The notes under the pieces: model-generated
What the model was told of the DNA's origin: nothing
The model's input: the letters and a program-made list of their open reading frames with translations, nothing else
Databases searched by the model: none
Translations under genes and position numbers: made by a program
Source of the DNA: a virus
Lineage: Duplodnaviria > Caudoviricetes
DNA length: 64,000 nt
Direction: 5' to 3' (one strand)
IMG/VR virus record: IMGVR_UViG_3300014205_000182
Location: 79,725 to 143,724 of that record
Shown: positions 1 to 64,000 of the stretch, one piece after another
Layout: each line of letters opens with the position of its first letter
Position numbering within the stretch: position 1 is the first letter of the stretch

Positions 1-317
1 TCGCACGCGGCCAAGTCCGTACAGCGGCCACGATTACCAATCTTGGTGGGTTTTACACCAGAACCCCAATTGCCGCACATCCAGCACTCAAGTGTCTTGG
101 GTACCCACTCGCGGGGTTTATCGCCCATGAGCAGCATTCCAGGCGTTCATGTGAGATTGCCAGATCCGCCCAGCCGCGCCTGTTAGAGACTTCTCAGGCC
201 ATGGTAGATCTTCTAGCGAGTAGTCGAGCGCTTTTTGAGTGCGCAGGATGCGATCCTCCGCTTCAAAAAGCAGTATTTCCGCTTCGGCTAGTGGGAACCG
301 CTTTGCTTGTTCGCCGG

Positions 318-965
318 TCATGCCGCCTCATCGGGGATGTAGAGGTTTGTGGCGTTGTCCTTGTGGAGACTTACGTCTGGTGGGAAGGTGTAGCGATCCT
401 CCAAATAATCCCCCGTCATGGGGTCTTTGTCGCGCCACTTGTCCAAGCTAAAGGTGTAGGTGATATAGTGTAGGCCCTTCTTACTAGGAACGGTAGCAAC
501 GAGGTGTGGCTGCTTGCTACGAGCGTCTGGCGTGGCCAGCCACTTTCCAAACGCCTCCGATTCACTTGAAATTCTATCGACGTCAAACATCCAAAGCTTC
601 TTGTTGGGCGTGACGATGCCGCAGGCTCGGGTATAAAGTGACTTCATGCCGGCAAAATTCCCAGTCAACGAAGCGTCCACCACCAGGCGCGTGAACTCGG
701 CGCCCACCTTCTTGAAGCTACGCGTCGAAAGTCGAGTGTATGCTCGGACCTTCAGTGCATCACAAAGCGCCACCATTTGCGGCATGTGGCGGTCAAAGTC
801 TGCAAGTGACCGGTGATAGAAAGTCTTCACAATCCGCACTCCGTTGTTCCCGACGCGCTTTGTGCGGTCAAGAAGCTCGGTGTACAGAAAGTGATCTCCG
901 TTAGAATCCAGGCCTAGCTCCTCGCCAGGAAGAAAGCGTTTTACGAGGTCGTAGTTGTTAATCAC
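318..965 (-). CDS. hypothetical protein with AEP/prim-pol-like motifs
   Basis: 215-aa ORF; WMFDVD and TVPSKKGLHY resemble AEP motifs DxD and SxxGxH. Confidence 0.4.
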   Translation of the reverse strand: MINNYDLVKRFLPGEELGLDSNGDHFLYTELLDRTKRVGNNGVRIVKTFYHRSLADFDRHMPQMVALCDALKVRAYTRLSTRSFKKVGAEFTRLVVDASLTGNFAGMKSLYTRACGIVTPNKKLWMFDVDRISSESEAFGKWLATPDARSKQPHLVATVPSKKGLHYITYTFSLDKWRDKDPMTGDYLEDRYTFPPDVSLHKDNATNLYIPDEAA

Positions 966-1024
966 CCTCTCAAGCTAAGCACCGGGCAGCGAAAGTCAAG
1001 TGTAACCTCGCGCAGCGAGAAGGC

Positions 1025-1053
1025 TTGACACGGGCACTGGGAGTGATTACTGT
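1025..1053 (+). promoter_or_regulatory. sigma70-type promoter
   Basis: TTGACA-N17-TACTGT, same boxes as at 17817; ATG at 1061. Confidence 0.7.
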
Positions 1054-1060
1054 TGGAAAC

Positions 1061-1420
1061 ATGGACTACTCAAAAACTATAAAGCATATGGAAGACGAGA
1101 TGTCGAAGGGTATCTTCGAAACACTCACCAGCCAGTCAAAGATTCCGTATCCAGGGAAACTGTCACCCCACCAAAAGGAATGCCCTGTTGGTCGAGTAGG
1201 AGACGGCTCTGCCACCAAAGCAATTCTGGCTAAGTATCTAGACAACATGCGCGAAGCTGTGAACCCGGACGGAAGTCCTCGCCGTTGGAAACTTACCGGC
1301 CAGGAGAAGCTGATTGCTCGCGACGCTTGGGCCAGGCAGCTTGCTGCTCTTCAGACCGAGCAAAAGGCTAAGGATGCCAGTCGTGAAGTGACCGTGGTTA
1401 CACAGAGTGAGGATGACTGA
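1061..1420 (+). CDS. hypothetical protein
   Basis: ORF after promoter; stop overlaps next start (TGATG). Confidence 0.6.
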   Translation: MDYSKTIKHMEDEMSKGIFETLTSQSKIPYPGKLSPHQKECPVGRVGDGSATKAILAKYLDNMREAVNPDGSPRRWKLTGQEKLIARDAWARQLAALQTEQKAKDASREVTVVTQSEDD

Positions 1421-1971
1421 TGACGGTATTTTTCACCTCAGATACTCACTACGGCCACGCTAACATCATCAAGTTTAGCGAACGTCCCTTCTCTTCTGTT
1501 GAAGAGATGGACGAGGCAATGATCACAAACTGGAATGCTGTTGTCAAGCCCGGGGATCTCGTCTACCACCTCGGCGACTTCTCGTTCGCTAACCGAGACC
1601 GAACCATCAAGATCGCTAAGCGTCTTGCAGGACAGAAGTTTCTGGTCTACGGTAATCACGACAAGGCAATGCGTCGTGACCGTGAGTTCAACGAGCAGTG
1701 GCAGTGGACCCGAGATCTCACGCAGATCGAGGTCGAGGGCCAGAAGATCACGCTCTGCCACTTCGCTATGTTGACTTGGAATCAAAGCCATCGCGGAGCG
1801 TGGAATCTCCACGGGCACTCCCACGGCAATCTCACGGACGACCCTAACGCGCTACGAATTGACGTAGGGGTCGACTGCTTCAACTACGCACCAGTTTCGT
1901 TCGAAGAAGTTCAAGCCATTATGGCCAAGAAGACGTTCAAACCAATCGACCACCACGGAGACAGGAGCTAG
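1420..1971 (+). CDS. calcineurin-like metallophosphoesterase
   Basis: SDTHYGH, LGDF, GNHD, LCH, HGHSH, DVGVD motifs. Confidence 0.9.
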   Translation: MTVFFTSDTHYGHANIIKFSERPFSSVEEMDEAMITNWNAVVKPGDLVYHLGDFSFANRDRTIKIAKRLAGQKFLVYGNHDKAMRRDREFNEQWQWTRDLTQIEVEGQKITLCHFAMLTWNQSHRGAWNLHGHSHGNLTDDPNALRIDVGVDCFNYAPVSFEEVQAIMAKKTFKPIDHHGDRS

Positions 1972-2157
1972 TATGCAGGTTATTTTCGATATTCAGCGCA
2001 CAGGCCGTCGTTATATGTCCGATGCAGACCTTCAGCAGGAGTGTCTGTTTCTCGGACTTGAACCTACCGCTACCACAGCAGAGATCGCCGCCGAGCTTCA
2101 CCGACGCGGGCTGGATGATTTCTCGGCAGGTAGAGCGATGAAGATGGGGCCGAAGGC

Positions 2158-2466
2158 GTGACTAAGCCGATCACCCCAGCCGAAGTTGTTACTGCCAAAG
2201 CAGCAGCACTCCCAGACGGGGTGCTAGAGACTTTCAACGACTTAATCGCCAAGAAGTGGAACGGGTACTCAGCCACTTTGAAGATTGGTGAAGTCTGTAA
2301 AGCTTTGCGATTGAAGATGAATCTAACCGAAGGTGTTGACGCGTTGCCTGGAGAGTGGCTAGACATCGAACCCGTCTACCGAAAAGCTGGCTGGTACTGT
2401 GAATTCGATAAGCCCGGGTATAACGAAACCTACGAAGGTTATTACACCTTCAAGAAGAAGCCATGA
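2158..2466 (+). CDS. hypothetical protein
   Basis: translationally coupled ORF in + operon. Confidence 0.6.
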   Translation: MTKPITPAEVVTAKAAALPDGVLETFNDLIAKKWNGYSATLKIGEVCKALRLKMNLTEGVDALPGEWLDIEPVYRKAGWYCEFDKPGYNETYEGYYTFKKKP

Positions 2467-3302
2467 AGCCACCAGACGAACGTTTCCTAAACACTTTCGC
2501 CGTTTGTGTCCCCTGCCATAACCATCACAACCTGTGGGTAAAGTGGCACGACGAGTACGGTGTGCCGTGGGAACAGGACTCACTCGGTATGTGGCAGGAG
2601 ATCGGCAAGGTTGACAACCGTCCTGTTGTTGTCTCCGTTAACTGGGCTGATATCGCGGGACGACGAGTAGCGTTTGTCGAGCCAACTAGCCAGCTGGTTG
2701 ACTACGTGATGGTCGATAAGTGGGCCAAAGAAGTGTTCCCGAACGCTATCGAGTTCGTGGACGATAACAACTTCCACAACATCATCCATCCGATTGCTGC
2801 GGCGATTGGTGTCAAGTCGATCATGGCACGGAAGCCAGAGATGAATCTTTACGCAAAGTACGCTCCTAAGGACCCCGATTTCATGAAGAATCTGGTAGGT
2901 GCGAACACGAGAACCCCGGCCTCGCGTGTCGGTCAACTGTTCAAGCGAATCACGTATCGTGACCTGCCGAAGCAAAACCACGGGTGGAACAAGAAGCTAA
3001 GCAGCATGGACTGGTCTGAGGTATGCCTCGACGGCTACCCCGGCTGGCAAATCGAGATGGCTGATGGTCAGAAGGCGCCCGCCTTTGTGAAGCTGACACA
3101 CGTCCGAGGCAAAGGTACCGTGGAGTCTAACGATCTCGCTACTAAGTGGGACGATATCGCCAGCGAGACGTTCTACCAGCGCGACTGGACCGACGATGGT
3201 ATCCCGTTCGTTCATGAGCACGAGGTTTACTGGTCGGGCTGGTGGTTCAAGACGATTGCTGAGCGAGATCGCTTTGTGGCTTGGCAAGCCGAGCAGAAGT
3301 GA
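2463..3302 (+). CDS. hypothetical protein
   Basis: 279-aa ORF with ATGA overlap. Confidence 0.6.
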   Translation: MKPPDERFLNTFAVCVPCHNHHNLWVKWHDEYGVPWEQDSLGMWQEIGKVDNRPVVVSVNWADIAGRRVAFVEPTSQLVDYVMVDKWAKEVFPNAIEFVDDNNFHNIIHPIAAAIGVKSIMARKPEMNLYAKYAPKDPDFMKNLVGANTRTPASRVGQLFKRITYRDLPKQNHGWNKKLSSMDWSEVCLDGYPGWQIEMADGQKAPAFVKLTHVRGKGTVESNDLATKWDDIASETFYQRDWTDDGIPFVHEHEVYWSGWWFKTIAERDRFVAWQAEQK

Positions 3303-3315
3303 TTACCTTTGAGCT

Positions 3316-4095
3316 ATGGCTCATTGGATCCTTCAGAACAATCTCTACGAGGAAGAGGGCTTCGCCGCCCTCACGGGCGCTCTAGACCGTCTAGAAGTAC
3401 CGTACTCGATTCACAAGTGCGTGCCCTTCGTCGGCACACTAGAGCCCGAGGCCACCCCGCCTGCCGGGCCTGTTATTGTGATGGGTTCCTACACCCTCGC
3501 CCGGCACGCCAAGCAGAGGGGCTGGACGCCGGGCGCTTGGCTGGACAATCTCGACTTCGAGGTCCAGCGTAACCACTGGGGCAACCACATGCTGAACGCT
3601 GACGCACACGTCTGCAAATTCGGTGAGATCCCGTTCCAGCGTGAGCCTTTCTTTTTGCGCCCTACCGAGGACTCCAAGGCCTTCACCGGTTTCGTGTGCG
3701 ACTGGCCTTACTACGAGGGCTGGCGAGCCGGCATCGAGCGCATGGGACCTGAGCCTGATTTCAATCTTGACACCTGGGTGATGGTGTGTTCCAAGAAGGA
3801 GATCTACACGGAGACCAGATGCTGGGTCGTACACAAGCGTGTTGTCACAGCTTCTCAGTACAAGCTAGGAACCCTCAAACGGTATGAGGAGCTTCGCAGG
3901 TCGCGTTTTGATAGTGACCTAATCGCGTTTGCGGAGGATCGCGCACTGGACTGGTCACCTAACGAGGCTTACGTGATGGATATCGCGGAGACACCCGAGG
4001 GCTTGAAGATTATCGAAGTGAATAATCTCAATAGTGCAGGCTTCTACAAGGCTGATATGAATAAGCTCGTCATGGCGCTGGAGATGATCGCGTGA
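3316..4095 (+). CDS. ATP-grasp domain protein (DUF4343/R2K-like)
   Basis: FFLRP..DSKAFTG, ETRCWVV, YVMDIA...KIIEVNN..SAGFY. Confidence 0.8.
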   Translation: MAHWILQNNLYEEEGFAALTGALDRLEVPYSIHKCVPFVGTLEPEATPPAGPVIVMGSYTLARHAKQRGWTPGAWLDNLDFEVQRNHWGNHMLNADAHVCKFGEIPFQREPFFLRPTEDSKAFTGFVCDWPYYEGWRAGIERMGPEPDFNLDTWVMVCSKKEIYTETRCWVVHKRVVTASQYKLGTLKRYEELRRSRFDSDLIAFAEDRALDWSPNEAYVMDIAETPEGLKIIEVNNLNSAGFYKADMNKLVMALEMIA

Positions 4096-4475
4096 AGGTT
4101 GCTAAACAAGTCATCGTAATGCGCAAGGATCTCAACATGCGCAAGGGTAAGATGGTTGCACAGGGAGCCCACGCTTCTCTGGGCGCTGTTCTGGTGATCC
4201 GTAAGGAGCTAGACGGTGAGCCAGGCCATGCCTGGGGTGAGGCCTTTAGGCAGTGGATGACAGGCACCTTCACCAAAATCTGCGTGTCTGTAAGTTCTGA
4301 GAGCGAGCTTATGGATATCTTCCACGCCGCTAATGACGCTGGTCTGCCGGTCAAGCTAATCACCGACGCCGGGCACACCGAATTCCACGGCGTACCAACA
4401 CGTACGTGTTTGGCTATTGGTCCCGCATGGTCCGACGACATCGACACTGTCACAGGAAAGCTAGCACTACTATGA
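4092..4475 (+). CDS. pth2: peptidyl-tRNA hydrolase type 2
   Basis: KQVIVMRKDLNMRKGKMVAQGAHA, DAGHTEF, TCLAIGP, ID.VTGKL.LL. Confidence 0.95.
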   Translation: MKVAKQVIVMRKDLNMRKGKMVAQGAHASLGAVLVIRKELDGEPGHAWGEAFRQWMTGTFTKICVSVSSESELMDIFHAANDAGLPVKLITDAGHTEFHGVPTRTCLAIGPAWSDDIDTVTGKLALL

Positions 4476-4695
4476 GCGAGCAAATCCTACGTCAAGTCAA
4501 ACTCACGCGACCAATGCATAACGGCCACGCCGAGGAGATTGCCTGGATCGACAACGAGAAAGCCAAGCTCAACAAGTTCGTCGAGGACGAAGATGGGGTC
4601 GTTTGGCTAGTAGCGGAGCTTTACGGCGCTAAGCCGTTCTCAGCTGTCGATCGAACGGCGAGGGTGGCTAGAGAAGTCGCTGACGTCCTCAAAGA

Positions 4696-5298
4696 TCACT
4701 GAGGCATTAGCGTACGCATCAGCTGACCACGTCCGAACACATCGTAAAGCCCGTGCTTCACAATGTAGTCAGCTACATCCTGGTGAACTAGCTGACGGAA
4801 GTCTTCGCCGTCGACAATCCTCTTCTTGACCATCGTTGAAGAGATGTCTGGAACGACCGCGTGAGCAGCAAGCGCCGGTAAGTCGTACCCGTCACGGCGC
4901 ACGACAATCGGAGGCGCAATCTCCACAATCTCAGCCCAGCCTTCCCAGGTCGTGAATGAGTCGACTAGGTCAGAGCCAAGGATCAAGCGAAATCGGTCAT
5001 TTGGCCACTCCTCCTGCACATACTTGACGAGGTCAATAGTGCGGCTACCGACGAAGCCAGGCTGCTTGGCCAGACGCTGCTCAGCACGACACACCGACGT
5101 ACGTGGGAGGTCGCGAGCCATCAGCCGACACATCTCCAGGCGATGCTCGAAGTCGAGCAACTCCTTGCCAAGCATGTGCTTGTATGTCGGAACGAACCAA
5201 AGTTCATCCACCGGTTGTGTGGCTAAAACGAGTGCAGCCACCAAGTGGTGGCCGACGTGAGCAGGGTTGAAACTACCGCCGTAGAGTGCGATGTCCAT
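4696..5298 (-). CDS. nadD: nicotinate/nicotinamide-nucleotide adenylyltransferase
   Basis: YGGSFNPAHVGH, LILGSD, ISST motifs; start taken at MDIAL. Confidence 0.9.
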   Translation of the reverse strand: MDIALYGGSFNPAHVGHHLVAALVLATQPVDELWFVPTYKHMLGKELLDFEHRLEMCRLMARDLPRTSVCRAEQRLAKQPGFVGSRTIDLVKYVQEEWPNDRFRLILGSDLVDSFTTWEGWAEIVEIAPPIVVRRDGYDLPALAAHAVVPDISSTMVKKRIVDGEDFRQLVHQDVADYIVKHGLYDVFGRGQLMRTLMPQ

Positions 5299-5909
5299 AG
5301 CGCTCCTGCATCTCCTGAAGGACGTCATGTCGACCTTCATAGTAGGCAATTATTGCGGTACCAATACCAAGCACACCTACAAAACAAAGAGCAAAAAAGA
5401 CCACACCCACCACCATAGCCCACTGATCCCAAGGCTTGCCGATTTTGGTAGAAGGGACTTCCGATGGAATCTCTTCTGGGTGCAAACACTCTCGTTTGAT
5501 GTTAGTCATTCTCGGACTCCTTGAAGATACCCCACAGGAAAGCCCCAGGCGCTCCCCAAGCAATCGTGCTGCTGGCCAACCCAAGGTTATTTGTGGCTGC
5601 AAAGACCACAGAAGTGACTGCCGTTAGAAACACAATGCCTAGTAGGCCGATTAGGTAGAATGTGCGAGTACTCATTTCTTCACCTTCTTCAAGTCAAGCG
5701 TCGGTCGCTCAGAAGTGGCTACTGCTGCAAATTCTTCCTGCCACTCTTTGGCAAGCTCCAGCAAAGTCTTGGGCTCTGCTGGCTGGGTAATTTCTTCATC
5801 CGGATCCAGCATCTAACCCTTCCAGTCTCGCATACGCTCTGCTTCGCCCAGGAACCAGGAGAACCCGGCAACCAGGAGCATTGGCAGAACCATCAGCACA
5901 GCGAACAGC

Positions 5910-6257
5910 TTACGCATTGGGCCACACAAGCCCCTCACGCTCGCCCAGCTGCTTCAGGCGGCGCTCCATCATCGCCGGGCTACGTGAGTCGTCATGACAC
6001 CACTGAAGCTGCGTGGCGAAAGTGACCCCGGTTAGATCAAGGGAGGCAGCCAGACCGACACCGTCGGCCATCAAGCCGTTGATGTAGTACCTGGCGTACT
6101 CTGGCTTTGCCGAAGCTTCCGGATCAACCCAGCCCCAAGCACAGTGGCGACCCTGGTCGTCACCGTAGACAGACTCGTCGTTGACCTGGCAACGCGTAAA
6201 GCCCTGCGAGCGCAGACCGATGACTGCGCGGTTGAACATCTCTTGCTTTGTAATCAC
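5910..6257 (-). CDS. hypothetical protein
   Basis: ORF in coupled minus-strand small-gene cluster. Confidence 0.55.
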   Translation of the reverse strand: MITKQEMFNRAVIGLRSQGFTRCQVNDESVYGDDQGRHCAWGWVDPEASAKPEYARYYINGLMADGVGLAASLDLTGVTFATQLQWCHDDSRSPAMMERRLKQLGEREGLVWPNA

Positions 6258-6610
6258 TTGACCTCTGGAATTGCTTCAATCACAACTTTGCCAGTGAACC
6301 TGTGGTCAGGCCAGCAAGGCGAAACACGATGCACGTCGTAGGATACACGAACGATTGCGCCCGATTCGGCAGCCTCGGTCAGCTGTTCGATAGCCTCACG
6401 TTCCGAGTTGTCGACGGCAATGAACACGTCTTCACGCGACATCGAGCCGACACCGTTGCGCATCGTGCCGAGGCTGATGTCGACCAGGGTGTAGTCAGAG
6501 CAGAAGATGGGCGTCTTCTTGACGATCTTCTTGACCTGGCCAATGGCCTCGTTGTCAGCCGAGGAGTTGCCACAAGAGGCGAGAACAGCTAGCAGTAGAA
6601 TCTTCTTCAT
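6254..6610 (-). CDS. putative lipoprotein
   Basis: MKKILLLAVLASC lipobox. Confidence 0.65.
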   Translation of the reverse strand: MKKILLLAVLASCGNSSADNEAIGQVKKIVKKTPIFCSDYTLVDISLGTMRNGVGSMSREDVFIAVDNSEREAIEQLTEAAESGAIVRVSYDVHRVSPCWPDHRFTGKVVIEAIPEVK

Positions 6611-6948
6611 TAGACCTTCTCCGTAAAATACAGAAACTGGATGTGGCTACCGAAGTAACCGTGATCAATGTTCAACGTCTTGGCATGCGCTTCCGCAGCA
6701 GCCTGATCTGGGAAGATCCCCTTGACCTCGACGTACTCTGCCGAGCCAAACGTGCAGCCGTCAGAGTAGTGTTCGACGAGAACACAGGCCGTCTTGGCAT
6801 CTGGAAGCTCGTAGCCGAAGTCCTTGGTGGTGTGCGTCAGTGAGACTGAGATATCAGTCAGACCACGCTCGCCAATGTCCCATTCGTCGTCTGGGTTAAC
6901 TTCGCGAGAGTAGTACTCGTCGTAACTTAGTGAGGCGTGTAACTTCAT
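6610..6948 (-). CDS. hypothetical protein
   Basis: coupled ORF. Confidence 0.55.
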   Translation of the reverse strand: MKLHASLSYDEYYSREVNPDDEWDIGERGLTDISVSLTHTTKDFGYELPDAKTACVLVEHYSDGCTFGSAEYVEVKGIFPDQAAAEAHAKTLNIDHGYFGSHIQFLYFTEKV

Positions 6949-7190
6949 GTTTTCTCCATAGGAATTCGACGGTCGATCTCATCACCAACGGCGACCACTG
7001 CTGCCGCAATCAGCAATTTAACTTCCTCATCACTGAGGAAGCTATCATCAACTAGATTGAGCAAAGCCTCAGGGCTCGTATAGTACGCGATCAAGTTGCT
7101 GGTGCGTTCAGTACGTAGTGTTGCGCGGAACGCATCGAGTTTTGGCGATGTTTGATTTGCCAGATACTCGCGAGCCTCGGATTCGTTCAT
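6945..7190 (-). CDS. hypothetical protein
   Basis: coupled ORF, TTGACA upstream. Confidence 0.5.
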   Translation of the reverse strand: MNESEAREYLANQTSPKLDAFRATLRTERTSNLIAYYTSPEALLNLVDDSFLSDEEVKLLIAAAVVAVGDEIDRRIPMEKT

Positions 7191-7220
7191 AGCTTCTATT
7201 TAACCACTTTCTCTGGCTTG

Positions 7221-7421
7221 TCAAGGCTTCTCTGGACAAGCGGCAACACACTGAATAGAGTCGTCACCACTTCGCCGTAGGCAAACCCAACGTTGGCCTT
7301 GGTTGATACAATCACACTTACGTCCGTCACAAACACACACCGCCTTAGGTCCCAGATGTTTCTCAACCGTAGATCCAGACGGTAGGCAGCCAGCCAGTAG
7401 TACGAGCAAAGCGAACTTCAC
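7221..7421 (-). CDS. small Cys-rich lipoprotein
   Basis: MKFALLVLLAGC lipobox, several Cys. Confidence 0.55.
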   Translation of the reverse strand: MKFALLVLLAGCLPSGSTVEKHLGPKAVCVCDGRKCDCINQGQRWVCLRRSGDDSIQCVAACPEKP

Positions 7422-7666
7422 GACACTTCGTCCGCGTAGTGCTTGGCGAAGCCGGCACGTAGCGCTTCTGAGTGTGCGCTGATCTTCAGGAAAAGCTCTT
7501 CCCCGCAGGCCTGACGCAGCTGCTTAACCAGAATCTTGGCATTCGGTTCGGCGAGCATAACCAGCAGAATTGGTTCTGCTTCGTCCGGAACCGTTTCGAT
7601 CATGTGAACAAAAATTGCTGTGTACATGCAACCAGAGTAATCACGCACGGCAAGCCTGTCAACAGG

Positions 7667-10246
7667 CTAGTTGCTATCGCGCAAGCCTGAGGTTGAACTT
7701 TCTGCAATCTCTGGTGAAGTGCCTTCCGGAAGACGCCACATCGGCTGCCCCTCGTCACCGAGTGTTGGCAGCAGGCCCGCCTCTTTGATAGCAGCAGAGA
7801 TGCCCTTCTGGCGACCAGGAAGCTTCTCAATCTCGATGTCTAGCGCGGACTTAGCAATCTCGGCCAGCGTCCACTGACGGCGCACGTTGACACCCACAGA
7901 ATTACGACGCGACCACTCGCGAATGAGCCCAGCCCAGGTGTTCTCTGGACGACGCTTCTCGACGACAAGCGCTGCCATATCCTGCTCGGTCTCCGTCTCA
8001 AACCACCAGCGTTCACCAGGGCACTCAGGGTGCGCCAGAGAAGGGTTCAAGTCAGCGTGAAGATAACGGTAAGCGGCCTCTGCCCACAGCTGATCGCGGT
8101 CAGCACGAAGTCGAATCGTGTCACATTCGCCCACAGCTACTGGCCAGTAACGACGGTTACCGGTTTCGTCTGGCAAGTACTCACCCTGGTTGGTCGAACC
8201 GATAAACACTGCGTATCGCTTGAATTCCTCTGGAGCCTTGCCGTAGGGCGGGCGGTAGTTGTCGACGCGGGCCGAGATGAACGCCTTCTGGCTTTCCGTC
8301 TCAGAAGCACGTAGCGAAGCAAGCTCAGCAAGCTCGATGATCCAGCGGTAGCTGGCCATCTGCATGGAGTCCTTGTTACCAATTACGAGAGGAGAGTCAG
8401 AGAACCAAGAGCCGGCAAGTACGCTGGCAGCTTTGGACTTTCCAACACCCTGGCGACCTTCTAGAATCAGAACAGTGTCGACCTTGCTTCCGGGTACGAG
8501 TCCACGAGCACACGCCGAGATCATCCACATCGCCCCGACGCGACGGTTGAAATCTGTGTCTTCGGCGCCACAGTAATCGATGAGCCAGGTGTCAATGCGT
8601 GGCTTACGATCCCACTTAACCGCACGCAAGTACTCAGCAACGGGGTTGTACTCGTTGCGTCGAGCGATCAGTAGAAGCTGATCTTCGATTTGCGTCCTGT
8701 TGGCAGTCACCTGCCACTTGCGGTCCATCCAGTTCATGACGTCGGTTGCCAGGACGTTGCTCGAAACGTCCTTGAAAAGCTCTGCTGTAATCTCTACTTG
8801 CTTCGTTAGCCCGTTGAATCGAATGCTGTTTCCCACTACGGAATCTCCGTTCAGAATCTGGTAAAGGTTGTTGGGGCAATTCTTGACCCCTTCACCTTCA
8901 CTGTCAAGCTTTAACGTAGCCATGAGGTCGTAATCAGCCTCGGGTAGATCGGCAGGACCGCCACCAGGTGCGCTTGCAGGAGCAGGTGTAACAGGAAGGG
9001 AGTCGGCCAGGCTAGCAAACTGAGAAGCTCCGGCAATACTCTTGGGCCGAGCTTGGCGAAGCAATTCACGTGCCCGGTCTTCGGGCATGTTGGTGCCCAT
9101 CAGAAGGGTGGCAAACTGATCGTCGGTCGTACCGGTAGGACAGTTACGAATCAGTGCTTGTGTAGCTAGTAGTTCGTTATCACCTAGATATTTCTTATCC
9201 AGAATCTGCGAGATTAGTTCTTTGTCGACTCCCTTGGCAGGATCCGACGTTCGCTTTGCTTTGATAGCCTTCAGGGTTTCTGTAACGAGAATGTCTGGTG
9301 GCTTCGTGTACGCCGGTAGAACAGGAGCGTCACTAAGCCCAAGAGCATCTAGACGCTGTTCCTCGCCTCGATACGCGGCACCCCAAACCGGCATGTTGGC
9401 ACGCTGGTACGCCGACCAGACATGACGACCCATACGTGCGCCCCACGGAGGGACGCACTTCTTATCAAACTCCATTGCAGCTTCAAGCGCAGCTTCCGAG
9501 TCACGCACACCATAAGAACGAATGGCCGAACGCACAATGTTGAACGTCGTACCTGCCGTCGATGTACCCTTGACTTCACCAGGCTCACGAGCAAAGTGTG
9601 CCTTCATGTCTGCGATGCGTTGCTCGTTTGGAATCTTGGCGAGCCACTCCGGTTCCTCCTTCGGAATACCGACGTCACCGACTTCGCTGGTCTTTCGCAG
9701 CGCTTCTTTCCAGGAATCTGGAAGCTCCGCAACAGCGATCTCCGTCGGACCAAGACCCTCCTGCCATGCGTAGTTACCACCACTTGCATGGTTTGACGGC
9801 GCAACAATAATGTACGCCTTCGAACGGATAACAATTCCGCCGAGAACACCACGCACCGGGCCTCCGGGAGACTGCACGATCGCGTGGAAGCCTTCACCAG
9901 AGCCAGAGCGCTGTGTAACCGTCGAAGGAAGCGGCCCGAGTGTTTGCTCAAGTGCTGCTAACTTAGCTAGATCTTTGTTGTACTCGTCAAGGTCAAACCC
10001 CAGGAGCCCGGAAGGCTCCATGACGACGGCGATCGATGCATCTGGCATCGCAGTCCACCAGGCACGAATTTGCGCTTCGTCTGTGGTAGCATCCGTCAGC
10101 CCGTTATTGGAACACGGGTGCTTACCAGGAGATACACATTGTGGTCTACCGCACGCACAGATCCCATCACGCATCGGGTAGCACGGGATCACGTACCAAC
10201 CGATTTTACTGTAGGCTAAGGCAAAATCTAGCATCGTCGCCGACAT
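7667..10246 (-). CDS. bifunctional primase-polymerase fused to VirE/VapE-type helicase
   Basis: N-term GWYVIP..C.CG..C.SPGKHP, FDLD, GFH; C-term LEGRQGVGKS Walker A, IELAEL, DETGNRRYWP, RDQLWAEA. Confidence 0.92.
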   Translation of the reverse strand: MSATMLDFALAYSKIGWYVIPCYPMRDGICACGRPQCVSPGKHPCSNNGLTDATTDEAQIRAWWTAMPDASIAVVMEPSGLLGFDLDEYNKDLAKLAALEQTLGPLPSTVTQRSGSGEGFHAIVQSPGGPVRGVLGGIVIRSKAYIIVAPSNHASGGNYAWQEGLGPTEIAVAELPDSWKEALRKTSEVGDVGIPKEEPEWLAKIPNEQRIADMKAHFAREPGEVKGTSTAGTTFNIVRSAIRSYGVRDSEAALEAAMEFDKKCVPPWGARMGRHVWSAYQRANMPVWGAAYRGEEQRLDALGLSDAPVLPAYTKPPDILVTETLKAIKAKRTSDPAKGVDKELISQILDKKYLGDNELLATQALIRNCPTGTTDDQFATLLMGTNMPEDRARELLRQARPKSIAGASQFASLADSLPVTPAPASAPGGGPADLPEADYDLMATLKLDSEGEGVKNCPNNLYQILNGDSVVGNSIRFNGLTKQVEITAELFKDVSSNVLATDVMNWMDRKWQVTANRTQIEDQLLLIARRNEYNPVAEYLRAVKWDRKPRIDTWLIDYCGAEDTDFNRRVGAMWMISACARGLVPGSKVDTVLILEGRQGVGKSKAASVLAGSWFSDSPLVIGNKDSMQMASYRWIIELAELASLRASETESQKAFISARVDNYRPPYGKAPEEFKRYAVFIGSTNQGEYLPDETGNRRYWPVAVGECDTIRLRADRDQLWAEAAYRYLHADLNPSLAHPECPGERWWFETETEQDMAALVVEKRRPENTWAGLIREWSRRNSVGVNVRRQWTLAEIAKSALDIEIEKLPGRQKGISAAIKEAGLLPTLGDEGQPMWRLPEGTSPEIAESSTSGLRDSN

Positions 10247-10327
10247 AATAGCTTACCTGCCCGCAGTCTGCGGGATAACGACCGTCATCCCAAGTAAACT
10301 ACGCGAGGTACTCGCGAAACTCCGGCG

Positions 10328-10930
10328 TTACTTGGTACGAGCCATCAGAACAGCACGTCGAACCCACTCGATTGGAGCAACGAACGTCAGGTTGTCCATG
10401 TCACCGAAACGCTTGATAAGTACGCCAACAGACTCACCACGGGTGTTCATGATCGGAGAACCACTTGCGCCGAAGCCGACAACAGAAGAACAGATGCCTT
10501 CGTTATCTTCATCTCGACCTGCCCAGTAACCATCAGAGATCAGGAACTTGCCACGAGGATACCCGGCTGTCCAGATACGCTCACCGATTTTTGGATCATA
10601 AAGTGCAATCTTGATAGCGTTACCACGAAGCTCGCCACGAAGCACGCACACATCATGAATGTCGTCATCCACAAGAACGGTAAAGGTTGCGCCGGCAACA
10701 GCATGCGGTCCCGATGCTGAATAGATCTCATTCATTTCGCAGCAGTGGCCAGCAGTTACTGCCAACCCGTCCGTTGTCTTCCAGACAGTGCAAGACCCGG
10801 CATCTTCTGCCAGAGCTTGTAGCTTAGCAACCGCAGGGTCAGACATAGTCGGTGCTTGACCAGGGTGCTGAGCACTGCCACAAGCAGAGCAGGCAGTGAG
10901 AAGGGCGATGACAACGGCGAGAAAATGCAT
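10328..10930 (-). CDS. trypsin-like serine protease, probable lipoprotein
   Basis: TAGHC, HDVC, GASGSP catalytic motifs; LLTAC lipobox. Confidence 0.85.
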   Translation of the reverse strand: MHFLAVVIALLTACSACGSAQHPGQAPTMSDPAVAKLQALAEDAGSCTVWKTTDGLAVTAGHCCEMNEIYSASGPHAVAGATFTVLVDDDIHDVCVLRGELRGNAIKIALYDPKIGERIWTAGYPRGKFLISDGYWAGRDEDNEGICSSVVGFGASGSPIMNTRGESVGVLIKRFGDMDNLTFVAPIEWVRRAVLMARTK

Positions 10931-10953
10931 GGGAAGCTCCTATTGAGGTAACT

Positions 10954-10972
10954 TCATAAGCTTAGCTTATGA
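10954..10972. promoter_or_regulatory. perfect inverted repeat between divergent units (possible operator)
   Basis: TCATAAGC-tta-GCTTATGA. Confidence 0.4.
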
Positions 10973-11291
10973 CTCCCATTTAGTCTTCGGAGTTTCTGGA
11001 GGACTTTGGGTGGTTTACTTCGTATGGATAACCCTGAAACCTTCGTAGCCACCCAAGATCACCCGGTTTACTGGTGTACCCGAGACGAGGTTGCTGGGGT
11101 ATTGTCGGATATTGTTGATATTTGGACAAGTCCACCAGAAAGAGTGCCCAGAGCAGATGGCGGCTGTGACTGGCTCGGCGAAGGTGTCGCACGCCTGACC
11201 TCGCGTTATGCTCAGTGGTCGCTTGCATTGTGCTTGAAGAACTGCGGAACCACACCCGACGACTCCAGGCAGTGCATCAAGGTCGGCTAAC

Positions 11292-13199
11292 ATGGCGAAT
11301 GCAGGCTGGAAACACGGATCGGCATTATCTGCCGATAAGAAGACGTGGCGTTATTTTTCACCATCGACCCTGATGTCTGGTGACTTAGGCACCACCGAAG
11401 GCTGCCTTCGTAAGGTGTATTACGAAAAGGTACTGGAACTAAAGGGACCGGAGCAGAAATGGCTTACGACGGGCAAGGATCTTCACGCCGAGAACGAAAA
11501 GTATCTGCTAACCGGTGATCGTTCGCACATGACTTCCCTGGCACTGTCGGGAATTCACATGCTACCGAAGCCACAGACTATCGATCCACGTATCAAGATC
11601 GAATGGGAAATCGCTGGCAACCTCGCCACAGCACCACTGCAAGCAGCAGGCGTGCCAATTGCCGGGTTCATCGATTGCATTCACTGGCAAGGTACGAACG
11701 CCGGGACGTCTGACATAACCGACACTATTGATCCTGAAGGCACAGTAGAAGTTATCGACTGGAAGACGACCTCCGACGCTAAGTACATCAAGTCTCCTCA
11801 GGAAGTAGCGCGCACTCTTCAGATGACGACGTACGGCAAGTGGGCTCTCGTCACACACCAGGCCGAGTGGGTACGGCTAAGTCACGGGTACTACGTGACC
11901 AAGGGTCGTCACACGACTCGTAAAGTTTCACTGCGTGTCCATAAGGATCAGATTGACGAACGTTGGGAGTACGTCGAAGCCTTGGCTGGTTCTCTGAAGG
12001 AGGCCATCAAAGAAGACAACGTAGACAAGGTCCCGGCAAACACCCGGGCTTGCGATGCCTACCGAGGATGTCCTCACCGTTCATACTGCTCTGCTGCCGC
12101 GCACAATAGCTTATCTTCCCTTTTCTCCTCGGATTTTGCATCAGCCCTACTAGGCTTGGACAAACCAGAAGTACTTACCGTAGAAAATACAGGACCAGAA
12201 AAAATGTCACTACTAGCCAAACTACAAGCTGCCACCACACCTGCACCGGGACCAAAGCCCGAGGTTGCTCTAGAAATGAAGCGACTTGCGCTCGAAGAGA
12301 TCACTGTGAAGTACCCTGGCATCGGGGACACTATCACGAAGCTTGAGACTTTAGGGCTCGGTCTACCGGTCCTTCTAGGAGAGGCTGCACGTGTTTACGC
12401 TGTCATCAAGGGTAACGCTCCTTACGCAAACGGGGAGCTAGCTGGCTTCGAGTTCGACGACCCGGCACAGCTACCAGTCGTTCTCGCAGAAGCCGAGGCG
12501 ATTGTTGCGGAGCGTGTCAAGAACGGTGTACCTGCTCCGGTGGTCGCTACGCCTGTAGCCGTAACCAGCCCGTTCCCAGAAGATGCTCCTCCTGCACAAG
12601 CTTCTCCACCTGTTGAGGAACTTCCGGCACCTCCGATCAACTCTGCTGCTGAGGCGATTGCCGCAGCGGCAAGTGATGCTCCGAAGAAGAGAGCAGGCAG
12701 GCCGAAGAAGGTTGTTGCTGCCCCTGAGGAAACGACAGCAAACGTAACCGTTGTGGTTAACGGTACTGTTACCCCGCAGGAAGTCAACAAGGCTATAGAG
12801 ACTGGGCAGTCAGTAGCCAAGACCATTCTTATTGACTCGGCTGAGCACGTCACTAACGTGGCAGCTGAAAGCTCAGCAGGAATCAACCTCTTCGTCGACT
12901 GCGTTCCCAGCTGCAAGTACGAATCGTTCTGGCCATATGTCGACCGTATCACCAAGGCCATGGCCAAGGAGTATGGTGGCGTTGACTACCGTGCAGCGGA
13001 TAACGACAAGCCAACAGCCTTCGGTAAGTACAAAGGGTTTTTGGCACACGGACTTCGTACCCTTGCTCAGGCTGGTGAGATCCCAGCCGGTAATTACGTA
13101 CTGGACGGGGCCCGAACAGAGACTGGTGGTGTAGTTGTGGAGGCTATGAGAGATATTGTTGCACAGTCGGGTGGACTCTTGGTTCGTGGCATCATGTGA
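11292..13199 (+). CDS. Cas4/AddB-like PD-(D/E)XK exonuclease with long Pro/Ala-rich C-terminal half
   Basis: GCLRK, GFID, IDWKT, QxxxY, C..Y.GCP...C Fe-S cysteines. Confidence 0.85.
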   Translation: MANAGWKHGSALSADKKTWRYFSPSTLMSGDLGTTEGCLRKVYYEKVLELKGPEQKWLTTGKDLHAENEKYLLTGDRSHMTSLALSGIHMLPKPQTIDPRIKIEWEIAGNLATAPLQAAGVPIAGFIDCIHWQGTNAGTSDITDTIDPEGTVEVIDWKTTSDAKYIKSPQEVARTLQMTTYGKWALVTHQAEWVRLSHGYYVTKGRHTTRKVSLRVHKDQIDERWEYVEALAGSLKEAIKEDNVDKVPANTRACDAYRGCPHRSYCSAAAHNSLSSLFSSDFASALLGLDKPEVLTVENTGPEKMSLLAKLQAATTPAPGPKPEVALEMKRLALEEITVKYPGIGDTITKLETLGLGLPVLLGEAARVYAVIKGNAPYANGELAGFEFDDPAQLPVVLAEAEAIVAERVKNGVPAPVVATPVAVTSPFPEDAPPAQASPPVEELPAPPINSAAEAIAAAASDAPKKRAGRPKKVVAAPEETTANVTVVVNGTVTPQEVNKAIETGQSVAKTILIDSAEHVTNVAAESSAGINLFVDCVPSCKYESFWPYVDRITKAMAKEYGGVDYRAADNDKPTAFGKYKGFLAHGLRTLAQAGEIPAGNYVLDGARTETGGVVVEAMRDIVAQSGGLLVRGIM

Positions 13200-13714
13200 A
13201 GCACGGGACAGGAGGTTATCGTAAAGGGTGTCGTTGTACTTTGTGTAGAGAATCACATTCAACCTACATGAAAAACTACAATGACACTAATAAGAAACGA
13301 GATAGTAATCGTACATGGATGGCAACAAATAGAGCTGCCTATCCAGAAAAATCCAGACTGTATCAGGCTCAGATGAACTCAAAATACGTGGCAAACGGGC
13401 AGAAGCGACGTAACCGCTTGTTGACTGATTATGGTTTGACTCAATCTCAAGTTGACCAGATGCTTGCAGCTTGCAACTATACTTGTGTGATCTGCAAAGA
13501 GCCGTTTAAAGCACTCACTGGTAAATCAGGCCCACACATCGATCACATCCACGGTACCAAAATTGTTAGAGGTTTGTTACACGGTCGCTGCAATACAGCA
13601 CTCGGCTCTCTAAGAGACGATCCGGTGGTAATGAGGCGTGCAATCCGATACATCGAAACACAAGGTAAAGAAACAGAAGATGCAGAACTCGAATTATATG
13701 AAGGGACTATATAA
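13196..13714 (+). CDS. endonuclease VII-family (putative homing) endonuclease
   Basis: YGLT, CVIC, HIDHIH...VRGLL..CN.ALG. Confidence 0.85.
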   Translation: MKHGTGGYRKGCRCTLCRESHSTYMKNYNDTNKKRDSNRTWMATNRAAYPEKSRLYQAQMNSKYVANGQKRRNRLLTDYGLTQSQVDQMLAACNYTCVICKEPFKALTGKSGPHIDHIHGTKIVRGLLHGRCNTALGSLRDDPVVMRRAIRYIETQGKETEDAELELYEGTI

Positions 13715-13928
13715 TGCTGTACCGTGAATTACGTGCTTCGCGCATGATTGCACTTCTTGCTCAGATGGGCATCAAGTCCGCCGTCGATATGTCCCTTGAG
13801 GACGCTTGTCGCTCGTACTCTCGCCTTCGAAGAGGCGTCGAGAATATTGGTGTCCCGATGTCGCCAGCCGTTCTGGCTCATAAGAGCCGTCAGCGTCGCA
13901 GGGCTCGACAGACTCATAGGGGTAAGCG

Positions 13929-14339
13929 GTGAAGTCCCGAGGCATCGACACTCTAGACGCTGTGCGTGAGTTCCACGAGAAATGCGACCAGCCCATTCAT
14001 CACCTTCCTTATCTGGACGACGAAGAGGTTAACGAACTTCGACTGGACTTACTTTACGAGGAATTGAACGAGCTAAAGACTGCTCTAAAGGACGGAAATG
14101 AAGCGGCTGTTCTCGATGCTCTCACGGATATTCAGTACGTCCTCGACGGTACTTATCTCTCCCTCGGGTTTCATGGGATGAAGGAAGCTGCTTTCAGAGA
14201 AATCCATCGATCAAATCTGAGCAAACTCGAAAACGGCAAAGTGCTCAAGAGAGCCGACGGGAAGGTCCTAAAAGGCAAATCCTATCGTCCACCGAACCTA
14301 GCCCCAATTCTGGAAGCAGCGTATGCAGACGATCGATGA
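13929..14339 (+). CDS. MazG-like/PRA-PH nucleotide pyrophosphohydrolase
   Basis: EELNEL, DALTDIQYV, IHRSNLSK, KVLKG..Y.PP. Confidence 0.85.
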   Translation: MKSRGIDTLDAVREFHEKCDQPIHHLPYLDDEEVNELRLDLLYEELNELKTALKDGNEAAVLDALTDIQYVLDGTYLSLGFHGMKEAAFREIHRSNLSKLENGKVLKRADGKVLKGKSYRPPNLAPILEAAYADDR

Positions 14340-15026
14340 AACTCTGGACCTCGCAATCACTCTTCTGGAGCGTGGTGCGACTGGGGATACTGAGCAGCTG
14401 GCTAGTTGGGTTGTCGATAACCTTGTACATGTTCTGGACGAGCTTCGTTCAGGTTCACTCTCTGTTTGTGAAGTAGCTAACTACAAGGTTTGTAGGGTAG
14501 GCGAGCAGATTGGCATTGTAGTGAGGGAGAAGCCAGATTTAATGCGATCAGAGCAAGCCAGAATGCTAGCCGCCGCTCTTCTTAGAGCAGCCGAGATGGC
14601 AGATTTAGAGGCAGCAGGTGAAAGCAAGATGGGAGGATCAGATGTTTAAGAAGGGTCAGAAGGTAGTCAAAGTAATCAACGTGAAGGGTAATAAGTCGGC
14701 GACTGAAGCAATCGTGGAGAGTGTCCGTAAGGGAATTGTACGTTTAGCTGATTCTGGACTAGAGTATACGGAGTCTGGCGCTGAGATCGATCCTCCGATG
14801 ATCACGATGGGCATTTACTCCGAGATCATTAGATACGACGGAGAGTGATGCAAGCTAGGTGTCCGACCTGCGATACTCTACAACAGGTTACGCAAACCGG
14901 CGTAGCTGTAAAGTATCGAACAGATTCTGATTTCTCGCGTATTCCAGACGGACGTACGTGTTATTGGCGTATCTGTAATCATAAAGATGAGAACGGTGAG
15001 TCATGTGAGGGCTCTGGAAAGCGTGT

Positions 15027-17120
15027 ATGACGTTAGCTGAAATCCTAGCCAACCTGTCGAAGGAAGTAGAGAGCCCGAAGCCTGCACCCCAGCCTTCGGG
15101 TTTTAAGCTTTCAGACGCTGTTGCTGATCCGATGTGTGCGCCATTCGGCTGGCAAACCGAGGCGCCCGATGACCTGTTTCGTCGTGGCGACCCTGTTGGG
15201 GATTCGGCTGACCTCCAGCGCATTCTTGCGTTGCCTCGTCGTCCGCAGCTTGACCTGACCTCTGCAACCGCCGAGGCGATGGTCGAGCTTGAGATGCAGA
15301 AGTACGCTCGGACCGATAACATCGGGCAGTGTCGCTGCAAGAGTATCGACCCTCGCAAGGGCTGTATCACGCGATTACTGCCGGCTCAAGCGTGGATTCT
15401 GCGTGAAGTCTCGATGAACCAAGGATTACTGGCACATGCATCCGTCGGACTTGGCAAGACCCTCCTCAACATCCTAGCCGGCCTAGCACTCACGAACGTC
15501 AACACGATCCTTCTTCTAGTTCCAGCTAGCTTACGCGATCAGATCCAGCACGACTATCAGCTGATTGCCCAACACTTTATCGTGCCCGGGTTTGTCATGC
15601 ATATCGGCGTCGAGAAGCCGTTGTACCCGACCGGAAAGATCCCCGGTCGTCCCACGCTCCACGTACTCCCATACTCACGTCTGTCGATGCCTGAGGAGAG
15701 CGACTTTCTTCAGCGTCTTCAGCCAGATGCCATCATCTCGGACGAGTGCGACAGTATTCGTGCGATGACCTCTTCCAGAGGTATCCGCATCGCGAAGTGG
15801 TTCGCGGGCGGAACGACGCCAGAGGAACGTGCCAAGCGAATGGCAACGAAGTTTCTCGGCTGGACCGGTTCGCTAACCGACTCCTCAATCACCGAGTTCA
15901 ACTACCTGGCTCTGTTTGCTCTCCGTGACAAATCGCCGCTACCCCTCGACCCCAACACAGTCATCGAGTGGTCGCGCTGTCTCGACGCTACCGGCAACGC
16001 CAGCCCACCCGGCGAGCTAAAGCGCTTCTGTTCGCCTGGCGAGAACGTGCGCCATGCGGTTCGTCGTCGGCTTGCTGAGACTCCGGGGTTTATTATCGCC
16101 AACCAGACCGAGATCGAAGTAACGGGCGGTGAGGGCTTTGTGCAGAACTCGATCTCCGAGAAAGAGGCGCCGCCGTTGCCCGAGATTATCGAGGAAGCAC
16201 TGGCGATGATCCGAAACGACGGCGTTCGTCCCGACTCACTAATCAGCCGAGTCAGGCCAGATATCGCCGAGATGATGGGCGACGACCTGCTCCTCGACGA
16301 GACCCTTGAGGACGCGATGGCTATTGCTCGCGCTGCTCAGGAAGTATCGGTCGGTGTTCTGTATTTTTGGAAGTACCCTAACCGCGAACCACGCACTCTG
16401 ATCAAGGAGTGGCTGCTGAAGCGTCGTGACTACAATCGCGAAATTCGCGAGAAGACGCTAGAGGGTGAAACGTACCTCGACTCGGCGAAGCTTTGCGAAT
16501 CAGCTGCCCAGCGGTTCTGGGGTGACGAGCAGAAGCGTGACGACCGGCCTGAGTGGCGTTGCGAATCCTGGCCAGCCTGGAAGGAAATCAGGAACAAGGT
16601 CAAACCACAGACGGACTCTTGCGTGCTGCACGACTTCCTGTGTGTTGACGCTGCCGAGTGGGCCAAGGAACGCCCTGGGATTCTCTGGTACCGCATGCGT
16701 GCTCTTGCTGTGCGAATCCAGGAGCTAACCGGGCTTCCGATCCACGACGGCGGTCCGAAGGGTGGTCTGCGTCTGATGGCAGAGCGTGGAGACCGCTCTA
16801 TCATTTGCTCGATCGACTCTAACGGTCGTGGTCGAGACGGCTTGCAGCTTTCGTTTGATCGCCAGCTGCTGATTAACTGCCCGGCGTCTGCAACGAGGAC
16901 GGAACAGCTGCTTGGTCGTGCTCACCGAAGAGGTCAGAAGTCTTCGCTAGTTACGACGGAGATCTATCTGCATACGCCAGAGCTTCGCAAGGCGTTGAAG
17001 CAGGCTGTGCGTAGGTCTAGGTTCGTGCGTGACATTCTAGGGGCCGATCAGAAGCTGCTGAATGGTGCTGACGCGGCGCTGCTTGGGCCTGAAGATGACG
17101 GGGAGTCCTCGGAAGACTAG
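15027..17120 (+). CDS. SF2 (SNF2-like) helicase
   Basis: VGLGKT, DECD, TGS, EQLLGRAHRRGQ. Confidence 0.85.
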   Translation: MTLAEILANLSKEVESPKPAPQPSGFKLSDAVADPMCAPFGWQTEAPDDLFRRGDPVGDSADLQRILALPRRPQLDLTSATAEAMVELEMQKYARTDNIGQCRCKSIDPRKGCITRLLPAQAWILREVSMNQGLLAHASVGLGKTLLNILAGLALTNVNTILLLVPASLRDQIQHDYQLIAQHFIVPGFVMHIGVEKPLYPTGKIPGRPTLHVLPYSRLSMPEESDFLQRLQPDAIISDECDSIRAMTSSRGIRIAKWFAGGTTPEERAKRMATKFLGWTGSLTDSSITEFNYLALFALRDKSPLPLDPNTVIEWSRCLDATGNASPPGELKRFCSPGENVRHAVRRRLAETPGFIIANQTEIEVTGGEGFVQNSISEKEAPPLPEIIEEALAMIRNDGVRPDSLISRVRPDIAEMMGDDLLLDETLEDAMAIARAAQEVSVGVLYFWKYPNREPRTLIKEWLLKRRDYNREIREKTLEGETYLDSAKLCESAAQRFWGDEQKRDDRPEWRCESWPAWKEIRNKVKPQTDSCVLHDFLCVDAAEWAKERPGILWYRMRALAVRIQELTGLPIHDGGPKGGLRLMAERGDRSIICSIDSNGRGRDGLQLSFDRQLLINCPASATRTEQLLGRAHRRGQKSSLVTTEIYLHTPELRKALKQAVRRSRFVRDILGADQKLLNGADAALLGPEDDGESSED

Positions 17121-17174
17121 GATGGTTCTCTACTAAGAACGGCAACAGACGCCGTAGAAAAGAAGAGAACAAAG

Positions 17175-17795
17175 ATGAGTGATGTACTAGTTAATGCGTT
17201 TCTTGGTGCCGAAAATGCGAAGGCTCTCAATAGCTTCTCGCCAAACTTTGCGAACGGTGAGCACACTGTGCTCCTGAAGCGATTCAATGTCAAGGAATCG
17301 GCCAAGGGTAAGGGTAAGATTGTTGAGGCGGATTTCCATATCCTAGCCTCTAACACCGAGCCTGTGGATGCCACCCGTGGCTGGCCGTGGTTCATTGGCG
17401 CTGCCGGTTGGCAGGGCACGTATGCTGAGGCTCGCCTCAAGGAGTTCTTGACCGCTGTCGCTGCTTGTATCGGTGATACTAGCCCGATCTCTCAGATCGG
17501 TGCCATGCTCGCTGGCCCTGCACAGGCAGGTCGTGGCCTTGCCATCAAGGTTCATGTCTTTGACGGTAAGCCGAAGAAGGCACCGGCTACTGGTTTCTAC
17601 CAGGAGATTCGCTGGATCCCGGTGACCCAGACGATGGAAGACATCAAGGCCGGTCGAGCCCTGCTCGATGGTGACGGTGCCGCTGCTCCTGCACCAGCGC
17701 CTGTCCAGGCTGCTCCAGTACAGCAGGTTGCTCCTACGCCCGCACCGGCACCCGCTGGAAACACGTCAAGCTTTCTCGCTGCTCTGAAGCGATAG
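17175..17795 (+). CDS. putative ssDNA-binding/replication protein
   Basis: beta-rich core with Pro/Ala tail, in replication module; function inferred. Confidence 0.4.
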   Translation: MSDVLVNAFLGAENAKALNSFSPNFANGEHTVLLKRFNVKESAKGKGKIVEADFHILASNTEPVDATRGWPWFIGAAGWQGTYAEARLKEFLTAVAACIGDTSPISQIGAMLAGPAQAGRGLAIKVHVFDGKPKKAPATGFYQEIRWIPVTQTMEDIKAGRALLDGDGAAAPAPAPVQAAPVQQVAPTPAPAPAGNTSSFLAALKR

Positions 17796-17816
17796 GAACA
17801 ACCGACAGGTTGCCCC

Positions 17817-17845
17817 TTGACACCACCCACCAGGGTGGTTACTGT
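17817..17845 (+). promoter_or_regulatory. sigma70-type promoter for ncRNA locus 1
   Basis: TTGACA-N17-TACTGT; predicted start near 17851-17852 matches first RNA stem. Confidence 0.75.
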
Positions 17846-17851
17846 ATCTGA

Positions 17852-17927
17852 GTCACCAAGCATGGTACCTGAGGAGATCTCAGGGCACGACCAAGTTGTT
17901 CTTCGTTCGCATGAAACACTTGGTGAC
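17852..17927 (+). ncRNA. unknown structured RNA (RNA X)
   Basis: 9-bp closing stem GTCACCAAG/CTTGGTGAC enclosing CCTGAG/CTCAGG hairpin; non-coding, at predicted TSS. Confidence 0.55.
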
Positions 17928-17932
17928 GATTA

Positions 17933-18008
17933 GGTGAGGTACGCTAAGTTAAAGCGGCGGGCACTATAAAGCCCGTGTTTGGTGGTTCATGTCCATCCCT
18001 CACCACCA
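17933..18008 (+). tRNA. atypical tRNA/tRNA-like RNA, 8-nt anticodon loop, identity undetermined
   Basis: acceptor GGTGAGG/CCTCACC + A-CCA; D stem CGCT/AGCG; stem CGGGC/GCCCG with loop ACTATAAA; T arm GGTGG-TTCATGT-CCATC; no D-loop GG. Confidence 0.75.
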
Positions 18009-18092
18009 TCCGATAGTGATGCTAGCGGTTACTTCTTTGTCTAAGGACGGGTTCTTCGGGACCCGTAAATACCCGCTGCGATTTTCTTCGGA
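18009..18092 (+). ncRNA. Y-RNA-like scaffold copy 4
   Basis: TCCGA/TCGGA closing stem, TAGTGA, TAGCGG/CCGCTG, TTACTTCT, UUCG hairpin insert; same consensus as 27-kb copies. Confidence 0.7.
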
Positions 18093-18323
18093 CTAATTTA
18101 TGAGCATCCCAAACTACTATAACGACGGGCATACTGCCAGCGCAGAGATGAAGCGCGACCTTGCACGTGTTCGCCTGGCTAAGCCAGAGCGCTACCTAAC
18201 TCGCAAGGTGAAGGAACAGCGGCATTCAACCGAAGGTACGGTCGACGTTGTCGTCAACCGCGAGCCTGATTCGTTGGCGATGGGGCGTCGTGCGCGACAC
18301 GAGTTCTGGACCAGGAGAGCTAA

Positions 18324-18773
18324 ATGAGCGTCTTCGATACTTCTGATGTGGCTGGTGAGCATGCTCCTTATTTCAAGGAGATCGAGCGGCTGGAGATGTC
18401 AAACCAGCGACTCATTGCAGAGCTAGGGCGCATTGCCGAAGCTCTGGGTGTTGAACCGTCTATGGTTAAGGTTCTCGGTAAGATTCAGGAACTTCAAGAC
18501 CGGCAGGTTGAGGTTTGTTACCGATCTAGACACGTTATCTACAGTAACAAAGCAGCAGCCGAAGAAGATGCTGCGTATTACAACGGCCAACCAGACGACG
18601 TGGTCCCTGTGTTTAAGGTGTCACCTACACTTTATTATGAGAAGGCGTACACTACGACCAGCACTCACGGTATCAAGGTATTCTCGACTTTCGACGATTA
18701 TCTGAAAGCTATCGCACTTGGTACCTTGACACCGCGCCAAAAAGTCTTACTAGGGTTGCAGGAGAAAGAATAA
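18324..18773 (+). CDS. hypothetical protein
   Basis: coupled ORF. Confidence 0.55.
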   Translation: MSVFDTSDVAGEHAPYFKEIERLEMSNQRLIAELGRIAEALGVEPSMVKVLGKIQELQDRQVEVCYRSRHVIYSNKAAAEEDAAYYNGQPDDVVPVFKVSPTLYYEKAYTTTSTHGIKVFSTFDDYLKAIALGTLTPRQKVLLGLQEKE

Positions 18774-19036
18774 TGAAGAAGCTAATACTAGTAGCAGTAC
18801 TGCTAAGCGGTTGTAAAAAGGTTGAACGTCCGAATACGCCACCGCCAATTGCGGACGGTAAGTGCCTGGCTGACAAGTATGTTGGCGCGACTGCAATGAA
18901 GCAGTCTTGCCTATACGTCGGCTACAACTGGTCGTGTGCGTATGACGCTGGTATCTATTCGTGTGATCGTGGGACTGAAGCAAGTGGAGAGCGCGTTACA
19001 ACGCCCGTAACAGAAATTCTAGGAGCAACAAAGTGA
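18773..19036 (+). CDS. putative lipoprotein
   Basis: MKKLILVAVLLSGC lipobox. Confidence 0.65.
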   Translation: MKKLILVAVLLSGCKKVERPNTPPPIADGKCLADKYVGATAMKQSCLYVGYNWSCAYDAGIYSCDRGTEASGERVTTPVTEILGATK

Positions 19037-20019
19037 ATAAGACAGAAGTGACAATCGTAGCCGATCTCTCGGGGTCAATGCAGGGTAACAAGGAGTACAA
19101 GCTCCGTCAGATGGTTAGCCAGCTGATCCAGCAACTTGCGAACGAAGAGGCGAAGGGCAACCAGCTTTTCGAAGTTCGTTTGCTTCCATTCTCTACCAGC
19201 GCTCAGGTCTGGGGACCGTGGCCGGCTTCTGCCGCTGCTGGCCAGGTCGAGAGGCTGAACACGCGCTCTCCGTTCGGTCAGGGTACGGCGTTGATTGACG
19301 CTATCGGCAAGGCCCTCGAATCGTTCAACGGCAAGACGCCCGCGATCATCGCAATCTTCTCCGACGGCCAGGAGATGCACAGCACGATCTACAGTGCTTC
19401 TCGCCTCAAGGCTGCGGTCGCCATCAAGGAAGCGACCGGGAACCTCACCCTGACGTTTGCCGGCCCTGACAGCGCACGCCACATGCTGCGCAACATCGGC
19501 CTGCCTGAGGGCAACTTCCAGTCGTGGGATGGTTCTGAGCGTGCAATGCAGGAGACTGTCCAGCGCACGACGTCCAGCATGGACAACTACATCCAGGATC
19601 GTTCGAAGGGTGTTACCCGTTCGGCACGCTTCTACGCCGACCCAGGCGACGTTTCTGTCTCGGCAGTTCGCGGTATGACCAAGAAGGTCACTCCTAGCGA
19701 AGTGCGCAAGGTAACGGCGAAGATGGACGGTCGTGCCATCTCGGACTTCTACGGCTCGAAGTTCGACCCGGGCAACCACTACTACGAGCTTGTCAAGCCT
19801 GAGTACATCCAGGATGGCAAGGAGCTTGTGATCCTCGTCAAGTCGTCGAACGAGTATCGCCTGGGCTCTCGTGCGGTTCGCTCTCTGCTCGGTCTTCCGG
19901 AGACCGGTAAAGTTCGTGTTCACCCGGGACCACACAATGACAAGTACCAGATCTTCGTCCAGTCTAGCTCGATGAACCGTAAGGTTGTCGAGGGCCAGAC
20001 GATGATCACGGTGAAGTGA
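19033..20019 (+). CDS. vWA domain protein
   Basis: MIDAS DLSGSM, GTALIDA, FSDG.E. Confidence 0.85.
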   Translation: MNKTEVTIVADLSGSMQGNKEYKLRQMVSQLIQQLANEEAKGNQLFEVRLLPFSTSAQVWGPWPASAAAGQVERLNTRSPFGQGTALIDAIGKALESFNGKTPAIIAIFSDGQEMHSTIYSASRLKAAVAIKEATGNLTLTFAGPDSARHMLRNIGLPEGNFQSWDGSERAMQETVQRTTSSMDNYIQDRSKGVTRSARFYADPGDVSVSAVRGMTKKVTPSEVRKVTAKMDGRAISDFYGSKFDPGNHYYELVKPEYIQDGKELVILVKSSNEYRLGSRAVRSLLGLPETGKVRVHPGPHNDKYQIFVQSSSMNRKVVEGQTMITVK

Positions 20020-20483
20020 TGACTGAATCCGGCTGGCTCATTGAGCGCTACGATCGCAACGAACAGCCGATGTACTGGTGCGGACTACTAATCACCGGTA
20101 ATGTGTGGTCCTACGACAGTTCGAACGCCGTTCGCTTCTCACGCGAAATTGACGCCGACACTGTCGCGAGGAATTTACCTTCACCATCTGGTACAGCCCA
20201 CGAACACGTGTGGATTGATTTGGAGCTTTAATGCTAACACTGATCTTTCTTATGGTTCTAATCCTTGGCTCTGTGATCTCGCAGACAATGCGCGAAGAGG
20301 TCTTCAGGCCTAGTTTTAGCCTTGGTCGAGTAGTGACTTACTTTATCGCTTTCGAGACGATTGAGAGGATCCCATTCAAGTCGTATGATACGATCACCTC
20401 CGTCGCTGTCTGGATCTTCGCACTGCTAGTCTTTACTATCGCGCTAGTTCTCGTCCAGAAGGGCGAGGACTACTGGTGGAAGC

Positions 20484-20939
20484 ATGCAACTCGCAAGACC
20501 TGACCAGGTCGTACAGTTAGGCTTCACCGGCACTAAAGTCGGGATGACACCGGCCCAAGCGGTCGGTGTTGCGGCGTTTCTGGGGCAGTTTGCCCGGTTC
20601 GTCGGCCATCACGGGCTCTGCATCGGTGCTGACATACAATTCGACGGGCTGGCACGTGCTGCGCTCGGCTTTGAACACATGGTGATGTACCCGGCCTCAG
20701 GTGTCGGTCCAAAAGCAGGGAGCGTCCCAGCGTCGCCTGGTGACGTTATGCGAGCACCACAACCCCCACTGCTCCGTAACGCGGTCATCGCCTCCACGGT
20801 CGACGTGCTGCTAGCTACCCCGAAAGAGGAGCATATGCAGCTTAGGTCCGGAACGTGGACGACGGTTCGTTATGCACTGAGTCACAACAAGCCGGTTTTT
20901 GTGGTGATACCGAGCGGGCAGGTGATTCCGTGGTACTGA
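20484..20939 (+). CDS. SLOG superfamily (YspA/DprA-like) protein
   Basis: GFTGT, HHG.CIGAD, PLLRN, RSGTWTTVRYA. Confidence 0.75.
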   Translation: MQLARPDQVVQLGFTGTKVGMTPAQAVGVAAFLGQFARFVGHHGLCIGADIQFDGLARAALGFEHMVMYPASGVGPKAGSVPASPGDVMRAPQPPLLRNAVIASTVDVLLATPKEEHMQLRSGTWTTVRYALSHNKPVFVVIPSGQVIPWY

Positions 20940-21239
20940 CTACAAAATTACAAACTTTGAAGGAGCGGATGGAGCGTGATCTGATACGCACCTGCACACA
21001 CATCAAAGCAGTGGGGCGATTCGGGGAAGAGGCAGCGAGAGCCCGAATTGTCGAACGCTTTCATGACGGCATGCCGGCACCTTGCACGTTTCAAATGTCT
21101 GTTAACCAGGTGTTCCAAGCGGGACCTGTCAGTATTTACCTCTACAACGAGGAAGGACAGCCAGTTATCGAAGTTGACCTGGACTACCCGATGGTGGTCG
21201 GACCAGGTGACGAGATCCGACTACAATTCAGAGGGATCA

Positions 21240-21677
21240 GTGTTCAATCGCTGTAAAAAAGCCAGAGAGCAAGCCGGGTTATCACTTCAACAAGCTGCCA
21301 GAGTCACTGGCATAGCTGTCGAAACGTTGCATACGTTTGAAGATCCTAAAGATCCCGGACCACCGGAGGAGATGGCGCAAGTCATCGCATCATATTACGG
21401 TTGCTCGGTCGAATGGCTGCTTGGCAACGGGCCAGATCGTGATTACGCTACAGTCAAAGCAATGAAGGGTTCGGAGCAGCTATCAGACCATGACCGAGAT
21501 GTCTTGGCCGAGTTTGCTGCCAGCCTCCCGAGGCGTAAGCAACCCACCGAAATCCGTGACGGTGGTGATGAAGACGACTGGAACCAGTTTCGAGAAATCG
21601 ATCGCCTGAGGTTTCAGCGTTTTGATAAGTTTGAAGACGCCGATTCTATTCATAAAATCACCGGAAAGAAACGATGA
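21240..21677 (+). CDS. XRE-family helix-turn-helix regulator
   Basis: AREQAGLSLQQAARVTGI...IASYYGCSVEWLLG; GTG start inferred. Confidence 0.75.
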   Translation: MFNRCKKAREQAGLSLQQAARVTGIAVETLHTFEDPKDPGPPEEMAQVIASYYGCSVEWLLGNGPDRDYATVKAMKGSEQLSDHDRDVLAEFAASLPRRKQPTEIRDGGDEDDWNQFREIDRLRFQRFDKFEDADSIHKITGKKR

Positions 21678-22027
21678 AGATCCTATTCCTGGACGACAAC
21701 GCTGAGCGCCACGCCAAGTTCAAACACAACCGCGTCGGTATGGACATCACGCAAGCGTGGAATTACGCCGAGGCGTGCCACCACTTGACCCTTGAGGTGT
21801 TTGACATCGCTTATCTTGATCACGATCTCGACGAGCTAAGTACTGCCGGCCTACCGACAGAGGAGAAGACTGGTACGCACGTGGCCGAGTTTATCGCAGC
21901 TATGCCTGAGGAGAAGCGTCCTAAGTACGTGGTTATTCATTCGTGGAACTACGCTGGCGCGCTCAGGATGCTCGGTATTCTTAGCTCGGCCGGTGTGGCT
22001 TGCATGACGGAGTCTTTTCGTGGATAA
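21674..22027 (+). CDS. cyclic-phosphate-processing receiver domain protein
   Basis: ILFLDD, YLDHDL, TG..VA, IHSWN signature. Confidence 0.8.
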   Translation: MKILFLDDNAERHAKFKHNRVGMDITQAWNYAEACHHLTLEVFDIAYLDHDLDELSTAGLPTEEKTGTHVAEFIAAMPEEKRPKYVVIHSWNYAGALRMLGILSSAGVACMTESFRG

Positions 22028-22319
22028 ACGACAAGTTAGGATCATCAATAAGCAAGGGGTGCTTATAGGTGTAGGTAAGTTGCGCTATGTTAACACCGGA
22101 GAAGGGCACGGCTATAACTGCATGGTTCAGTGCGAACCTCCTGTAGAATTAACGATCTTTAGTCACCAGTACACCGAACATTTCTACTTCCTTCTGCCGT
22201 CCGGGCATTATCACGTCTGGGGTTGTGGGCATAGCGAACCTGACGACCAAATCCAGATCCACCCTGAAGACTTGCACGATATTCTGGTCTGGCATCCACA
22301 GGAGTCTTTCAGAGGTTGA
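22020..22319 (+). CDS. hypothetical protein
   Basis: coupled ORF. Confidence 0.55.
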   Translation: MDKRQVRIINKQGVLIGVGKLRYVNTGEGHGYNCMVQCEPPVELTIFSHQYTEHFYFLLPSGHYHVWGCGHSEPDDQIQIHPEDLHDILVWHPQESFRG

Positions 22320-22332
22320 ACTAGTTTTCTGA

Positions 22333-23826
22333 TTGATGCTACCAGAACGTCTGCAAACCCTACCAACAAACGGCATAGCTTTCGACTTAGAAACGTACCT
22401 GATCCGTCCGGGGAACTTAGTTCCCCCGCTCGTCCTGGGCTCCGTTGCCTGGTACGATGGAGCTAACATTCAGGGCGCCCTGCTCGACAAGGAGCAGGCG
22501 CTTGAGTTATTTGCTCAGGTCATCGACGACACTACGAAGATCATCGAAGGCGCTAACATCGCTTTCGATCTAGCTGTTCTCGTTCGCGAGTTCGCCAAGC
22601 GAGGGATTGACATTATCCCCTACATCGCCATGGCGCTTATGGGCGAGCATCGCGAACACATGACCGGCATCGACGACGGTCGAATCTACGACATTCAACA
22701 CGCCGAGGCTCTGAACGCCATCGGTCTCGGAATGCTCGGCAAGAACCCGCGAACCGGTGAGCCTCTGAAGGGACGCTACTCGCAGGATCAGGTTATCAAG
22801 CTTAACTTTGACAGAGATGATGCCAAGATTAACGACGAATTCCGTTTGCGATACGGCGAGTTCGACGGTGTACCGCTCGATCAACTTCCCGAGAAGGCTC
22901 GCCAGTACCCAGTAGACGACGTCGTCAACTGTAAGCAAGCAGCACTGGCCCAGACTGGTCACATCCCTAAGATCGGCCCGTATCACACCTGGGGACCGAA
23001 GGGTGCGTGTGTCGACTGTGGCGCCACGGGCATGAGTACGCCGTGCTGGATCACGAAGCCTCACCTGAACCTTCACGACCTTGCTAGCCAGACCTCGACG
23101 GCATTCTGGTTGCACATGGGCGCAGCTACAGGCTTCAAGATCGACCAGAAGTACGTCGACATCATCGAGAATTATTCGTCTAAGAACCGCATCGACGGCC
23201 TCAAGCCGTACATTGAAGCGGGTCTGATTCGTCCGAATGGTACCGAGGATCGCAGCGAACTTAAGCGCCGCGTTGCTGTTGCTTTTGGTTCCAAGGATCC
23301 GTGCCCTGTCTGCTCCGGCACTGGCAAAGTACCGAGCCCGGCCAACCCTAAGTCCAAGATCATCTGCTTTCAGATGGCCGAGGACCAGCAGACCAAGCTC
23401 AAGACTTGTGACGGCACTGGTCTGATTCTTCACCCTGATGTGCCGCGTTCTGAGAAGGACGGCATCGGTTACGGGCGTTCGTACCTGATTGATAGTGGTG
23501 ACGAATTCCTCATGGGTTACGCCGAGGTGATGGAAGACGCCAAGGTTCTGAACGTCTACGTTCCGTTCCTTCGTACTGGGCGTTTGTGTGTCTCGTGTGA
23601 CCATCACGGCACGGACAAGGATCCTCACAAAGAGGGTTGTGCGATGGCCGGCTGGAAAGATATCCCACTGACCCTGCGCCCAAACCCTATCCTTGATACA
23701 GGACGTGTCAGCTACGATGGGGCTGTAATGCTCCTGCCACGCCGCCCCGGTTTTATGGGTAAGTTCTTCGAAGAGATTGAAGTGCCAGACGACTACGTCC
23801 TTCAGGAAGGTGAAGAATGGGCGTAG
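22333..23826 (+). CDS. polA: family A DNA polymerase, N-terminal fragment (3'-5' exonuclease/thumb)
   Basis: AFDLET (ExoI), GANIAFD (ExoII), YPVDD (ExoIII), DTGRVS; stops before motif A. Confidence 0.8.
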   Translation: MMLPERLQTLPTNGIAFDLETYLIRPGNLVPPLVLGSVAWYDGANIQGALLDKEQALELFAQVIDDTTKIIEGANIAFDLAVLVREFAKRGIDIIPYIAMALMGEHREHMTGIDDGRIYDIQHAEALNAIGLGMLGKNPRTGEPLKGRYSQDQVIKLNFDRDDAKINDEFRLRYGEFDGVPLDQLPEKARQYPVDDVVNCKQAALAQTGHIPKIGPYHTWGPKGACVDCGATGMSTPCWITKPHLNLHDLASQTSTAFWLHMGAATGFKIDQKYVDIIENYSSKNRIDGLKPYIEAGLIRPNGTEDRSELKRRVAVAFGSKDPCPVCSGTGKVPSPANPKSKIICFQMAEDQQTKLKTCDGTGLILHPDVPRSEKDGIGYGRSYLIDSGDEFLMGYAEVMEDAKVLNVYVPFLRTGRLCVSCDHHGTDKDPHKEGCAMAGWKDIPLTLRPNPILDTGRVSYDGAVMLLPRRPGFMGKFFEEIEVPDDYVLQEGEEWA

Positions 23827-24257
23827 ATCACATCGGAAAAACGGAGAAGGGGTGTACCCGTTGCCTGGAAACTAAACCGATTGATAGTTTTTACCTGGTC
23901 AAACACCAGGCTAACGGAAGATTTTATCGGCAAGCCCAATGTAGGGCCTGTGACGACAGTAGACGCAAACGGGAGAACGATTGTAATCGAGAGCGTAACA
24001 AGTGGCGTGCGATTCTGAAGAAGTACGGGATTACGAAAGATCAGTGGGAGGACAGGTTCTCACAGCAAGGTTCCAGATGTGCAGTATGTCCTGCAATTGA
24101 ACCTGGATGGGAACGCGGTTGGGTGGTGGATCACGATCACAAAACCGGACGTATACGAGGGTTACTGTGTGTTAACTGTAACTTGTTAGTGGGTCACGCC
24201 AAAGACAACCCGTCAACGCTGCGGAATGCAGCGAAATACCTGGAGACAACACAATGA
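23817..24257 (+). CDS. endonuclease VII-family homing endonuclease
   Basis: CTRC, CRAC, KYGIT, CAVC, VDHDH.TG.IRGLLC..CN. Confidence 0.9.
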   Translation: MGVDHIGKTEKGCTRCLETKPIDSFYLVKHQANGRFYRQAQCRACDDSRRKRENDCNRERNKWRAILKKYGITKDQWEDRFSQQGSRCAVCPAIEPGWERGWVVDHDHKTGRIRGLLCVNCNLLVGHAKDNPSTLRNAAKYLETTQ

Positions 24258-25483
24258 AGAAAATCAAGCGATGGAGCGCACAGTACGTTCCCAGCATGCG
24301 CGAATGCTTTCAAGCTCGCGACGGCAAGGGCTATTCGTCCGAGGACTTCAAGGCCGGTGAAACGTTTACGCACGCCCAGAGTTGTATCTGGTTGCTCGGA
24401 TACTCTGACCTTGGTGTCGCTCTCCTGAACGACGTCGATCCTCACGGCGCCGTCGCTGCATCCGTTCTTGGTGTGAGCTACGAAGAATGGTTCAAGCGTC
24501 GTAAGGAACCTCTCTTTAAGGCGGCTCGTCAGGGCGCCAAGCCATTTACGTTTGGAAAGCCCACCGGCATGTCGTCGATCAAGCTTGTCTTGTCTAACCG
24601 CGCCCAGGGCCAGGATACGCCAGCCGAGGGAGGACCGTCGTGGATTGACGACGGAACGTATACCGGCAAGAAGATTCGCGGGTACAAGGGTACGAGATTC
24701 TGCATTCTGATGAACGGCTCACCTACCTGTGGTGACATCAAGGTAACCAGCTGGGGTCGTCGCGACAAGATCCCGCCGACTTGCAAGGCTTGTCTGGAAT
24801 GTGCCGATCACCTCGGCAAGATTTGGCTCAAGCAGTGGCGTGAGAACCAGCCGTACTACGACATCAACGACGGGATCGTCAACGAAGGTATGATGATCAC
24901 TGAGGAAGCTCTGGAGCGTTGGCCGTGGCTCAAGAAGGTCTATCGCCCTGGCACGAAGACCGAACCTGGCCAGGTGATGCAACACTGGTCCGGTCGTTTG
25001 CGTGGTGGTATGGACTTCACGACGACGTGCAACGGGTGGTTCCAAGTCCTTCTGGCCGAGATCACCAAGCTTGCATACCGCCTCGTCGCTCGTGAGTGCT
25101 ACGACTCGACAATCAAGGTGCCAACACAGTTGTTCTACAACTCCAACCGTAGTCGTTACGCTGGTATGCAGAGCCCACTGTTCCGGTCTACACCGGTTGC
25201 ACCATTTCACGACGAGTTGTTTATGGAGCACCCGGCGTCGATGCTGGTTGACGGTGCAATGCGCACCAGTGAAGTAATGCGTGATGTTTTTGCGTATGTT
25301 TGCCCGGACATGGCTGCGAAGGTTGGTGCCGACCCTACCATCATGGAGCGTTGGTACAAGAACGCCGAGCCGGTCTACCGCGACGCGGCGGGTAACAAGT
25401 GCGAGCCCGACGCGCCGGGCGCACGGCTTTCGCTGTGGAAGCCGAAATTCGGACCGGGCGCTGAGGTTGTTGGAGTCCAGTGA
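24254..25483 (+). CDS. polA: family A DNA polymerase, C-terminal fragment (palm/fingers)
   Basis: MRECFQAR..SEDFKAGE (motif A), DPH, RQGAKPFTFG (motif B), FHDEL (motif C). Confidence 0.8.
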   Translation: MKKIKRWSAQYVPSMRECFQARDGKGYSSEDFKAGETFTHAQSCIWLLGYSDLGVALLNDVDPHGAVAASVLGVSYEEWFKRRKEPLFKAARQGAKPFTFGKPTGMSSIKLVLSNRAQGQDTPAEGGPSWIDDGTYTGKKIRGYKGTRFCILMNGSPTCGDIKVTSWGRRDKIPPTCKACLECADHLGKIWLKQWRENQPYYDINDGIVNEGMMITEEALERWPWLKKVYRPGTKTEPGQVMQHWSGRLRGGMDFTTTCNGWFQVLLAEITKLAYRLVARECYDSTIKVPTQLFYNSNRSRYAGMQSPLFRSTPVAPFHDELFMEHPASMLVDGAMRTSEVMRDVFAYVCPDMAAKVGADPTIMERWYKNAEPVYRDAAGNKCEPDAPGARLSLWKPKFGPGAEVVGVQ

Positions 25484-25505
25484 GACCTTCGCTGGTTATC
25501 TGGGC

Positions 25506-26117
25506 ATGACGTACGAGAGACCAGATAGCCGTCCTCTGCCAGAGTTTCAGCCTTGGCCTAAGATCCCGAGACTTAACCGTGAGGTTACCGTTTCGGAGAA
25601 GATCGATGGAACAAACGCTGCGGTCTGGATTTCTGATGACGGTACTCAAATCGGTGCCCAGTCTCGGACGAAGTGGATCACTCCCAAGGATGATAACTAC
25701 GGTTTCGCTCGTTGGGTAGAGGAAAACCGCGACGAGCTTCTAAAGCTCGGACCTGGACATCACTTCGGTGAATGGTGGGGCTCTGGTATCAACCGCCGCT
25801 ACGGTCTAACCGAGCGTAGGTTCTGGTTGTTCAACACGCATCGTTGGGGTAATCCGGATACACGTCCTGCGTGTGTGGGCTGCGTTCCAGTTCTTTGGAA
25901 CGGTAACTACCAGGACATGGATCTTGCTGCAATCATGGCCAAGCTCACGAGTGAGGGTAGCGTGTCTGCGCCCGGGTTTATGAAGCCTGAGGGAGTTGTA
26001 ATCTTCCATCACGCCGCAGATCAGTACTTCAAGGTGCTTGCGGAGGGTGACGAGTTACCTAAGGGGATTACTACGTTGAAGGAACGCGCAACGCTTGCAA
26101 AGCTGGAGGGAAAATGA
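25506..26117 (+). CDS. ATP-dependent RNA ligase (Rnl2-like)
   Basis: SEKIDGTNA, QSR, FGEWWG, FWLFN, EGVV, K; start at MTYE. Confidence 0.85.
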   Translation: MTYERPDSRPLPEFQPWPKIPRLNREVTVSEKIDGTNAAVWISDDGTQIGAQSRTKWITPKDDNYGFARWVEENRDELLKLGPGHHFGEWWGSGINRRYGLTERRFWLFNTHRWGNPDTRPACVGCVPVLWNGNYQDMDLAAIMAKLTSEGSVSAPGFMKPEGVVIFHHAADQYFKVLAEGDELPKGITTLKERATLAKLEGK

Positions 26118-26380
26118 GCGATCGAAAGTTCAAGATTGGTGACGTCGTTGTTCTGCGCTCGGGCGGGCCGCAGATGACCGTACTTCAATACGAAGTCGAC
26201 AAATTTAACTACGTTGAGGACGACGAGGAGCCCGGTGTGGAGTGTTGTTGGTTTGCCGAGACAGGCAACGGGTACACACCAGACGACATCCACAGTGATG
26301 AATTTGCTGAAGAGATTCTGACACTGCTTTACACCGCTGAAGCTTTTGACAACGCCAATAAACACAAGAGGGACCAGTGA
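26114..26380 (+). CDS. YodC/DUF2158-like protein
   Basis: FKIGDVVVLRSGGPQMTV..C.WF. Confidence 0.75.
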   Translation: MSDRKFKIGDVVVLRSGGPQMTVLQYEVDKFNYVEDDEEPGVECCWFAETGNGYTPDDIHSDEFAEEILTLLYTAEAFDNANKHKRDQ

Positions 26381-26778
26381 GCCTCTGGACACGTGGTATC
26401 ACATCTCTCGGCTGGATCGGAATCGATCTTGACGGAACTCTAGCCACTTACGGCACTCGCCAGTGGCCAGACATCGGCGAACCTGTCCCAGCTATCCTAG
26501 CAATCGTGAAGGATTACCTAGCTCAAGGGCGCGAAGTTCGCATCATGACGGCACGCGTCGGTAACCTCTTCAAGAACCACGTAACTCGTGCAGAGTACGA
26601 CGACGGAGTTGAGCAGGAGCGTTTAGTTCAGGCTTGGTGCATGAAGCATCTCGGCAGAGAACTACCTGTAACTGCCGTGAAGGACTATGATATGGACCTT
26701 CTTCTGGACGACCGTGCAGTGACTATCGAGAAAAACACTGGTGTGATCTTGACAAAGGATTGGAGCGTGACTAAATGA
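26377..26778 (+). CDS. HAD-family phosphatase (PNKP-phosphatase-like)
   Basis: IDLDGTLA, TAR, K, DDRA. Confidence 0.8.
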   Translation: MSLWTRGITSLGWIGIDLDGTLATYGTRQWPDIGEPVPAILAIVKDYLAQGREVRIMTARVGNLFKNHVTRAEYDDGVEQERLVQAWCMKHLGRELPVTAVKDYDMDLLLDDRAVTIEKNTGVILTKDWSVTK

Positions 26779-27017
26779 GTGATATGAACAATTCACAGAA
26801 GGCGGTACAGGCTCTGGTTATTCAGCTGCACGAAGCCGGTGAGCCGATTGAAGACATTACCGACGCGTTCTCGTTTGCTGGTGCCATTGCAGCGGCAAGC
26901 CTCAAGCTGCCGCGACGCAACGTCGAAGGCCTTGTCGGTATTCTTGCATCGGTGATGAACAACGAGATCCCTTCGCATTATCCGTCCCTTGACGATAAGC
27001 CCTTGACAGAGAACTAG
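26775..27017 (+). CDS. hypothetical protein
   Basis: coupled ORF. Confidence 0.5.
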   Translation: MSDMNNSQKAVQALVIQLHEAGEPIEDITDAFSFAGAIAAASLKLPRRNVEGLVGILASVMNNEIPSHYPSLDDKPLTEN

Positions 27018-27031
27018 TTCGTAGTTAGATT
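27003..27031 (+). promoter_or_regulatory. sigma70-type promoter for ncRNA array and Ro60
   Basis: TTGACA-N17-TAGATT; predicted TSS near 27037, first base of scaffold 1. Confidence 0.75.
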
Positions 27032-27036
27032 GTTTT

Positions 27037-27101
27037 TGAGACAGTGAAGCTGACGGATACTTCATCCATTAAAGAAACCCCGTCAACGTTATATCTTCTC
27101 A
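27037..27101 (+). ncRNA. Y-RNA-like scaffold copy 1
   Basis: TGAGA/TCTCA, CAGTGA, TGACGG/CCGTCA, ATACTTCAT, TATCT. Confidence 0.7.
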
Positions 27102-27105
27102 TTTT

Positions 27106-27179
27106 GCCCCTGTAGCTTAATTCTAGAGCACCGGTCATTAGGACCGGGGATCGTGGTGAAAATCCATGCAGGGGCGCCA
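27106..27179 (+). tRNA. atypical tRNA, nominal anticodon UUA
   Basis: acceptor GCCCCTG/CAGGGGC + G-CCA; D stem GCTT/GAGC; CCGGT-CATTAGG-ACCGG; T arm CGTGG-TGAAAAT-CCATG; A33, no D-loop GG. Confidence 0.75.
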
Positions 27180-27180
27180 A

Positions 27181-27241
27181 GCGGTAGTGATAGACTCGGA
27201 TACTTCATGGGGAAATAAACCCGAGTCAACAATATCTCCGC
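27181..27241 (+). ncRNA. Y-RNA-like scaffold copy 2
   Basis: GCGG/CCGC, TAGTGA, GACTCGG/CCGAGTC, ATACTTCAT, TATCT. Confidence 0.7.
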
Positions 27242-27251
27242 GTTAATTTAT

Positions 27252-27337
27252 GCACCTTATAGCTAGCAGCGGCGTGAATCACCAGCAGTACTGGTCGCGA
27301 AAGCGTAGTCACGACAAAATGAAGGTAGGGTGCGCCA
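27252..27337 (+). ncRNA. CCA-ended pseudo-tRNA with non-cloverleaf core
   Basis: acceptor-like stem GCACCTTA/TAGGGTGC + G-CCA; core CGTGA/TCACG enclosing ACCAG/CTGGT and CGC-GAAA-GCG hairpins. Confidence 0.6.
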
Positions 27338-27340
27338 ATT

Positions 27341-27470
27341 TGCCGATAGTGATGAGAGCGGTTACTTCATTGATAACGAACGAGGTCCGGGCTGCAAACC
27401 CCGGCGCACCTGCAAAGGTGTGTAGCTTAATAGTAGAGCGCGAAAACACCGCAATCGATTATCTTCGGCA
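27341..27470 (+). ncRNA. YrlA-like Y RNA (scaffold copy 3) with circularly permuted tRNA module
   Basis: TGCCGA/TCGGCA; TAGTGA; GCGGT/ACCGC; order is T arm CCGGG/CCCGG, 7-bp acceptor CGCACCT/AGGTGTG closed by GCAA, TA, D arm GCTT-AATAGTA-GAGC; next to Ro60. Confidence 0.8.
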
Positions 27471-27478
27471 CTTTTCAA

Positions 27479-27524
27479 GTGCGCCCCTGGACTGAGGGTC
27501 GGGGGACGGGGTCCAGGGGCGCAC
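27479..27524 (+). promoter_or_regulatory. 14-bp GC hairpin with G-rich loop before Ro60 (attenuator/terminator-like)
   Basis: GTGCGCCCCTGGAC/GTCCAGGGGCGCAC followed by ATCCTTTT. Confidence 0.55.
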
Positions 27525-27640
27525 ATCCTTTTATGTCCAGCAAGCATTACAACCCTGAAAAACGTGTATGGCGAGGCCGCTCCTACAAGAACGGCAAGCG
27601 TGTTTCTGAACTCAAGTACTCCAACAAAGGTAGTGACACA

Positions 27641-29281
27641 ATGGCAAACATTCTGAATCCAAAGTCTCCGAAGAAGATCGACCAAGTCGAAACCCACAAG
27701 AACTGGATGGGTGGAACTTCGTTCGACATCAACGATCCAATCATGCGGCTGCGCATCGCAGCTAGCTCGTGCTTCTTTGGCGAGCCACAGTACTACTCGA
27801 CGGACCCTGACGACAAGCGCAAGGCGCGTCAGGCATCTATGCCTGCTAACTTCGGGAAGCCGACGACACTGCCGGCAGCGCAGCTTACCAAGCTTCGTCA
27901 GACGCTGACGGCCATCGATCCTCAGGAGTGGCGGTCGATGACGCCGGCTCAGGCGATGGTCTCTGCTATCGACGCAGCCCTAGACCACGACCCTGAGGCA
28001 ACGCTCGGCATTGCAGCAGCGCTTCGCCAGGCTGATCACATCCGTACGACGCCCCAGGTTATCCTGGTTCGTGCAGCACACCACCCCAAGGTTCGTGGTA
28101 CTGGCATGCTCAAGAAGTATGCTCAGGAGATCATGGCACGTGCAGACGAGCCGGCCGTCGGTCTCGCATACCACATCTTTGCCTACGGCAAGGAGAAGCC
28201 AATCCCGAACGCCCTGAAGAAGGTGTGGGCACAGCGCCTCGCACGTGCTTCGGAGTACGACCTCGCCAAGTATCGCCTGGCTGACCACTCGGTCAAGACG
28301 GTCGACGTCGTCAACCTCGTTCACGCCAAGTCTCCAGCAATCGGAAAGCTCATGAAGGGTGAACTTACGACCGAGGGCGAGACGTGGGAGTCCATCATCT
28401 CGCAAGGCGGATCTACCAAGGAAAACTGGGAGAAGGCCATCGACAAGATGGGCCACATGGCCCTACTGCGAAACCTGCGTAACTTCAACGACAAGGGTGT
28501 TAACCCGTCGCTGTACACTGGCAAGCTCGTTGGTGGCGCAGCGACCGGTAAGCAGCTTCCGTTCCGCTATTACTCGGCGTACAAGGCTGTCGCCGGTTCT
28601 TCGGCACCGGTGATGGACGCTATCGAGCAGTGTCTGGAGATTTCGCTGGGTAACCTGCCGAAGTTCCCGGGCCGTACGATGGCGCTTGCCGACAACTCGG
28701 GCTCGGCTCGTGGTGCAACCACGTCCACGATGGGAACGATGCAGGTTTCGACGATTGCTAACTTGACGGCTATCGTGGCCGGCAAGGTGTCGGACGACGG
28801 CTACATCGGTGTCTTCGGTGACACGTTGAACGTCGTGCCGGTGCGCAAGAGGTCGTCGGTGTTCGATCAGTTGAAGGCTGCCGACGAAGCTGGTGCAGCA
28901 GTCGGCGGTTCTACCGAGAACGGTATCTGGCTGTTCTGGGAGAAGGCTATCCGCGAGAAGGAGCATTGGGACAACGTGTTCGTGATGTCTGATATGCAGG
29001 CAGGTCACGGCGGGCTCTATGGTACGCGTGCGTCGATGGCGTCGTACTCTCGTGAGTACGGTTGGCCGGCAGCTAACTCGCCGCACATCGACGTCGCCAA
29101 GCTCGTCAACACGTATCGCGCCAAGGTCAACCCGAAGGTCAACGTGTTTCTAATCCAGGTCGCCGGTTACCAGGACACCCTGATGCCGGAGTTCTACAAC
29201 CGTACGTATATCCTCGGCGGATGGGGTGAAGGCGTTCTTCGCTTTGCTGCCGCGATGGCTAATATCGGAGAGGTTAAGTGA
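27641..29281 (+). CDS. rsr: Ro60/TROVE domain RNA-binding protein
   Basis: N..GG.SF, FGEPQYY, RADEP, EYDLAKY, DVVNLVHAK, TWE, MALLRNLRN, QLPFRYYSAY, vWA DNSGS/SDMQ, GWGE; upstream in-frame ATG at 27533 also possible. Confidence 0.93.
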   Translation: MANILNPKSPKKIDQVETHKNWMGGTSFDINDPIMRLRIAASSCFFGEPQYYSTDPDDKRKARQASMPANFGKPTTLPAAQLTKLRQTLTAIDPQEWRSMTPAQAMVSAIDAALDHDPEATLGIAAALRQADHIRTTPQVILVRAAHHPKVRGTGMLKKYAQEIMARADEPAVGLAYHIFAYGKEKPIPNALKKVWAQRLARASEYDLAKYRLADHSVKTVDVVNLVHAKSPAIGKLMKGELTTEGETWESIISQGGSTKENWEKAIDKMGHMALLRNLRNFNDKGVNPSLYTGKLVGGAATGKQLPFRYYSAYKAVAGSSAPVMDAIEQCLEISLGNLPKFPGRTMALADNSGSARGATTSTMGTMQVSTIANLTAIVAGKVSDDGYIGVFGDTLNVVPVRKRSSVFDQLKAADEAGAAVGGSTENGIWLFWEKAIREKEHWDNVFVMSDMQAGHGGLYGTRASMASYSREYGWPAANSPHIDVAKLVNTYRAKVNPKVNVFLIQVAGYQDTLMPEFYNRTYILGGWGEGVLRFAAAMANIGEVK

Positions 29282-30087
29282 AGCGTCGCGATCTCAACCC
29301 AGGCGACGTGTTCGTTTATCTGGAGGTACACGACCAGCCCGTGCATAGAAAGCCTGTGCTTGGCGAGCTTCGTTACGTTTACCAAGGTAGCACCCCGCCC
29401 TGGATCCCTGGTGTGCAGGCGAGCGGTGGCCCTAATGACATGGGCGGGGTATCGTGGTTGACCAAAGAGACTCTAGATCTACCAGTCCTATTGATTCAGA
29501 AACCAGGAACTTAAGGAGCATTATGCAGAAGTTTACAACTAACAGCGACAATATCGTCAAGGCTCATTATGAGCGCTGCAACAGCAGCAACAACCGAGAG
29601 GTTCTGGCTCTTGCCAAGGAGATCTTTCTGCCCGAGGATAACCCTGTCAAGTCTCAGCGCGACGTAGATGCTCGCCTCGGCGACTTCGTCGCAGGAGTCG
29701 AGAAGCTCGGTTGGGAAGTTATTAGTAAGCCGGTACTGAAGTTTGCTGATCTCTTCGAATCAGCTAAATTCCAGTTTCAACGCAAACTCCCGTGAGCGAA
29801 TGCTGGGTCTGTCAGGGCCGTACACTTCCTGACTATGACGATCTCCCAGGACACTGGCCTCCGGAGCCGGAGTACGATTGCGATTGCGACTTTGAACTAC
29901 CTTACGAGGTGAATAAAATGCGCGGGAAAGAAGCACGTGAGCGTCTTGAACGTCGTGAGTTAGACCGCACCAAGTGTGGCAAGGGCGACTGTAATCTAAC
30001 CCCAGACCACGCTGGATCTCACCGGGGTGCTTGCGGGTGCGACACCGGTTGTGCTGCCGTGAATTGCCCTAATGCGCCGAGGTTTGG

Positions 30088-30402
30088 ATGAAGAACATGG
30101 TAGTCAATGCCTTGCCGCGTGAGCGGAACTACACAATCTGGGAAGCAAGTAAGCTTGGCACCGAGGGTACCAAGCGCTATTTGTGTTTCAGGACGTTCAA
30201 CAACGCGGATCGCGATACCGTGACCGCAATCCAGAACTCCATGTTCATGTACGGATTCTTCAAGGGTGACGAGCAGGACTACGGGATGGCCTGTTGGTAC
30301 GCCGTATTGACGGACGAATCGCGTGAGTTTGCTGAGCTTACGCTGGCAGGCGCTACGTATACGAAGCCTGGTGACAAGGTGTTCAACGGAGGCAAGGAGT
30401 GA
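30088..30402 (+). CDS. hypothetical protein
   Basis: coupled ORF within small-gene run 29278-31262. Confidence 0.5.
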   Translation: MKNMVVNALPRERNYTIWEASKLGTEGTKRYLCFRTFNNADRDTVTAIQNSMFMYGFFKGDEQDYGMACWYAVLTDESREFAELTLAGATYTKPGDKVFNGGKE

Positions 30403-31248
30403 GCCTTGAAGGCGTCGTACACAAACAACACTACTGTTCCGGTTGTAAGCGTATGTTACCACTGGCACCAGGCACTAGCGGATACGAGTACGGTACCATC
30501 GGTGTGGCACACGTCGTAAATGAGCCGATGTGTTTTGGAGTGCCTTGTTGGTTAGTAAAAAGCTACAGTAGAGCCGAACAACGGCGTAACTTAGAGGAGA
30601 TGGTTGTATGAGGCATAGTGGACGTTTCGATTGGCAGCTGGCCGGGATCATTGGGGTGATCACCGGCATAGTTGCGTTAAGTGGGCTAGGTATCTGGAAA
30701 TACGCAGAGCATCGCGCCAAGTGTACAGATAACGGCGGTCACTGGGAGACCTACGACTGTCATACCGAACATTACACGCAATGTCACCACAACGGCAGCG
30801 GCGAGGTTACGATTTGTCTGCCAGCTACACGTCGTGTGTGTAGTGAGCGTTGTGTTGGCGTGCGTGCCGAGAAGGTGTGTGAAGGAACCACCTGTTCCCC
30901 GATCAACGTCGAGTCTCACGTCGGACCGGTGCTAGTCCCGGAGTCTGTGAAGCCCTGATCTGGTTTACTGAGGTATGACACCTTCAGTTCCTTTAGTAGC
31001 TCACTATAAGCGTGGCGAAGTACGCGAAATCAGCCTTCGTGTGATCGCTATCTCTCCTCAGAACGTAATGCTTGTCCTCTGGGAGAATAAGCTCGTTCCT
31101 GTACATCAGCCTCCAATGGGCCTACAACTAGATCGGGTAGAGATTTTAGTTGAACCGCCTGCTACCTCAGTAGTGAACGTTAGCGTTCAGCCAGAGCCCA
31201 AGAAGCCAGGCCGACCGAAGAAGGTTGAATCCGACCCTGAGAAGCCGG

Positions 31249-31725
31249 ATGAGACTGTATAAGTCTGGCAGTCGCTACCTGGAGTTCGGCGATATTCGAT
31301 TACCAGAACACTTTTGGTCGAAGTGTATTCCAGAGCCTAATAGTGGCTGCTGGTTATGGATTGCGTCCAAAACTACCAACGGGTACGGTAAATTCTCAAT
31401 AGCTCGCAGGCTACATCCAGCACATCGTGTCGCTTGGGAAGCACTGAACGGGGAAGTACCGTGCGGGCTGGAGATGGATCATCGTTGTCGTACCAGGTGT
31501 TGTGTTAACCCCGCGCACCTCGAAGCGGTGAAACACAAAACTAATGTCCGTCGCGGCACTGCCGGGGATGCACAGGCTGCTAGAAGTCACTGTCCTTCTG
31601 GTCATCCTTATGACGCCACTAATACCAGTATTCACCTGCGACGTGGTATGATGACTTACCGAAGATGCCGGCAGTGTGATCGTAAGCACTGGCGGGAGTA
31701 TAAACGGAGGATTCGTGCAAAATAA
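31249..31725 (+). CDS. HNH homing endonuclease
   Basis: SGCWLW, GYG, AHRVAW, DHRC....CVNPAHL....N, HCP.GH.Y. Confidence 0.9.
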   Translation: MRLYKSGSRYLEFGDIRLPEHFWSKCIPEPNSGCWLWIASKTTNGYGKFSIARRLHPAHRVAWEALNGEVPCGLEMDHRCRTRCCVNPAHLEAVKHKTNVRRGTAGDAQAARSHCPSGHPYDATNTSIHLRRGMMTYRRCRQCDRKHWREYKRRIRAK

Positions 31726-32155
31726 GAAAAGGCTATACAAAAGCGGTTCAAAATTTGCGCTGTGGCGTTGGACCCAGACAGACACCGGCTACATCACGCG
31801 TTTTCACTTACTGAAGACGCCATGGTTTGCCATCTGTCTTCACTGGCTCAATCACCCAGACCCGGAACCATATGACCACGACCATCCGGTTACGTTCCTC
31901 AGCCTTATCTTGCGAGGTTGGTACCGTGAACAGCGAACGGTAACGCTGACGACGACACACACTGTTAAACATCGTTGGTACAACTTCATTCGCGCGACAC
32001 CGACGTTTGCACATACTATTGTGGAGGTTGCCCCTAAGACTCTGACGCTTGCTATCATGGGACCTAAGACCAGAGAATGGGGTTACCACCTGCCTGGTGG
32101 CTGGATGCATTGGAAAACTTATACTGACCTGAAACGACGAGGCATCCAACCGTGA
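31715..32155 (+). CDS. cupin-fold hypothetical protein
   Basis: HDHP..F.S.IL.G.Y.E, H, WGY; GGAGG before GTG 31715; paralog of 35774. Confidence 0.65.
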   Translation: MQNKKRLYKSGSKFALWRWTQTDTGYITRFHLLKTPWFAICLHWLNHPDPEPYDHDHPVTFLSLILRGWYREQRTVTLTTTHTVKHRWYNFIRATPTFAHTIVEVAPKTLTLAIMGPKTREWGYHLPGGWMHWKTYTDLKRRGIQP

Positions 32156-32685
32156 CCAAGAACGCCAAGCACAGCAAAGAAACGAACCGCTGGGGGACCC
32201 CTAACGGTTCTGCTCAGGACGGTGAAGACATCGTGGATCGTTGTCGTCGAGTCATGGGTTCGATCGACTTAGACCCGTGCTCTGAAGCTCGTTTCAATGC
32301 TGTCGTAAAGGCGACCACCTACTACTCGTTTTTGGAACGAGGTGAAGATGGTCTACTTCTGCCTTGGTACGGCAATGTCATGTGTAACCACCCGGGTGGA
32401 CTGACGAAACAGTTCTGGCGCAAGGCAATCAACTCCGACGCTAAACAGATTATGTGGATCGGGTTCTCGAATGAACAGCTTGGAATACTAGCCGACGAAG
32501 CGGCACATCCGTCGGATTTCTCCATATGTTATCACCGGAAGCGAATTCCTTTTACACGCCATGACGGTTATGAGGGTGCCCCGGCTCATGCAAACTACAT
32601 CTGTGGTATTAACGTCGATCACGACGCTTTCATTCGAGAATTCGGAGATCTGGGGAAGATTCAGAAGGGACCACTGTGCCGGTGA
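32152..32685 (+). CDS. phage DNA N6-adenine methyltransferase-like protein
   Basis: W.TP, IDLDPCS, DGL..PW.G, NHPG in place of NPPY, KRI.F. Confidence 0.7.
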   Translation: MTKNAKHSKETNRWGTPNGSAQDGEDIVDRCRRVMGSIDLDPCSEARFNAVVKATTYYSFLERGEDGLLLPWYGNVMCNHPGGLTKQFWRKAINSDAKQIMWIGFSNEQLGILADEAAHPSDFSICYHRKRIPFTRHDGYEGAPAHANYICGINVDHDAFIREFGDLGKIQKGPLCR

Positions 32686-32942
32686 CCAAGAAATACGATC
32701 CTAACGACATCGCCATCACATTCAACGGGATCCTGATCACAGGTCACGCTGACGGAACGTTTATTGAGGTTGAAGCAGAAGACGGGTTTGTAAAGCACGT
32801 CGGGTCGTCAGGTGACGTGTGTATAGTCAATAAAAACAAAGACAAGGATAAGTGGAATGGTGCCTGCGAGACATGTGGCAAGGGGACCTACACCGGAATG
32901 AATAATGTAGAGCACGAAGGAGGCAAGTGTGACCGCTCGTGA
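32682..32942 (+). CDS. truncated tail-tube paralog with Cys-rich tail
   Basis: 22/44 identical residues to N-term of 57315..57743 by manual alignment. Confidence 0.65.
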   Translation: MTKKYDPNDIAITFNGILITGHADGTFIEVEAEDGFVKHVGSSGDVCIVNKNKDKDKWNGACETCGKGTYTGMNNVEHEGGKCDRS

Positions 32943-33150
32943 TTTTGTATATTGGCTTCAAGGGTTTGCAGAGATTTCTGGTAAGCAGCCGACTGCTGCT
33001 CAGTGGGCGACGATTCGAAACCACATCAATCTCGTATTCAAGCACGAGATCGACCCATCAATGCCTGATCCGGACGGTAAGCTTCAGGAGGCACATGACG
33101 GTGACGTCCCTCTAGGAACCCCTCCGTGGGGTCCGATGTTGAGGTGTTAA
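32929..33150 (+). CDS. small phage hypothetical protein
   Basis: F.YWLQGF.E..QW..I..H..LVF pattern. Confidence 0.6.
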   Translation: MTARDFVYWLQGFAEISGKQPTAAQWATIRNHINLVFKHEIDPSMPDPDGKLQEAHDGDVPLGTPPWGPMLRC

Positions 33151-33278
33151 TGAAGAGAGTGGAATGGACCTGGTGGACCCTACTGCTCCAAGTGATTTTC
33201 ATTTGGGCTCTGGTGTTGCTGTACGTTTTTGTTATTAGCTAGTGCGCGCCCAAGCCCGGTGTGTTAGAAAGGTACCAG

Positions 33279-34454
33279 ATGAGCGAAGAAGACAATGACG
33301 CTGGTCGCCCACTACCCAAGCGTAAAGAGAGCAAAGTCAGGAAGCTGATTGCTTACTTGAAGTTGGCCTCCGACGTCGGTGGAATCGTGATGGACCTTCG
33401 CGACAAGCCGTCCCGCATGGACTGGTTCTCGCTGGGTATGCGTGCCGCTAACACCGGGATCGGCTGGTATTCGGATCGCAAGAAAACCAGACTACACGGA
33501 ACCACGTGGGAGTACTTCAACGAAGACGACCGTTGGGCACTGTTTCCCAATGAGTACAGCAAGATCGTCCTCGCTAACGCTGTGGATCTCCAGGTCGCCG
33601 ACGAATTCATTGATGCCGACGTCAAGGCTCCGTATGCTTGCATCGGACGTCTAGGATCCGAGACCGTTGGATGGTCCGTCGAAGCCGGTCAGATGTCTGA
33701 CGGCCCGTATTATCTCGATAAGCGCGAGAACGAGACCTACGCCGAACTCGGTCGAATGCTCTGGCGAACCCTTGGCGGTAAGCAGCTGCTCTACTCGACC
33801 AACGGTCTGGTGCTCGATGCATACCACGATACTGGTGTTATCCCGACGGCGCAGATGACGTCGATTCTGGATCGCATGACTAAGTTCTTGGCTGCCAAGG
33901 AGCCTCGTGGCTACCTGTTTAGCGGGGTGCCTGGTACTGGTAAGTCGATTACTATTCGCTGGCTCGCCGGTGTCCTGGGACTGTCGTCCGTACGCGTCGA
34001 CCTGAGGCTGCTCAGCAGCGAATCCGAACGCCGTGGCTCTTCGGTCGCCATGGGTCTGGAAACGATGCTGCGAGCCCTCAAGCCGGATGTGATGATTCTG
34101 GACGACCTCGACCGCATCGAAGTCGACGCCCAAGTCCTGGCATTCCTGGAAATGGCGCGGCAGTCCTGCCGAATTGTGATGGCTTCGGCCAACTCCGTCT
34201 CAGCACTCTCGGGCGCTGCGATTCGTCCGGGTAGATTTGACGACATCATCGAGTTTGAGCAGCTGGACCGCAACGTCGTGGTTAGCATTCTCGGACCTGA
34301 GTTTGCCGATCTTGCCGACGAGGTACTCGAATTGCCGGCAGCGTATGTGGCTGAATTTGCACGTCGTTGCCGCGTACTTGGTAGGGAGCAGGCTATTCTG
34401 GACCTGGTTGAGTTGCGTGAGCGAGCCGAGGAAACCTCCGAGGACGCTGACTGA
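33279..34454 (+). CDS. AAA+ ATPase
   Basis: GVPGTGKS, MILDDLD, SAN, RPGRFD. Confidence 0.9.
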   Translation: MSEEDNDAGRPLPKRKESKVRKLIAYLKLASDVGGIVMDLRDKPSRMDWFSLGMRAANTGIGWYSDRKKTRLHGTTWEYFNEDDRWALFPNEYSKIVLANAVDLQVADEFIDADVKAPYACIGRLGSETVGWSVEAGQMSDGPYYLDKRENETYAELGRMLWRTLGGKQLLYSTNGLVLDAYHDTGVIPTAQMTSILDRMTKFLAAKEPRGYLFSGVPGTGKSITIRWLAGVLGLSSVRVDLRLLSSESERRGSSVAMGLETMLRALKPDVMILDDLDRIEVDAQVLAFLEMARQSCRIVMASANSVSALSGAAIRPGRFDDIIEFEQLDRNVVVSILGPEFADLADEVLELPAAYVAEFARRCRVLGREQAILDLVELRERAEETSEDAD

Positions 34455-34506
34455 TTTAAACATTAGAAAACGGGAGTTTTCACTGGTCGGTCGTAGTTAA
34501 CAGAGC

Positions 34507-34734
34507 ATGTCAGACCGCCCAGAAGCTATCCTGAAGTTCTTTTCGTACGACCATCTACCGGAAAAGTTGCAAGCGTCTAGCAAGATTTTTGCAGACGCGG
34601 CTGCCGAGATGCTCGTACGATGTCCAACCGCTAGCGCAGAGCGCACGTTCGCGCTGCGTCAGCTGCTACTTACCAAGGACGCATATGTCCGAGCGTGCAT
34701 CGAGCACGCTATCGCAACCGGAGAAGCAAAGTGA
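34507..34734 (+). CDS. small helical-hairpin protein (possibly Acb2/Tad1-like)
   Basis: FFSYDHLP..LQ..S..F...A......P...ER..ALR.LL..KD..VRA. Confidence 0.5.
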   Translation: MSDRPEAILKFFSYDHLPEKLQASSKIFADAAAEMLVRCPTASAERTFALRQLLLTKDAYVRACIEHAIATGEAK

Positions 34735-35773
34735 GTAAATCCAAGCTTCCTGTTCCGGTGACTAAGGTCGCGCTGCTGCCGAGCTTTGGCTACGGCCCTG
34801 GCGTGCCTCGAATCACCAAGCACACCTATTCGCGGACGATGGAATGTATTCTGCCCAGCCCGGATGGGGATGCGTATGAGTTCCTGTTCGTTTGTTCCGA
34901 GACTGGCGTAGAACGCCGTTGGGGTACGTGGGAGCCTGACGAGGAGATTACGTCGTGAAGCCAGGAGATTACTCACTCGACCTGTTCGTAAGCTACACGT
35001 CGGGCCATCTGAAAGGCTGGCTGGACTCTGGTGGTGATCCAATTAGGTGGATGGAATACAAGAAGATGAGCCTTGAGGAAGTCAACGCTATGTCAGCCCG
35101 ACTGGTGGAGATGACCAAGCGAGTCGACACGTTCAACGGCGGCGGGCTTGACGTGGCCAGCGCTTGGGTTGTGGTCTGGGATCACAAGGCACGAGCACTC
35201 GGTACGATGCTTCTATCGGATGCTCTGGGAGCAAACGCCGAAGCAGTAGCAGATGACGAGCCGTCGCAGTCGACCATCCTTTCAGTCTGGGAGAGCCAAG
35301 ATAAGGCTAACTCGGCAATTGAATCCCTGGAGCCCATGTTCTTGAGGAAGATGACATGAGAGAGCCTATGAGAGAGCGCCTGTGGAAGAACTACATGGCG
35401 CTCAAGAAGTTTGTCTGGAACGGCTATCATGCGCCAGAGCAATGTCCGGATGTACGTAGCGACTCTGTCATTGCTTTGATGCAGATCGTTGAGGGCCTAG
35501 AAGCTCGCATCGATGAGCAAGATCGAATCATCGCGGAGCTTATGAAGTGAGCCGCTGCTACGGTTGTTGCCAGGAGAATTGCGGCTATACAGGCTGCACG
35601 TGTGGTTGTCACAGCACATCGTATCAGAAGCTGTACAACCCAACGAACATCATGGCACCTAAGACACACTATCTGGATAAGTGCCCCTGCAAGAAGCATA
35701 AGAGATATCAGGCAAAACGAAAGCCTACTTCAGGTTGTGAAGAGTGTTGGCGATTCTATGTGAAGGTGAATCC

Positions 35774-36163
35774 ATGAAGTTCCTACGCAAAGCAAAAGAC
35801 GGCGGACCTAAGTCCACAGTGACTGGTTACTGGCTCGCTGAAATCAAAAGCCTGTTCAGCATCGTGCTACTCAAATTCGAAGACGGGTCTCGTGACGAGT
35901 ATCATAGCCATGCCTTCAATTCTGTCAATTGGATTTTGAAGGGTAGGGTGACTGAACAAGTCATCAGCCCTACCATGGAGACCAAGCACCTCTCGGCTAG
36001 TGCTCGCCCCGTGCTTACGCCACGCGAGCGCACGCACCGAGTCGTCAGCGAAGGTACGACGTGGGTACTGTCGTTCCGTGGGCCGTGGGCTAAGACGTGG
36101 CAGGAGTACAACCCTCGCACGTGGAAGTGGACAACGCTAGGTCACGGTCGGGTGGAGCAATGA
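35774..36163 (+). CDS. cupin-fold hypothetical protein
   Basis: YHSHAFN..WILKG...E, HRV, FRGP. Confidence 0.6.
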   Translation: MKFLRKAKDGGPKSTVTGYWLAEIKSLFSIVLLKFEDGSRDEYHSHAFNSVNWILKGRVTEQVISPTMETKHLSASARPVLTPRERTHRVVSEGTTWVLSFRGPWAKTWQEYNPRTWKWTTLGHGRVEQ

Positions 36164-36594
36164 GCCACCCGGCAGGTTTCTGGCAGAACTGGTTCATTGG
36201 GCTGGCCAAGCACGTCGCTACGGCTTCCAAGGATCCGAGCACCAAAGTTGGTGCCGTGATTGCCGATGACCAGCGACGCATCTGTGGGGTTGGTTACAAC
36301 GGGTTCCCACGTAAAGTGAACGACCATCCAGATCGTCTAGATGATCGTCCAACCAAGTACAAGTTCACGGTACACGCCGAAGTCAACGCGATCCTAAATT
36401 CTAAAGGTTCGACCGACGGTGCTGTTATGTACTGCACGTTACATCCGTGTTCCGCCTGCGCTCTACTCATTGTTCAGGCAGGTATCACTAAAGTCGTGTC
36501 GCCACCGCAGACGATTGATCGTTGGGTGGAGGACGCAAAGATTGCAGCAGAGATTCTAGAGGAGGGCGGCGTAAAGCTGCTTCTGGTGAAGTAA
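36160..36594 (+). CDS. dCMP deaminase
   Basis: SKDPSTKVGA, GYNGFP, HAEVNA, PCSAC. Confidence 0.93.
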   Translation: MSHPAGFWQNWFIGLAKHVATASKDPSTKVGAVIADDQRRICGVGYNGFPRKVNDHPDRLDDRPTKYKFTVHAEVNAILNSKGSTDGAVMYCTLHPCSACALLIVQAGITKVVSPPQTIDRWVEDAKIAAEILEEGGVKLLLVK

Positions 36595-36753
36595 TGAACT
36601 ACAAAACTATGAAGGAACTACTCAAAGTCCTGGACACCCCGGACCACCCATACCTGCCAATTATGATCGACGCGGTTCGTGGTTTCGGTGTCGACGCCAC
36701 CGACGAGGCGATTCTGGATGAGTACAAGATTTTACTCAAGGAGAAGATGAAGC

Positions 36754-37446
36754 GTGATTGAGTTACCCATCGAAAAGAAGGTCTTAGACCTCGGATACGT
36801 CGCGCTCACATCGGTAATGGGCGACGACCGCACGCCGGCTCGTACGGCCCGCACCTCCTTCAGAAACGCTGACAAGGAACGCAGCGAGGAGCAGGACGCC
36901 AAGCTGACGAAGTACCTGATCAACCACGCACATAACACACCGATCGAGTTCTGTCAGGTCCGATTCTACATGAAGCTGCCAATCTTTGTGGCTCGCCAGC
37001 TGGTGCGACACCGTACCGTCAGCATCAACGAAGTTTCGTACCGCTACGTTACGGCAGCCAGAGAGTTCTACATTCCCGAGCTAGACCGTATGCAGAAGAA
37101 GGCCGAGTCGAACAAACAAGGCTCGTCGTCGGAACTAGTGAAGAACCCAGGACAGTGTGAGGCGTTGATGCGCCACGCCTGCGACGCATCGTTTAACGCG
37201 TATGACGCGTTGCTAAACGAAGGGCTCGCACCTGAGCTAGCTCGTGCCGTGTTGCCGGCGAACACCTACACAGAGTGGTACTGGCAGCAGAACCTTCACA
37301 ATTTCCTCCATATGGCCGGGCTAAGGACCGATCCACACGCTCAATTCGAAACACAGCAGTACGCCTTTGCCATGCTAGACATGGTCGAACAAGTGTTCCC
37401 GTCGATTGTTGGAGCCTGGAAAGAGAAACGCAATGGCAACAGCTAA
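36754..37446 (+). CDS. thyX: FAD-dependent thymidylate synthase
   Basis: RQLVRHRT..NEVSYRY, ARAVLP, LR...HAQFE. Confidence 0.95.
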   Translation: MIELPIEKKVLDLGYVALTSVMGDDRTPARTARTSFRNADKERSEEQDAKLTKYLINHAHNTPIEFCQVRFYMKLPIFVARQLVRHRTVSINEVSYRYVTAAREFYIPELDRMQKKAESNKQGSSSELVKNPGQCEALMRHACDASFNAYDALLNEGLAPELARAVLPANTYTEWYWQQNLHNFLHMAGLRTDPHAQFETQQYAFAMLDMVEQVFPSIVGAWKEKRNGNS

Positions 37447-37656
37447 AGAATCAACCAGTCGTCTATTCATGCTCGTGCGTGCGGAAGACGTTTCCGGGAC
37501 CTCGGGTCTGGGAGTCGTAGCCGAGGGTGTCGAGTTTTCTGAAGGCACCTGTGTTTTGCACTGGCTAAGCCAGATGCACTCGATTGAAATCTGCGCAAAT
37601 CTACATGTTGTAGAGCAGATTCATGGGCACGAGGGTCGCACGAAGGTAGTTTTCAA

Positions 37657-38271
37657 ATGAAGATAATCGGAATTTTGGGTCCCGCAGGATCCGGTAAGAG
37701 CACTGCCGCAACTTACCTGGTCGATAAGTACGGCGCTAAGCGCTATTCTTTTGCACACCCCTTGAAGAAGATCGTGCGTCAAGCATTTGATCTTACTAAG
37801 GACCAGGTCTGGGGCAGTCAGGCTTGCAAGGAAAAGATCGATCCACGATACAACGTTTCGCCGCGATGGCTCCTCCAGCGTATCGGAACCGAAGGAATTC
37901 GTAACACACTAGGCCCGGATTTCTGGTGGGAACTTTGCATGCAGCAAATTCTGGACGACAACCCGCCGCTCGCCGTCATCGACGATTTCCGATTCGAGAA
38001 CGAAGTTAACGGGTTCCTGTCTCTCAACATCAACCACGATCCTAAGTACCCGCTGGTTCACATCTGGCGAATCGAGTCGGACCGGCTGCCTAACTCCACA
38101 GCCGACGCATCACATCAGAGCGAGGCAGAGTGGTCTAAGTGTGCATTCACTGAGAAGATCGAGTCAGAGTCAGGTGGGGACGACTTTACGTCGCTGCTAA
38201 ACTTCTACGAGGCCATCGACGATACTGCCGGGCAGTCTGGGCTGACAGCCACTGTACGTGTGTTACAATGA
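37657..38271 (+). CDS. deoxynucleoside monophosphate kinase
   Basis: GPAGSGKST, FA.PLK, PR.LLQ.IGTE, DFRFENE, HQSE. Confidence 0.9.
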   Translation: MKIIGILGPAGSGKSTAATYLVDKYGAKRYSFAHPLKKIVRQAFDLTKDQVWGSQACKEKIDPRYNVSPRWLLQRIGTEGIRNTLGPDFWWELCMQQILDDNPPLAVIDDFRFENEVNGFLSLNINHDPKYPLVHIWRIESDRLPNSTADASHQSEAEWSKCAFTEKIESESGGDDFTSLLNFYEAIDDTAGQSGLTATVRVLQ

Positions 38272-39062
38272 GCGCCATGAAGCTAGGTGATAAGGGTGAA
38301 GCGGTACGTAGTTTACAGCTACGTCTAAACGAGAAGTACTTTGTTGTCGCTGACGGCGTCTTCGGACCTCTGACTGAGGAAGCCGTTAAAGCCTTCCAGA
38401 AAGATCAGGGTTTGACGGTCGACGGAATTGCCGGCCCTCAGACGCAGGAGAAGTTGAAGAACTGGAAGCCTGCACCTGTGCGCAAGCTACCGACATTGCG
38501 TAGCATTGCCGATCGTGTCGCTAAGGCCTGGTACTTTACGACTCAGAAGGCTAAGTACATCCTCGGCGAGGGTGGGCGTGCTCCAGTTAACCCAGACCCG
38601 TTTACGCCGAACGCGAAGGGCCAGCGAGGTTCAGACTGTATCGGCTTCGTTCTCTGGTGCCTCGGAATCGACCGCTACCAGCCGAAGTTGTTTACACATT
38701 ACGACGGCTGGATGAACACGGACTCGATTATCCAGGACGCCAAGACAGGAATCGGTGGTGGGCTCTGGAAGATCCTCAACAAGCCAGAAGTCGGTTCTCT
38801 TGTAATTTTTCCCTCCTTGTGGAAGAACGGTAAGATGGTTAGAATGGGACACGTCGGGCTTGTCGTGGAGGTGCCCGGAGAGTGGCCAGAGAACTTAACT
38901 AAGTGGGATCCGAAGGCTCGCAGAGAGTTGCTAAAGCTCGTCAAGGTGATAGATTGTAATGCTTCCTGGAAACGAAAGTTGTCTGGAAAAGCAATCGGGC
39001 AACTCACCGCTGCGGACCTCTGGGACAAGCCAGATGCTGTGTGGGTCGGTTGGGCCGGTTAA
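38268..39062 (+). CDS. endolysin (PG-binding + NlpC/P60/CHAP-like peptidase)
   Basis: DGVFGPLTEEAVKAFQ..GL.VDGIAGPQT; SDCIGFV, GHVGLV. Confidence 0.85.
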   Translation: MSAMKLGDKGEAVRSLQLRLNEKYFVVADGVFGPLTEEAVKAFQKDQGLTVDGIAGPQTQEKLKNWKPAPVRKLPTLRSIADRVAKAWYFTTQKAKYILGEGGRAPVNPDPFTPNAKGQRGSDCIGFVLWCLGIDRYQPKLFTHYDGWMNTDSIIQDAKTGIGGGLWKILNKPEVGSLVIFPSLWKNGKMVRMGHVGLVVEVPGEWPENLTKWDPKARRELLKLVKVIDCNASWKRKLSGKAIGQLTAADLWDKPDAVWVGWAG

Positions 39063-39095
39063 CCTTTAATTGTGGAGTGATTGTGAACAGAGGTA

Positions 39096-39809
39096 TTGAT
39101 GTACGATTTCGAGAAGTTGTGTCTCCCATGTTACCCGGAGTTGATTGCCTACGCCACGAAGCGTACTAAGAGCAAAGTCAAAGCCGAAGATATTGTTCAG
39201 GAATCCGTGGCTCGCGCATTAGCTGCCTGGGATCGCTGGGTCCCGCAAGGCGATCCAGAAAAGTACGCCAGAGCCTGGATGTATCGCATGGTTAGCAACG
39301 TGTTTTCTACGGCGTACAGTCGTGAGAAGACGTTCACCCGGATTACCGGTGCCCTAGCTAGTGGTAGAGGCGGTGAGAGTCTGGTCGACGTGCCGGTAAA
39401 GCGTCTACCTGAAGCTGACATGGTCGTGGCGGAATTACACCAGTCCGACGTGGCTGAGCATCCGTACTTCAAGCCAGATGACCTAGGCGACGAAGTGCGT
39501 GAGGCTCTGGATCGAATCAAGCCAGAGTGGGCTGATGTAGTCAAGCTCGTGTACATCGAAGGTACGCCGGCTCACGAGGTTGCCCAGATTCTGAATATCG
39601 CCCCAGGCACCGTACGCTCGCGTATGGCACGTGGTCGTCTAGCTCTGGCCAGAATCCTCGGACCGTTCGCAAGGCAGCGCTTCGGGTACGTGGTGAAGCC
39701 TGAGGGCGAAGTGGATCACGTCGCTGAGGAGACTCTAGGTGGCGCCGATGAAGCTCTTGGTGGCTTCGAGTCTGCCGAGTTTCCAGAGACCCAAGCCTAC
39801 AGCGTCTAG
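39096..39809 (+). CDS. ECF-type RNA polymerase sigma factor
   Basis: AEDIVQE, AWMYRMVSN, region 4 EVAQILNIAPGTVRSRMARGR. Confidence 0.9.
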   Translation: MMYDFEKLCLPCYPELIAYATKRTKSKVKAEDIVQESVARALAAWDRWVPQGDPEKYARAWMYRMVSNVFSTAYSREKTFTRITGALASGRGGESLVDVPVKRLPEADMVVAELHQSDVAEHPYFKPDDLGDEVREALDRIKPEWADVVKLVYIEGTPAHEVAQILNIAPGTVRSRMARGRLALARILGPFARQRFGYVVKPEGEVDHVAEETLGGADEALGGFESAEFPETQAYSV

Positions 39810-40253
39810 AGCATCGTGAGAAAGTACAACACAAGCTCGCTCAGCTTCTGTTAGTTTGTTCCAGATTCGACGAGCACGAGGTGATTCTAACGGGTCACCT
39901 TTCGTCGTTTTTGGCACGTTACCGATCCACTCCGGAGCAGTCGGTGCAACAACTGGAACGCCAAGCATTCCTGCTAGAGCCATACCTACGCCCGCGAGTG
40001 GGAACAGATCGGCCGGGTCACCCTTCTGGATGCGGTAACACCTCGGCCACTCGATTACGAGTTCGTCGACCGGACAGTACGGGCTGACGTGTACGTTAAC
40101 GAGCCTGGCGACGTTCAGGCAACGCATTCCCATTTCGAGCTTGTGGCTCGTGCCTGGGATTTTTACGCGGCTAGCGTGAGCTAATACGCCGTTCTTGAAG
40201 ATGGCGACGGCAGGGTAGCGTAGGCCGGGATCTAGGGTTAGTAGGGTACTCAT
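39735..40253 (-). CDS. RuvC-like Holliday junction resolvase
   Basis: LTLDPG, VIEWP, HDALDAVGLG; 3' end overlaps sigma gene by 75 bp. Confidence 0.7.
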   Translation of the reverse strand: MSTLLTLDPGLRYPAVAIFKNGVLAHASRVKIPGTSHKLEMGMRCLNVARLVNVHVSPYCPVDELVIEWPRCYRIQKGDPADLFPLAGVGMALAGMLGVPVVAPTAPEWIGNVPKTTKGDPLESPRARRIWNKLTEAERACVVLSHDALDAVGLGLWKLGRLEATKSFIGAT

Positions 40254-40455
40254 AGAATCCCCAGGATCTTGAAGCAATCAAAAGTGTTGTCGTTCTTGTA
40301 GATTGCGTAATACCAGTCCCAGTCTCGCTTGATACCGAGCTTCTCATCCTCGGCGCGATGACGCAGTCCTCGGGCGCCGATGCATCGGCAGTTCCCACGG
40401 AAATGCGCACCGGATGCGCATGGCGTCATATCCTGGCCGACGTGTGTAGGTCCAC

Positions 40456-40797
40456 TCATTTTCCCTCCGGGTAAGCCACGATAACGTCTATACGCTTGCC
40501 GTCGTAAGTTCGATAGACTTCGACATGTTTACCGTCAGGGGAGCCCTTGGATTTCCAGTGTTCACGCATCTGCTCTGCTTCGTGTGTGCGCTTCCAGCCA
40601 GCGAAATCCAGTACCATGTGAAGCTGTGCAATGCTTGCCGCTCCGGTCTTCATCGGCACAAGCACGAGATCCAAATCGTGCTCGGATCGCCCCTTGTTCA
40701 GAACACCGCCGGCCAGTGCGACAAACCACCCGTTCACCATGAGTTGTGGCTGGATGCTTTGGATTAGTTTGAGTGCTTCGTAAAGTGACCACATCAC
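40456..40797 (-). CDS. minimal nucleotidyltransferase-like protein
   Basis: LAGGVL..G.SEHDLDLV..P and IDV (pol-beta fold motifs). Confidence 0.6.
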   Translation of the reverse strand: MMWSLYEALKLIQSIQPQLMVNGWFVALAGGVLNKGRSEHDLDLVLVPMKTGAASIAQLHMVLDFAGWKRTHEAEQMREHWKSKGSPDGKHVEVYRTYDGKRIDVIVAYPEGK

Positions 40798-40996
40798 TTG
40801 CTCTCCTCTTCCTCTTCATCCTCGTCCTCTTCAACGATTTCGTCCTCAGCATCGTCGTCCCCATAAGTGCCGTGCTTCTCGTCGATCTTGCGACCTAAGA
40901 CGTTACCGCATGCATTTCCGAGGTGACGCCCGACGTTCGTGAGTACTGGCCTTGCCACTTCTTTGACAGCGAACAGAAGCACTTTACCAACTAGAC

Positions 40997-42754
40997 TCAT
41001 GTGTCGCACAGTCCCGACCGGCAAGCATCCTGGCTAAGTACGCCAGCAGTCGCCGTCTTCGCAAGCTCTAGGGCACGTTCCAGAGGAATCGGCGTCAGTG
41101 GCTGGTTCTCACGAGAACCGTCTGGGTAAACCGTGAGGCCCTTGAGATCGGGGAAGAACTCCATCATGAGGTCGCCGAGTTCTGCGGTCGATGTGTCGTG
41201 CGGAACGTTGATCGTCTTGCTGACGGCGTTATCGACGTGTCGCTGGCACACCCGCTGCATCTCCATGTGATCACGGATCGACAGATTGTGAGCACCTACA
41301 AAGTGAGTAACGTCGCGTCCCTCTTCTACAAAACGCTGGAACATTGGATCGACGAGTTCTTCGGTGCCGAAGATCTTGGTACCATCCGTCTGCGTTCCAG
41401 TCTGGAACCGGCGGATGTGTGCCGGAGCGAAGATTGGCTCAATACCAGAGGATACGTCGCATACAATCGAACCCGTGCCGACCGGTGCGATTGTCATCGT
41501 GGCGCAGTTACGCATCCCGTCCTTGCGAATCTTGGAGCGCAGCGAGGGCTTCAGGTTCTTGATGAACATGCCCTTCAGGTACTTGTCTGCATCAAAGCCG
41601 GGGAACGCACCCTTCTCGGCGGCTAGATCGCTCGACGCCTCGTAGGACCAGTTCTTGATCTTCTTCATCAGGTTGTCGACGAATTCCAGGCCAGCGGGCG
41701 AGTTGTACTTGAGCCCGAGTTCCAGCAACATGTGGTGCAGACCAGTGATACCCAGACCGATACGACGAAGCTGCGAGCACTTCGCCTTGATTTCTGCCAG
41801 AGGATACTCGTTAACCGTGAGTACGTTATCCAGAAATCGTACGCCCGTCTTTACGGTGTCCTTCAGCATGTCCCAGTCGACTTCACCACCGACGACGAAT
41901 CGTGGCAGAACTAGCGCGCCCAAGCAGCAGCAATCGTACGGAGACATCCAGATTTCACCACACGGGTTCGTCGAAGTGAGTTCCTCGATGTACCAGATGT
42001 TTGACATCTTGTTCGCCAGGTGACGATTGAGTGCGCCAGGTTCGCCACCACTTAGGGCATTGACGACAATGCGTTCCCATAGCAGCTTCGCCGGCATCGA
42101 GCCAACCTGTCGACCCTGGTGCATAAGTGGCCATTCGCCGCCCTCACGCACGAGCTTGAAGAAAATCTCCGGATCCTCATCGAATACGACGGAGATGTTG
42201 GCGTTGTTCAGCTGCTTCAGATCTAGCTTCTTATCCAGGAATTCGGCGATGTCGCCGTGGCTCAACGACAAGCAAAGCATGAGTGCGGTTCGACGCCCGC
42301 CCCCAGCCTTGATAACCTCGCCCGTCGCGTTGATGATCTCCATGAGAGACACGGCGCCAGTTGCCTGTCCGCCCGTACCGTTGATGCTGGAGCCACGAGG
42401 GCGCACCGGAGAGCAGTTGAGGCCGACACCGCCGCCAGTGCCCGAGATAACGATGCTGTCCGACACCGTCTTACCCCAGCCCTCTCGGCTGTCGGACGTG
42501 CCTACGACGAAGCAGTTGAGCATTTGCCCACGTGCTCTACCTGCGCCGTACCAGATTCTACCGCCAGGCATTAGCAAGTTGTTGCTCAACGCACTGAAGA
42601 ACTTGTCCTTCCACGTCGTACGGGCATCGCCTGACTCGGCGTTCGAAACAGTAAGTGACACTCGTTCACAAGCTTCTAACCAGGTCTCCTTATCGTGAGA
42701 AGCGTGGCGTGTCTGGAAAATCTGTAGGGCAAATCCGGTCGGTTCGTAAGTCAC
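40997..42754 (-). CDS. nrdJ: class II (B12-dependent) ribonucleotide reductase
   Basis: PGGRI, NCFV, GGGVG, TNPCGE, CCLG, TIAPVG, VSKTIN, C-terminal C....C; no small subunit seen. Confidence 0.9.
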   Translation of the reverse strand: MTYEPTGFALQIFQTRHASHDKETWLEACERVSLTVSNAESGDARTTWKDKFFSALSNNLLMPGGRIWYGAGRARGQMLNCFVVGTSDSREGWGKTVSDSIVISGTGGGVGLNCSPVRPRGSSINGTGGQATGAVSLMEIINATGEVIKAGGGRRTALMLCLSLSHGDIAEFLDKKLDLKQLNNANISVVFDEDPEIFFKLVREGGEWPLMHQGRQVGSMPAKLLWERIVVNALSGGEPGALNRHLANKMSNIWYIEELTSTNPCGEIWMSPYDCCCLGALVLPRFVVGGEVDWDMLKDTVKTGVRFLDNVLTVNEYPLAEIKAKCSQLRRIGLGITGLHHMLLELGLKYNSPAGLEFVDNLMKKIKNWSYEASSDLAAEKGAFPGFDADKYLKGMFIKNLKPSLRSKIRKDGMRNCATMTIAPVGTGSIVCDVSSGIEPIFAPAHIRRFQTGTQTDGTKIFGTEELVDPMFQRFVEEGRDVTHFVGAHNLSIRDHMEMQRVCQRHVDNAVSKTINVPHDTSTAELGDLMMEFFPDLKGLTVYPDGSRENQPLTPIPLERALELAKTATAGVLSQDACRSGLCDT

Positions 42755-42781
42755 GTAACTAGGCTCCTTTAAAATACAAAA

Positions 42782-42805
42782 CGGGCCTAGTGAAAACTAA
42801 GCCCG
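42782..42805 (-). terminator. intrinsic terminator
   Basis: minus strand CGGGCTTAGT-TTTC-ACTAGGCCCG-TTTT. Confidence 0.55.
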
Positions 42806-42825
42806 AGGTCGCACGACTCCGTTGA

Positions 42826-44097
42826 TTACTGGTGAGGAATCAGATGATTAATCTGTTCGATACCGATAATGTACCGATTGATTTTACCATACTCGCGGTG
42901 GATAATATCCAGCTTCATGTCCTTGCCGCTGCGATAACCCTGGCCGTGGTGCCATGCATCGCGCCCAGCGAGAGTGCGGAACGATTCGACGGTAACGCCC
43001 GGATATTCTTTGAGGCTGTCGTGGTGGACGTGACCGATGTACCAGTAACGATGCAGAGTCTCGCCCCAGTCCTTCGCACGATCACAAGCCATCACGCCAA
43101 GAAGGTTGGCGTTCTTGGTCTTGTCACCGTGGTGAACACCGATCAGCACCTTACCGAAACGGTACCAGTGGAACGGCTCAGGTGACGTATCGATCGTTAC
43201 ACGCGGCTCGCGCTCGTAGAACTGCGCCAGAGCGATCGAGAGCATGATCGACGTGTGGTCGTCATGGTTTCCGATCTCGTTGATGACGGTCACGTGCTTG
43301 TGCTTCTCAAGCGCACGGTCAATCAAGCGACGCATCACGCGGATGCCGGTCGCGAGAACCTTGGGCCAACGATTGTCGACGTCAACTGCTGTGCCCTTCG
43401 TGGTCTCGTTCTTCTTGCTATCGGCGTGGAAGAAGTCACCGAGATTCATGATGATTGCCTGCGACGCTGGCGGCGCCAATCCGACAAGGTGATCAACAGC
43501 TGCAAAAAGGTTGTCCTCTGCAATCTTCAGATCAAAAGCATTGCCAGTCTCTGCTGGCCAGGCCATCATGCCGAGGTGAGGGTCACCCATCGGATACACG
43601 GCGAGAAGATCGTCATTGTAGTTCGCCTGTTGCGGGATTGGGTTTGCCAGGGAACGAAGTGGCTCGGAGATTGCAGTGAACGACTTGACCATCGCCAGGT
43701 AGCGTTCTTCCTGCTCCTTGTTTGTCTTGACCCATTTAGCCTTGACGTTACCTTCACCATCGAATAGGGTGGACTCACCCTTTACGTAGTAGCCTTCGGG
43801 CGCCTGGCTCAGACCAGTCAGATCTGTGACAACTTCAGACTTTTCAATTTCAACCTGAGTATCGAACGCTTCGACACTCGGGAATCTAGAGTTACGACCG
43901 TCGTCGGGCCACTTACCTGTACGGATGAATGTGTTTTGTGCTTTAGCTTCGACTTCATCCAGCAGAGGTGTCTCGCGTCGAACGCGAGCCATCCTGGCCT
44001 TGCTTTCGCACTTACGACAGATGGTTCTCTGTGGACGAAAATCTCTTGTAGCAATGCCGACGGTGGAGCACCGTGTACAAACTTTGGTCATGTTCAC
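42826..44097 (-). CDS. calcineurin-like phosphoesterase with N-terminal Zn finger
   Basis: GDPHLG, LGDFFH, GNHD, HHGD, GHVHH; CTRC..CRKC. Confidence 0.85.
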   Translation of the reverse strand: MNMTKVCTRCSTVGIATRDFRPQRTICRKCESKARMARVRRETPLLDEVEAKAQNTFIRTGKWPDDGRNSRFPSVEAFDTQVEIEKSEVVTDLTGLSQAPEGYYVKGESTLFDGEGNVKAKWVKTNKEQEERYLAMVKSFTAISEPLRSLANPIPQQANYNDDLLAVYPMGDPHLGMMAWPAETGNAFDLKIAEDNLFAAVDHLVGLAPPASQAIIMNLGDFFHADSKKNETTKGTAVDVDNRWPKVLATGIRVMRRLIDRALEKHKHVTVINEIGNHDDHTSIMLSIALAQFYEREPRVTIDTSPEPFHWYRFGKVLIGVHHGDKTKNANLLGVMACDRAKDWGETLHRYWYIGHVHHDSLKEYPGVTVESFRTLAGRDAWHHGQGYRSGKDMKLDIIHREYGKINRYIIGIEQINHLIPHQ

Positions 44098-44124
44098 CTG
44101 ATCTTGGTAACTAGCGAAGGCTTG

Positions 44125-44475
44125 TTAGAACTTCAAGCCGATGTAAGTTCCCGTGATCAGACCGACTGCTACTCCGAGCGCAATCAAACGCCAAGGAACT
44201 TCGTCAGCTGACTCACGAAAACTATCGTTCTCAGCCTTCAGACGAATTTCTTGTTCCTGTAGACGCTTCTTCTCAATTTCTAGAAGATCCCACTCGCTGC
44301 CGGTGATGATGTGAGACCCTTGAGGGATATCGTACATCAGGCCGTTGATATGAAGTACACCAGGAGCAGAACGCATCCAGAGATGCGCACTGGGCATTTG
44401 CTGAGGTTCTGCCTCTGCCGTCGTAGGCATTGCAACCAGTAAGGCTGCAATCAGAATCGCTGCTTTGCAGCGCAT
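44125..44475 (-). CDS. membrane/secreted coiled-coil protein (lysis-related?)
   Basis: signal peptide, coiled coil, C-terminal TM. Confidence 0.45.
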   Translation of the reverse strand: MRCKAAILIAALLVAMPTTAEAEPQQMPSAHLWMRSAPGVLHINGLMYDIPQGSHIITGSEWDLLEIEKKRLQEQEIRLKAENDSFRESADEVPWRLIALGVAVGLITGTYIGLKF

Positions 44476-44477
44476 CT

Positions 44478-45062
44478 TTAGATCTCCGTTACGTTGTTGG
44501 TTGGCGTGCCAGCGGGCGGGTTCTCAGAGACAGCCTTGTCCCCAGCAACCTCGGCTGCAACCTTAGCCGTAGGCTTACCGAATGCCCAGAGGAGCATCGG
44601 GAAGATCCACTGCAACCAGGCCGGTGCCTTAGGCTGTAGCTTGACGAGTACAGGCACAAGCAGCGTCTTGAGTAGTGCGTAACCGCCAGCAGCACTGACA
44701 GCGATCTTCAGAGCAGCCCATGCGAGCGCGCCCGTGAGAACAGCACCAGGACCAACTGCTGTCAAAGCAGCGATGGCCGAACCAGCGAACGCAAGTACAA
44801 GCACCGTTGCAGGCTGTCCATATTCACCGTTAACAAGTTCGCCAGCCTTACCAGGCAGATAACGCTTTGCAGCAGTCGTTGCAAGGATCAGACCGAACAT
44901 CGCGGCGAGCCAGTACTGCCCACCCATGATGGCCTCGTAGAACGGCTTCGCCAGATCCAGAAGAGGCTCCTCACCGGTGACAGCGCCCTGTGCAAGCGCA
45001 ACCCCTACGAAAGAGAAATAGGCCAGAACGGCGAATAGAAAGGCTGTGGTTAGTTTCTTCAT
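44478..45062 (-). CDS. multi-pass membrane protein (holin candidate)
   Basis: several hydrophobic segments, end of late operon. Confidence 0.45.
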   Translation of the reverse strand: MKKLTTAFLFAVLAYFSFVGVALAQGAVTGEEPLLDLAKPFYEAIMGGQYWLAAMFGLILATTAAKRYLPGKAGELVNGEYGQPATVLVLAFAGSAIAALTAVGPGAVLTGALAWAALKIAVSAAGGYALLKTLLVPVLVKLQPKAPAWLQWIFPMLLWAFGKPTAKVAAEVAGDKAVSENPPAGTPTNNVTEI

Positions 45063-45267
45063 AGGTTCCTCAGGATATTAGCAGGCAGACATGATAGTGG
45101 CCACTGTGGTGCAAGGGGCCTGGTACTTTACGGGGAGAGCGTGACAAACAAGGCTAAGGATTGCGCCTACTAAGACGGCCCATTTAGCAACCCTCTTAAG
45201 CGACTCTTTGGCGCACGGTCGGCACTGGACTGAACCAGCTGCCAGAACGGCACCACATTTGCAAGTT

Positions 45268-46167
45268 TTATGGTCGGTCATAAAAAACTTCTACACGCCA
45301 GACAGTGTTGCCGGTAGTCCCGCCGCCGCCTACTTTGATATAGTAGTGGTACTGAGCAGCAACTGTAACGTTCTCGGACGCCGGGAGCGACGTGTCTCCG
45401 GGCGTGATCTCGTCGTTGATAAACTCAGCGCCAGCGGTAGTTTCGCCACCCGTGTCGTGTTGTCTGTATAGCCTGGCACGGATAACGTCAGTACCAGCAG
45501 TCACTTTAGTCAGATAGACTTCGTAACCAGTAATTCGCGTGCCTACAGGAAGTTCGATTGGGTAGATGACAGGGTTAGAAGCGTATGTCGAAGTACCTAA
45601 AGTCCAACAACCGCCTGTGCCCTGAGCAAGTCCGCCAGCTGCACCCGGAGTGTCCAGACAACTATTCCAACCAGAGATGGGCAGCGTGAGGACGCCAGTA
45701 TGCTTGTACTCCGTCGCAGTCCAAGGTTGTGTCGAGGTTCCGCCGACGAACGTAGGGATGTCGGTGAAGTTGGGCGTGCCGGTAACGTTACCGTTAAGTG
45801 CAGCTGCGCCAGTGACACTCAGCGAACCTACAGTCGCGAGACCACCGACGTTTGCCGTCAGGTCGACCTGAAGATCGCCATCGATGTTCACGTCATCGTC
45901 AACGTCGAGATCACCGGTGACGTTTAGGTCGCCAGTGATGGAGTGGTTACCTACGAATGCGTTGCTGTTAAGGTACGATGCCCACTGGCTAAGCCAGTAA
46001 AGCATGTAGTTGAGATTCTGGGCCTTGGGCTTCTGCTCCGGGCGATAGCCGACGTCGTCGTACGTCGAGGCCGGCGTAACCTTAGTTGGAGTACCCGCTT
46101 CCGGTTCCGCACCGGCAGGGTAATTGGCATCTTCTGCCCAAACGGGTAATGTGACTGGCTTGGCCAT
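45268..46167 (-). CDS. tail fibre/receptor-binding-like protein
   Basis: N-term P.WA..G.P.K..GY.PEQKPKAQNLN anchor; GDL.V repeats. Confidence 0.65.
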   Translation of the reverse strand: MAKPVTLPVWAEDANYPAGAEPEAGTPTKVTPASTYDDVGYRPEQKPKAQNLNYMLYWLSQWASYLNSNAFVGNHSITGDLNVTGDLDVDDDVNIDGDLQVDLTANVGGLATVGSLSVTGAAALNGNVTGTPNFTDIPTFVGGTSTQPWTATEYKHTGVLTLPISGWNSCLDTPGAAGGLAQGTGGCWTLGTSTYASNPVIYPIELPVGTRITGYEVYLTKVTAGTDVIRARLYRQHDTGGETTAGAEFINDEITPGDTSLPASENVTVAAQYHYYIKVGGGGTTGNTVWRVEVFYDRP

Positions 46168-46210
46168 ACGGGAGGATTATGGCACGGATAGTACAGTTAC
46201 GCACGCGCGG

Positions 46211-46759
46211 CTAGACTACGTTACCGAGCTTGCCACCGGTCAAAGTGTCATAAGATTCAAAGCCTTGGCCGGGTCCGAGGCCTGTGTCACCGTAGTCGTC
46301 GAACGTAAACGCGTCCGCGTCGCTGGTGTTGTTTGTTTCCAGATAAATTCGCACTCCGGCAGCTACGGCATCCTGGAGCAAACTAGCCAGCGTTAGCGAT
46401 GTCTGGACCGAGACGATGACGTCTTCGATTGACATCGTGAGAGCGGCGGCGCCGTGGTTGTTGACCTTCATGTATGCAAGGTCGTCGTACACAATCAAAC
46501 TGGCAATCTTGATCAGGTCACTGATCGTGCCCTTAGATCGATTCACGGAAATGCGAGCACGGACCACACGACGATAGTCATCGTCGTCGAGCCCGGCACG
46601 TTCCTGACCAACGATACGACCCAGTACGTTCAGCTGTTCACCGACGGCAGTATCCACCGAACGGTCGACTAGCAACTTCTGAAGTTCACACTCTAGTGTC
46701 TGAACCGGAGTGACCAGAGCACGAATTAGTTTCTTGATGTTGTTTTCAGTGTCACTCAT
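46211..46759 (-). CDS. baseplate protein (DUF2612-like)
   Basis: AVGEQLNVLGRIVGQ.R..L.DDDYR..RARI..N.S.GT. Confidence 0.75.
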   Translation of the reverse strand: MSDTENNIKKLIRALVTPVQTLECELQKLLVDRSVDTAVGEQLNVLGRIVGQERAGLDDDDYRRVVRARISVNRSKGTISDLIKIASLIVYDDLAYMKVNNHGAAALTMSIEDVIVSVQTSLTLASLLQDAVAAGVRIYLETNNTSDADAFTFDDYGDTGLGPGQGFESYDTLTGGKLGNVV

Positions 46760-47424
46760 AGCTTGCCTTTGAATTGCTCGCACAGACGATCAAATGCTGC
46801 CTGAACATGATCGAGATACTCTAGATCCTCCGGAACATACGGAGCTTCAATTAGAACACGTGGCTCGTCTTCAACAGTACCTACAGCCACACCAAACCAG
46901 TATACATATGTGTCTGCACCCGCATCGTCGACCCGGATAGCCATCGGGAACGGGCTAAGTTCACCCAGGTCGAACTCGTAGTAGTAAAGACCACCGCCGG
47001 ATTCACCGCCGCTACCGTTTGCAGTCTCCCAGGTAGTGACGGCCCATTCAGTATTACCATCGTCGATGGTCAGACCCTCAACACCTACTCCATCCAGAGA
47101 CAGGTAGATAGGCACGCGACGCGCACGTGCTTCTGATGTCGTCGTGATCCCGTCACCGATGAAGCGCATGAATGGGTACGGCATCGCACCAGTAACTTCG
47201 ACGAGCAGTGCAAAGTATCCTTCGGTGTCTGTCTCGTCAGCTGTCGGCGTGTATAGGTAGTAACCTTGCCCTACCTCTAACCACGTCCCGGCACCATTGA
47301 CTAACGTGTCACCGCTCTTGGTGACACGTAACTCCGCACCAGTCGGAGTGACTCCTGTTACTGGAGTGCCCGACGACGATTCAAGGTAAACAGGTACAAG
47401 CTGACCCGCCTGGTTTCTAATCAT
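46756..47424 (-). CDS. virion structural protein (BppU-like repeats)
   Basis: two repeats with G.Y.Y; tail operon. Confidence 0.5.
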   Translation of the reverse strand: MIRNQAGQLVPVYLESSSGTPVTGVTPTGAELRVTKSGDTLVNGAGTWLEVGQGYYLYTPTADETDTEGYFALLVEVTGAMPYPFMRFIGDGITTTSEARARRVPIYLSLDGVGVEGLTIDDGNTEWAVTTWETANGSGGESGGGLYYYEFDLGELSPFPMAIRVDDAGADTYVYWFGVAVGTVEDEPRVLIEAPYVPEDLEYLDHVQAAFDRLCEQFKGKL

Positions 47425-48467
47425 TCGGCTCCCAGGCGGAACAAGTAGATTAGACCAGGCCCACCGTCAAACCCGTCCTTGTTAGCGGTAACGTTCGCCG
47501 CTCCAGCAGTTCCGTGAACACCGCCTGCGGCTGAGCAGGTCGGAAAATCACCTGTACCAATGAAACATAGGATAACACCACCACCGCCTCCAGACCCTGC
47601 ACCGCTGTTATTACCTACAAGCGGCCCAGCGTTCCCACCTTTACCACCTCTACAATTCAGGATACCAGTACCTACGATGGTGTTAGCGGCGACTACACAC
47701 ACTCCACCACCACTGCCACCACCTCCTGCACCTGATCCGTTGCCACCGGTCGCACCACCACGACCACCACCGCCGCCAGTTCCGCCGAAGAACTGAACTC
47801 CTGTAACCGATCGTCCGTGTATCGCGTTCCAGGGCGAGGATAGGTTGTTACCAACGTTGTCGTTGAGCAGGGTAATGCTACCACCAGCGCCGGTTCCTCC
47901 ACCGGCCGCTGCGCCGCCTGCGCCGCCCTGACACGTTCCGCCTGTGCCTGTGGCACCACCGGCAGTCATGCCCTTGGCTCCGGAAACGTGAGCACCCCCA
48001 GCACCGCCAGCACCACCACCGCCGCCGTTGGCTCCTGCGCCACCGATAGTACTGCCGCCGAGAAGTGTAGCCGCACGAGCAGCCCCACCCGCTCCACCTA
48101 GAATGGAACCGGCTGCACCAGTAGCGCCATCTCCTCCCCAGAAACCGATACCACCACCTGCACCAATCGTAAGCGTGCCGGCTACAAACACGCGATAACC
48201 GCCAGTGTACAGCCACACCCCAGGATCGATTGTCAGGTTATTTGCGAAGATATCAAACGTCATGATGTACTGCTGATATCCGCCAGCATCAACCGCCGAC
48301 TGCGCACCAGCAGACGGTGCCATCGCTGTGGTTACGCCTGACGCATCAGGAACGTTGACAGTGGTGGAACCATCAAAAACAAGATCGCCGGCTTCGCCTG
48401 TTCCGAAGAAGTCCGTAACGGCGCCGCCCCCGCCACCGCCCTGCCCTGATAGTCGTGCTCCAATCAT
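47421..48467 (-). CDS. glycine-rich tail fibre-like protein
   Basis: extensive GGxGG repeats. Confidence 0.65.
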   Translation of the reverse strand: MIGARLSGQGGGGGGAVTDFFGTGEAGDLVFDGSTTVNVPDASGVTTAMAPSAGAQSAVDAGGYQQYIMTFDIFANNLTIDPGVWLYTGGYRVFVAGTLTIGAGGGIGFWGGDGATGAAGSILGGAGGAARAATLLGGSTIGGAGANGGGGGAGGAGGAHVSGAKGMTAGGATGTGGTCQGGAGGAAAGGGTGAGGSITLLNDNVGNNLSSPWNAIHGRSVTGVQFFGGTGGGGGRGGATGGNGSGAGGGGSGGGVCVVAANTIVGTGILNCRGGKGGNAGPLVGNNSGAGSGGGGGVILCFIGTGDFPTCSAAGGVHGTAGAANVTANKDGFDGGPGLIYLFRLGAE

Positions 48468-49156
48468 TTGCTATCCTTAACAATTGCTACAATTGCTCGC
48501 TGATAAGTCGTGCCGCCTTGACCTGCCAGAATTTGCCTTGCAAGCTTTGCATCTTCCAGACAGAATTTTCGAGCCTTAGACAGGCGCCAGACTGGTCGGT
48601 AGTACGGCCACGAGTAGTGACTAACCATGTAGTTCTGGTACCAGTCAGCTTCGATATCCCAACCGCGAGCAGCGTCGCAGATCATCGAGATTAGGTAACC
48701 ACGACGTTCCCAGTGTGTGCGACCCGGCGCTGGCCAAGGTGCTAGAGCAGCTAGCGCGAGCAAACACCACAGCATCGGAGCCCACCAGATCGCGCCGATA
48801 GCCCCGAGTGCTAGCAACGCTAGCGGGACCGGGAACAGATAAGACAGCGAGAACCACGGCTGGTTACCGTTACCGTCGATAAGGTGCTGCCCTTCGTGGG
48901 CGAGTGTACGGGCCGCAGCGCCCGGCTGTTCGTTCACGTAACCGTCCGGGAAGTACACCGTCTTACCGATCGTCGTCGTGTAGTCCGTCATGAACTTCTG
49001 ATTGAACGGGTAGAGCAACACGGCAATGATTTTCATCAGCAGCGATGAACCCTTGTTGCGGATCTTGAACCCCACTGCGCTATGCAGCAGGTTCGCAACC
49101 GCATCGAGTTTCTCACGATCCGTCATCGGCACGTTAAGGAACCCAATCGCCATCAA
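48464..49156 (-). CDS. membrane-bound HExxH metallopeptidase-like protein
   Basis: TTIG..VYFP, LAHEGQH, TM hairpin, WE..GY. Confidence 0.65.
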   Translation of the reverse strand: MMAIGFLNVPMTDREKLDAVANLLHSAVGFKIRNKGSSLLMKIIAVLLYPFNQKFMTDYTTTIGKTVYFPDGYVNEQPGAAARTLAHEGQHLIDGNGNQPWFSLSYLFPVPLALLALGAIGAIWWAPMLWCLLALAALAPWPAPGRTHWERRGYLISMICDAARGWDIEADWYQNYMVSHYSWPYYRPVWRLSKARKFCLEDAKLARQILAGQGGTTYQRAIVAIVKDSK

Positions 49157-50574
49157 GGTGTACCGTCCACGCTGGTGACAGCGATATTTGCCGAGTTAAA
49201 CACCGCCAACTGGCGAAGGCTGATCGGGATTGTCGTGCTCGTAGCAGGAGCAGCGGCGTCGTCGATGAAGCACTGAGTCACGTCGAGTACACCGGTGACG
49301 GAGTGGATTGCTGCGATGATGCGCGAGGCCGTAACGTCTTTTCCTGTTGACTGAGCGTCTCCGTAAGCAACGATCGCTGCTTTGACCTGGGCGTCACCGT
49401 CGGACGGGTAAAGGTCCGGGTCCTTGGTCAACTCGATGTCGATGTAGATATCAACTTCGGTAGGACGTGAGAACGACATGGTGTGAGCCGTACCTTCGTC
49501 GTCCAGCGATGTACCGACGACGTCAGTACCCGCAGGATCTGCGTAGGTCAGAATTCCGGCAGCAACACCGTCGAGCAGGGTGTCCCAGATCGACTGATCG
49601 AATGCTGCGTCGGGGGAGTCGGGTCCACGCACCAGTGCCTCGATCGAGTGTGGTGGCAGTGTCCCGCCAGCTACAACCAGAGGAGCGTCGGTGTTGTTGA
49701 CGAAGATCGAAACCGAGACGACATCCGGGATTGCCAGAAGCTCTGCACGAATGGCGTTGACTGGAGATGAGCCACCAGCGGCAAGCTCCTGCTCGCGAAG
49801 CAGACGTAGTTCAGAATCGGTAGCAATCGCAGTTCCAGCATCAGCATCATCGAGGTTGATGACGCCAGTCCAACCGCTCAGAGAGTTAACGATTTCTAGA
49901 ATGTCGTAGGCAGCTGCGGTAACGGGACCAGCTTCAACTGCACGACCGACAACGTCAATACACCCTTCGCCTTGACCGAGGTAAACCCAGGTGACGGTCC
50001 CGTCCACGATTTCAGTAAACGACTGAGGGACGTTTGAAGGATCCGGAAAGTCGGGCGCGACGAGTGCCTCACTGGTCGCAGCACTAACACCGGCGACTAG
50101 ACACTGATAGACACCGTCGTCAACAAACACGCGGTCATCGACGGCGTATGCTGTCAACGCAGCCCAAGCGTCGACTGTTGCAATCACAGCATCTGTGTTG
50201 GTCTGAAATTCGACCTGGGTGCTGACCGTACGAACCTTCTGGCCAGCCGGCACGTTCGTCGTCGGTACGCCGGTCAGAACGAGATCGACTGCTGAGTACG
50301 TAGCAGGCGGGCGTAGGGTACCAGTGAGCAGACAAATCTGTTCCAGAGCAGCGCCGGTGGCAGCGTCAGGGTCACTGGAAGCGTTAACTACCTCGGCAAG
50401 CTCCCAGAGAACAGCAAGACGTTCTGCAACGATTCCGACGAGTTGGCCCAGGATGCTCTGGTCATCTAGGCGGATCGAAGGACCAAAGGCCTGCTGCAAA
50501 GCTGCGCCCATTTCGTCACGAATGATGTCGAGGGTCTTTAGTAGGAAGCCCTCTGTAGTTAGTCCATACGCCAT
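49153..50574 (-). CDS. baseplate J-like wedge protein with CBM-like insert
   Basis: PDAATGAALE, G.V.A, G....DSELR.R, PPHSIE, FSRP; insert W..TAYAVDDRV..GVYQC..DGTVTW. Confidence 0.85.
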   Translation of the reverse strand: MAYGLTTEGFLLKTLDIIRDEMGAALQQAFGPSIRLDDQSILGQLVGIVAERLAVLWELAEVVNASSDPDAATGAALEQICLLTGTLRPPATYSAVDLVLTGVPTTNVPAGQKVRTVSTQVEFQTNTDAVIATVDAWAALTAYAVDDRVFVDDGVYQCLVAGVSAATSEALVAPDFPDPSNVPQSFTEIVDGTVTWVYLGQGEGCIDVVGRAVEAGPVTAAAYDILEIVNSLSGWTGVINLDDADAGTAIATDSELRLLREQELAAGGSSPVNAIRAELLAIPDVVSVSIFVNNTDAPLVVAGGTLPPHSIEALVRGPDSPDAAFDQSIWDTLLDGVAAGILTYADPAGTDVVGTSLDDEGTAHTMSFSRPTEVDIYIDIELTKDPDLYPSDGDAQVKAAIVAYGDAQSTGKDVTASRIIAAIHSVTGVLDVTQCFIDDAAAPATSTTIPISLRQLAVFNSANIAVTSVDGTP

Positions 50575-50600
50575 TGCTGTGATATTAGCATGTTAGACGT

Positions 50601-50616
50601 TGGCACGCTCCTTGCT
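50601..50616 (+). promoter_or_regulatory. sigma54-type -24/-12 promoter
   Basis: TGGCAC-GCTCC-TTGCT upstream of 50647. Confidence 0.6.
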
Positions 50617-50646
50617 TAACTACCGATTAAGACGTACCTTTACCAG

Positions 50647-51330
50647 GTGAGTGACGTACCATCTCTAGAGGAAATTATCGAAGACGGGGTCGAAGCGGCC
50701 CTGGGCAGAGTCGAGACAGCCCAGATCGGCACAGTCACGGCGTTCAATGCACAGAACCATACCGTCAGTGTTCAACCGGTTCACATGAAAAAGTACGAAC
50801 GGGAGGACGGTGGTTTTTCGTGGGTCAAACAGCCCATCATTCCGAACGTGCCGATCTGGTTCTTCGGCTCATCGGAAGCTCGTGTAGTATTCCCGATTGA
50901 GCCCGGTTCGACGGTGTTACTCGTTCATCTGAGTGAGTCAAAAACCGCCTGGCAGTTCTCACAACAGGGCGTAACCATGATTTCGGATGACCAGCGTAAG
51001 CACTCGCTGACTGACTGTGTTGCCATCCCGGGCGGCTTGACGGTAAGTACTGCCGCTAAGCAATTCTCACGCGGTTCCTCAAAGATTATCGGCGACACGC
51101 TGACAATCCACACGCCGGGGAAGATCAGGCTTGGTGGTGGTCTTGTGGTTTCGCCTGTTGCGATGAAGACGGATTTGCAGATGATTAACGCAGCCCTAGC
51201 AACAGCGAGTGCCGCACTCAATACACTCGGTGTTTCCGGCGCCCCGGGGAAAATTGCTGTCGACGCGATTATCACCGCACTGAACGCCCTGAACTTCCCG
51301 GTATGTTCATCGGTTACGGAGACTGAATAA
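50647..51330 (+). CDS. baseplate central spike (Gp138/gp45-like)
   Basis: TA..G.V.AF...TVSVQP, P.I.NVP, FPI.PG..V, RKHSLTD.VAIPG. Confidence 0.8.
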   Translation: MSDVPSLEEIIEDGVEAALGRVETAQIGTVTAFNAQNHTVSVQPVHMKKYEREDGGFSWVKQPIIPNVPIWFFGSSEARVVFPIEPGSTVLLVHLSESKTAWQFSQQGVTMISDDQRKHSLTDCVAIPGGLTVSTAAKQFSRGSSKIIGDTLTIHTPGKIRLGGGLVVSPVAMKTDLQMINAALATASAALNTLGVSGAPGKIAVDAIITALNALNFPVCSSVTETE

Positions 51331-51710
51331 TGCTTGAAACAGAACCACGCGATCTCCTACTCGACAGCCAGAACGACCTGGTTGTAACTACAGACCTCGG
51401 GTGGTCACGAGGAATCCCGGGCGTAATGCAGGACTGTCGCATCAAGCTTCAGATGTTCAAGGGTGAGTGGTTCCTCGACCTCGACGCCGGCATCCCTTAC
51501 TGGGGACAAATCCTCGGCCAGAAGCCTGCTGTTGCCATTGCAGCAATCGGAGCATCGTTCACCGAGACACTCCTAAGCGTCGAAGATGTCATTTCAGTTA
51601 CGAAGATGGAGATTGTACATAACCGCTCCGCACGAAGTCTGTCAGTTAGCTGGCAAGTGCGTTGTCAATTCGGGTTAACTCCGGTCGACACACTCAATAT
51701 CCCGGTCTAA
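51330..51710 (+). CDS. baseplate wedge/sheath initiator (gp25/gp46-like)
   Basis: Q..RIKL..FKGEWFLD..AGIPY..ILG. Confidence 0.8.
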   Translation: MLETEPRDLLLDSQNDLVVTTDLGWSRGIPGVMQDCRIKLQMFKGEWFLDLDAGIPYWGQILGQKPAVAIAAIGASFTETLLSVEDVISVTKMEIVHNRSARSLSVSWQVRCQFGLTPVDTLNIPV

Positions 51711-52601
51711 CTATTTTTTACCAATTGGCTTGATTTCAACTTCAGTGAGCCAGTCCTGGCCGTGGGTGTCGCCGCGATGCTTCACGTTCTTCACTTTGAA
51801 GACACCTTTTAGGTCGCGCGAGATGACGTTTACCGGGTGACCTGGGCGAATCTCAGGGTAAAGCAAGGATCGAATCGTGACATCCGGAGCCTTGCCCTTT
51901 TTGCTAGGCTTACCAAATTCTGGCGAACCGATCATCCCATTTTCTTCGCTTAGTGTGTAGGTCTGCCCGACAGTCTCTTCTTCGCTGACGATTACGGGCT
52001 GATTGTCCTGGATAGACATCGTCATGCCGTGGGGCTTCAAGAAAGTGTCAATGACGTCCTTGTGTTTTCCGAATAGCGCAACACCGCCCTGGACAACCTT
52101 TTGAAAGATCGGGTTCTTTTTGATGTTGTCTGGAACCTGCTGCCCGACTGCCTTAAAGGCATCCTCCAGGATGGAGATCTGCTTAACCCCGTGTGCGTAA
52201 CTCTTGTTAACGCGTGCGTTGTTCAGTACTCGATCTCCGTCACCAAGCTCGATAGCCGTCTCCCAATCCGCACCATTCAACGTCGACATGCACCACGTCA
52301 CGTCGCCTGTGAAGATTGTGGCTAGCCCGCCGACATAGCCTGCTTCTAGAATACAACGCAGGTGAGGCTTCTTGAATGCAGACCTGGTCTCTTCGCTAAG
52401 ATTTGTGATTTTGATACGACACGAGTTAGGGTGCCTCTTGAGGTTGTGTTCAATTTCAAACTCAACGCGCATGTCCTCAATCACGATACCGTTCGCGTGG
52501 GGCTCTGCCTTGATGTCGTACGAGTCAAGGAACAACGGCTCAGTCGTACTAAGAACCGTAACCTTGACGCGGCGGTCGAATAGGCGATCAGCAACCATCA
52601 A
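51711..52601 (-). CDS. baseplate hub protein
   Basis: I.ITNLS, LEAGY, IFTG, GDG, SIQD, GMIGSPE, H.GDTHG..W. Confidence 0.85.
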   Translation of the reverse strand: MMVADRLFDRRVKVTVLSTTEPLFLDSYDIKAEPHANGIVIEDMRVEFEIEHNLKRHPNSCRIKITNLSEETRSAFKKPHLRCILEAGYVGGLATIFTGDVTWCMSTLNGADWETAIELGDGDRVLNNARVNKSYAHGVKQISILEDAFKAVGQQVPDNIKKNPIFQKVVQGGVALFGKHKDVIDTFLKPHGMTMSIQDNQPVIVSEEETVGQTYTLSEENGMIGSPEFGKPSKKGKAPDVTIRSLLYPEIRPGHPVNVISRDLKGVFKVKNVKHRGDTHGQDWLTEVEIKPIGKK

Positions 52602-52963
52602 GCCCTCGTCAACAGTGCAGCGAGATCTTCCGTCGTGAAGTGCCAGACCTGAACACGTGTGCCGAGGTCGTCGAATCCCGGATCGAGCTTGTCGAGTGAG
52701 GTATCGATTGCGATGATGGAATTCTCGTTAAAGAACGGGTGGGCTGCTCGTCTTCCAAGAGCCACGTTCAGTACGATTTTTACTCCTGCCACTAACAAGA
52801 TACCGTCGGCGTCGTAGAGGTCAAAATACCAAGCACCGTCACGGTAGTCGCGACCATTCCAGTGAACGTCGAACGTGTACACACCTGTACCCTCCGACGT
52901 CGTTAGTTCAGAGCTAAACCGGTAGTTACCTTCAGACGGGATGAAATTTAGGAGTGCTGCCAT
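52598..52963 (-). CDS. baseplate plug protein
   Basis: Y.F..WN.R..W.FDL.D..G..L.AG. Confidence 0.75.
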   Translation of the reverse strand: MAALLNFIPSEGNYRFSSELTTSEGTGVYTFDVHWNGRDYRDGAWYFDLYDADGILLVAGVKIVLNVALGRRAAHPFFNENSIIAIDTSLDKLDPGFDDLGTRVQVWHFTTEDLAALLTRA

Positions 52964-54162
52964 TACTTTTTCTTCCAGTTGTTGTGTAGCTGCTCAAGAG
53001 GGCCTGGACCCTTTGGCTTAGCGCTCGTGTCCTCGAAATTACCCTTGCTCTGGTATCCGGGCCTTTCCGTCAGGTTGGATTGTGGATGCGTGTCCTTACG
53101 ACTCAGGTTGCCCATATCGTCGCGCACGTTCTTTGACAGATATGGTGTGCCTGCCACACCAGCAGGGCCAGCGCCTTGGTTGCGTGTGTAACCTTGATCC
53201 ACAAGATAGTTTCCTAGGTGCTCGCGATCTTTCTTGTCTCGCAGATAGTCCTTCTCAAAATCGCGAAGTTCCTTTGCGTTGAGTCGCGCTCCTCGCTTGG
53301 TTTCAAAAATAGGGGCGTAGGTTGGGCCTGGACCGATCGCACCGGTGGCACGCGTAACGTCCTCTGGGTTTCGGCCGTTCTTAAGCCCTCGCTCGCTCTC
53401 CCAAAAGAACCAACCGCCAGCACCGCCGGTATGTCTGATCGACGCAGCGATCTCGCTACCCTTGTTGGACTGGATGTACTTAACCTGGACGGTGTTGTAG
53501 ATCAGCGAACTACCAGGTGGGTTAGCCTGACGCCACAACACGGTCTGCTCGTACTGACCGGATGACAATGTCGGCTGTGGTCCACGATTTCGCTTCTTCT
53601 TGCTGTTACGTGTCGCCGTACGAATACGCTGGTTCGTGACCTGCTTGATCTGCTTGAAGTCAGCTGTGAAAGTCAGGCCACCAGTCGTCTCCTTGGAGCG
53701 TGGGACGCTGAGAGATTCGAGCGCCATGTTGTTAAACGTGCCGAGTGATGTGCGAATTGTGACAGGGTTTCGCGACTCGTAGATAGACCTCAAGTAGAGA
53801 TAAGCCTGTTCAGAACGCAAGAACTTGATTGCAACCGGTGCAGCAAGCGACGGTGCGGCTAGATTACCGATCAGCTGCATGGTGCTGGTAGGAGACAGTG
53901 ACCCGCCAGAGATGGCGTCAACAGTCGCATTCTCCTTGTACGGATCTTCGAGTTGCTGTAGCTGGTTGATTGCGTTGCTAGTCAACGGCGTGTCGGTGAT
54001 AATCCCTGTGATTGAAACCGTGATTGGCTTTGGTCGGATATTGTCGCTGATGGCACCACCAGACTCAACCGGGAACTCGGTTACTTCGGATTCAAACTTG
54101 TGATCCTCGTTTAGAGAAACGTCAAGAATGTACTGTCCAATGCGTACAAATGTGCTGCTCAT
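52963..54162 (-). CDS. Dit-like tail tube initiator/baseplate protein
   Basis: E.H..ESEVTEFPVESG..ISD.I..KP, NM....L. Confidence 0.75.
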   Translation of the reverse strand: MSSTFVRIGQYILDVSLNEDHKFESEVTEFPVESGGAISDNIRPKPITVSITGIITDTPLTSNAINQLQQLEDPYKENATVDAISGGSLSPTSTMQLIGNLAAPSLAAPVAIKFLRSEQAYLYLRSIYESRNPVTIRTSLGTFNNMALESLSVPRSKETTGGLTFTADFKQIKQVTNQRIRTATRNSKKKRNRGPQPTLSSGQYEQTVLWRQANPPGSSLIYNTVQVKYIQSNKGSEIAASIRHTGGAGGWFFWESERGLKNGRNPEDVTRATGAIGPGPTYAPIFETKRGARLNAKELRDFEKDYLRDKKDREHLGNYLVDQGYTRNQGAGPAGVAGTPYLSKNVRDDMGNLSRKDTHPQSNLTERPGYQSKGNFEDTSAKPKGPGPLEQLHNNWKKK

Positions 54163-55709
54163 TTGACGTTCCTCTTTGCCTTACGAAGGGCTGCGGCCAT
54201 GGCATCTTCGGAGGTACCGGCAAACGAGTCCTTAGCCTCTGCCGCATCCTTCACCCCGGTGATGTTGACCGTGGTTGGCGCATTGATGCTGACCGCATTC
54301 GAACCGCTCATGTCACGCTCTGGTGTACGGTAAGCTCCACCCGTGACGTCGAAAGCTCCCGCTGCTGGTCCCAGGAACATCTGCTCCACACCACGACCGG
54401 CAGCACCGGCGTCACCGGTGGCGATTCCGGCGATAGTTTTTCCAACGCCAATCATGTTACTGATTAGCGGGATCTTGTTCATGACGTCCCAAACGTCCCC
54501 AGCAGCATTCTTAACTGCTTCGAAGATTGCGACGACTTCATCCTTCCAGACGTAGAGTGCAGCCGCAAAAGCTGCGAGCAAGATTAGAGCGGGCACGACG
54601 GGTCCACCTACTCCGAGCCACATTATCAAGCCAGCCGCACCGACTGCAATCAAGATCGTCGGGAGCGCCCCGAGGTGCTTGTACAGCTTGGTGAACATGT
54701 AGAACAGACCCGCGCCTGCAAACATCGGCCATGCGATAGCGAGCCACGAGCCGATAGCCAGGATAGCCATCTTGGCAAACATCGCACCGATCATCACGAG
54801 GAACGACACGAGGATATCCTCGTGATCCATGAGCCAGCCGAAACCGGCTCGCATTGCGTTAAATACGGTAGCCAGTACCGCACCGACAGCGTCGGCCCAA
54901 GCTTTGATTCGCTCTCGATTGTTGTCTAGCCAGTCGCCGATATCCTTAAGGGTATCCTTGAGCGCGAGAAAAAGACCTTCACCAACCTTGCCGAGTGTCT
55001 GAGCAATAGCGTCCTTGAAGCGATCGACGCGACCAGACATACTATTGGCCTGGCGCTCGATCATCTCCTGGACTTGCTTGCTACCGATGCCCTCTTCAAA
55101 CAGCGCCACACGCTGCTTGTCGGTCAATGACTTAAGGTAAGCGCGGTCCTTATCGACGGCGTCGTAGCCGCCCTTCTTTCCGTCGTGTCGCTTGACGTTC
55201 TTCAGAACGGTACGCGAGAATGTGTCGACGGCGTTAAGCTTGCCGAAGTTGACAAACTCTCGAATATCTCGTGCGGACTTCTGCCAGTTTTCGCCAAGGC
55301 CCTTAGACAGAACGAACGAGTTAACGGTGAACTGTTCCATCTGCTCAAGCGATGCGCCTGCCGCAGCAAGAGGCTGGGTAATCATACCGAGCATCTGCAC
55401 GTAGTCTTGCGTGCTACCAGGTAGCTCTGCGGCCTTTGCACGCAGGCTGTCGTACATCTTATCGGCGTTGCCAAGCTCGTCCGTTAGCGACGTCTTCTTG
55501 GCGAACGAAAGCATCGACGCGATCTGGTTCTTCGCGTCTTCAACCTTCATGTTGAAGCCGATCAGTGCGCTCCCTAGAGCACGACCTGCAAAGATCGCAG
55601 TTACCGCCGTTCCGATACGACGGAAGTGGTCGATGCGTGCGTCACCCTTCTTCCAGCTAGCTTTATCCACAAGCAAACCCAAGGTGACGTTAAGGGCTCC
55701 CACATTCAT
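54159..55709 (-). CDS. tape measure protein (short, 516 aa)
   Basis: helical Ala-rich protein with hydrophobic segments, position after chaperone. Confidence 0.8.
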   Translation of the reverse strand: MNVGALNVTLGLLVDKASWKKGDARIDHFRRIGTAVTAIFAGRALGSALIGFNMKVEDAKNQIASMLSFAKKTSLTDELGNADKMYDSLRAKAAELPGSTQDYVQMLGMITQPLAAAGASLEQMEQFTVNSFVLSKGLGENWQKSARDIREFVNFGKLNAVDTFSRTVLKNVKRHDGKKGGYDAVDKDRAYLKSLTDKQRVALFEEGIGSKQVQEMIERQANSMSGRVDRFKDAIAQTLGKVGEGLFLALKDTLKDIGDWLDNNRERIKAWADAVGAVLATVFNAMRAGFGWLMDHEDILVSFLVMIGAMFAKMAILAIGSWLAIAWPMFAGAGLFYMFTKLYKHLGALPTILIAVGAAGLIMWLGVGGPVVPALILLAAFAAALYVWKDEVVAIFEAVKNAAGDVWDVMNKIPLISNMIGVGKTIAGIATGDAGAAGRGVEQMFLGPAAGAFDVTGGAYRTPERDMSGSNAVSINAPTTVNITGVKDAAEAKDSFAGTSEDAMAAALRKAKRNVK

Positions 55710-55789
55710 GAAGGATTCTCCATACTTAGGTAAGTCTGTTCACCTGTCACAGGGTTATAACGATTCGACACTCAATCAGGATAGCAGTC

Positions 55790-55805
55790 TGGCGCCTGCC
55801 TTGCA
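55790..55805 (+). promoter_or_regulatory. sigma54-type promoter
   Basis: TGGCGC-CTGCC-TTGCA upstream of 55842. Confidence 0.5.
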
Positions 55806-55841
55806 TGTCGGACACCTTGTGGTAGGTTGGTGCGTATATTT

Positions 55842-56672
55842 ATGCATCTAGTGTATGGTTTAATTGATCCACAGACCCTTATTGTCAGGTACGTAGGAAA
55901 AACAACACGTGGGCTAGAGCGTCCGATGGAACATATGACCAAATCCACCAGTGCCAAAACACATTTGGGGTACTGGTTACGTAAGCTCCGTGAATCAGGG
56001 TTAACCTACAACGTTGTAGTACTAGAAGAAACCACAGAAGCCAACCTTAACGACAGTGAGCGATGGTGGATCGCCTATGGTCGATTGAGTGGGTGGAGAC
56101 TCACAAACGGCACCGACGGTGGGGACGGTGCTACGGCGGGGGCAACCAACGTCGCCAAACGACCAGAAGTTCGCGCCAAGATTAAAGCGCATGTAAATGC
56201 CCGCCCGACGATCTCAGAAGTCACCCGCGCAAGAATGCGGAAAGCCGCACGGGAGCGCCCTCGTCGATCTCACACCGAAGAAACCAAAGATAAGATTCGC
56301 CAAGCTAATCTGGGCAAGGTCGTCGGCGAAAACACACGCCGAAAAATCAGTGAGGCCAACGTCGGGTATCGTCACACCGAAGAAGCAAAAGCAAAGATGC
56401 GAGGCTTGCAGATCGGTGAGACCAACGTTTCAAAACGCCCCGAAGTGCGTCAGAAAATCAGCGAAAGTCACAAGTCGAATCCTAAGGTGTTAGCTAACCT
56501 TGCCGCAATTCACGAAAGGAAGCGTGTGAAGGACGTGCAGTGTGGTACGCGACTCGGATATGCCAGAGCAGTTCAAGCTAGACGAAACAGTGAGGCCAAC
56601 TGTGGTCCTTGTGCTGCCTGTAAAGAAGCAGCGGCGACTTACGCTCGTGAGCGTCGCCACAACAAAATCTAG
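55842..56672 (+). mobile_element. free-standing GIY-YIG homing endonuclease with NUMOD3 repeats
   Basis: VYGL.DP...RYVGKT, E..WI, LTN.T.GGDG, HTEETK.KI repeats; antisense insertion in tail operon. Confidence 0.85.
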
Positions 56673-56894
56673 TTACTTATTCGGGCCACGAGAGGCCTCA
56701 CTCCAGGCATCGAGTACGTCGTTAGCGTCTAGAACATCGTCTAGACTCATCTTGAAGTGAAGATCATCCCAGGTCGCTTTGTCGTCACACCAGAGTCTCC
56801 AGCAAACCCACTGGTACTCAAGGTGCTTGGGGAGTACTACTGGCCGAGCGTCTGGGTTGGGGGAGCGGGGTCTTCGCTCCCTTCGTTGAAATCC
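56673..56894 (-). CDS. tail assembly chaperone C-terminal extension (probable -1 frameshift product)
   Basis: open -1 frame ..LPKHLEYQWVCWRLW..MSLDDVLDANDVLD..*, candidate slip G_GAT_TTC. Confidence 0.6.
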   Translation of the reverse strand, partial: GFQRRERRPRSPNPDARPVVLPKHLEYQWVCWRLWCDDKATWDDLHFKMSLDDVLDANDVLDAWSEASRGPNK

Positions 56895-57235
56895 CCGAAG
56901 TTGACCTCAATAGCATGACCAATAACCTGAAATAGCATCTTCAGCTTGCCAGAAAACACCGCGTCGATGTTTGCCTGGGTGTTCAGAGTGATGATCTTGT
57001 GCGTAGGAGTGCGTACGAGGGCCGTGGTGCCCTCCAAAAGGTCAAGCACTAGCTTACGGGCACCAGGACCATCGAGCCCTGCAAGGAGCCCGGCAGCGTT
57101 AACCTGCGAGTCTGGGTTCATCCCGGCAGTGAGGCGCTGAAGAGTCACCATGACTTCCAGAGCACGCATGGCGGCAAACTGGGTAGTGTTGAACTCGATA
57201 TCGTCAATTGTGATAGGTACGGTCTTTAAAGACAT
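56837..57235 (-). CDS. tail assembly chaperone
   Basis: between tube and TMP; ID.VF.G..EVNFGDF. Confidence 0.8.
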   Translation of the reverse strand: MSLKTVPITIDDIEFNTTQFAAMRALEVMVTLQRLTAGMNPDSQVNAAGLLAGLDGPGARKLVLDLLEGTTALVRTPTHKIITLNTQANIDAVFSGKLKMLFQVIGHAIEVNFGDFNEGSEDPAPPTQTLGQ

Positions 57236-57254
57236 GGCACGATTCTAGCACAAA

Positions 57255-57286
57255 TGAAAAATCCACCCGTTAAGGTGGATTTTTCA
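57255..57286. terminator. bidirectional intrinsic terminator
   Basis: TGAAAAATCCACC-CGTTAA-GGTGGATTTTTCA. Confidence 0.75.
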
Positions 57287-57314
57287 CTCGCAACTAGGGA
57301 TTAACTAGTTAATA

Positions 57315-57743
57315 TTAAAGGACGTTTCCACCTTCATTGAGATTTAGAACCGCAACTTCAAACACCCACTGTACCGTTCCAGACTCTTTCGCACGCTCGA
57401 TCTTAGGACGCTTTGAAATCCACGCCTCTGCTCCATCGGCTCGCATGTTTCCGTTCAAATCCTTCAGCTGGATAGGCGCGTATTCTAGTCCGGTATCTTC
57501 GTCCACCTGCGCCAGCGCAGCTAGTGTGTCGTTTACAGGCGCCGTCGCCATGAGTGTCACGGTGATCTTACCACTGCGATTCATGTTCTTCGTACGGCAA
57601 ACGTCGCCTAGAGAACCAACGTACGTCGTGAATCCGTCTTCGTTACGCTCAACTTCAATGAACGTATCGTTGGAGAAACCGTTGATGTGGATGTCATTCC
57701 AGATGAGAATGACTTGGTCGGTGTGATAGTTAGTTAGGGACAT
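57315..57743 (-). CDS. tail tube protein (DUF3277-like)
   Basis: I.GF..DTFIEVER.ED..VG..G, SG.ITVTL, KDLNG, W.F. Confidence 0.85.
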   Translation of the reverse strand: MSLTNYHTDQVILIWNDIHINGFSNDTFIEVERNEDGFTTYVGSLGDVCRTKNMNRSGKITVTLMATAPVNDTLAALAQVDEDTGLEYAPIQLKDLNGNMRADGAEAWISKRPKIERAKESGTVQWVFEVAVLNLNEGGNVL

Positions 57744-57754
57744 GTGTTATTTCC

Positions 57755-59326
57755 TTAGACCGTGACCACACCGGTAACGAGAACCTTGTGGATAGCGCCC
57801 TGCATGCGGCAGCTGAACTTCACGTTACGGAGCAAGCGAATTGCGCGATCTGCCGAAGCCGTGTCAGCAACCTTGGGCACCGTGATGGTGAAGTCCGAGT
57901 CGATGATGCCAAGCTGGAAGGCGCGGCGCAGCGAACCACGAACAGCGTTCTCGATGATCGCGATACCAGCGTTCGTGTACGGGATCTTCGGGTTGCTTGC
58001 GAGTGCCTCGAAGATCGACTTCGTTAGGTCGTCCTCAAGCCAGTCGAGATCGCGAATCTTGTCGATGAACTCGCCACCGACCATGATGCCTTCGCGCATG
58101 ATGTCGATGCCAGCCGTCGTCTGGAGGAAGTTTGCGTTCTTCGTGACGAGGTTGGTCGACTGCGTGCCCGACAGGCTGAGAGCAGGAACGCCATCAGGCT
58201 GAGCGAACTTCCAGGTAGCAGCACCCGGCTCGTACGGCAGACGAGTGCCACACCAGGCAGCGCCGGCCATGTAGCCAGGCGTTGGGTGGAACACGGTGAA
58301 CGTACGGTCATAGTTCAGGGTCTGGAGGTCATCCTGAGCATCGGCACCACCGTCGGCAAGAGTTGCCGTCAGCGTGTCACAGATATCTGCGCAGTAGATC
58401 TTCTTCAGCGGCTCGATGGCGGCAGCAGCAGCGTCAATGACAGCTTCGCTGTTAAAGAGAGTGATGAGGCAGTACCACGTGTCGTCAACTGCACGGATAG
58501 CCGTGATGTCAGTAGCGATTGTAGGAGAAGGCTCAGCGTGAGTCTGAGCGCTGCTGATAAGCGAGATGTCCGTCGGTCCGAGCGAGAACCAGTCGGCGGC
58601 TGCGGTAGCAGTGACCGTGATGGTGTCCGTACCGGACGTGTTGTGAACAGCCGTGTAGTTCTTGCCGACGACCGCATTGAGTGCCTGCGTTAGCTGGGCT
58701 ACGATTACGTCGTTGGTAGCACGAAGCAGCGTACCGGAACCGTCAGCAGAAATCGTCAGTTCGGTTTCAGCAATCGCGTCAGCCTTGGTGGCAGCAAGCT
58801 GAAACGTGTCGACCGTAAGCTTGATGATCCAGTAGTTCGTGTCAACCGCAGTACCGGCAGGGATAGAGCCGCCGCTTACGCGGAACGGACCGTCTCCGGT
58901 CTCCATGCCGTGAGCAACAATGGTGAACACATCACCAGCGTTGAGGGCGGTGAAGGCCACGTCGGCAAGTGCAGTATAACGACACTCGGTTGCAGTGACA
59001 CCTTCGCCGATAACGTCGATTCCGTAGACGTTACCTGCGGCAGCGGAGACAATACCAACCGTGTAGACCTGCGTAGGCTGACCGACAGCGCGACCAATCT
59101 TGATCGTCTCGGGGTGAGGCTCCTGAGAAAACAGCGCCGCAGCGGCCAGATATTCTGGCGAGGTGGTAGCGAAATCTTCGCCAACGCCTTCGATGTCCAG
59201 ATACGTACGGATACGCTCTGGGAACGCAGTGCTGTGGGACAGGATCATCGGGATACCGAAACCTGCACGGGCAACCCCGACGGTTCCGTTAGTAATTGTT
59301 AGTGATACGTGTTCGCTGAGTGCCAC
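57755..59326 (-). CDS. tail sheath protein (DUF3383-like)
   Basis: AGFG.P, EY.AA..FSQ.P.P, TWKF, G.FID.IR..DWL, KIPYTNAG, GAIH.V. Confidence 0.9.
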   Translation of the reverse strand: MALSEHVSLTITNGTVGVARAGFGIPMILSHSTAFPERIRTYLDIEGVGEDFATTSPEYLAAAALFSQEPHPETIKIGRAVGQPTQVYTVGIVSAAAGNVYGIDVIGEGVTATECRYTALADVAFTALNAGDVFTIVAHGMETGDGPFRVSGGSIPAGTAVDTNYWIIKLTVDTFQLAATKADAIAETELTISADGSGTLLRATNDVIVAQLTQALNAVVGKNYTAVHNTSGTDTITVTATAAADWFSLGPTDISLISSAQTHAEPSPTIATDITAIRAVDDTWYCLITLFNSEAVIDAAAAAIEPLKKIYCADICDTLTATLADGGADAQDDLQTLNYDRTFTVFHPTPGYMAGAAWCGTRLPYEPGAATWKFAQPDGVPALSLSGTQSTNLVTKNANFLQTTAGIDIMREGIMVGGEFIDKIRDLDWLEDDLTKSIFEALASNPKIPYTNAGIAIIENAVRGSLRRAFQLGIIDSDFTITVPKVADTASADRAIRLLRNVKFSCRMQGAIHKVLVTGVVTV

Positions 59327-59353
59327 GGGTTACCTCCTGGGTAGTATGAACCA

Positions 59354-59387
59354 TGGCACACATTTTGCAAATGCAAGATATGTGCCA
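59354..59387. promoter_or_regulatory. pair of face-to-face sigma54-type boxes
   Basis: + TGGCAC-ACATT-TTGCA (59354-59369) and - TGGCAC-ATATC-TTGCA (59387-59372). Confidence 0.6.
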
Positions 59388-59400
59388 AGTAGTGAGAACC

Positions 59401-60255
59401 TCAGAGGTCCTCGTTTTCGATGATCTTCTGCCAGGTTGGGTCTGGCTCAAGCTGTTCGGCTTCTACGCGTCCGATAATCGTTCCGGTCTCTCGCTCCTCG
59501 AAGGACATCGACAGGCCGATGTCTAGCCAGGCACGAGGCTCGAAAAGAACCGCGTTTCTGGTCCCGAGCATCGAACGCGTGCGCTCCATGTGTGTAACAC
59601 CGACGTTGACGGCGTTTAGGATATCGATATTGCTGGGCAATCTGAAGCGACTTGCGACGCGGCGTAGGATTGCAATCGCCCCGTCCGCTCCGGTGTCGTC
59701 TTCAACATACGAGAATAGCTGAAGAGTTGCGCGAACCGTGCCACGCTGGACGTGATTGATTTCCTCGCCAGCACGCAAAGTGTCTGGCGTATCGATAAGT
59801 GCCATTACACCAGAGCCGGTGTCCGTCAGTGTGATAGGCGTGATTGGGTTGCCGGTAGCGTCACCGCCGCCAGTGTCTTCAAACTGAGCGGCCAGACGAA
59901 TCGTGTTGGCGTCTATGCGAATTACCCAGTAGTTGGTCTCTGCAACCAGCGGCTCCGGCAAGTCAGATCCGGTAAGCCAGATGGGTCCGTCTCCGGTCAC
60001 CAGAGCGTGCGCCGTAATCGTTAGGTTGTTACCAGTGACCGCTGTAATAGATTTGTCTGCAAACGTTAGAGGCGCAGCTTCGACGTCCACCCACGACTGA
60101 CCCTCGTCATCGACGACGTAGATCTTCATGATGATGCCGTCTTCCTCGGGACGAGGCGTATTGCGCTGGCGCGACCACGTTACCTTCTGGCTGCTAAGGC
60201 CAGTACAGGCAACAACCCAAGCATGTAGTGCGGCTCTAAGTGTTGCCCAGTTCAT
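59401..60255 (-). CDS. tail terminator/neck protein with inserted beta domain
   Basis: position before sheath; V.W..Q..PRP, E.RA..D. Confidence 0.7.
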   Translation of the reverse strand: MNWATLRAALHAWVVACTGLSSQKVTWSRQRNTPRPEEDGIIMKIYVVDDEGQSWVDVEAAPLTFADKSITAVTGNNLTITAHALVTGDGPIWLTGSDLPEPLVAETNYWVIRIDANTIRLAAQFEDTGGGDATGNPITPITLTDTGSGVMALIDTPDTLRAGEEINHVQRGTVRATLQLFSYVEDDTGADGAIAILRRVASRFRLPSNIDILNAVNVGVTHMERTRSMLGTRNAVLFEPRAWLDIGLSMSFEERETGTIIGRVEAEQLEPDPTWQKIIENEDL

Positions 60256-60638
60256 GCGGCACCACTTAGTTCCTTGGTTAGAACACCCATCCAGAAAGTC
60301 ACATTACCAAACTTCCACTTCTCGACGCGAATGACGATCCAGTCACCACCGTCGAACGTGATGATGTCAGGATCCAACGTAGCCGTGCGGGTGTGAATCT
60401 CGGTGTCCGTATGAATGATCTGCACGTCATCGACGTACTGGTTCTGCTCACGCTCACGCATGTCGCGACCGGCGGTGACACGCTGGATTTCTCGGGCGGG
60501 CTGCACGACACCACGAATCGAAAGCGTAGTAGTCGTCGGGTTAGGCACGTAAACACCGTCGACAAACGTACCCGTAGCGCGACGAGTAACCGTGTACACG
60601 CCGGTCTGGTGGCCGTAGATCGATTGGAGCAAGCTCAT
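60252..60638 (-). CDS. head closure protein
   Basis: TR...G.FVDG.Y, I.GVVQP, D.I..DG..W. Confidence 0.7.
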   Translation of the reverse strand: MSLLQSIYGHQTGVYTVTRRATGTFVDGVYVPNPTTTTLSIRGVVQPAREIQRVTAGRDMREREQNQYVDDVQIIHTDTEIHTRTATLDPDIITFDGGDWIVIRVEKWKFGNVTFWMGVLTKELSGAA

Positions 60639-61156
60639 TCTGAGAACCTCGCGGCAATGGCCCTCAGACCAGTAACGACTTCAAAGCCGATCGATGAGAT
60701 CAGTTTACGGGAGTCACGAAGGGTCCAGTCGTTACCCTTCTTGTCGACTGTGGCCTGCTTGTTAGGAACGAATACACGTTCCTTCATCGTCGAGACAACA
60801 CGTCGGACAGCCCAACGTCCTGCTGCTCGGATCGCAACATTCTTGGACGTGCCTAACACGACGTCACGAGCGACCTTCGCCATGATCTTCTTGATAGCTA
60901 GCTCAGAGCCCCACACGAGTGCCGTGCGCAGGAACGGACGAGGTGGTACTTCTGCGCCGCGATGACGGAAACCGAATTCCGCAAAATTGGCAACCTCGCC
61001 GACGGTGACATCGTCGTCTTCGTGGTGCTGCTGGCTAGCGACAGGCTCCATGACACCGACGACGACCTGAGGATCGCTGGCGACCATACGCCTAAGCATC
61101 GCGTTCCACCCCTTGTCGGTGAACCCCACGCGTGTGTAGTTAGTCTTCATCGCCAT
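60635..61156 (-). CDS. neck/tail completion protein
   Basis: V.VG, A...EFG, PPRPFLR, N..AT..KKG....L.D. Confidence 0.75.
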   Translation of the reverse strand: MAMKTNYTRVGFTDKGWNAMLRRMVASDPQVVVGVMEPVASQQHHEDDDVTVGEVANFAEFGFRHRGAEVPPRPFLRTALVWGSELAIKKIMAKVARDVVLGTSKNVAIRAAGRWAVRRVVSTMKERVFVPNKQATVDKKGNDWTLRDSRKLISSIGFEVVTGLRAIAARFSE

Positions 61157-61521
61157 TAGATCAGCCTCGGACCTCTGGTCGTCGAAGACATGTTGGCGAT
61201 GGCCATAAACTGCTTACCGAAGTCGGTGCGATCGAAATCAGCTGCTGCTGTCGAGGTGGCGATAGGTTGTGCGTAGGTGCGCTTCAGACCGCCAGCGGAC
61301 TCAGATACAACTGCTGTCGTCGCACTGCTCATTGACGCGTTGTAATTAAGCACGCCGAAGTGCGCTGCTAGCGAGCACAGCGCCAACTTGCGAAGCGTCG
61401 GATCGCAGTTAAACGTGAATGCGTTGACGAACGCGAGGATCATCACCCACGCAGGCTCAGGAAGTTCAGTTAGCTGAGGAGCGAGAGCTAGTACGTCATG
61501 CTTATAGATGACGCAGGCCAT
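61156..61521 (-). CDS. head-tail adaptor (DUF4054-like)
   Basis: LAAH, SESAG...TY, T.FG.QF. Confidence 0.75.
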   Translation of the reverse strand: MACVIYKHDVLALAPQLTELPEPAWVMILAFVNAFTFNCDPTLRKLALCSLAAHFGVLNYNASMSSATTAVVSESAGGLKRTYAQPIATSTAAADFDRTDFGKQFMAIANMSSTTRGPRLI

Positions 61522-62123
61522 TAGCGGACCTCGGCAACCCTCGTCAGAGAAGCGTGCCCGTCAGCGGTGTTACGGAGTACACCAAGCTGAGGACCGTTGT
61601 CACCGTCGATTAGAATTTGTGTTGCAGCAGGGACAAACATCGAACCGTCAGCTGCGGCGGCTGGGGGGTGAGCGTCCGCGACAGTAAACGACGCGTGGGT
61701 GACTTCCTCGGTGAACGTTGCGTGCTTGTCCTTGACAGTGATGGTTAAAGTCCCATCAGCGTTGTCTGTGACGACGAGTGTAGGCTGAGCGATACCGATT
61801 GCCGTAGCGAGTGTGGCAGCAGTCTGTGCTGCCGTACCTGCGCCAGCTGCCCATGATGTGCTTGTAGAAGCCACACCGTTGGCTGACTTGTCGTACTCGT
61901 AGGTAACCGAATCACCGTTAGATACGGCGATCGTAAGCTTGTCTCCGTCAGCCATGTTAGCGTTGGTTGCGCAAGTGACTAACTTGGTAGTGCCTTGCTT
62001 GATCCAACAGTTCGTCGAGCTAACGAACAAGTAGAGTTGACCCGCAAGCATACCGGTCAAGCTGCCGATGGAGGCAGTGACCGTCGAAGAGTCTGATGAA
62101 GTAGTTACGGGTACGTAGGTCAT
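61521..62123 (-). CDS. virion structural protein
   Basis: Thr/Ala-rich; GGAG before ATG 62123. Confidence 0.6.
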   Translation of the reverse strand: MTYVPVTTSSDSSTVTASIGSLTGMLAGQLYLFVSSTNCWIKQGTTKLVTCATNANMADGDKLTIAVSNGDSVTYEYDKSANGVASTSTSWAAGAGTAAQTAATLATAIGIAQPTLVVTDNADGTLTITVKDKHATFTEEVTHASFTVADAHPPAAAADGSMFVPAATQILIDGDNGPQLGVLRNTADGHASLTRVAEVR

Positions 62124-62143
62124 ATTGTCTCCTGAAAAACGAA

Positions 62144-62172
62144 AGCCCACGAAAGCCGAAGCTTCGTGGGCT
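62144..62172 (-). terminator. intrinsic terminator after major capsid gene
   Basis: AGCCCACGAA/TTCGTGGGCT stem, followed on minus strand by T-rich tract. Confidence 0.65.
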
Positions 62173-62202
62173 GTTAGGTGGGTAAGCCCTACCTGCTAGG
62201 AC

Positions 62203-63303
62203 TTAGATCTCGTCCATGCGAACGATCGTCGCCGGCTGATAGATGGCGAGTCCGCCCATCTTCATTCTGCACAACGTCTTCACATAAAAGCCAGTGACCT
62301 GGGGAGCAAACTGCTCGAAGGGCTGGTTGATCATGAGTTCCAGAGCGCCCGGGTCACGACGGTAGGCCATCGCACGCTTGCCGGTCCATGCGGAACCTGC
62401 GCCAGCGGCCGAAGACGACTCAAGCTGCCAGAGTCCGATGACAGACGACTCGTTGTTGATGAACTGGTCAGCACCGAGGAAGTAGCTCAGGATCGAGCCG
62501 TTGGTACCATCACCGACGCGGCGAGAAGCCAGGTAGGTGCGAGTCGTAAGCGGCAGGAGCAGCGTGTTGACGCTGAACAGACCCTTAGACGACAGCCAAG
62601 GCTTGCTGGTCATGGCGTGGAGGTCGGTGAGGATCTCGTCGGCAGACTTGCCTTCGAACTCGGTGTCGCCCGAGCCAGAACCAACCGCAGGAGCCTGCGT
62701 TAGTACGCCGGTGTCGGTTGCAGTTAGCAGACCCGAGACAGCCGAGGTGCCGTTGGCGAACGTGGTACCGACGAGGGCAACATCGTTAACCTTACGCTCA
62801 ATGGCCTGCTTGCAGAGCATTGCCTTGGTAGCCGCGAGCGGCATTCCGAGAGCAGCAGCAGCGCGAGCCTCGTCGACAGAGTACGAGTAACCAAGACCGA
62901 TCATGAAGAACTTCATGGTCCTCTCAGAGATCGACATTTCGACGTTACCGAAAGCGTCCGAGCCTTCGGCCAGAATCTCAGCCTCGCCAACCTTATCGGT
63001 GACGCGGATCGTGTACTCACGAGCCGTACCAGGAACCGAGCGGTTGATCGGCATCAGGCGGTCATACACGAGATCCGTGTACTGGACTGCGTACGTACCG
63101 GCACGAATGTGCTCTAGCTGACGAGCAAGGAACATACCCTCGCTGGCGTCGAACTGGCTGTTCTGGACAAAGTCCATGTCAAAGCGCCAGGCAGGCTTGG
63201 CAGTTACGCCAGCAGCGCCGGTCGCCTTGAATGCAGCCGCCTCGGCAATAGCTGCGTCGAGGTGGGCCTTTGGGAATTCTACAATGTTGTTAGTGTCGGA
63301 CAT
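62203..63303 (-). CDS. major capsid protein (DUF2184-like)
   Basis: FLARQLEHI, DKVG.A, GYSYS..E...A..G.PL...KA, GLL, GG..IY.P. Confidence 0.9.
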   Translation of the reverse strand: MSDTNNIVEFPKAHLDAAIAEAAAFKATGAAGVTAKPAWRFDMDFVQNSQFDASEGMFLARQLEHIRAGTYAVQYTDLVYDRLMPINRSVPGTAREYTIRVTDKVGEAEILAEGSDAFGNVEMSISERTMKFFMIGLGYSYSVDEARAAAALGMPLAATKAMLCKQAIERKVNDVALVGTTFANGTSAVSGLLTATDTGVLTQAPAVGSGSGDTEFEGKSADEILTDLHAMTSKPWLSSKGLFSVNTLLLPLTTRTYLASRRVGDGTNGSILSYFLGADQFINNESSVIGLWQLESSSAAGAGSAWTGKRAMAYRRDPGALELMINQPFEQFAPQVTGFYVKTLCRMKMGGLAIYQPATIVRMDEI

Positions 63304-63321
63304 GATGGAGGTACTCCAGAA

Positions 63322-63738
63322 TTAGAACAGTCGGCCTTCGATTACGAGGTGACCAGCAGGAAGGGTTGCAGTGCCAGTCTCAGTGGCTACAAAAGATAGG
63401 ATATCGGCAGCAGCGAGAACACAGTCAGCGCTCGTTGCCAGGGTACCTTCGACGAAGGTGTCGACTGCCAGAGTGGCACCCGTGTCCGGGTCAAGGTTTG
63501 CGTCCGTGTTGAACAGGGTCGCAACAACCGTGGCGCCGTTATTGACGGCTCCGGCGAAGTTGTTAGCGTTGTCTTCAACAAGGCCAGTAGGGTTAATGTA
63601 CGAAACGCGATCAACGCGCAGAGTACGCCCTGCCGGTACCTTGTACAGCTTAACTGTCGTGGTTGCGGTAAGAGCGCCATGATCGTACGTTAGTACGACC
63701 TTCTCTGCTTCTCTTCCGTAATCATTACGAGGTGCCAT
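63322..63738 (-). CDS. capsid cement/decoration protein
   Basis: beta-rich, upstream of MCP. Confidence 0.55.
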   Translation of the reverse strand: MAPRNDYGREAEKVVLTYDHGALTATTTVKLYKVPAGRTLRVDRVSYINPTGLVEDNANNFAGAVNNGATVVATLFNTDANLDPDTGATLAVDTFVEGTLATSADCVLAAADILSFVATETGTATLPAGHLVIEGRLF

Positions 63739-63771
63739 GGTTAATTCCTTAGTTCAATTCAGGATGACGAC

Positions 63772-64000
63772 TTAGACGAAGTCGACTTCGAGCCAGGCGA
63801 GTTCGCCTGCGGCGACCGTCGACATCCACGTACCCTTGGTCGTGCAGTCGATCATGTCAGTCGAGTCGTCTGCGTCTTCGAGTGCGCCGAGAGTCTCACC
63901 GAGACCAGCGACAGCGCGAACCCAGAGCTTGCTGACACCAGCAACCGTTGCCGTAGCAGCAGTCACTAGGATGCGACCCTTGCGGAGAACGCTGAAGATC
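63772..64000 (-). CDS. capsid decoration protein (5'-truncated by window)
   Basis: open frame to window edge, VLRKGRILV motif. Confidence 0.55.
   Translation of the reverse strand, partial: IFSVLRKGRILVTAATATVAGVSKLWVRAVAGLGETLGALEDADDSTDMIDCTTKGTWMSTVAAGELAWLEVDFV

Follow-up and report, generated by a model that had tools for sequence, protein, structure and literature searches.

The window analysed here is a 64,000-nt stretch of DNA, bases 79725-143724 of a 143.7-kb IMG/VR phage record. A small-RNA locus occupies positions 17817-18092 of its plus strand and comprises, in order, a promoter, RNA X (17852-17927), a tRNA mimic referred to as T (17933-18008) and a short Y-RNA-like scaffold referred to as S4 (18009-18092). 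S4 ends 9441 nt before the coding start (27533) of a Ro60 gene on the same strand, which bears out the proposal, made in an earlier note on this DNA, of a second non-coding RNA operon about 9 kb away. Beyond S4, an AU-rich junction leads into the first downstream ORF of 75 aa (together 18093-18327, +). The next start codon lies 8 nt past the S4 end, no terminator was found between S4 and this ORF, and relatives have this same ORF start behind their RNA leader. About 30 tRNA genes form an array in the part of the genome outside the window. The DNA of the locus had no match among cultured phages, and the flanking proteins had no relatives in IMG/VR or in phages G001-G003; relatives were found only in a large protein collection. 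An Rfam scan of the whole window at gathering scores returned nothing and missed even the tRNAs, so the Rfam scans reported below are those of small regions.

The promoter (17817-17845, +) is composed of a perfect -35 box, TTGACA (17817-17822), a 17-nt spacer and a -10 box, TACTGT (17840-17845), that agrees with TATAAT at three of six positions. It had previously been called a consensus promoter. The promoter is present and its -35 deserves the name, but the -10 does not, and this weak -10 leads a generic promoter scan to reject the site. The pattern TTGACA-N16-18-TAnnnT occurs at 24 sites in the genome, the 17817 promoter among them, compared with 2.2 expected from shuffles, and most of the 24, again including this one, have GTGnT just upstream of the -10. 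Structured RNA starts exactly 7 nt past the -10 at the promoter of X, at the Ro60-proximal promoter and at two promoters in relatives. Further copies of this phage promoter family are located at window positions 1025 (+), 7662 (-) and 35928 (-), with about 20 more across the genome; in many copies no more than 6-9 nt separate the -10 from an ATG, a spacing suggestive of leaderless mRNAs. The spacer at 17823-17839 contains a dyad, CCACCC..GGGTGG, and the inverted repeat is kept via paired changes in the relatives L229 (3617-3633) and L232 (2190-2206). The repeat is not transcribed, yet it is kept in three related phages, and it may be an operator.

RNA X runs from the predicted +1, 7 nt past the -10, and consists of a closing stem of 9 bp (P1) and a hairpin of 6 bp (P2) with a GAGAU loop. 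Its fold has a z of -2.3, and the closing stem and hairpin are real. Among eight copies from seven phages, aligned without structural guidance, pairing of P1 and P2 extends to 96.7% of the cells, versus a maximum of 45% after sliding, and two-sided changes are seen in 11 of 15 pairs. Across the copies CAUGGU and CAUGAAACA hardly vary, and the P2 loop is largely conserved, mostly as GAGAU or GAGAG. A paired CAUG/CAUG extension of the closing stem was considered and rejected as inconsistent across copies. Nothing in Rfam matches X. Model R3, which describes X, finds one copy in this genome and zero in 25 other Ro60 phages; X therefore tracks this operon leader and not Ro60. A sequence search with X against a set of collected loci returned only the window's own copy. 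Elsewhere X is found without S4 in L232, L235 and L238, in the last of these ahead of a U12 run, and in tandem in L237. Thus the RNA reported at 17852-17927 in the earlier note, where it was left unassigned, is a new covarying RNA motif and an independent conserved leader RNA, which could be either a released small RNA or a cis-acting leader. Directly 5' of X, a conserved tRNA-like mini-helix (a T arm plus an acceptor-like stem) is seen in L234 (2150-2205), L235 (2140-2190) and L237 (2175-2225), and the gene after the tandem copies in L237 encodes a Tad2-like domain.

The Rfam tRNA model gives T (17933-18008, +) 42.9 bits, above the RF00005 gathering score of 29 bits, and the cloverleaf of T folds with a z of -3.9, in agreement with the tRNA-like RNA previously read there. 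It has a 7-bp acceptor stem, the discriminator A and an encoded CCA. The features of a decoding tRNA are missing, with an anticodon loop of 8 nt, not 7, and a D loop without GG (G18 G19); default ARAGORN misses T and detects it only at a relaxed threshold. A paralogue at genome positions 8347-8421 (-) is 80% identical, its acceptor and T stems differing from those of T by compensatory changes; it belongs to the tRNA array as an ordinary gene and directly adjoins a true tRNA. An orthologue in L149 (phage G004) has the acceptor stem of the paralogue and a 6-nt anticodon loop. The anticodon loops of T, paralogue and orthologue thus measure 8, 6 and 6 nt and differ in sequence as well, and a decoding role of T is therefore unlikely. 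Relatives do not have T in this leader, where it was found only in the present phage. T is most likely a processing signal or tRNA decoy rather than a decoding tRNA. At least four tRNA-like genes with 6-nt or 8-nt anticodon loops are present in this phage, at genome positions 4469-4544 (+), 12326-12399 (-) and 8347-8421 (-) and at window position 17933-18008, and normal decoding is impossible for all four.

The first base of S4 (18009-18092, +) is the base directly after the CCA of T, with zero spacer. S4 is made up of an outer stem, a YAGUGAW/UUCU internal loop, an inner stem ending in CGG, the sequence WUACUUC and a cargo hairpin closed by UUCG; its 5' end reads UCCGAUAG and its inner stem reads GCGGUUAC. 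Model R2, described below, matches it full-length (model positions 1-76) with 53.5 bits and an E of 2e-9, the best match in the 143.7-kb genome. S4 forms all 11 model pairs with every stem intact, and its first 30 nt are 90% identical to scaffold S3 by BLAST. A scaffold that starts right after the CCA and combines such motifs with a UUCG hairpin, as had been suggested, is therefore what is found. The S4 orthologues preserve the UUCG loop and the U/A-rich strand ahead of the hairpin, and the outer and hairpin stems covary, which points to selection on the cargo.

A main array of related RNAs precedes the Ro60 gene. A promoter of the same type as that at 17817 (27003-27031, +) is followed by scaffold S1 (27037-27101, +; R2 43.2 bits), a tRNA with anticodon UUA and encoded CCA (27106-27179, +), scaffold S2 directly after it (27180-27242, +; R2 41.9 bits) and scaffold S3 (27342-27469, +; R2 47.8 bits), which is YrlA-type with a tRNA-like cargo, although the Rfam YrlA score on that cargo is weak (14.9 bits). 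The Ro60 (TROVE) gene at 27533-29281 (+; Pfam TROVE E 5e-13; phrog_850) encodes the presumed protein partner, whose nearest solved structure is the Ro60 of Thermus phage phiLo (9KOP/9L5Y). The UUA anticodon of the tRNA between S1 and S2 would read the UAA stop, and its position 33 is A, not U; the tRNA-like element of L229 is related to it, with UUU. A CCA-ended element between S2 and S3 (27246-27341), with a 7-bp acceptor-like stem and a GCCA end, was rejected as a candidate, as its fold (z -1.05) is no better than shuffles and neither ARAGORN nor tRNA models matched it. The gap from S3 to the Ro60 start codon (27479-27531) holds a strong GC-rich hairpin and, after it, a short run of T, probably a leaky terminator splitting the RNA array from Ro60 expression. 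A fifth scaffold, S5, lies inside the tRNA array at genome positions 12935-13007 (-) (L128, 237-307; R2 49.3 bits), about 94 kb from Ro60, and starts 5 nt after a degenerate tRNA-Glu-like cloverleaf without CCA.

The scaffold family was delineated with two models. Eleven scaffolds went into model R1: this genome supplied five and two other phages the remaining six. Over 52 loci around phage Ro60 genes it gave 63 matches, 63 of 63 on the Ro60 strand and most no more than 700 nt upstream of the gene. In L152, L156, L162, L165 and L123, scaffolds lie directly 5' of Ro60 with no tRNA within 10 kb, and the family is thus tied to Ro60, not merely to tRNA arrays. Both helices covary: pairs fill 95% of cells, a share that sliding the partner lowers to 54% or less, and two-sided changes occur in 10 of 11 pairs, in an alignment that was fitted to the model and so leans toward the structure. 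Model R2 was made from the 63 external matches alone, with no sequence from this genome, and finds exactly five copies here (S1-S5), S4 ranking first. As a negative control, R2 was run over 100 phage loci containing the literal 5' motif (864 kb), and strong matches occurred in only three, one of which is the G008 orphan described below while one adjoins a Ro60 gene. Matches to the literal 5' motif in IMG/VR were mostly chance among 119 stretches, with real scaffolds only in L103, L114, L017, L013 and L038, and the junction pattern of ACCA plus scaffold gave three matches, all chance.

Scaffolds are present in 23 of 25 Ro60 phage records at one to six each, and Bacillus phage G has seven. Every complete record carrying the family has a Ro60 gene; G026 (L013) gave no TROVE match in a record that is only 26% complete. 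Contacts with tRNAs are frequent on both sides. An ARAGORN tRNA ends within 12 nt upstream of 10 of 45 scaffolds and starts within 12 nt downstream of 12 of 45, counts that are minima since ARAGORN misses mimics such as T, and 8 of 45 lie within 40 nt after another scaffold. The occurrence of tRNAs on either side fits release of the scaffolds by RNase P and 3' tRNA processing. In L218 (1116-1572; phage G019) a phage tmRNA gene is followed by a scaffold some 12-15 nt later.

A 206-aa protein is encoded upstream of the locus, and its homologues led to syntenic relatives. S4 orthologues are known from no more than three relatives, in the leader of the syntenic gene, the relatives named being L229 and L231/L241 (one contig), and the flanking protein in relatives with S4 is only 63-73% identical to the one here. 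The leader of L229 reads promoter, S4 orthologue, tRNA-like element with CCA, ORF. That of L231 reads X, a 40-nt spacer, the S4 orthologue, about 85 nt and the ORF, without a tRNA upstream of S4. L241, a 20-kb view of the same contig, has the layout of the present phage: helicase, 210-aa gene, X-S4 leader, small ORFs, vWA protein, polymerase, RNA ligase, 133-aa gene, three scaffolds and TROVE. From S4 to TROVE downstream of it the distance is 7.1 kb. The orphan position of the scaffold is thus conserved, in the same leader in L229 and L231/L241. The further suggestion that the tRNA-CCA and the scaffold are copied or moved together as a unit does not hold. The S4 of L231 has no upstream tRNA, the tRNA-like element of L229 is downstream, X is found in three relatives without S4, T is a paralogue of a tRNA-array gene, and tRNAs occur on either side of scaffolds. 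From these varied arrangements it follows that the modules move separately; tRNA-CCA plus scaffold is not a fixed mobile unit, and the modules shuffle independently.

Orphan scaffolds behind tRNAs, which the earlier note had proposed to look for in related phages, do exist. A copy in G008 lies 5 nt past a tRNA-Gly and 123 kb from Ro60. All five scaffolds of G010 are 77-82 kb from its single Ro60 gene, most of them wedged tightly between tRNAs, and one scaffold of G003 is within a tRNA array. Bacillus phage G (L243; JN638751.1, 403399-413021) shows seven R2 matches, of which five fill an unannotated 1-kb gap before the TROVE gene gp540 and the others lie 2.2 kb upstream and 3.7 kb downstream. 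One phage G scaffold is beside a tRNA-Gly in a tRNA/tmRNA array. Given the conserved orphan position and scaffolds 77-123 kb from single Ro60 genes elsewhere, action in trans, as had been inferred for these scaffolds, is the natural reading, and phage Y RNAs apparently need not adjoin Ro60.

Bacterial Y RNAs have been sought within about 4 kb of a Ro60 gene and on the same strand (PMC4201824). The phage family as a whole conforms to this, with its 63 of 63 same-strand matches and its usual distance of 700 nt or less, whereas S4, on the same strand but 9441 nt upstream, lies outside the 4-kb window; as had been foreseen for a scaffold with no adjacent Ro60, synteny-based searches miss it. The ends of S4 pair into a stem broken by a conserved loop, as in Y RNAs, in the form of two covarying helices with all 11 pairs. 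The exact motif GNCGAAN0-1G near the 5' end is missing from S4. In the Rfam alignment of the G001 scaffold, the sole full-length YrlA match, the YrlA 5' motif falls on the CGG-WUAC region of the scaffold with only the CG core shared, and the outer stem and the YAGUGAW/UUCU loop are outside the aligned stretch. S4 gave no match to RF02553 (gathering score 69 bits) at E up to 10, and none to Rfam Y_RNA. Scaffolds with tRNA-like cargo match YrlA significantly but below the gathering score in G001 (34 bits) and phage G (36 bits), with 14.9 bits for S3. The tRNA-like domain that defines YrlA and is not found in YrlB is absent from S4, whose cargo is a single UUCG hairpin, and S4 resembles YrlB rather than YrlA. 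S4 therefore departs from the published class on three formal counts, namely distance from Ro60, the exact GNCGAAN0-1G and the Rfam threshold. It is a genuine, conserved, non-adjacent member of the phage Y-RNA-like family.

Several known systems share parts of this arrangement. YrlA and YrlB (Chen et al. 2014, PMC4201824; RF02553) lie on the Ro60 strand and have 5' and 3' ends that form a stem with a conserved internal loop, and one copy per genome has a tRNA-like domain (here S3) while others are plain hairpins (here S4). In M. smegmatis a single precursor yields both YrlA and YrlB, and YrlA is cleaved by RNase P (PMC4201824); a comparable derivation of several RNAs from one precursor is predicted here. 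Unlike them, S4 is 9.4 kb from Ro60, has an additional outer stem and YAGUGAW/UUCU loop outside the Rfam-matched part, and belongs to scaffolds that are multi-copy (2-7 per phage) and interleaved with tRNAs. In Thermus phage phiLo, Yrl1 and Yrl2 are reportedly encoded upstream of the phage's Ro60 gene and have been shown to bind Ro60 (PMC12135203). As in the present phage, Y-like RNAs and a Ro60 are both phage-encoded, and among solved proteins the phiLo Ro60 is nearest to that of the window, but the phiLo RNAs lie immediately 5' of Ro60 with a CGAA motif, and R2 found no match in the Yrl1/Yrl2 region. Metazoan Y RNAs comprise several paralogues with one common Ro60-binding stem and different loops; they act in trans from genes unlinked to that of Ro60. 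The phage scaffolds resemble them in the common stem, the differing loops and the unlinked genes, whereas metazoan Y RNAs are single polymerase III units, and the likeness is one of arrangement, Rfam Y_RNA giving no match. In mitochondrial transcripts and herpesvirus tRNA-miRNA units, small RNAs are punctuated by tRNAs, with RNase P and 3' tRNA processing setting the ends. The present locus likewise places a tRNA-like fold directly beside another small RNA, but it belongs to a phage and carries Y-like RNAs and motif X as passengers, with the processing predicted.

The locus is probably a second conserved small-RNA locus of the phage Ro60 system, situated in the leader of an mRNA operon, in which tRNA-type processing would yield an S4 that acts in trans on Ro60. 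This reading draws on the family membership of S4, the link of the family with Ro60, the covarying structures, the conserved orphan position and the abutment of scaffolds and tRNAs; the transcription start, the cleavage sites, Ro60 binding and the cargo partner are predictions. Points that count against it are the missing R2 match in the phiLo region with its Ro60-binding RNAs, the lack in S4 of an exact GNCGAAN0-1G and of an Rfam Y RNA match, the direct junction of CCA and S4, which might leave the two joined, the absent terminator and nearby start codon, which would allow a role in cis, and the small number of S4 orthologues. Transcription from the phage sigma-70-type promoter would start at about G17852 and produce one transcript with X, T, S4 and then the downstream ORFs. 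A cut by host RNase P at the 5' end of T would free X, maturation of the T 3' end at or after the CCA would generate the 5' end of S4, and a cut in the AU-rich stretch ahead of the start codon would generate its 3' end. The freed S4, of about 85 nt, could then bind, through the two-stem docking module of the family, the phage Ro60 made 9.4 kb downstream. There it might compete or alternate with S1-S3 and S5 and present its cargo, the U/A-rich strand and UUCG hairpin, to a partner, e.g. an exoribonuclease.

Alternatively, T and S4 might stay joined as a two-domain Y RNA with the tRNA-like domain at its 5' end, a rearranged YrlA. The absence of any nucleotide between the CCA and the outer stem of S4 is what such an RNA would look like, YrlA-type scaffolds do carry a tRNA-like domain as cargo, and in many bacteria RNase Z is hindered by an encoded CCA. 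The arrangement is not preserved, however, since the S4 orthologue has no upstream tRNA-like element in L231 and a downstream one in L229; T is, moreover, the paralogue of an ordinary array member abutting a true tRNA, and elsewhere scaffolds abut canonical tRNAs, which need release. A joined RNA is accordingly regarded as unlikely.

It is likewise improbable that S4, X or both serve as cis-acting 5'-UTR regulators of the downstream operon, e.g. with Ro60 or another factor near the start codon controlling translation or decay. The lack of a terminator, the ORF start 8 nt past S4 and the sharing of this leader by X and S4 across relatives would suit such a role, as would the attenuator-like placement of X before the U12 run in L238 and in tandem in L237. 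The spacing between S4 and the ORF varies, though, as L229 has a tRNA-like element there and L231 about 85 nt, and members of the scaffold family also lie between tRNAs with no gene to regulate. For X, a cis role may still apply.

A still less probable alternative is that the scaffolds serve another tRNA or RNA-repair factor, such as an RNA ligase, phosphatase or processing enzyme, their link with Ro60 being genomic hitch-hiking. Ro60 genes are often within tRNA arrays, genes for an RNA ligase and a phosphatase-like protein closely precede Ro60 here and in L241, and the phiLo region encodes Ro60-binding RNAs without an R2 match. Against this, scaffolds occur directly 5' of Ro60 at the five loci without a tRNA within 10 kb, every complete record with the family has a Ro60 gene, and the tRNA-like cargo of some scaffolds matches published YrlA. 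That S4 is a decaying, functionless duplicate, as its place away from the main array and the 90% identity of its first 30 nt to S3 could be taken to mean, is hardly credible for the best-scoring copy in the genome, with intact stems and with position and cargo conserved in relatives whose flanking protein has diverged as far as stated above.

If the preferred reading, a trans-acting S4 released by tRNA-type processing, is extended to the family, a broader picture can be offered, though tentatively and as somewhat less likely than not. Phage Ro60 could be served by a toolbox of four to seven modular Y RNAs with one docking module and swappable cargos, their genes scattered in tRNA arrays and mRNA leaders and the RNAs excised by host tRNA processing. 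The partner of the S4 lineage would differ from that of the tRNA-like copies, and X would be a further, unrelated class of RNA from the same transcript.

In published work, bacterial and phage Y RNAs have been searched for by proximity to Ro60 and with the YrlA model, and both approaches miss S4 and most of the scaffold family. If dispersed, tRNA-processed Y RNAs are real, the number and variety of phage Ro60 RNPs have been underestimated, and otherwise unexplained gaps in phage tRNA arrays would be explained. With its clear covariation, motif X adds a further, new RNA family. Bacillus phage G is cultivable, has seven scaffolds and is a possible test system. A counter-defence role has been proposed for phage Ro60 (Bas63 gp130; PMC11482910), and for that role the dispersed scaffolds would provide concrete RNA candidates.

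Follow-up and report, generated by a model that had tools for sequence, protein, structure and literature searches.

Five Y-type RNAs on a common two-helix scaffold, with neighbouring tRNA-like elements, in an uncultured phage encoding Ro60

Particles formed by Ro60 and Y RNAs have been studied at length in animals and in a small number of bacteria, and a Y RNA by definition combines a Ro-binding stem with a variable effector module. To our knowledge, the role of these particles in phages has barely been explored, and is treated in a single structural paper. The closest bacterial counterparts are YrlA and YrlB, known together with Rsr from Salmonella, M. smegmatis, mycobacteriophages, CcrColossus and Bacillus phage G (Chen et al., 2014, PMC4201824), with YrlA-like RNAs described in 22 phages (PMC4201824). 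In M. smegmatis a single precursor gives rise to both YrlA and YrlB by cleavage, and YrlA is a substrate of RNase P (PMC4201824). The Ro60 of Thermus phage phiLo binds two Y-like RNAs encoded upstream of its gene and forms complexes with host PNPase (NAR, 2025, PMC12135203).

The phage considered here, an uncultured one of 144 kb known from an IMG/VR record, encodes Ro60 and five small Y-type RNAs, four of which (S1 to S4) lie in the window, the stretch of 64,000 nucleotides that was analysed (Table 1). Three RNAs built on one common two-helix scaffold occupy the 623-nt gap 5' of the TROVE (Ro60) gene in the order S1-T1-S2-T2-S3, with tRNA-like elements between the scaffolds, and are followed by a hairpin and then by Ro60. 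Every element that a first-pass annotation had listed for this locus is present where it had been placed, and the fourth scaffold mentioned there corresponds to S4, which lies 9 kb upstream of the array and ~9.5 kb upstream of Ro60. The fifth, S5, is ~94 kb from Ro60 on the opposite strand, and both of these outlying copies again adjoin tRNA-like elements. The RNA region has no blastn match among the INPHARED phages, and Rfam run at gathering thresholds over the whole window returns zero matches, tRNA included.

Table 1. Features of the Ro60 locus and of the outlying scaffold copies (window positions unless stated).
Feature	Position	Strand	Description	Evidence
T3	17933..18008	+	cloverleaf tRNA-like, 8-nt anticodon loop, encoded ACCA	adjoins S4, no spacer
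S4	18009..18096	+	fourth scaffold copy	R1 26.2 bits, E 2.7e-4 (not in training set); fold z -2.6
RNA ligase	25281..26117	+	KIDG (KxDG) motif	Pfam RNA_ligase 3e-12; phrog_548, 5e-26
HAD-type phosphatase	26377..26778	+	small; DLDGT (DxDGT) motif	HAD_PNKP E 0.0055, below curated cut-off; phrog_415, 1.6e-4
Candidate promoter	27003..27031	+	sigma-70-like, TTGACA-17-TAGATT	10/12 positions match; consensus match only
S1	27037..27101	+	short Y-RNA-like scaffold	fold z -2.4; R1 67.3 bits (training sequence)
T1	27106..27179	+	cloverleaf tRNA-like, anticodon UUA, encoded GCCA	ARAGORN; Rfam tRNA 47.5 bits
S2	27181..27241	+	short Y-RNA-like scaffold (GCGG/CCGC; GACUCGG/CCGAGUC)	R1 31.9 bits, E 3.9e-6 (not in training set)
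T2	27252..27337	+	CCA-ended element, Y-shaped interior	7-9 bp terminal helix + GCCA; weakly supported
S3	27341..27470	+	YrlA-type Y RNA	R1 28.8 bits, E 3.9e-5 (not in training set); fold z -3.6
Hairpin	27479..27524	+	GC-rich, 15 bp, then CCUUUU tail	-38.6 kcal/mol, z -5.4
Ro60	27641..29281	+	TROVE + vWA with DxSxS MIDAS motif, 546 aa	Pfam TROVE 49.5 bits, 4.9e-13
S5	genome 12933-13009 (outside window)	-	fifth scaffold copy, within phage tRNA array	R1 training sequence

The protein is a Ro60, as had been proposed. Its TROVE score stands against a cut-off of 23 bits for PF05731, it matches phrog_850 (3e-37), and its sole match among solved structures is the phiLo Ro60 (PDB 9KOP and 9L5Y, 1e-14). 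The MIDAS residues D351, S353 and S355 are invariant, and the start codon was set by aligning the N terminus to that of the protein of locus L048. When the Ro60 protein was used as query against viral contigs, no close relative came up.

The feature that unites the RNAs is a handle of two covarying helices around YAGUGA...CGG-WUACUUC...CCG...UUCU, found beside TROVE. In S1 it reads as a closing stem UGAGA/UCUCA, CAGUGA, a second stem UGACGG/CCGUCA, AUACUUC, a short loop and UCU; the six stem pairs quoted in the first-pass annotation for this and the other scaffolds are all complementary as written. The motif AGTGA-N-CGG-WTACTTCAT occurs three times in the window as opposed to 0 in 100 shuffles. 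A covariance model (R1) with a hand-set structure was trained on S1, S5 and three foreign sequences, five well-registered units being preferred because MAFFT alignments of 16 or 8 units lost their register on the 3' side; RNAalifold returned no structure from those alignments. Searched against 916 kb, R1 gave 28 matches, among them all four window scaffolds and S5, so that the shared scaffold is recovered in the three copies on which the model was not trained. A further R1 match at genome 121518-121619 (13 bits, E 0.7) was taken as noise.

The claim that the stems differ in sequence yet stay paired holds across the family. Paired cells amount to 89.0% as against 57.7% in shuffles and ~40% when the partners are slid, in an alignment that was fitted by the model, which favours pairing; cells changed on both sides number 140 versus 48, and compensatory changes occur at 13 of the 15 pairs. 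The search pattern likewise biases the statistics of the 5' motif. The 3' UUCU, which was absent from that pattern, is conserved in 22-26 of the 28 members.

The handle also keeps company with TROVE, as the first-pass annotation had suggested checking. In all 10 TROVE-bearing loci found by pattern it precedes TROVE on the same strand, in 1-4 copies, and the TROVE proteins of these loci are 24-61% identical to the Ro60 of the window. R1 matched 12 of the 96 foreign loci searched, nine of them with TROVE inside the locus and three (L017, L070 and L105) that are cut; the other 84, in which the 5' pattern had matched by chance, gave no R1 match. Among the 11 foreign viral-contig records matched at E <= 0.005, 10 carry TROVE and the eleventh is a fragment, ~26% complete. 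By R1 the scaffold adjoins TROVE in no fewer than 15 other phages, Bacillus phage G, CcrColossus and actinophages among them, and the matches beside Ro60 extend to five cultured phages in all (phage G, CcrColossus, Gordonia Rabbitrun, Streptomyces BRock and Arthrobacter Atuin). Because several of the cultured-phage matches, actinophage members among them, have the published GCGAA-type loop, the handle family is tied to the published Y RNAs. In one further genome, G003, a tandem series of five Y-like units separates the tRNA array from Ro60. Words resembling the handle in the Ro60 leader of the present phage were considered as an autoregulatory site and rejected, being not conserved in relatives.

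Set against YrlA, the locus reads as a variant of a known system, with a variant docking motif and an unusual layout. The Rfam YrlA model has the same layout as S3 (closing stem, loop, second stem, CUAc, T arm, acceptor-like hairpin, D arm), S3 combining the common handle with a permuted tRNA-like module of T arm, 7-bp acceptor-like hairpin with a GCAA loop, and D arm. Its match to that model (RF02553) is partial, covering model positions 30-81 at 14.9 bits against a gathering score of 69, which none of the scaffold copies reaches; units from related phages score 30-46 bits. The copies thus do not fully match an existing family, an outcome on which the novelty claimed for them had been made to depend. 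Only S3 has YUAY followed by the permuted arms (as UUAC, with the GCAA loop), and its T loop, CUGCAAAC, and D loop, AAUAGUA, lack the UUCGA and GG of the tRNA elbow; S1, S2, S4 and S5 are short forms without a tRNA-like body. The units read YAGUGAWG, and none has the published Rsr-contact motif GNCGAAN0-1G in its exact form; S3 and S4 further include GCCGAUAG and UCCGAUAG, both of which show mismatches when compared with it. A reading of GUGAUGA in S3 and S4 as a k-turn (box C/D-like), taken up after a weak snoRNA match, was dropped, the opposite strand being without GA. Of the five copies, S1-S3, 170-600 nt upstream of Ro60, fall within the distance and orientation used for YrlA (about 4 kb, same strand), and S4 and S5 do not.

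What is shared with YrlA and YrlB is thus a position beside Ro60, mostly on the same strand, the series of closing stem, loop, second stem and YUAY junction, several RNAs per locus and, we infer, origin from one precursor with a link to RNase P and CCA. On the other hand, the loop here is YAGUGAW, the scores are below threshold, there are five copies of which two are far from Ro60, and separate, defective, CCA-ended tRNAs are interleaved with RNAs whose S3 member lacks UUCGA and GG in its T and D loops. With phiLo the locus shares a phage Ro60 and multiple Y-like RNAs upstream of its gene; phiLo Yrl1 and Yrl2, however, were picked by a CGAA motif, are two only and have no tRNA-like spacers described, and it is for phiLo that binding and PNPase recruitment have been shown. 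The human Y1, Y3, Y4 and Y5 RNAs, like other metazoan Y RNAs, are likewise paralogues with one Ro60-binding stem and a differing partner-recruiting loop, but they have no sequence similarity to the units described here, come from separate pol III genes and not from a processed polycistron, and carry no tRNA-like modules. A constant handle with variable loops is therefore not new as a concept, and phage Ro60 with Y RNAs has already been published. The proposal of a multi-member family of the Y RNA type, in which a constant handle is combined with interiors that vary, encoded beside a phage Ro60, is upheld by the R1 matches, the synteny, the covariation and the YrlA architecture of S3.

The tRNA-like elements are less uniform. 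Gaps between them and the scaffolds are 0-10 nt at all five scaffolds, and a CCA is encoded in all four of T1-T4 as against 6 of the 30 canonical tRNAs of this phage (hypergeometric p = 0.0045). T1, which had been noticed as tRNA-like, is indeed one: its minimum-energy fold is a cloverleaf (z -3.9), and its score exceeds the tRNA (RF00005) gathering threshold of 29 bits in a small search, though it was missed in the whole-window run. It fails the features of decoding competence (U33, R37 context, G18G19 and T54-Psi55-C56), having A33, G37/G38, the T loop UGAAAAU in place of UUCRA and the D loop AAUUCUA without GG. In T3, called by ARAGORN at a relaxed threshold only, the cloverleaf is the minimum-energy fold (74% of the ensemble, z -3.9), and the 3' half shares 85% identity with an odd tRNA of the phage tRNA array. 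In T4 the anticodon stem is broken, and T1, T3 and T4 alike have abnormal, A/U-rich anticodon loops; T5, the CCA-less element preceding S5, has a normal 7-nt loop with anticodon CUC. For T2, described earlier as a CCA-ended pseudo-tRNA, the terminal helix and GCCA stand but a tRNA-like fold does not: its fold is no better than those of shuffles (z -1.0 to -1.25), there is no cloverleaf and no T arm, and neither an Rfam match nor a homologue was found. Hand inspection ruled out a tRNA-Sec-like, class II tRNA or tmRNA acceptor domain, the T arm being missing.

We consider it probable that these parts form a phage Ro60 ribonucleoprotein system in which five paralogous Y RNAs are served by tRNA-like elements acting as RNase P processing signals, S1-T1-S2-T2-S3 being one precursor. 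A candidate promoter at ~27003, ending ~5 nt ahead of S1, would drive this precursor. The promoter put forward by the first-pass annotation keeps its consensus match, but such matches in the region are no more frequent than in shuffles; TTGAC-type sites are similarly placed ahead of the first Y RNA in G003 and in another genome, G001. The precursor would end at, or be attenuated by, the hairpin before Ro60, a candidate terminator or 3' stabiliser whose predicted stability bears out its earlier recognition and which has a like in the equivalent position in G003; read-through would yield the Ro60 mRNA. Every S unit would carry the same Ro60-docking handle, consisting of a freely covarying closing stem, a YAGUGAW internal loop facing UUCU, a second stem ending ACGG/CCGU and a UACUUC...AAA junction, and the interiors would differ, S3 presenting a circularly permuted tRNA-like domain like that of YrlA and the other units being short and comparable to YrlB. 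The elements next to every S unit appear to retain the requirements of RNase P (an acceptor helix of 7 bp, G+1, in most cases U-1, and an NCCA that is encoded) and to have lost decoding and elbow features; they are therefore most likely processing punctuation that defines the Y RNA ends. The likeness is to mitochondrial transcripts, MALAT1 mascRNA and bacterial tRNA-containing operons, where tRNA folds set the ends of their neighbours through RNase P and 3' processing; here, by comparison, the role is deduced from spacing and retained acceptor features, the elbows are degenerate and the CCA is encoded. Such elbows could weaken recognition by RNase P. Interleaved tRNA-likes were missing from the two closest relatives found (Ro60 58-61% identical), which do have Y units, so that the punctuation is dispensable for the system. 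By analogy with Deinococcus, Salmonella and phiLo, the resulting particles would, during infection, tether structured RNAs to host exoribonucleases such as PNPase or to other partners.

An alternative holds that the tRNA-likes are not released and stay joined to the scaffold that follows (T1-S2, T2-S3, T3-S4). The Y RNAs would then begin with a tRNA-like domain, as a version of YrlA without the permutation, and each Ro60 particle would display a tRNA mimic. Only 0-3 nt indeed separate the CCA end from the closing stem that follows, with no obvious nuclease site between them, an encoded CCA inhibits cleavage of the RNase Z type, the T1 D arm equals that of the S3 module at 16 of 18 positions, and the acceptor 5' strand of T2, GCACCU, is also the 5' strand of the acceptor-like hairpin of S3. 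We nevertheless regard this reading as unlikely: S1 has no tRNA-like upstream of it and S5 follows the CCA-less T5, other phages have ordinary, presumably functional tRNAs at these positions (within 6 nt of R1 units), which need release in order to work, and in M. smegmatis the Y RNAs arise by processing of a precursor (PMC4201824).

The first-pass annotation had gone further, proposing that the locus, with the RNA ligase and the HAD phosphatase, may counter host tRNA-cleaving defences. On this reading the tRNA-likes would be decoys or resistant substitutes and would form, with the RNA ligase, the HAD phosphatase and the Ro60-Y particles, a counter-defence and repair module. The ligase is well founded by family match and motif (its true start is likely near 25506), and the phosphatase has its motif but only a weak family match, with weak similarity to the PNKP phosphatase domain. 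Both are encoded on the same strand, 0.25-1.5 kb upstream, the phage invests in ~30 tRNAs, abnormal A/U-rich anticodon loops recur among the tRNA-likes, and sets of RNA-repair genes are associated with Ro60/TROVE both in bacteria and in jumbo phages (PMC7790460, PMC7824862). Gene proximity is, however, the sole evidence: neither a kinase domain nor RtcB nor any other repair partner turned up beside the locus, the nearest relatives do not share the tRNA-likes, and the anticodon loops of these elements differ from one another and match no nuclease target that could be checked, which leaves the proposal distinctly unlikely. Equally improbable, in our estimation, is a role of the defective CCA-ended look-alikes as functional partners of the particles, whether fused to the next Y RNA or loaded in trans; if true, tRNA mimics on Ro60 would intercept or repair the damage caused by tRNA-targeting defences of the host, together with the adjacent ligase and phosphatase. 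Least of all can we credit T1 as a working ochre suppressor among ordinary divergent phage tRNAs, with Y RNA genes simply living in tRNA operons, since its score inside the 39-62 bits of the accepted tRNAs of this phage, the normal loop of T5 and the presence of Ro60 genes within tRNA arrays in many phages are set against the decoding defects of T1, the 8-nt loop and broken stem of T3 and T4, the want of a cloverleaf in T2 and a stop-codon usage that gives no sign of TAA read-through. Recoding of TAA by T1 was rejected, with 65 TAA among 264 long frames and no excess of TAA-joined frames.

The locus opens no new kind of system; what it adds concerns the Ro60-Y family in phages. Phage Ro60 genes are usually accompanied by short Y RNA arrays, and the current Rfam model misses these short RNAs, which have consequently stayed unannotated even in phage G, CcrColossus and several actinophages. 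To judge from the sequences, the putative Ro60-docking loop may tolerate a GUGA variant of the published GCGAA motif. Y RNA genes are interspersed in tRNA operons, here beside crippled tRNAs that are seemingly kept only for their acceptor end. A covariance model of the handle would allow systematic annotation of these RNAs and supplies clear mutational targets for binding studies.

The Y-RNA-like scaffolds of this phage are real and form one family. The copies S1, S2 and S3 share the element AGTGA-N-CGG-WTACTTCAT, which occurs three times as against no occurrence in 100 shuffles, and each folds into the structure that the first-pass annotation had drawn. Within the phage's own genome (an IMG/VR virus record of 143,724 bp and 54.5% GC, of which the window is the final 64 kb), a search yields a fourth copy, S4, and a motif scan yields a fifth, S5, lying outside the window within a 30-gene tRNA array. 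The covariance model R1, which describes the shared handle as two helices with 15 pairs, was trained on two units from this phage and three foreign ones, all short and well registered. It recovers the untrained S2 (E 3.9e-6), S3 (3.9e-5) and S4 (2.7e-4) and, run on the whole genome, returns the five copies and otherwise nothing credible.

Scanning IMG/VR with the pattern AGTGA-N(5-12)-CGGWTACTTC returned 120 loci, most of them chance matches. Ten of the 120 encode a protein with the TROVE (Ro60) domain (PF05731) that is 24–61% identical to the window's and, as regards the co-occurrence with TROVE genes that the first-pass annotation proposed to test, all ten carry the handle motif upstream of that gene and in its orientation, with one to four copies each, the 5' motif statistics being biased by the mode of sequence retrieval. 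R1 itself gives 28 matches in 916 kb. A match is present in 12 of 96 foreign loci searched, with TROVE inside the locus for nine and the remaining three (L017, L070 and L105) being cut loci; the other 84, chance carriers of the 5' pattern, have none. Among the 11 foreign viral-contig records with an R1 match at E <= 0.005, TROVE is found in 10, and the lone record without it is a fragment estimated to be 26% complete. The stems, which had been expected to covary in homologues, do so: in an alignment fitted to the R1 model itself, 89.0% of cells are paired, versus 57.7% in shuffles and 36–49% with partners slid; both sides are changed in 140 cells versus 48 expected, and compensatory changes occur at 13 of the 15 pairs. 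The closing stem displays four to six pair types per position, and the 3' UUCU is kept in 22–26 of the 28 members though absent from the search pattern.

The 623 nt that separate an 80-codon ORF, with its stop at 27017, from the Ro60 ATG at 27641 hold no credible coding frame. The gene that follows the RNA array is a genuine Ro60: it matches TROVE (Pfam, 49.5 bits) and phrog_850 (3e-37), the only solved structures it matches are 9KOP and 9L5Y, those of Thermus phage phiLo Ro60 (1e-14), and its DxSxS MIDAS residues do not vary when it is aligned with eight phage homologues. We place its probable start at 27641 because the N terminus then aligns with that of the closest homologue; the in-frame starts 27533 and 27479 were rejected, the former because it sits at the hairpin foot without a ribosome-binding site. 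Within the leader (27613–27643), AAGUACUCC and GUAGUGAC lie shortly 5' of the start codon and resemble the two handle motifs in reversed order. These words are probably there by chance, since they are not kept in the Ro60 leaders of G001, G003 and L144 (two foreign genomes and a metagenome locus). Elsewhere, within 22333–25483, an endonuclease VII/HNH-type ORF (Endonuclease_7, Pfam, 3.6e-23) is flanked by DNA polymerase fragments.

Features of the scaffold loci and associated elements (window coordinates unless marked genome)
Feature	Position	Strand	Remarks
Promoter-like site	17816		TTGACA...TACTGT
Structured RNA candidate	17848-17932		z -1.9
T3, tRNA-like	17933-18008		clean cloverleaf, 8-nt anticodon loop, ACCA; abuts S4, no spacer
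S4, scaffold	18009-18096
Endonuclease VII/HNH-type ORF	23817-24257
Promoter-like site	27003-27031		TTGACA-17-TAGATT, consensus match
S1, scaffold	27037-27101
T1, tRNA-like	27106-27179
S2, scaffold	27181-27241
T2, CCA-ended	27252-27337
S3, scaffold	27341-27470
GC-rich 15-bp hairpin	27479-27524		-38.6 kcal/mol, z -5.4
tRNA, 8- or 6-nt anticodon loop	genome 4469-4544
tRNA, 8- or 6-nt anticodon loop	genome c8348-8421
tRNA, 8- or 6-nt anticodon loop	genome c12326-12399
T4, tRNA-like	genome 12857-12928	minus	tRNA array, GCCA; ~4 nt downstream of S5
S5, scaffold	genome 12933-13009	minus
T5, tRNA-like	genome 13010-13082	minus	tRNA array, directly before S5

In the standard view of Y RNAs the Ro-binding stem is constant and the effector loop varies; the scaffolds appear to be members of the YrlA/YrlB kind. 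Five cultured phages have R1 matches that adjoin Ro60 and share its strand, namely Bacillus phage G (three matches), Caulobacter phage CcrColossus (two), Gordonia phage Rabbitrun, Streptomyces phage BRock and Arthrobacter phage Atuin (two), and these RNAs are unannotated in all five records. Several of the matches have a GCGAA- or GCG-type loop where the window has GUGA, which argues that the window's AGUGA is a C-to-U variant inside one family; GCGAA is the published motif, defined as GNCGAAN0-1G and tied to contact with Rsr, the bacterial Ro60 (Chen et al., PMC4201824). The consensus of YrlA (Rfam RF02553), as read from a full-length sub-threshold CcrColossus match (42.3 bits), follows the same plan as the scaffold: closing stem, 5-nt loop, second stem, CUAc, T arm, acceptor-like hairpin, D arm, and back. 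S3 scores only 14.9 bits against the YrlA model, over positions 30–81 (T arm, hairpin, D arm), and its acceptor-like hairpin has the 7 bp that make M. smegmatis YrlA an RNase P substrate (PMC4201824). The comparison with Rfam YrlA suggested in the first-pass annotation leaves the copies incompletely covered: every unit here and in 20 related loci falls below the gathering score of 69, the top value being 46.5 bits.

Tandem Y RNA arrays are the rule. In G003, five units (two short, three with T arms) stand between a tRNA array and Ro60, then a terminator hairpin; in locus L065 four units run back to back; and copies remote from Ro60, within tRNA regions, occur in genomes G002 and G005 (395 kb). 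The tRNA-like modules of Y RNAs get mis-annotated as tRNAs: the annotated tRNA-Gln of CcrColossus (L127, 1613–1680) overlaps a YrlA-type match (1648–1744; Rfam YrlA 30.5 bits), and ARAGORN calls a YrlA-type unit of L130 (1693–1762) tRNA-His. In BRock, the tRNA region downstream of Ro60 also holds a near-threshold manA RNA (L128, 4348–4511; 49.7 bits versus gathering 55.2).

With T3 touching S4, and T5 and T4 flanking S5, all five scaffolds adjoin a tRNA-like fold. The element reported between S1 and S2 as tRNA-like, T1, is indeed a good cloverleaf (ARAGORN call; Rfam tRNA 47.5 bits; z -3.9). What had been called a CCA-ended pseudo-tRNA, T2, keeps its terminal helix (7–9 bp) and GCCA; no T arm, D arm, cloverleaf, significant fold (z about -1.1) or homologue was found for it. 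All of T1–T5 retain a 7-bp acceptor stem and G+1, and four of the five U-1. The UUCRA T loop is missing from T1, T4, T5 and the tRNA-like module of S3, and the D-loop GG from T1, T3 and that module; among accepted tRNAs of the same phage these features occur in 20/30 and 29/30, respectively. CCA is encoded in all four of T1–T4 versus 6 of 30 canonical tRNAs (hypergeometric p = 0.0045). Within the phage's own tRNA set the anticodon loop is 8 nt long in T3 and in the members to which ARAGORN assigns the anticodons tgaa and caaa, and 6 nt long in one other; over its 3' half, T3 shares 85% identity with the c8348-8421 gene. The structured RNA candidate between the promoter-like site at 17816 and T3 is closed by a 9-bp stem (GUCACCAAG/CUUGGUGAC) and contains an inner hairpin; it matches neither Rfam nor R1.

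Ordinary tRNAs lie 0–6 nt from R1 units in L088, L017, L141, L134 and, twice, Atuin. The two closest Ro60 relatives found, G001 (L048; 61% identity over a full-length alignment, 59% by tblastn) and L144 (58%), have short Y units without tRNA-likes between them, which argues that the interleaving is specific to this phage's lineage. Phage Ro60 with Y-like RNAs is already published, YrlA-like RNAs having been described in 22 phages (Chen et al., PMC4201824) and binding of Y-like RNAs by a phage Ro60 demonstrated for phiLo (PMC12135203). Particular to the window phage are its five copies, two of them dispersed, a GUGA loop variant undetected by Rfam, and defective CCA-ended tRNAs adjoining every copy.

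The sequences with their structure, covariation and synteny are observed directly, as is the identity of the protein; beyond these we infer a mechanism whose best-supported reading is a single precursor, RNase P-processed into Y RNAs that Ro60 binds. Transcription would begin at ~27003; S1 and S2 would gain free 3' ends when RNase P cleaves T1 and T2 at their 5' ends, and the encoded CCA ends would set the starts of S2, S3 and S4. That the tRNA-likes instead remain fused to the following Y RNA we consider unlikely. Less likely still, they could be decoys that act with the upstream RNA ligase (KxDG motif present) and HAD phosphatase (DxDGT motif present) in a module for anti-defence and repair, for which gene proximity is the sole support. 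Least probable is that they are working tRNAs; ochre suppression by T1, in particular, is unlikely given its A33, G37/G38, T loop UGAAAAU and D loop without GG, and given that the genome has no TAA read-through signal. Under the favoured reading of RNase P-processed Y RNAs from one precursor, the hairpin before Ro60 would terminate or attenuate transcription, so that more Y RNA than Ro60 mRNA would be made. Ro60 would bind the shared handle, and the variable interiors, the tRNA-like module of S3 included, may contact different partners, by analogy with the Rsr-Y RNA-PNPase particles of Deinococcus and Salmonella and the phiLo Ro60-Yrl-PNPase (PMC4201824, PMC12135203).

Follow-up and report, generated by a model that had tools for sequence, protein, structure and literature searches.

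CCA-ended tRNA look-alikes adjoin Y RNA modules in a phage genome and may serve as processing signals

Upstream of a gene for a Ro60/TROVE homologue (rsr) in a phage genome, small structured RNAs that resemble Y RNAs alternate with tRNA-like units, each closing with an encoded CCA. The locus raises the question of what these tRNA-like units do there. An earlier note, made by reading the sequence, had suggested that they recruit host RNase P and 3′ tRNA nucleases to cut a polycistronic transcript into unit Y RNAs, in the manner of mitochondrial tRNA punctuation. We followed up this proposal in the source, a 143.7-kb IMG/VR virus record with an estimated completeness of 90%; the window analyzed is its final 64 kb, and positions are those of the window unless marked as genome. 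The explanation we favor, to which we give somewhat more credence than doubt, is that the three units (T1, T2 and T3) derive from tRNAs, no longer decode, and stand in tRNA-operon-like arrays of Y RNAs that host RNase P and a CCA-acting endonuclease would cut.

Two small-RNA arrays and their CCA junctions

The rsr-proximal array (Table 1) is ordered promoter, B, 4 nt, T2, 1 nt, C, 10 nt, T3, 3 nt, D, hairpin. When its whole 497-nt precursor was folded, B, T2, C, T3 and D formed independent domains (z = -3.9). The second locus consists of a weak promoter, X, T1 and, with 0 nt between, A, and it folds into separate modules likewise. Flanking signals were sought by scanning as well as by eye. The consensus scan that recovered the rsr-proximal promoter did not list the candidate promoter of the first operon, whose second hexamer is weak, and a terminator scan did not list the array-end hairpin (27479-27524 for the hairpin itself), whose T run is short. 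RNA X, which leads the X-T1-A operon, has a 9-bp closing stem around a three-way junction and no Rfam match; long-stem RNAs also stand behind CCA ends of the phage's tRNA array (at genome 9013-8945 and 12630-12567, minus strand).

The spacing within both arrays is asymmetric: a tRNA-like unit is followed by a gap of 0-4 nt and preceded by 4-10 nt of A/U-rich single strand. Because the latter has the look of an RNase P leader, the asymmetry is as tRNA processing predicts. Module B has no tRNA-like unit ahead of it, presumably because its 5′ end would come from transcription initiation. As modeled, the layout of units 0-10 nt apart fits that of a polycistronic stable-RNA operon.

Table 1. Features of the small-RNA arrays, the rsr locus and the phage's tRNA array (window positions unless marked genome)
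Feature	Position	Strand	Description and basis
Possible promoter, first small-RNA operon	17817..17845	+	TTGACA, 17 nt, TACTGT; sequence reading
RNA X	17852..17928	+	Long-stem structured RNA, about 4-5 nt upstream of T1; folds
T1	17933..18008	+	Cloverleaf fold, 7-bp acceptor stem, 8-nt anticodon loop, encoded ACCA; Rfam tRNA 42.9 bits
Y module A	18009..18092	+	Closing stem, AGTGA motif, inner stem, hairpin cargo; covarying family
RNA ligase gene	25281-26117		1 kb upstream of array; Pfam, PHROG searches
Sigma-70-type promoter, rsr-proximal array	27003..27031	+	TTGACA, 17 nt, TAGATT; consensus scan, 10/12 positions
Y module B	27037..27101	+	First unit after promoter, no tRNA-like unit before; fold, covarying family
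T2	27106..27179	+	Cloverleaf-type fold, triplet UUA, A33, encoded GCCA; Rfam tRNA 47.5 bits
Y module C	27181..27241	+	Fold, covarying family
T3	27252..27337	+	7-bp acceptor-type stem (one G-U) plus GCCA, enclosing a branched domain; fold
Y module D	27341..27470	+	Internal permuted tRNA-like domain (YrlA architecture); fold z = -3.5
GC-rich hairpin and short T-rich run	27479..27532	+	Likely terminator/attenuator; whole-precursor fold
rsr (Ro60/TROVE homologue)	27641..29281	+	Pfam TROVE 5.3e-13; PHROG 850 'RNA-binding protein'
Minihelix plus GCCA	genome 13727-13694	minus	34 nt, ~12 bp, 1 nt before tRNA-Gly(UCC)
Y module E	genome 13007-12935	minus	Fifth copy, inside the phage's 30-gene tRNA array
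Further CCA-ended non-canonical look-alikes	genome 12700-12631, 12165-12090, 8938-8868	minus	In tRNA array

The junctions reported in the earlier note proved exact. CCA triplets occupy 18006-18008, 27177-27179 and 27335-27337, and the closing stems of Y modules begin at 18009, 27181 and 27341, leaving gaps of 0, 1 and 3 nt. With a loose test for an acceptor stem followed by N and CCA, the plus strand of the window yields 28 candidates, and the probability that at least three of them end 0-3 nt from the four module starts is P = 5e-8. The abutment of CCA ends and Y modules is thus real and non-random.

A family of Y modules associated with Ro60

Modules A-E share one plan. A closing stem is followed by Y-AGTGA, an inner stem ending in CGG, and WTACTTC; next is the variable cargo, then CCG, a T-rich strand with TCT at its end, and the other side of the closing stem. 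AGTGA and CGGWTACTTC are the invariant motifs of this family. In module D the cargo is a tRNA-like domain made up of a T arm, a capped acceptor-like stem and a D arm, while A, B, C and E have a short hairpin or loop in its place. RNAalifold, applied to 13 short copies from 9 contigs, recovered both stems, with compensatory changes in 9 of the 12 consensus pairs; the 3′ halves had aligned poorly in MAFFT, and the counts are therefore those of RNAalifold.

Bacterial and phage Y RNAs of the YrlA/YrlB type, which occur with Rsr, have been described (Chen et al. 2014, PMC4201824; Rfam RF02553), and Yrl1/2 of Thermus phage phiLo are phage Y RNAs of this type (PMC12135203). Like YrlA and YrlB, the modules here are small structured RNAs, several to a locus, that closely precede a TROVE/Ro60 gene and share its strand, and module D shares with YrlA a permuted tRNA-like domain. 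They differ from YrlA in sequence. The partial match of module D to RF02553 scores 14.9 bits against a cut-off of 69, and at the gathering threshold RF02553 matched neither the window nor nine related loci; none of the family's members attains that score. The YrlA motif GNCGAAN0-1G near the 5′ end has a near match in D, with one mismatch, and is absent from A, B, C and E, so that four of the five modules lack both the CGAA motif and an internal tRNA domain. Position divides the modules as well. If a Y RNA is expected to share the strand of a Ro60/TROVE gene and to be no more than about 4 kb from it, B, C and D fit, at 171-604 nt upstream of rsr on the plus strand; unlike YrlA and YrlB, A and E are far from rsr, with A 9.5 kb upstream and E ~94 kb away on the other strand, within the tRNA array. 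A further difference from YrlA/YrlB is that free-standing CCA-ended look-alikes alternate with the modules. The motifs, folds and covariation of the modules, together with their recurrence upstream of Ro60 genes (below), lead us to take them for Y RNAs of a sub-family not captured by Rfam.

The family extends beyond this phage. A pattern scan of viral contigs found true Y-module copies in many contigs of 110-310 kb. Most matches in the viral and genome collections were set aside as chance matches in coding DNA, among genomes only 1 of 120 matches had a Ro60 gene nearby, and a match to the module core at window position 54078 was dropped, as it sits in coding sequence. In the closest viral relative (L008, Rsr 59% identity) and in metagenome contigs L149-L151, members precede Ro60 genes. 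The same family is also found upstream of a chromosomal rsr, 58% identical, in the myxobacterium Paraliomyxa miuraensis (NZ_JAOVZF010000144.1; L249), and of these metagenome contigs L150 (547 kb) likewise has a chromosomal rsr of 58% identity.

Several variants of the family came to light during these comparisons. Before the TROVE gene gp540 of Bacillus phage G, a 1-kb unannotated gap (L147, NC_023719.1 ~406650-407300) holds five unannotated Y-like units with a variant motif (TGAWGCGG ... ACAGTTACTTC) and AT-rich spacers between them. In a complete 225-kb phage (G001; L088 record, also L128 and L146), ~60.8-59.7 kb on the minus strand, there are three circularly permuted tRNA/Y chimeras in tRNA order: acceptor and D arm, 3′ strand of the Y stem, a GCAA-capped closing stem, the AGTGA and GGTTACTTC motifs, T arm, acceptor, and CCA. 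A similar tRNA/Y chimera precedes the Y module upstream of rsr in P. miuraensis.

The TROVE-domain ORF was called at 27533-29281. We place the true start of rsr, probably, at ATG 27641 (M-A-N) rather than at 27533 or GTG 27479, because alignments with relatives begin only at residue ~32-37 of the longer frame and because the L149 homologue (57% identical) likewise opens with M-A-N. AAAGG precedes this ATG, and a start there leaves ~110 nt between the array-end hairpin and the start codon. Among phages, the rsr product is best matched by the Ro60-like proteins of Bacillus phage G (38% identity) and a Desulfovibrio phage; at the DNA level, near and distant searches of the phage collection alike returned no relative. 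Since a 58%-identical chromosomal rsr carries the same Y family upstream, a myxobacterial lineage would be either that of the host or the source of the modules, and the host is probably a myxobacterium.

tRNA look-alikes inside and outside the Y arrays

The earlier note had described the three CCA-ended elements as defective decoders with good acceptor stems, and we agree on both counts. T1 has an 8-nt anticodon loop, T2 has A33 and T3 forms no cloverleaf; all three have a perfect or near-perfect 7-bp acceptor stem followed by NCCA. None of them has the full canonical set of a 7-nt anticodon loop, U33 and a T-psi-C/G18G19 elbow. In T2 the T loop lacks T-psi-C, the D loop lacks GG (G18G19), and the anticodon loop may have 5 nt. 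T1 and T2 exceed the 29-bit cut-off of the Rfam tRNA family (RF00005), a result obtained only with a short stretch as the query; a search of the whole window with Rfam at gathering gave no match, missing even these two. T3 has no Rfam tRNA match at E<=10 and no anticodon arm. ARAGORN found only one of the three window elements, T2, which it called 'tRNA-Stop (tta)'.

Relatives of T1 and T2 elsewhere in the genome indicate what has been conserved. A paralogue at genome 8421-8348 (minus strand) is ~80% identical to T1. Compensatory changes between the two preserve pairing in the acceptor, anticodon and T stems, and the anticodon loop varies in length and sequence. Compensated stems with a changing anticodon loop point to selection on the fold and not on the anticodon. 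A T2-like element at genome 12927-12857, with A33 and a GCGCCA end, shares the design of T2 and shows several compensated acceptor-pair differences. These differences argue against decay and also against decoding.

These relatives lie in the phage's own tRNA array. Of 30 tRNAs called in the genome, 20 lack an encoded CCA, whereas nearly all look-alikes carry one, and spacers between tRNAs are 1-6 nt. At least five CCA-ended look-alikes and one minihelix outside the window precede ordinary tRNAs or other hairpins, with no Y module. The T1 paralogue is followed 1 nt later by tRNA-Glu, and the A33 look-alike comes after module E and before tRNA-Arg. The order around module E (genome 13079-12857, minus strand) is tRNA-Val, a CUC look-alike without CCA, 4 nt, E, 8 nt, the A33 look-alike (GCCA), tRNA-Arg. 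The generalization that every CCA-ended element is immediately followed by a scaffold therefore holds within the window and breaks down in the rest of the genome.

Other features of these tRNA genes deserve mention. The 34-nt GCCA hairpin has the size of a tRNA acceptor/T-arm minihelix. Tight tRNA pairs, the first with CCA and the second starting 1-2 nt on without it, are common at genome 4.4-17.4 kb, for example Thr(CGU)/Thr(UGU), Leu(GAG)/Leu(CAA) and Ser(UGA)/Ser(GCU). Many tRNA T loops of the 225-kb phage (G001; L128, L146) read T-G-C-R-A where T-T-C-R-A is usual, which places G at position 55; this G also occurs in a few units here (genome 9088-9015 and 8938-8868), and T2 has T-G-A.

Ordinary tRNAs need no extra signal, so the CCA look-alikes that precede them are unlikely to be mere punctuation. 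Because the same kinds of look-alike occur in the tRNA array, where punctuation is unneeded, those in the Y arrays are likely to be stable RNAs that, beyond any punctuation, serve a purpose of their own. One may go further and suppose that the look-alikes are functional in themselves, as tRNA mimics or decoys or as cofactors of Rsr, Y RNAs or RNA repair, and that head-to-tail packing has placed them next to Y modules. This would suit the T1 paralogue, the A33 element and the minihelix standing directly before normal tRNAs in the main array, the stems kept by compensatory change, the recurrence of A33 look-alikes in another phage (G002), the RNA ligase gene 1 kb upstream, and the tRNA mimicry for which Y RNAs are already known (PMC4201824). 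The role proposed is a candidate one, and canonical tRNAs stand before Y modules in other phages, so a special look-alike is not required there. We regard this account as possible, though well short of probable; it overlaps with the explanation we favor rather than excluding it.

A broader version, which we offer tentatively and consider rather unlikely, is that the phage makes a class of CCA-ended, non-decoding RNAs together with Y RNAs, Ro60 and RNA ligase as decoys or cofactors, with punctuation secondary. The class would include the cloverleaves with aberrant anticodon loops, the 12-bp minihelix and the branched acceptor-stem RNA. As decoys they might, for example, sequester host defence enzymes whose targets are tRNA acceptor ends or anticodon loops; as cofactors they might present substrates to the Ro60-Y RNA particle.

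Junctions in other phages and a model of processing

In five other phage or metagenome contigs, Y modules adjoin tRNAs, ordinary ones included, at distances of 2-8 nt, in two cases without an encoded CCA. The clearest arrangement is in the complete 225-kb phage (G001), where Y modules lie within a tRNA array in the order tRNA-Gly(GCC)-CCA, 3-4 nt, Y, 3-4 nt, tRNA-Gly(UCC), and where two more CCA-ended look-alikes each end 2 nt before a Y module. Elsewhere, an A33 look-alike with CCA stands 8 nt before a Y module (G002), a tRNA-Pro without CCA 6 nt before one (G003), a tRNA-Met without CCA 4 nt before the first of five (L149), and a tRNA-Glu 16 nt before one (L120); in L029 and L034, Y arrays with their own promoters lie directly 3′ of tRNA arrays. 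That ordinary tRNAs fill the position of T1-T3 in other genomes suggests that tRNA shape is what matters there, and the CCA-less units before module E and before the modules of G003 and L149 indicate that CCA is not part of the junction rule. An apparent acceptor stem with CCA before the third module of L102 turned out to be the tail of another Y module.

Junctions between Y modules without any tRNA, consisting of 6-21 U-rich nt, are also common (L008, L024, G001, L102, L115, L137). Neither L008, the closest Rsr relative (59%), nor Bacillus phage G has tRNA-like spacers, and so Y RNAs evidently can be made without punctuation. A tRNA or look-alike lies <=8 nt upstream of a Y module in four of five cases here versus ~6 of 35 elsewhere; strict alternation of T units and Y modules is a peculiarity of this phage. 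By comparison across these contigs, punctuation by look-alikes appears plausible but not obligatory for this RNA family. The idea that the elements are processing signals is accordingly strengthened by the operon layout, the independent folds and the tRNA-Y abutment in other phages, and weakened in that neither CCA nor a tRNA is required at such junctions.

Three other accounts of the adjacency compete with processing. The first supposes that each T-Y pair stays joined as a two-part Y RNA, in effect a linear YrlA with a tRNA-like domain beside the Ro60-binding stem. Modules A, C and E, which have no internal tRNA-like domain, each have a tRNA-like unit 0-4 nt upstream, and the two modules occur joined in more than one way: nested in D, and in G001 and Paraliomyxa as chimeras in tRNA order whose Y stem is capped. 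We nonetheless think it quite unlikely: D already contains a tRNA-like domain yet also has T3 upstream, an internal encoded CCA would have no obvious use, and in G001 the same position is filled by ordinary tRNAs, which need release.

The second holds that the units function as tRNAs, T2 in ochre suppression and T1 in four-base frameshift suppression, as might be expected from high tRNA scores, intact acceptor stems, encoded CCA and the ARAGORN tRNA-Stop call for T2; a tRNA of Bacillus phage G, beside a tmRNA, is annotated with the anticodon tta. It is highly improbable given the differing anticodon loops of T1 and its paralogue, the missing anticodon arm of T3, and the A33, possible 5-nt loop and absent T-psi-C and G18G19 of T2. 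Moreover, the standard code reads the genome well and TAA ends 44 of 155 long frames, which makes an efficient ochre suppressor unlikely; the loop defects and the frequent TAA stops lead us to reject this role for T2. The third, that the units are decaying, functionless pseudo-tRNAs whose abutment is an accident of packing in a genome where all stable-RNA genes are closely spaced (1-6 nt between tRNAs), is just as improbable in view of the compensated paralogue stems, the 7-bp acceptor stems with NCCA in all three, and the presence of such a neighbor at four of five Y modules here versus ~6 of 35 elsewhere.

Processing at tRNA-derived units is our preferred explanation, and it builds on features seen directly, namely the layout, the folds, the covarying Y family and the recurrent abutment of tRNAs and Y modules in other phages. 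Two promoter-driven operons, in which T units alternate with Y modules, would each be co-transcribed. Host RNase P would cut at the 5′ end of each tRNA-like unit, which would release the preceding RNA (X, B or C) carrying a U-rich tail of 5-10 nt, and an endonuclease of the RNase E or RNase Z/BN type would cut at or just after CCA to generate the 5′ ends of A, C and D. Once free, the Y RNAs would be bound by the phage's Ro60 homologue, whose gene lies just downstream.

Searches of the phage record found no CCA-adding enzyme and no RNase Z-like protein encoded there, and therefore host enzymes would have to act. Of 41 tRNA genes sampled from a myxobacterial genome, 15 encode CCA, and such a host should accordingly possess both 3′-end pathways. 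Two considerations count against a cut at CCA. Encoded CCA inhibits RNase Z in some bacteria, as it does B. subtilis RNase Z. Against RNase E, a gap of 0-1 nt leaves almost no single strand for cutting. There is precedent for both kinds of cut: RNase E of E. coli, by cutting 0-3 nt past an encoded CCA, removes a downstream hairpin (PMC5291269), and in M. smegmatis YrlA and YrlB derive from one precursor, with YrlA cut by RNase P and receiving CCA (PMC4201824).

The proposed arrangement has parallels in quite different systems. MALAT1-mascRNA and the tRNA-miRNA units of MHV68 are further tRNA-shaped processing units, and the stable RNAs of the T4 tRNA cluster are co-transcribed. The arrays here resemble E. 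coli and phage tRNA operons in their head-to-tail stable-RNA genes, spacers of a few nucleotides, mixture of CCA and CCA-less units, and predicted cut 0-3 nt after CCA before a structured element (PMC5291269); they differ from bacterial and phage tRNA operons in carrying Y RNAs as non-tRNA passengers and in the inability of many of their 'tRNAs' to decode. As in mitochondrial tRNA punctuation and 't-elements' (PMC3790967, PMC1920247), tRNA-shaped units, some of them non-decoding, would mark the ends of neighboring RNAs within a polycistronic transcript, and RNase P and a 3′ tRNA endonuclease would cut there. In the mitochondrial and other eukaryotic systems cleavage has been demonstrated, whereas the cuts proposed here, at units with encoded CCA in a bacterial phage, are predicted from sequence. 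The components are already known, both Y RNAs with tRNA mimicry and tRNA-guided processing. Y RNAs in tRNA-type arrays that alternate with free-standing CCA-ended mimics are not described in the literature we searched.

Y RNAs and Ro60 are conserved from bacteria to humans, and the making of bacterial and phage Y RNAs has been little studied. If the look-alikes are cutting marks, they would be a bacterial-world counterpart of mitochondrial tRNA punctuation, and they would explain why phage Y-RNA genes recur within tRNA arrays; the processing model also predicts exact RNA ends. Beyond Y RNAs, non-decoding CCA-ended tRNA mimics are missed by gene finders and may act in the conflict between phage and host over tRNA.
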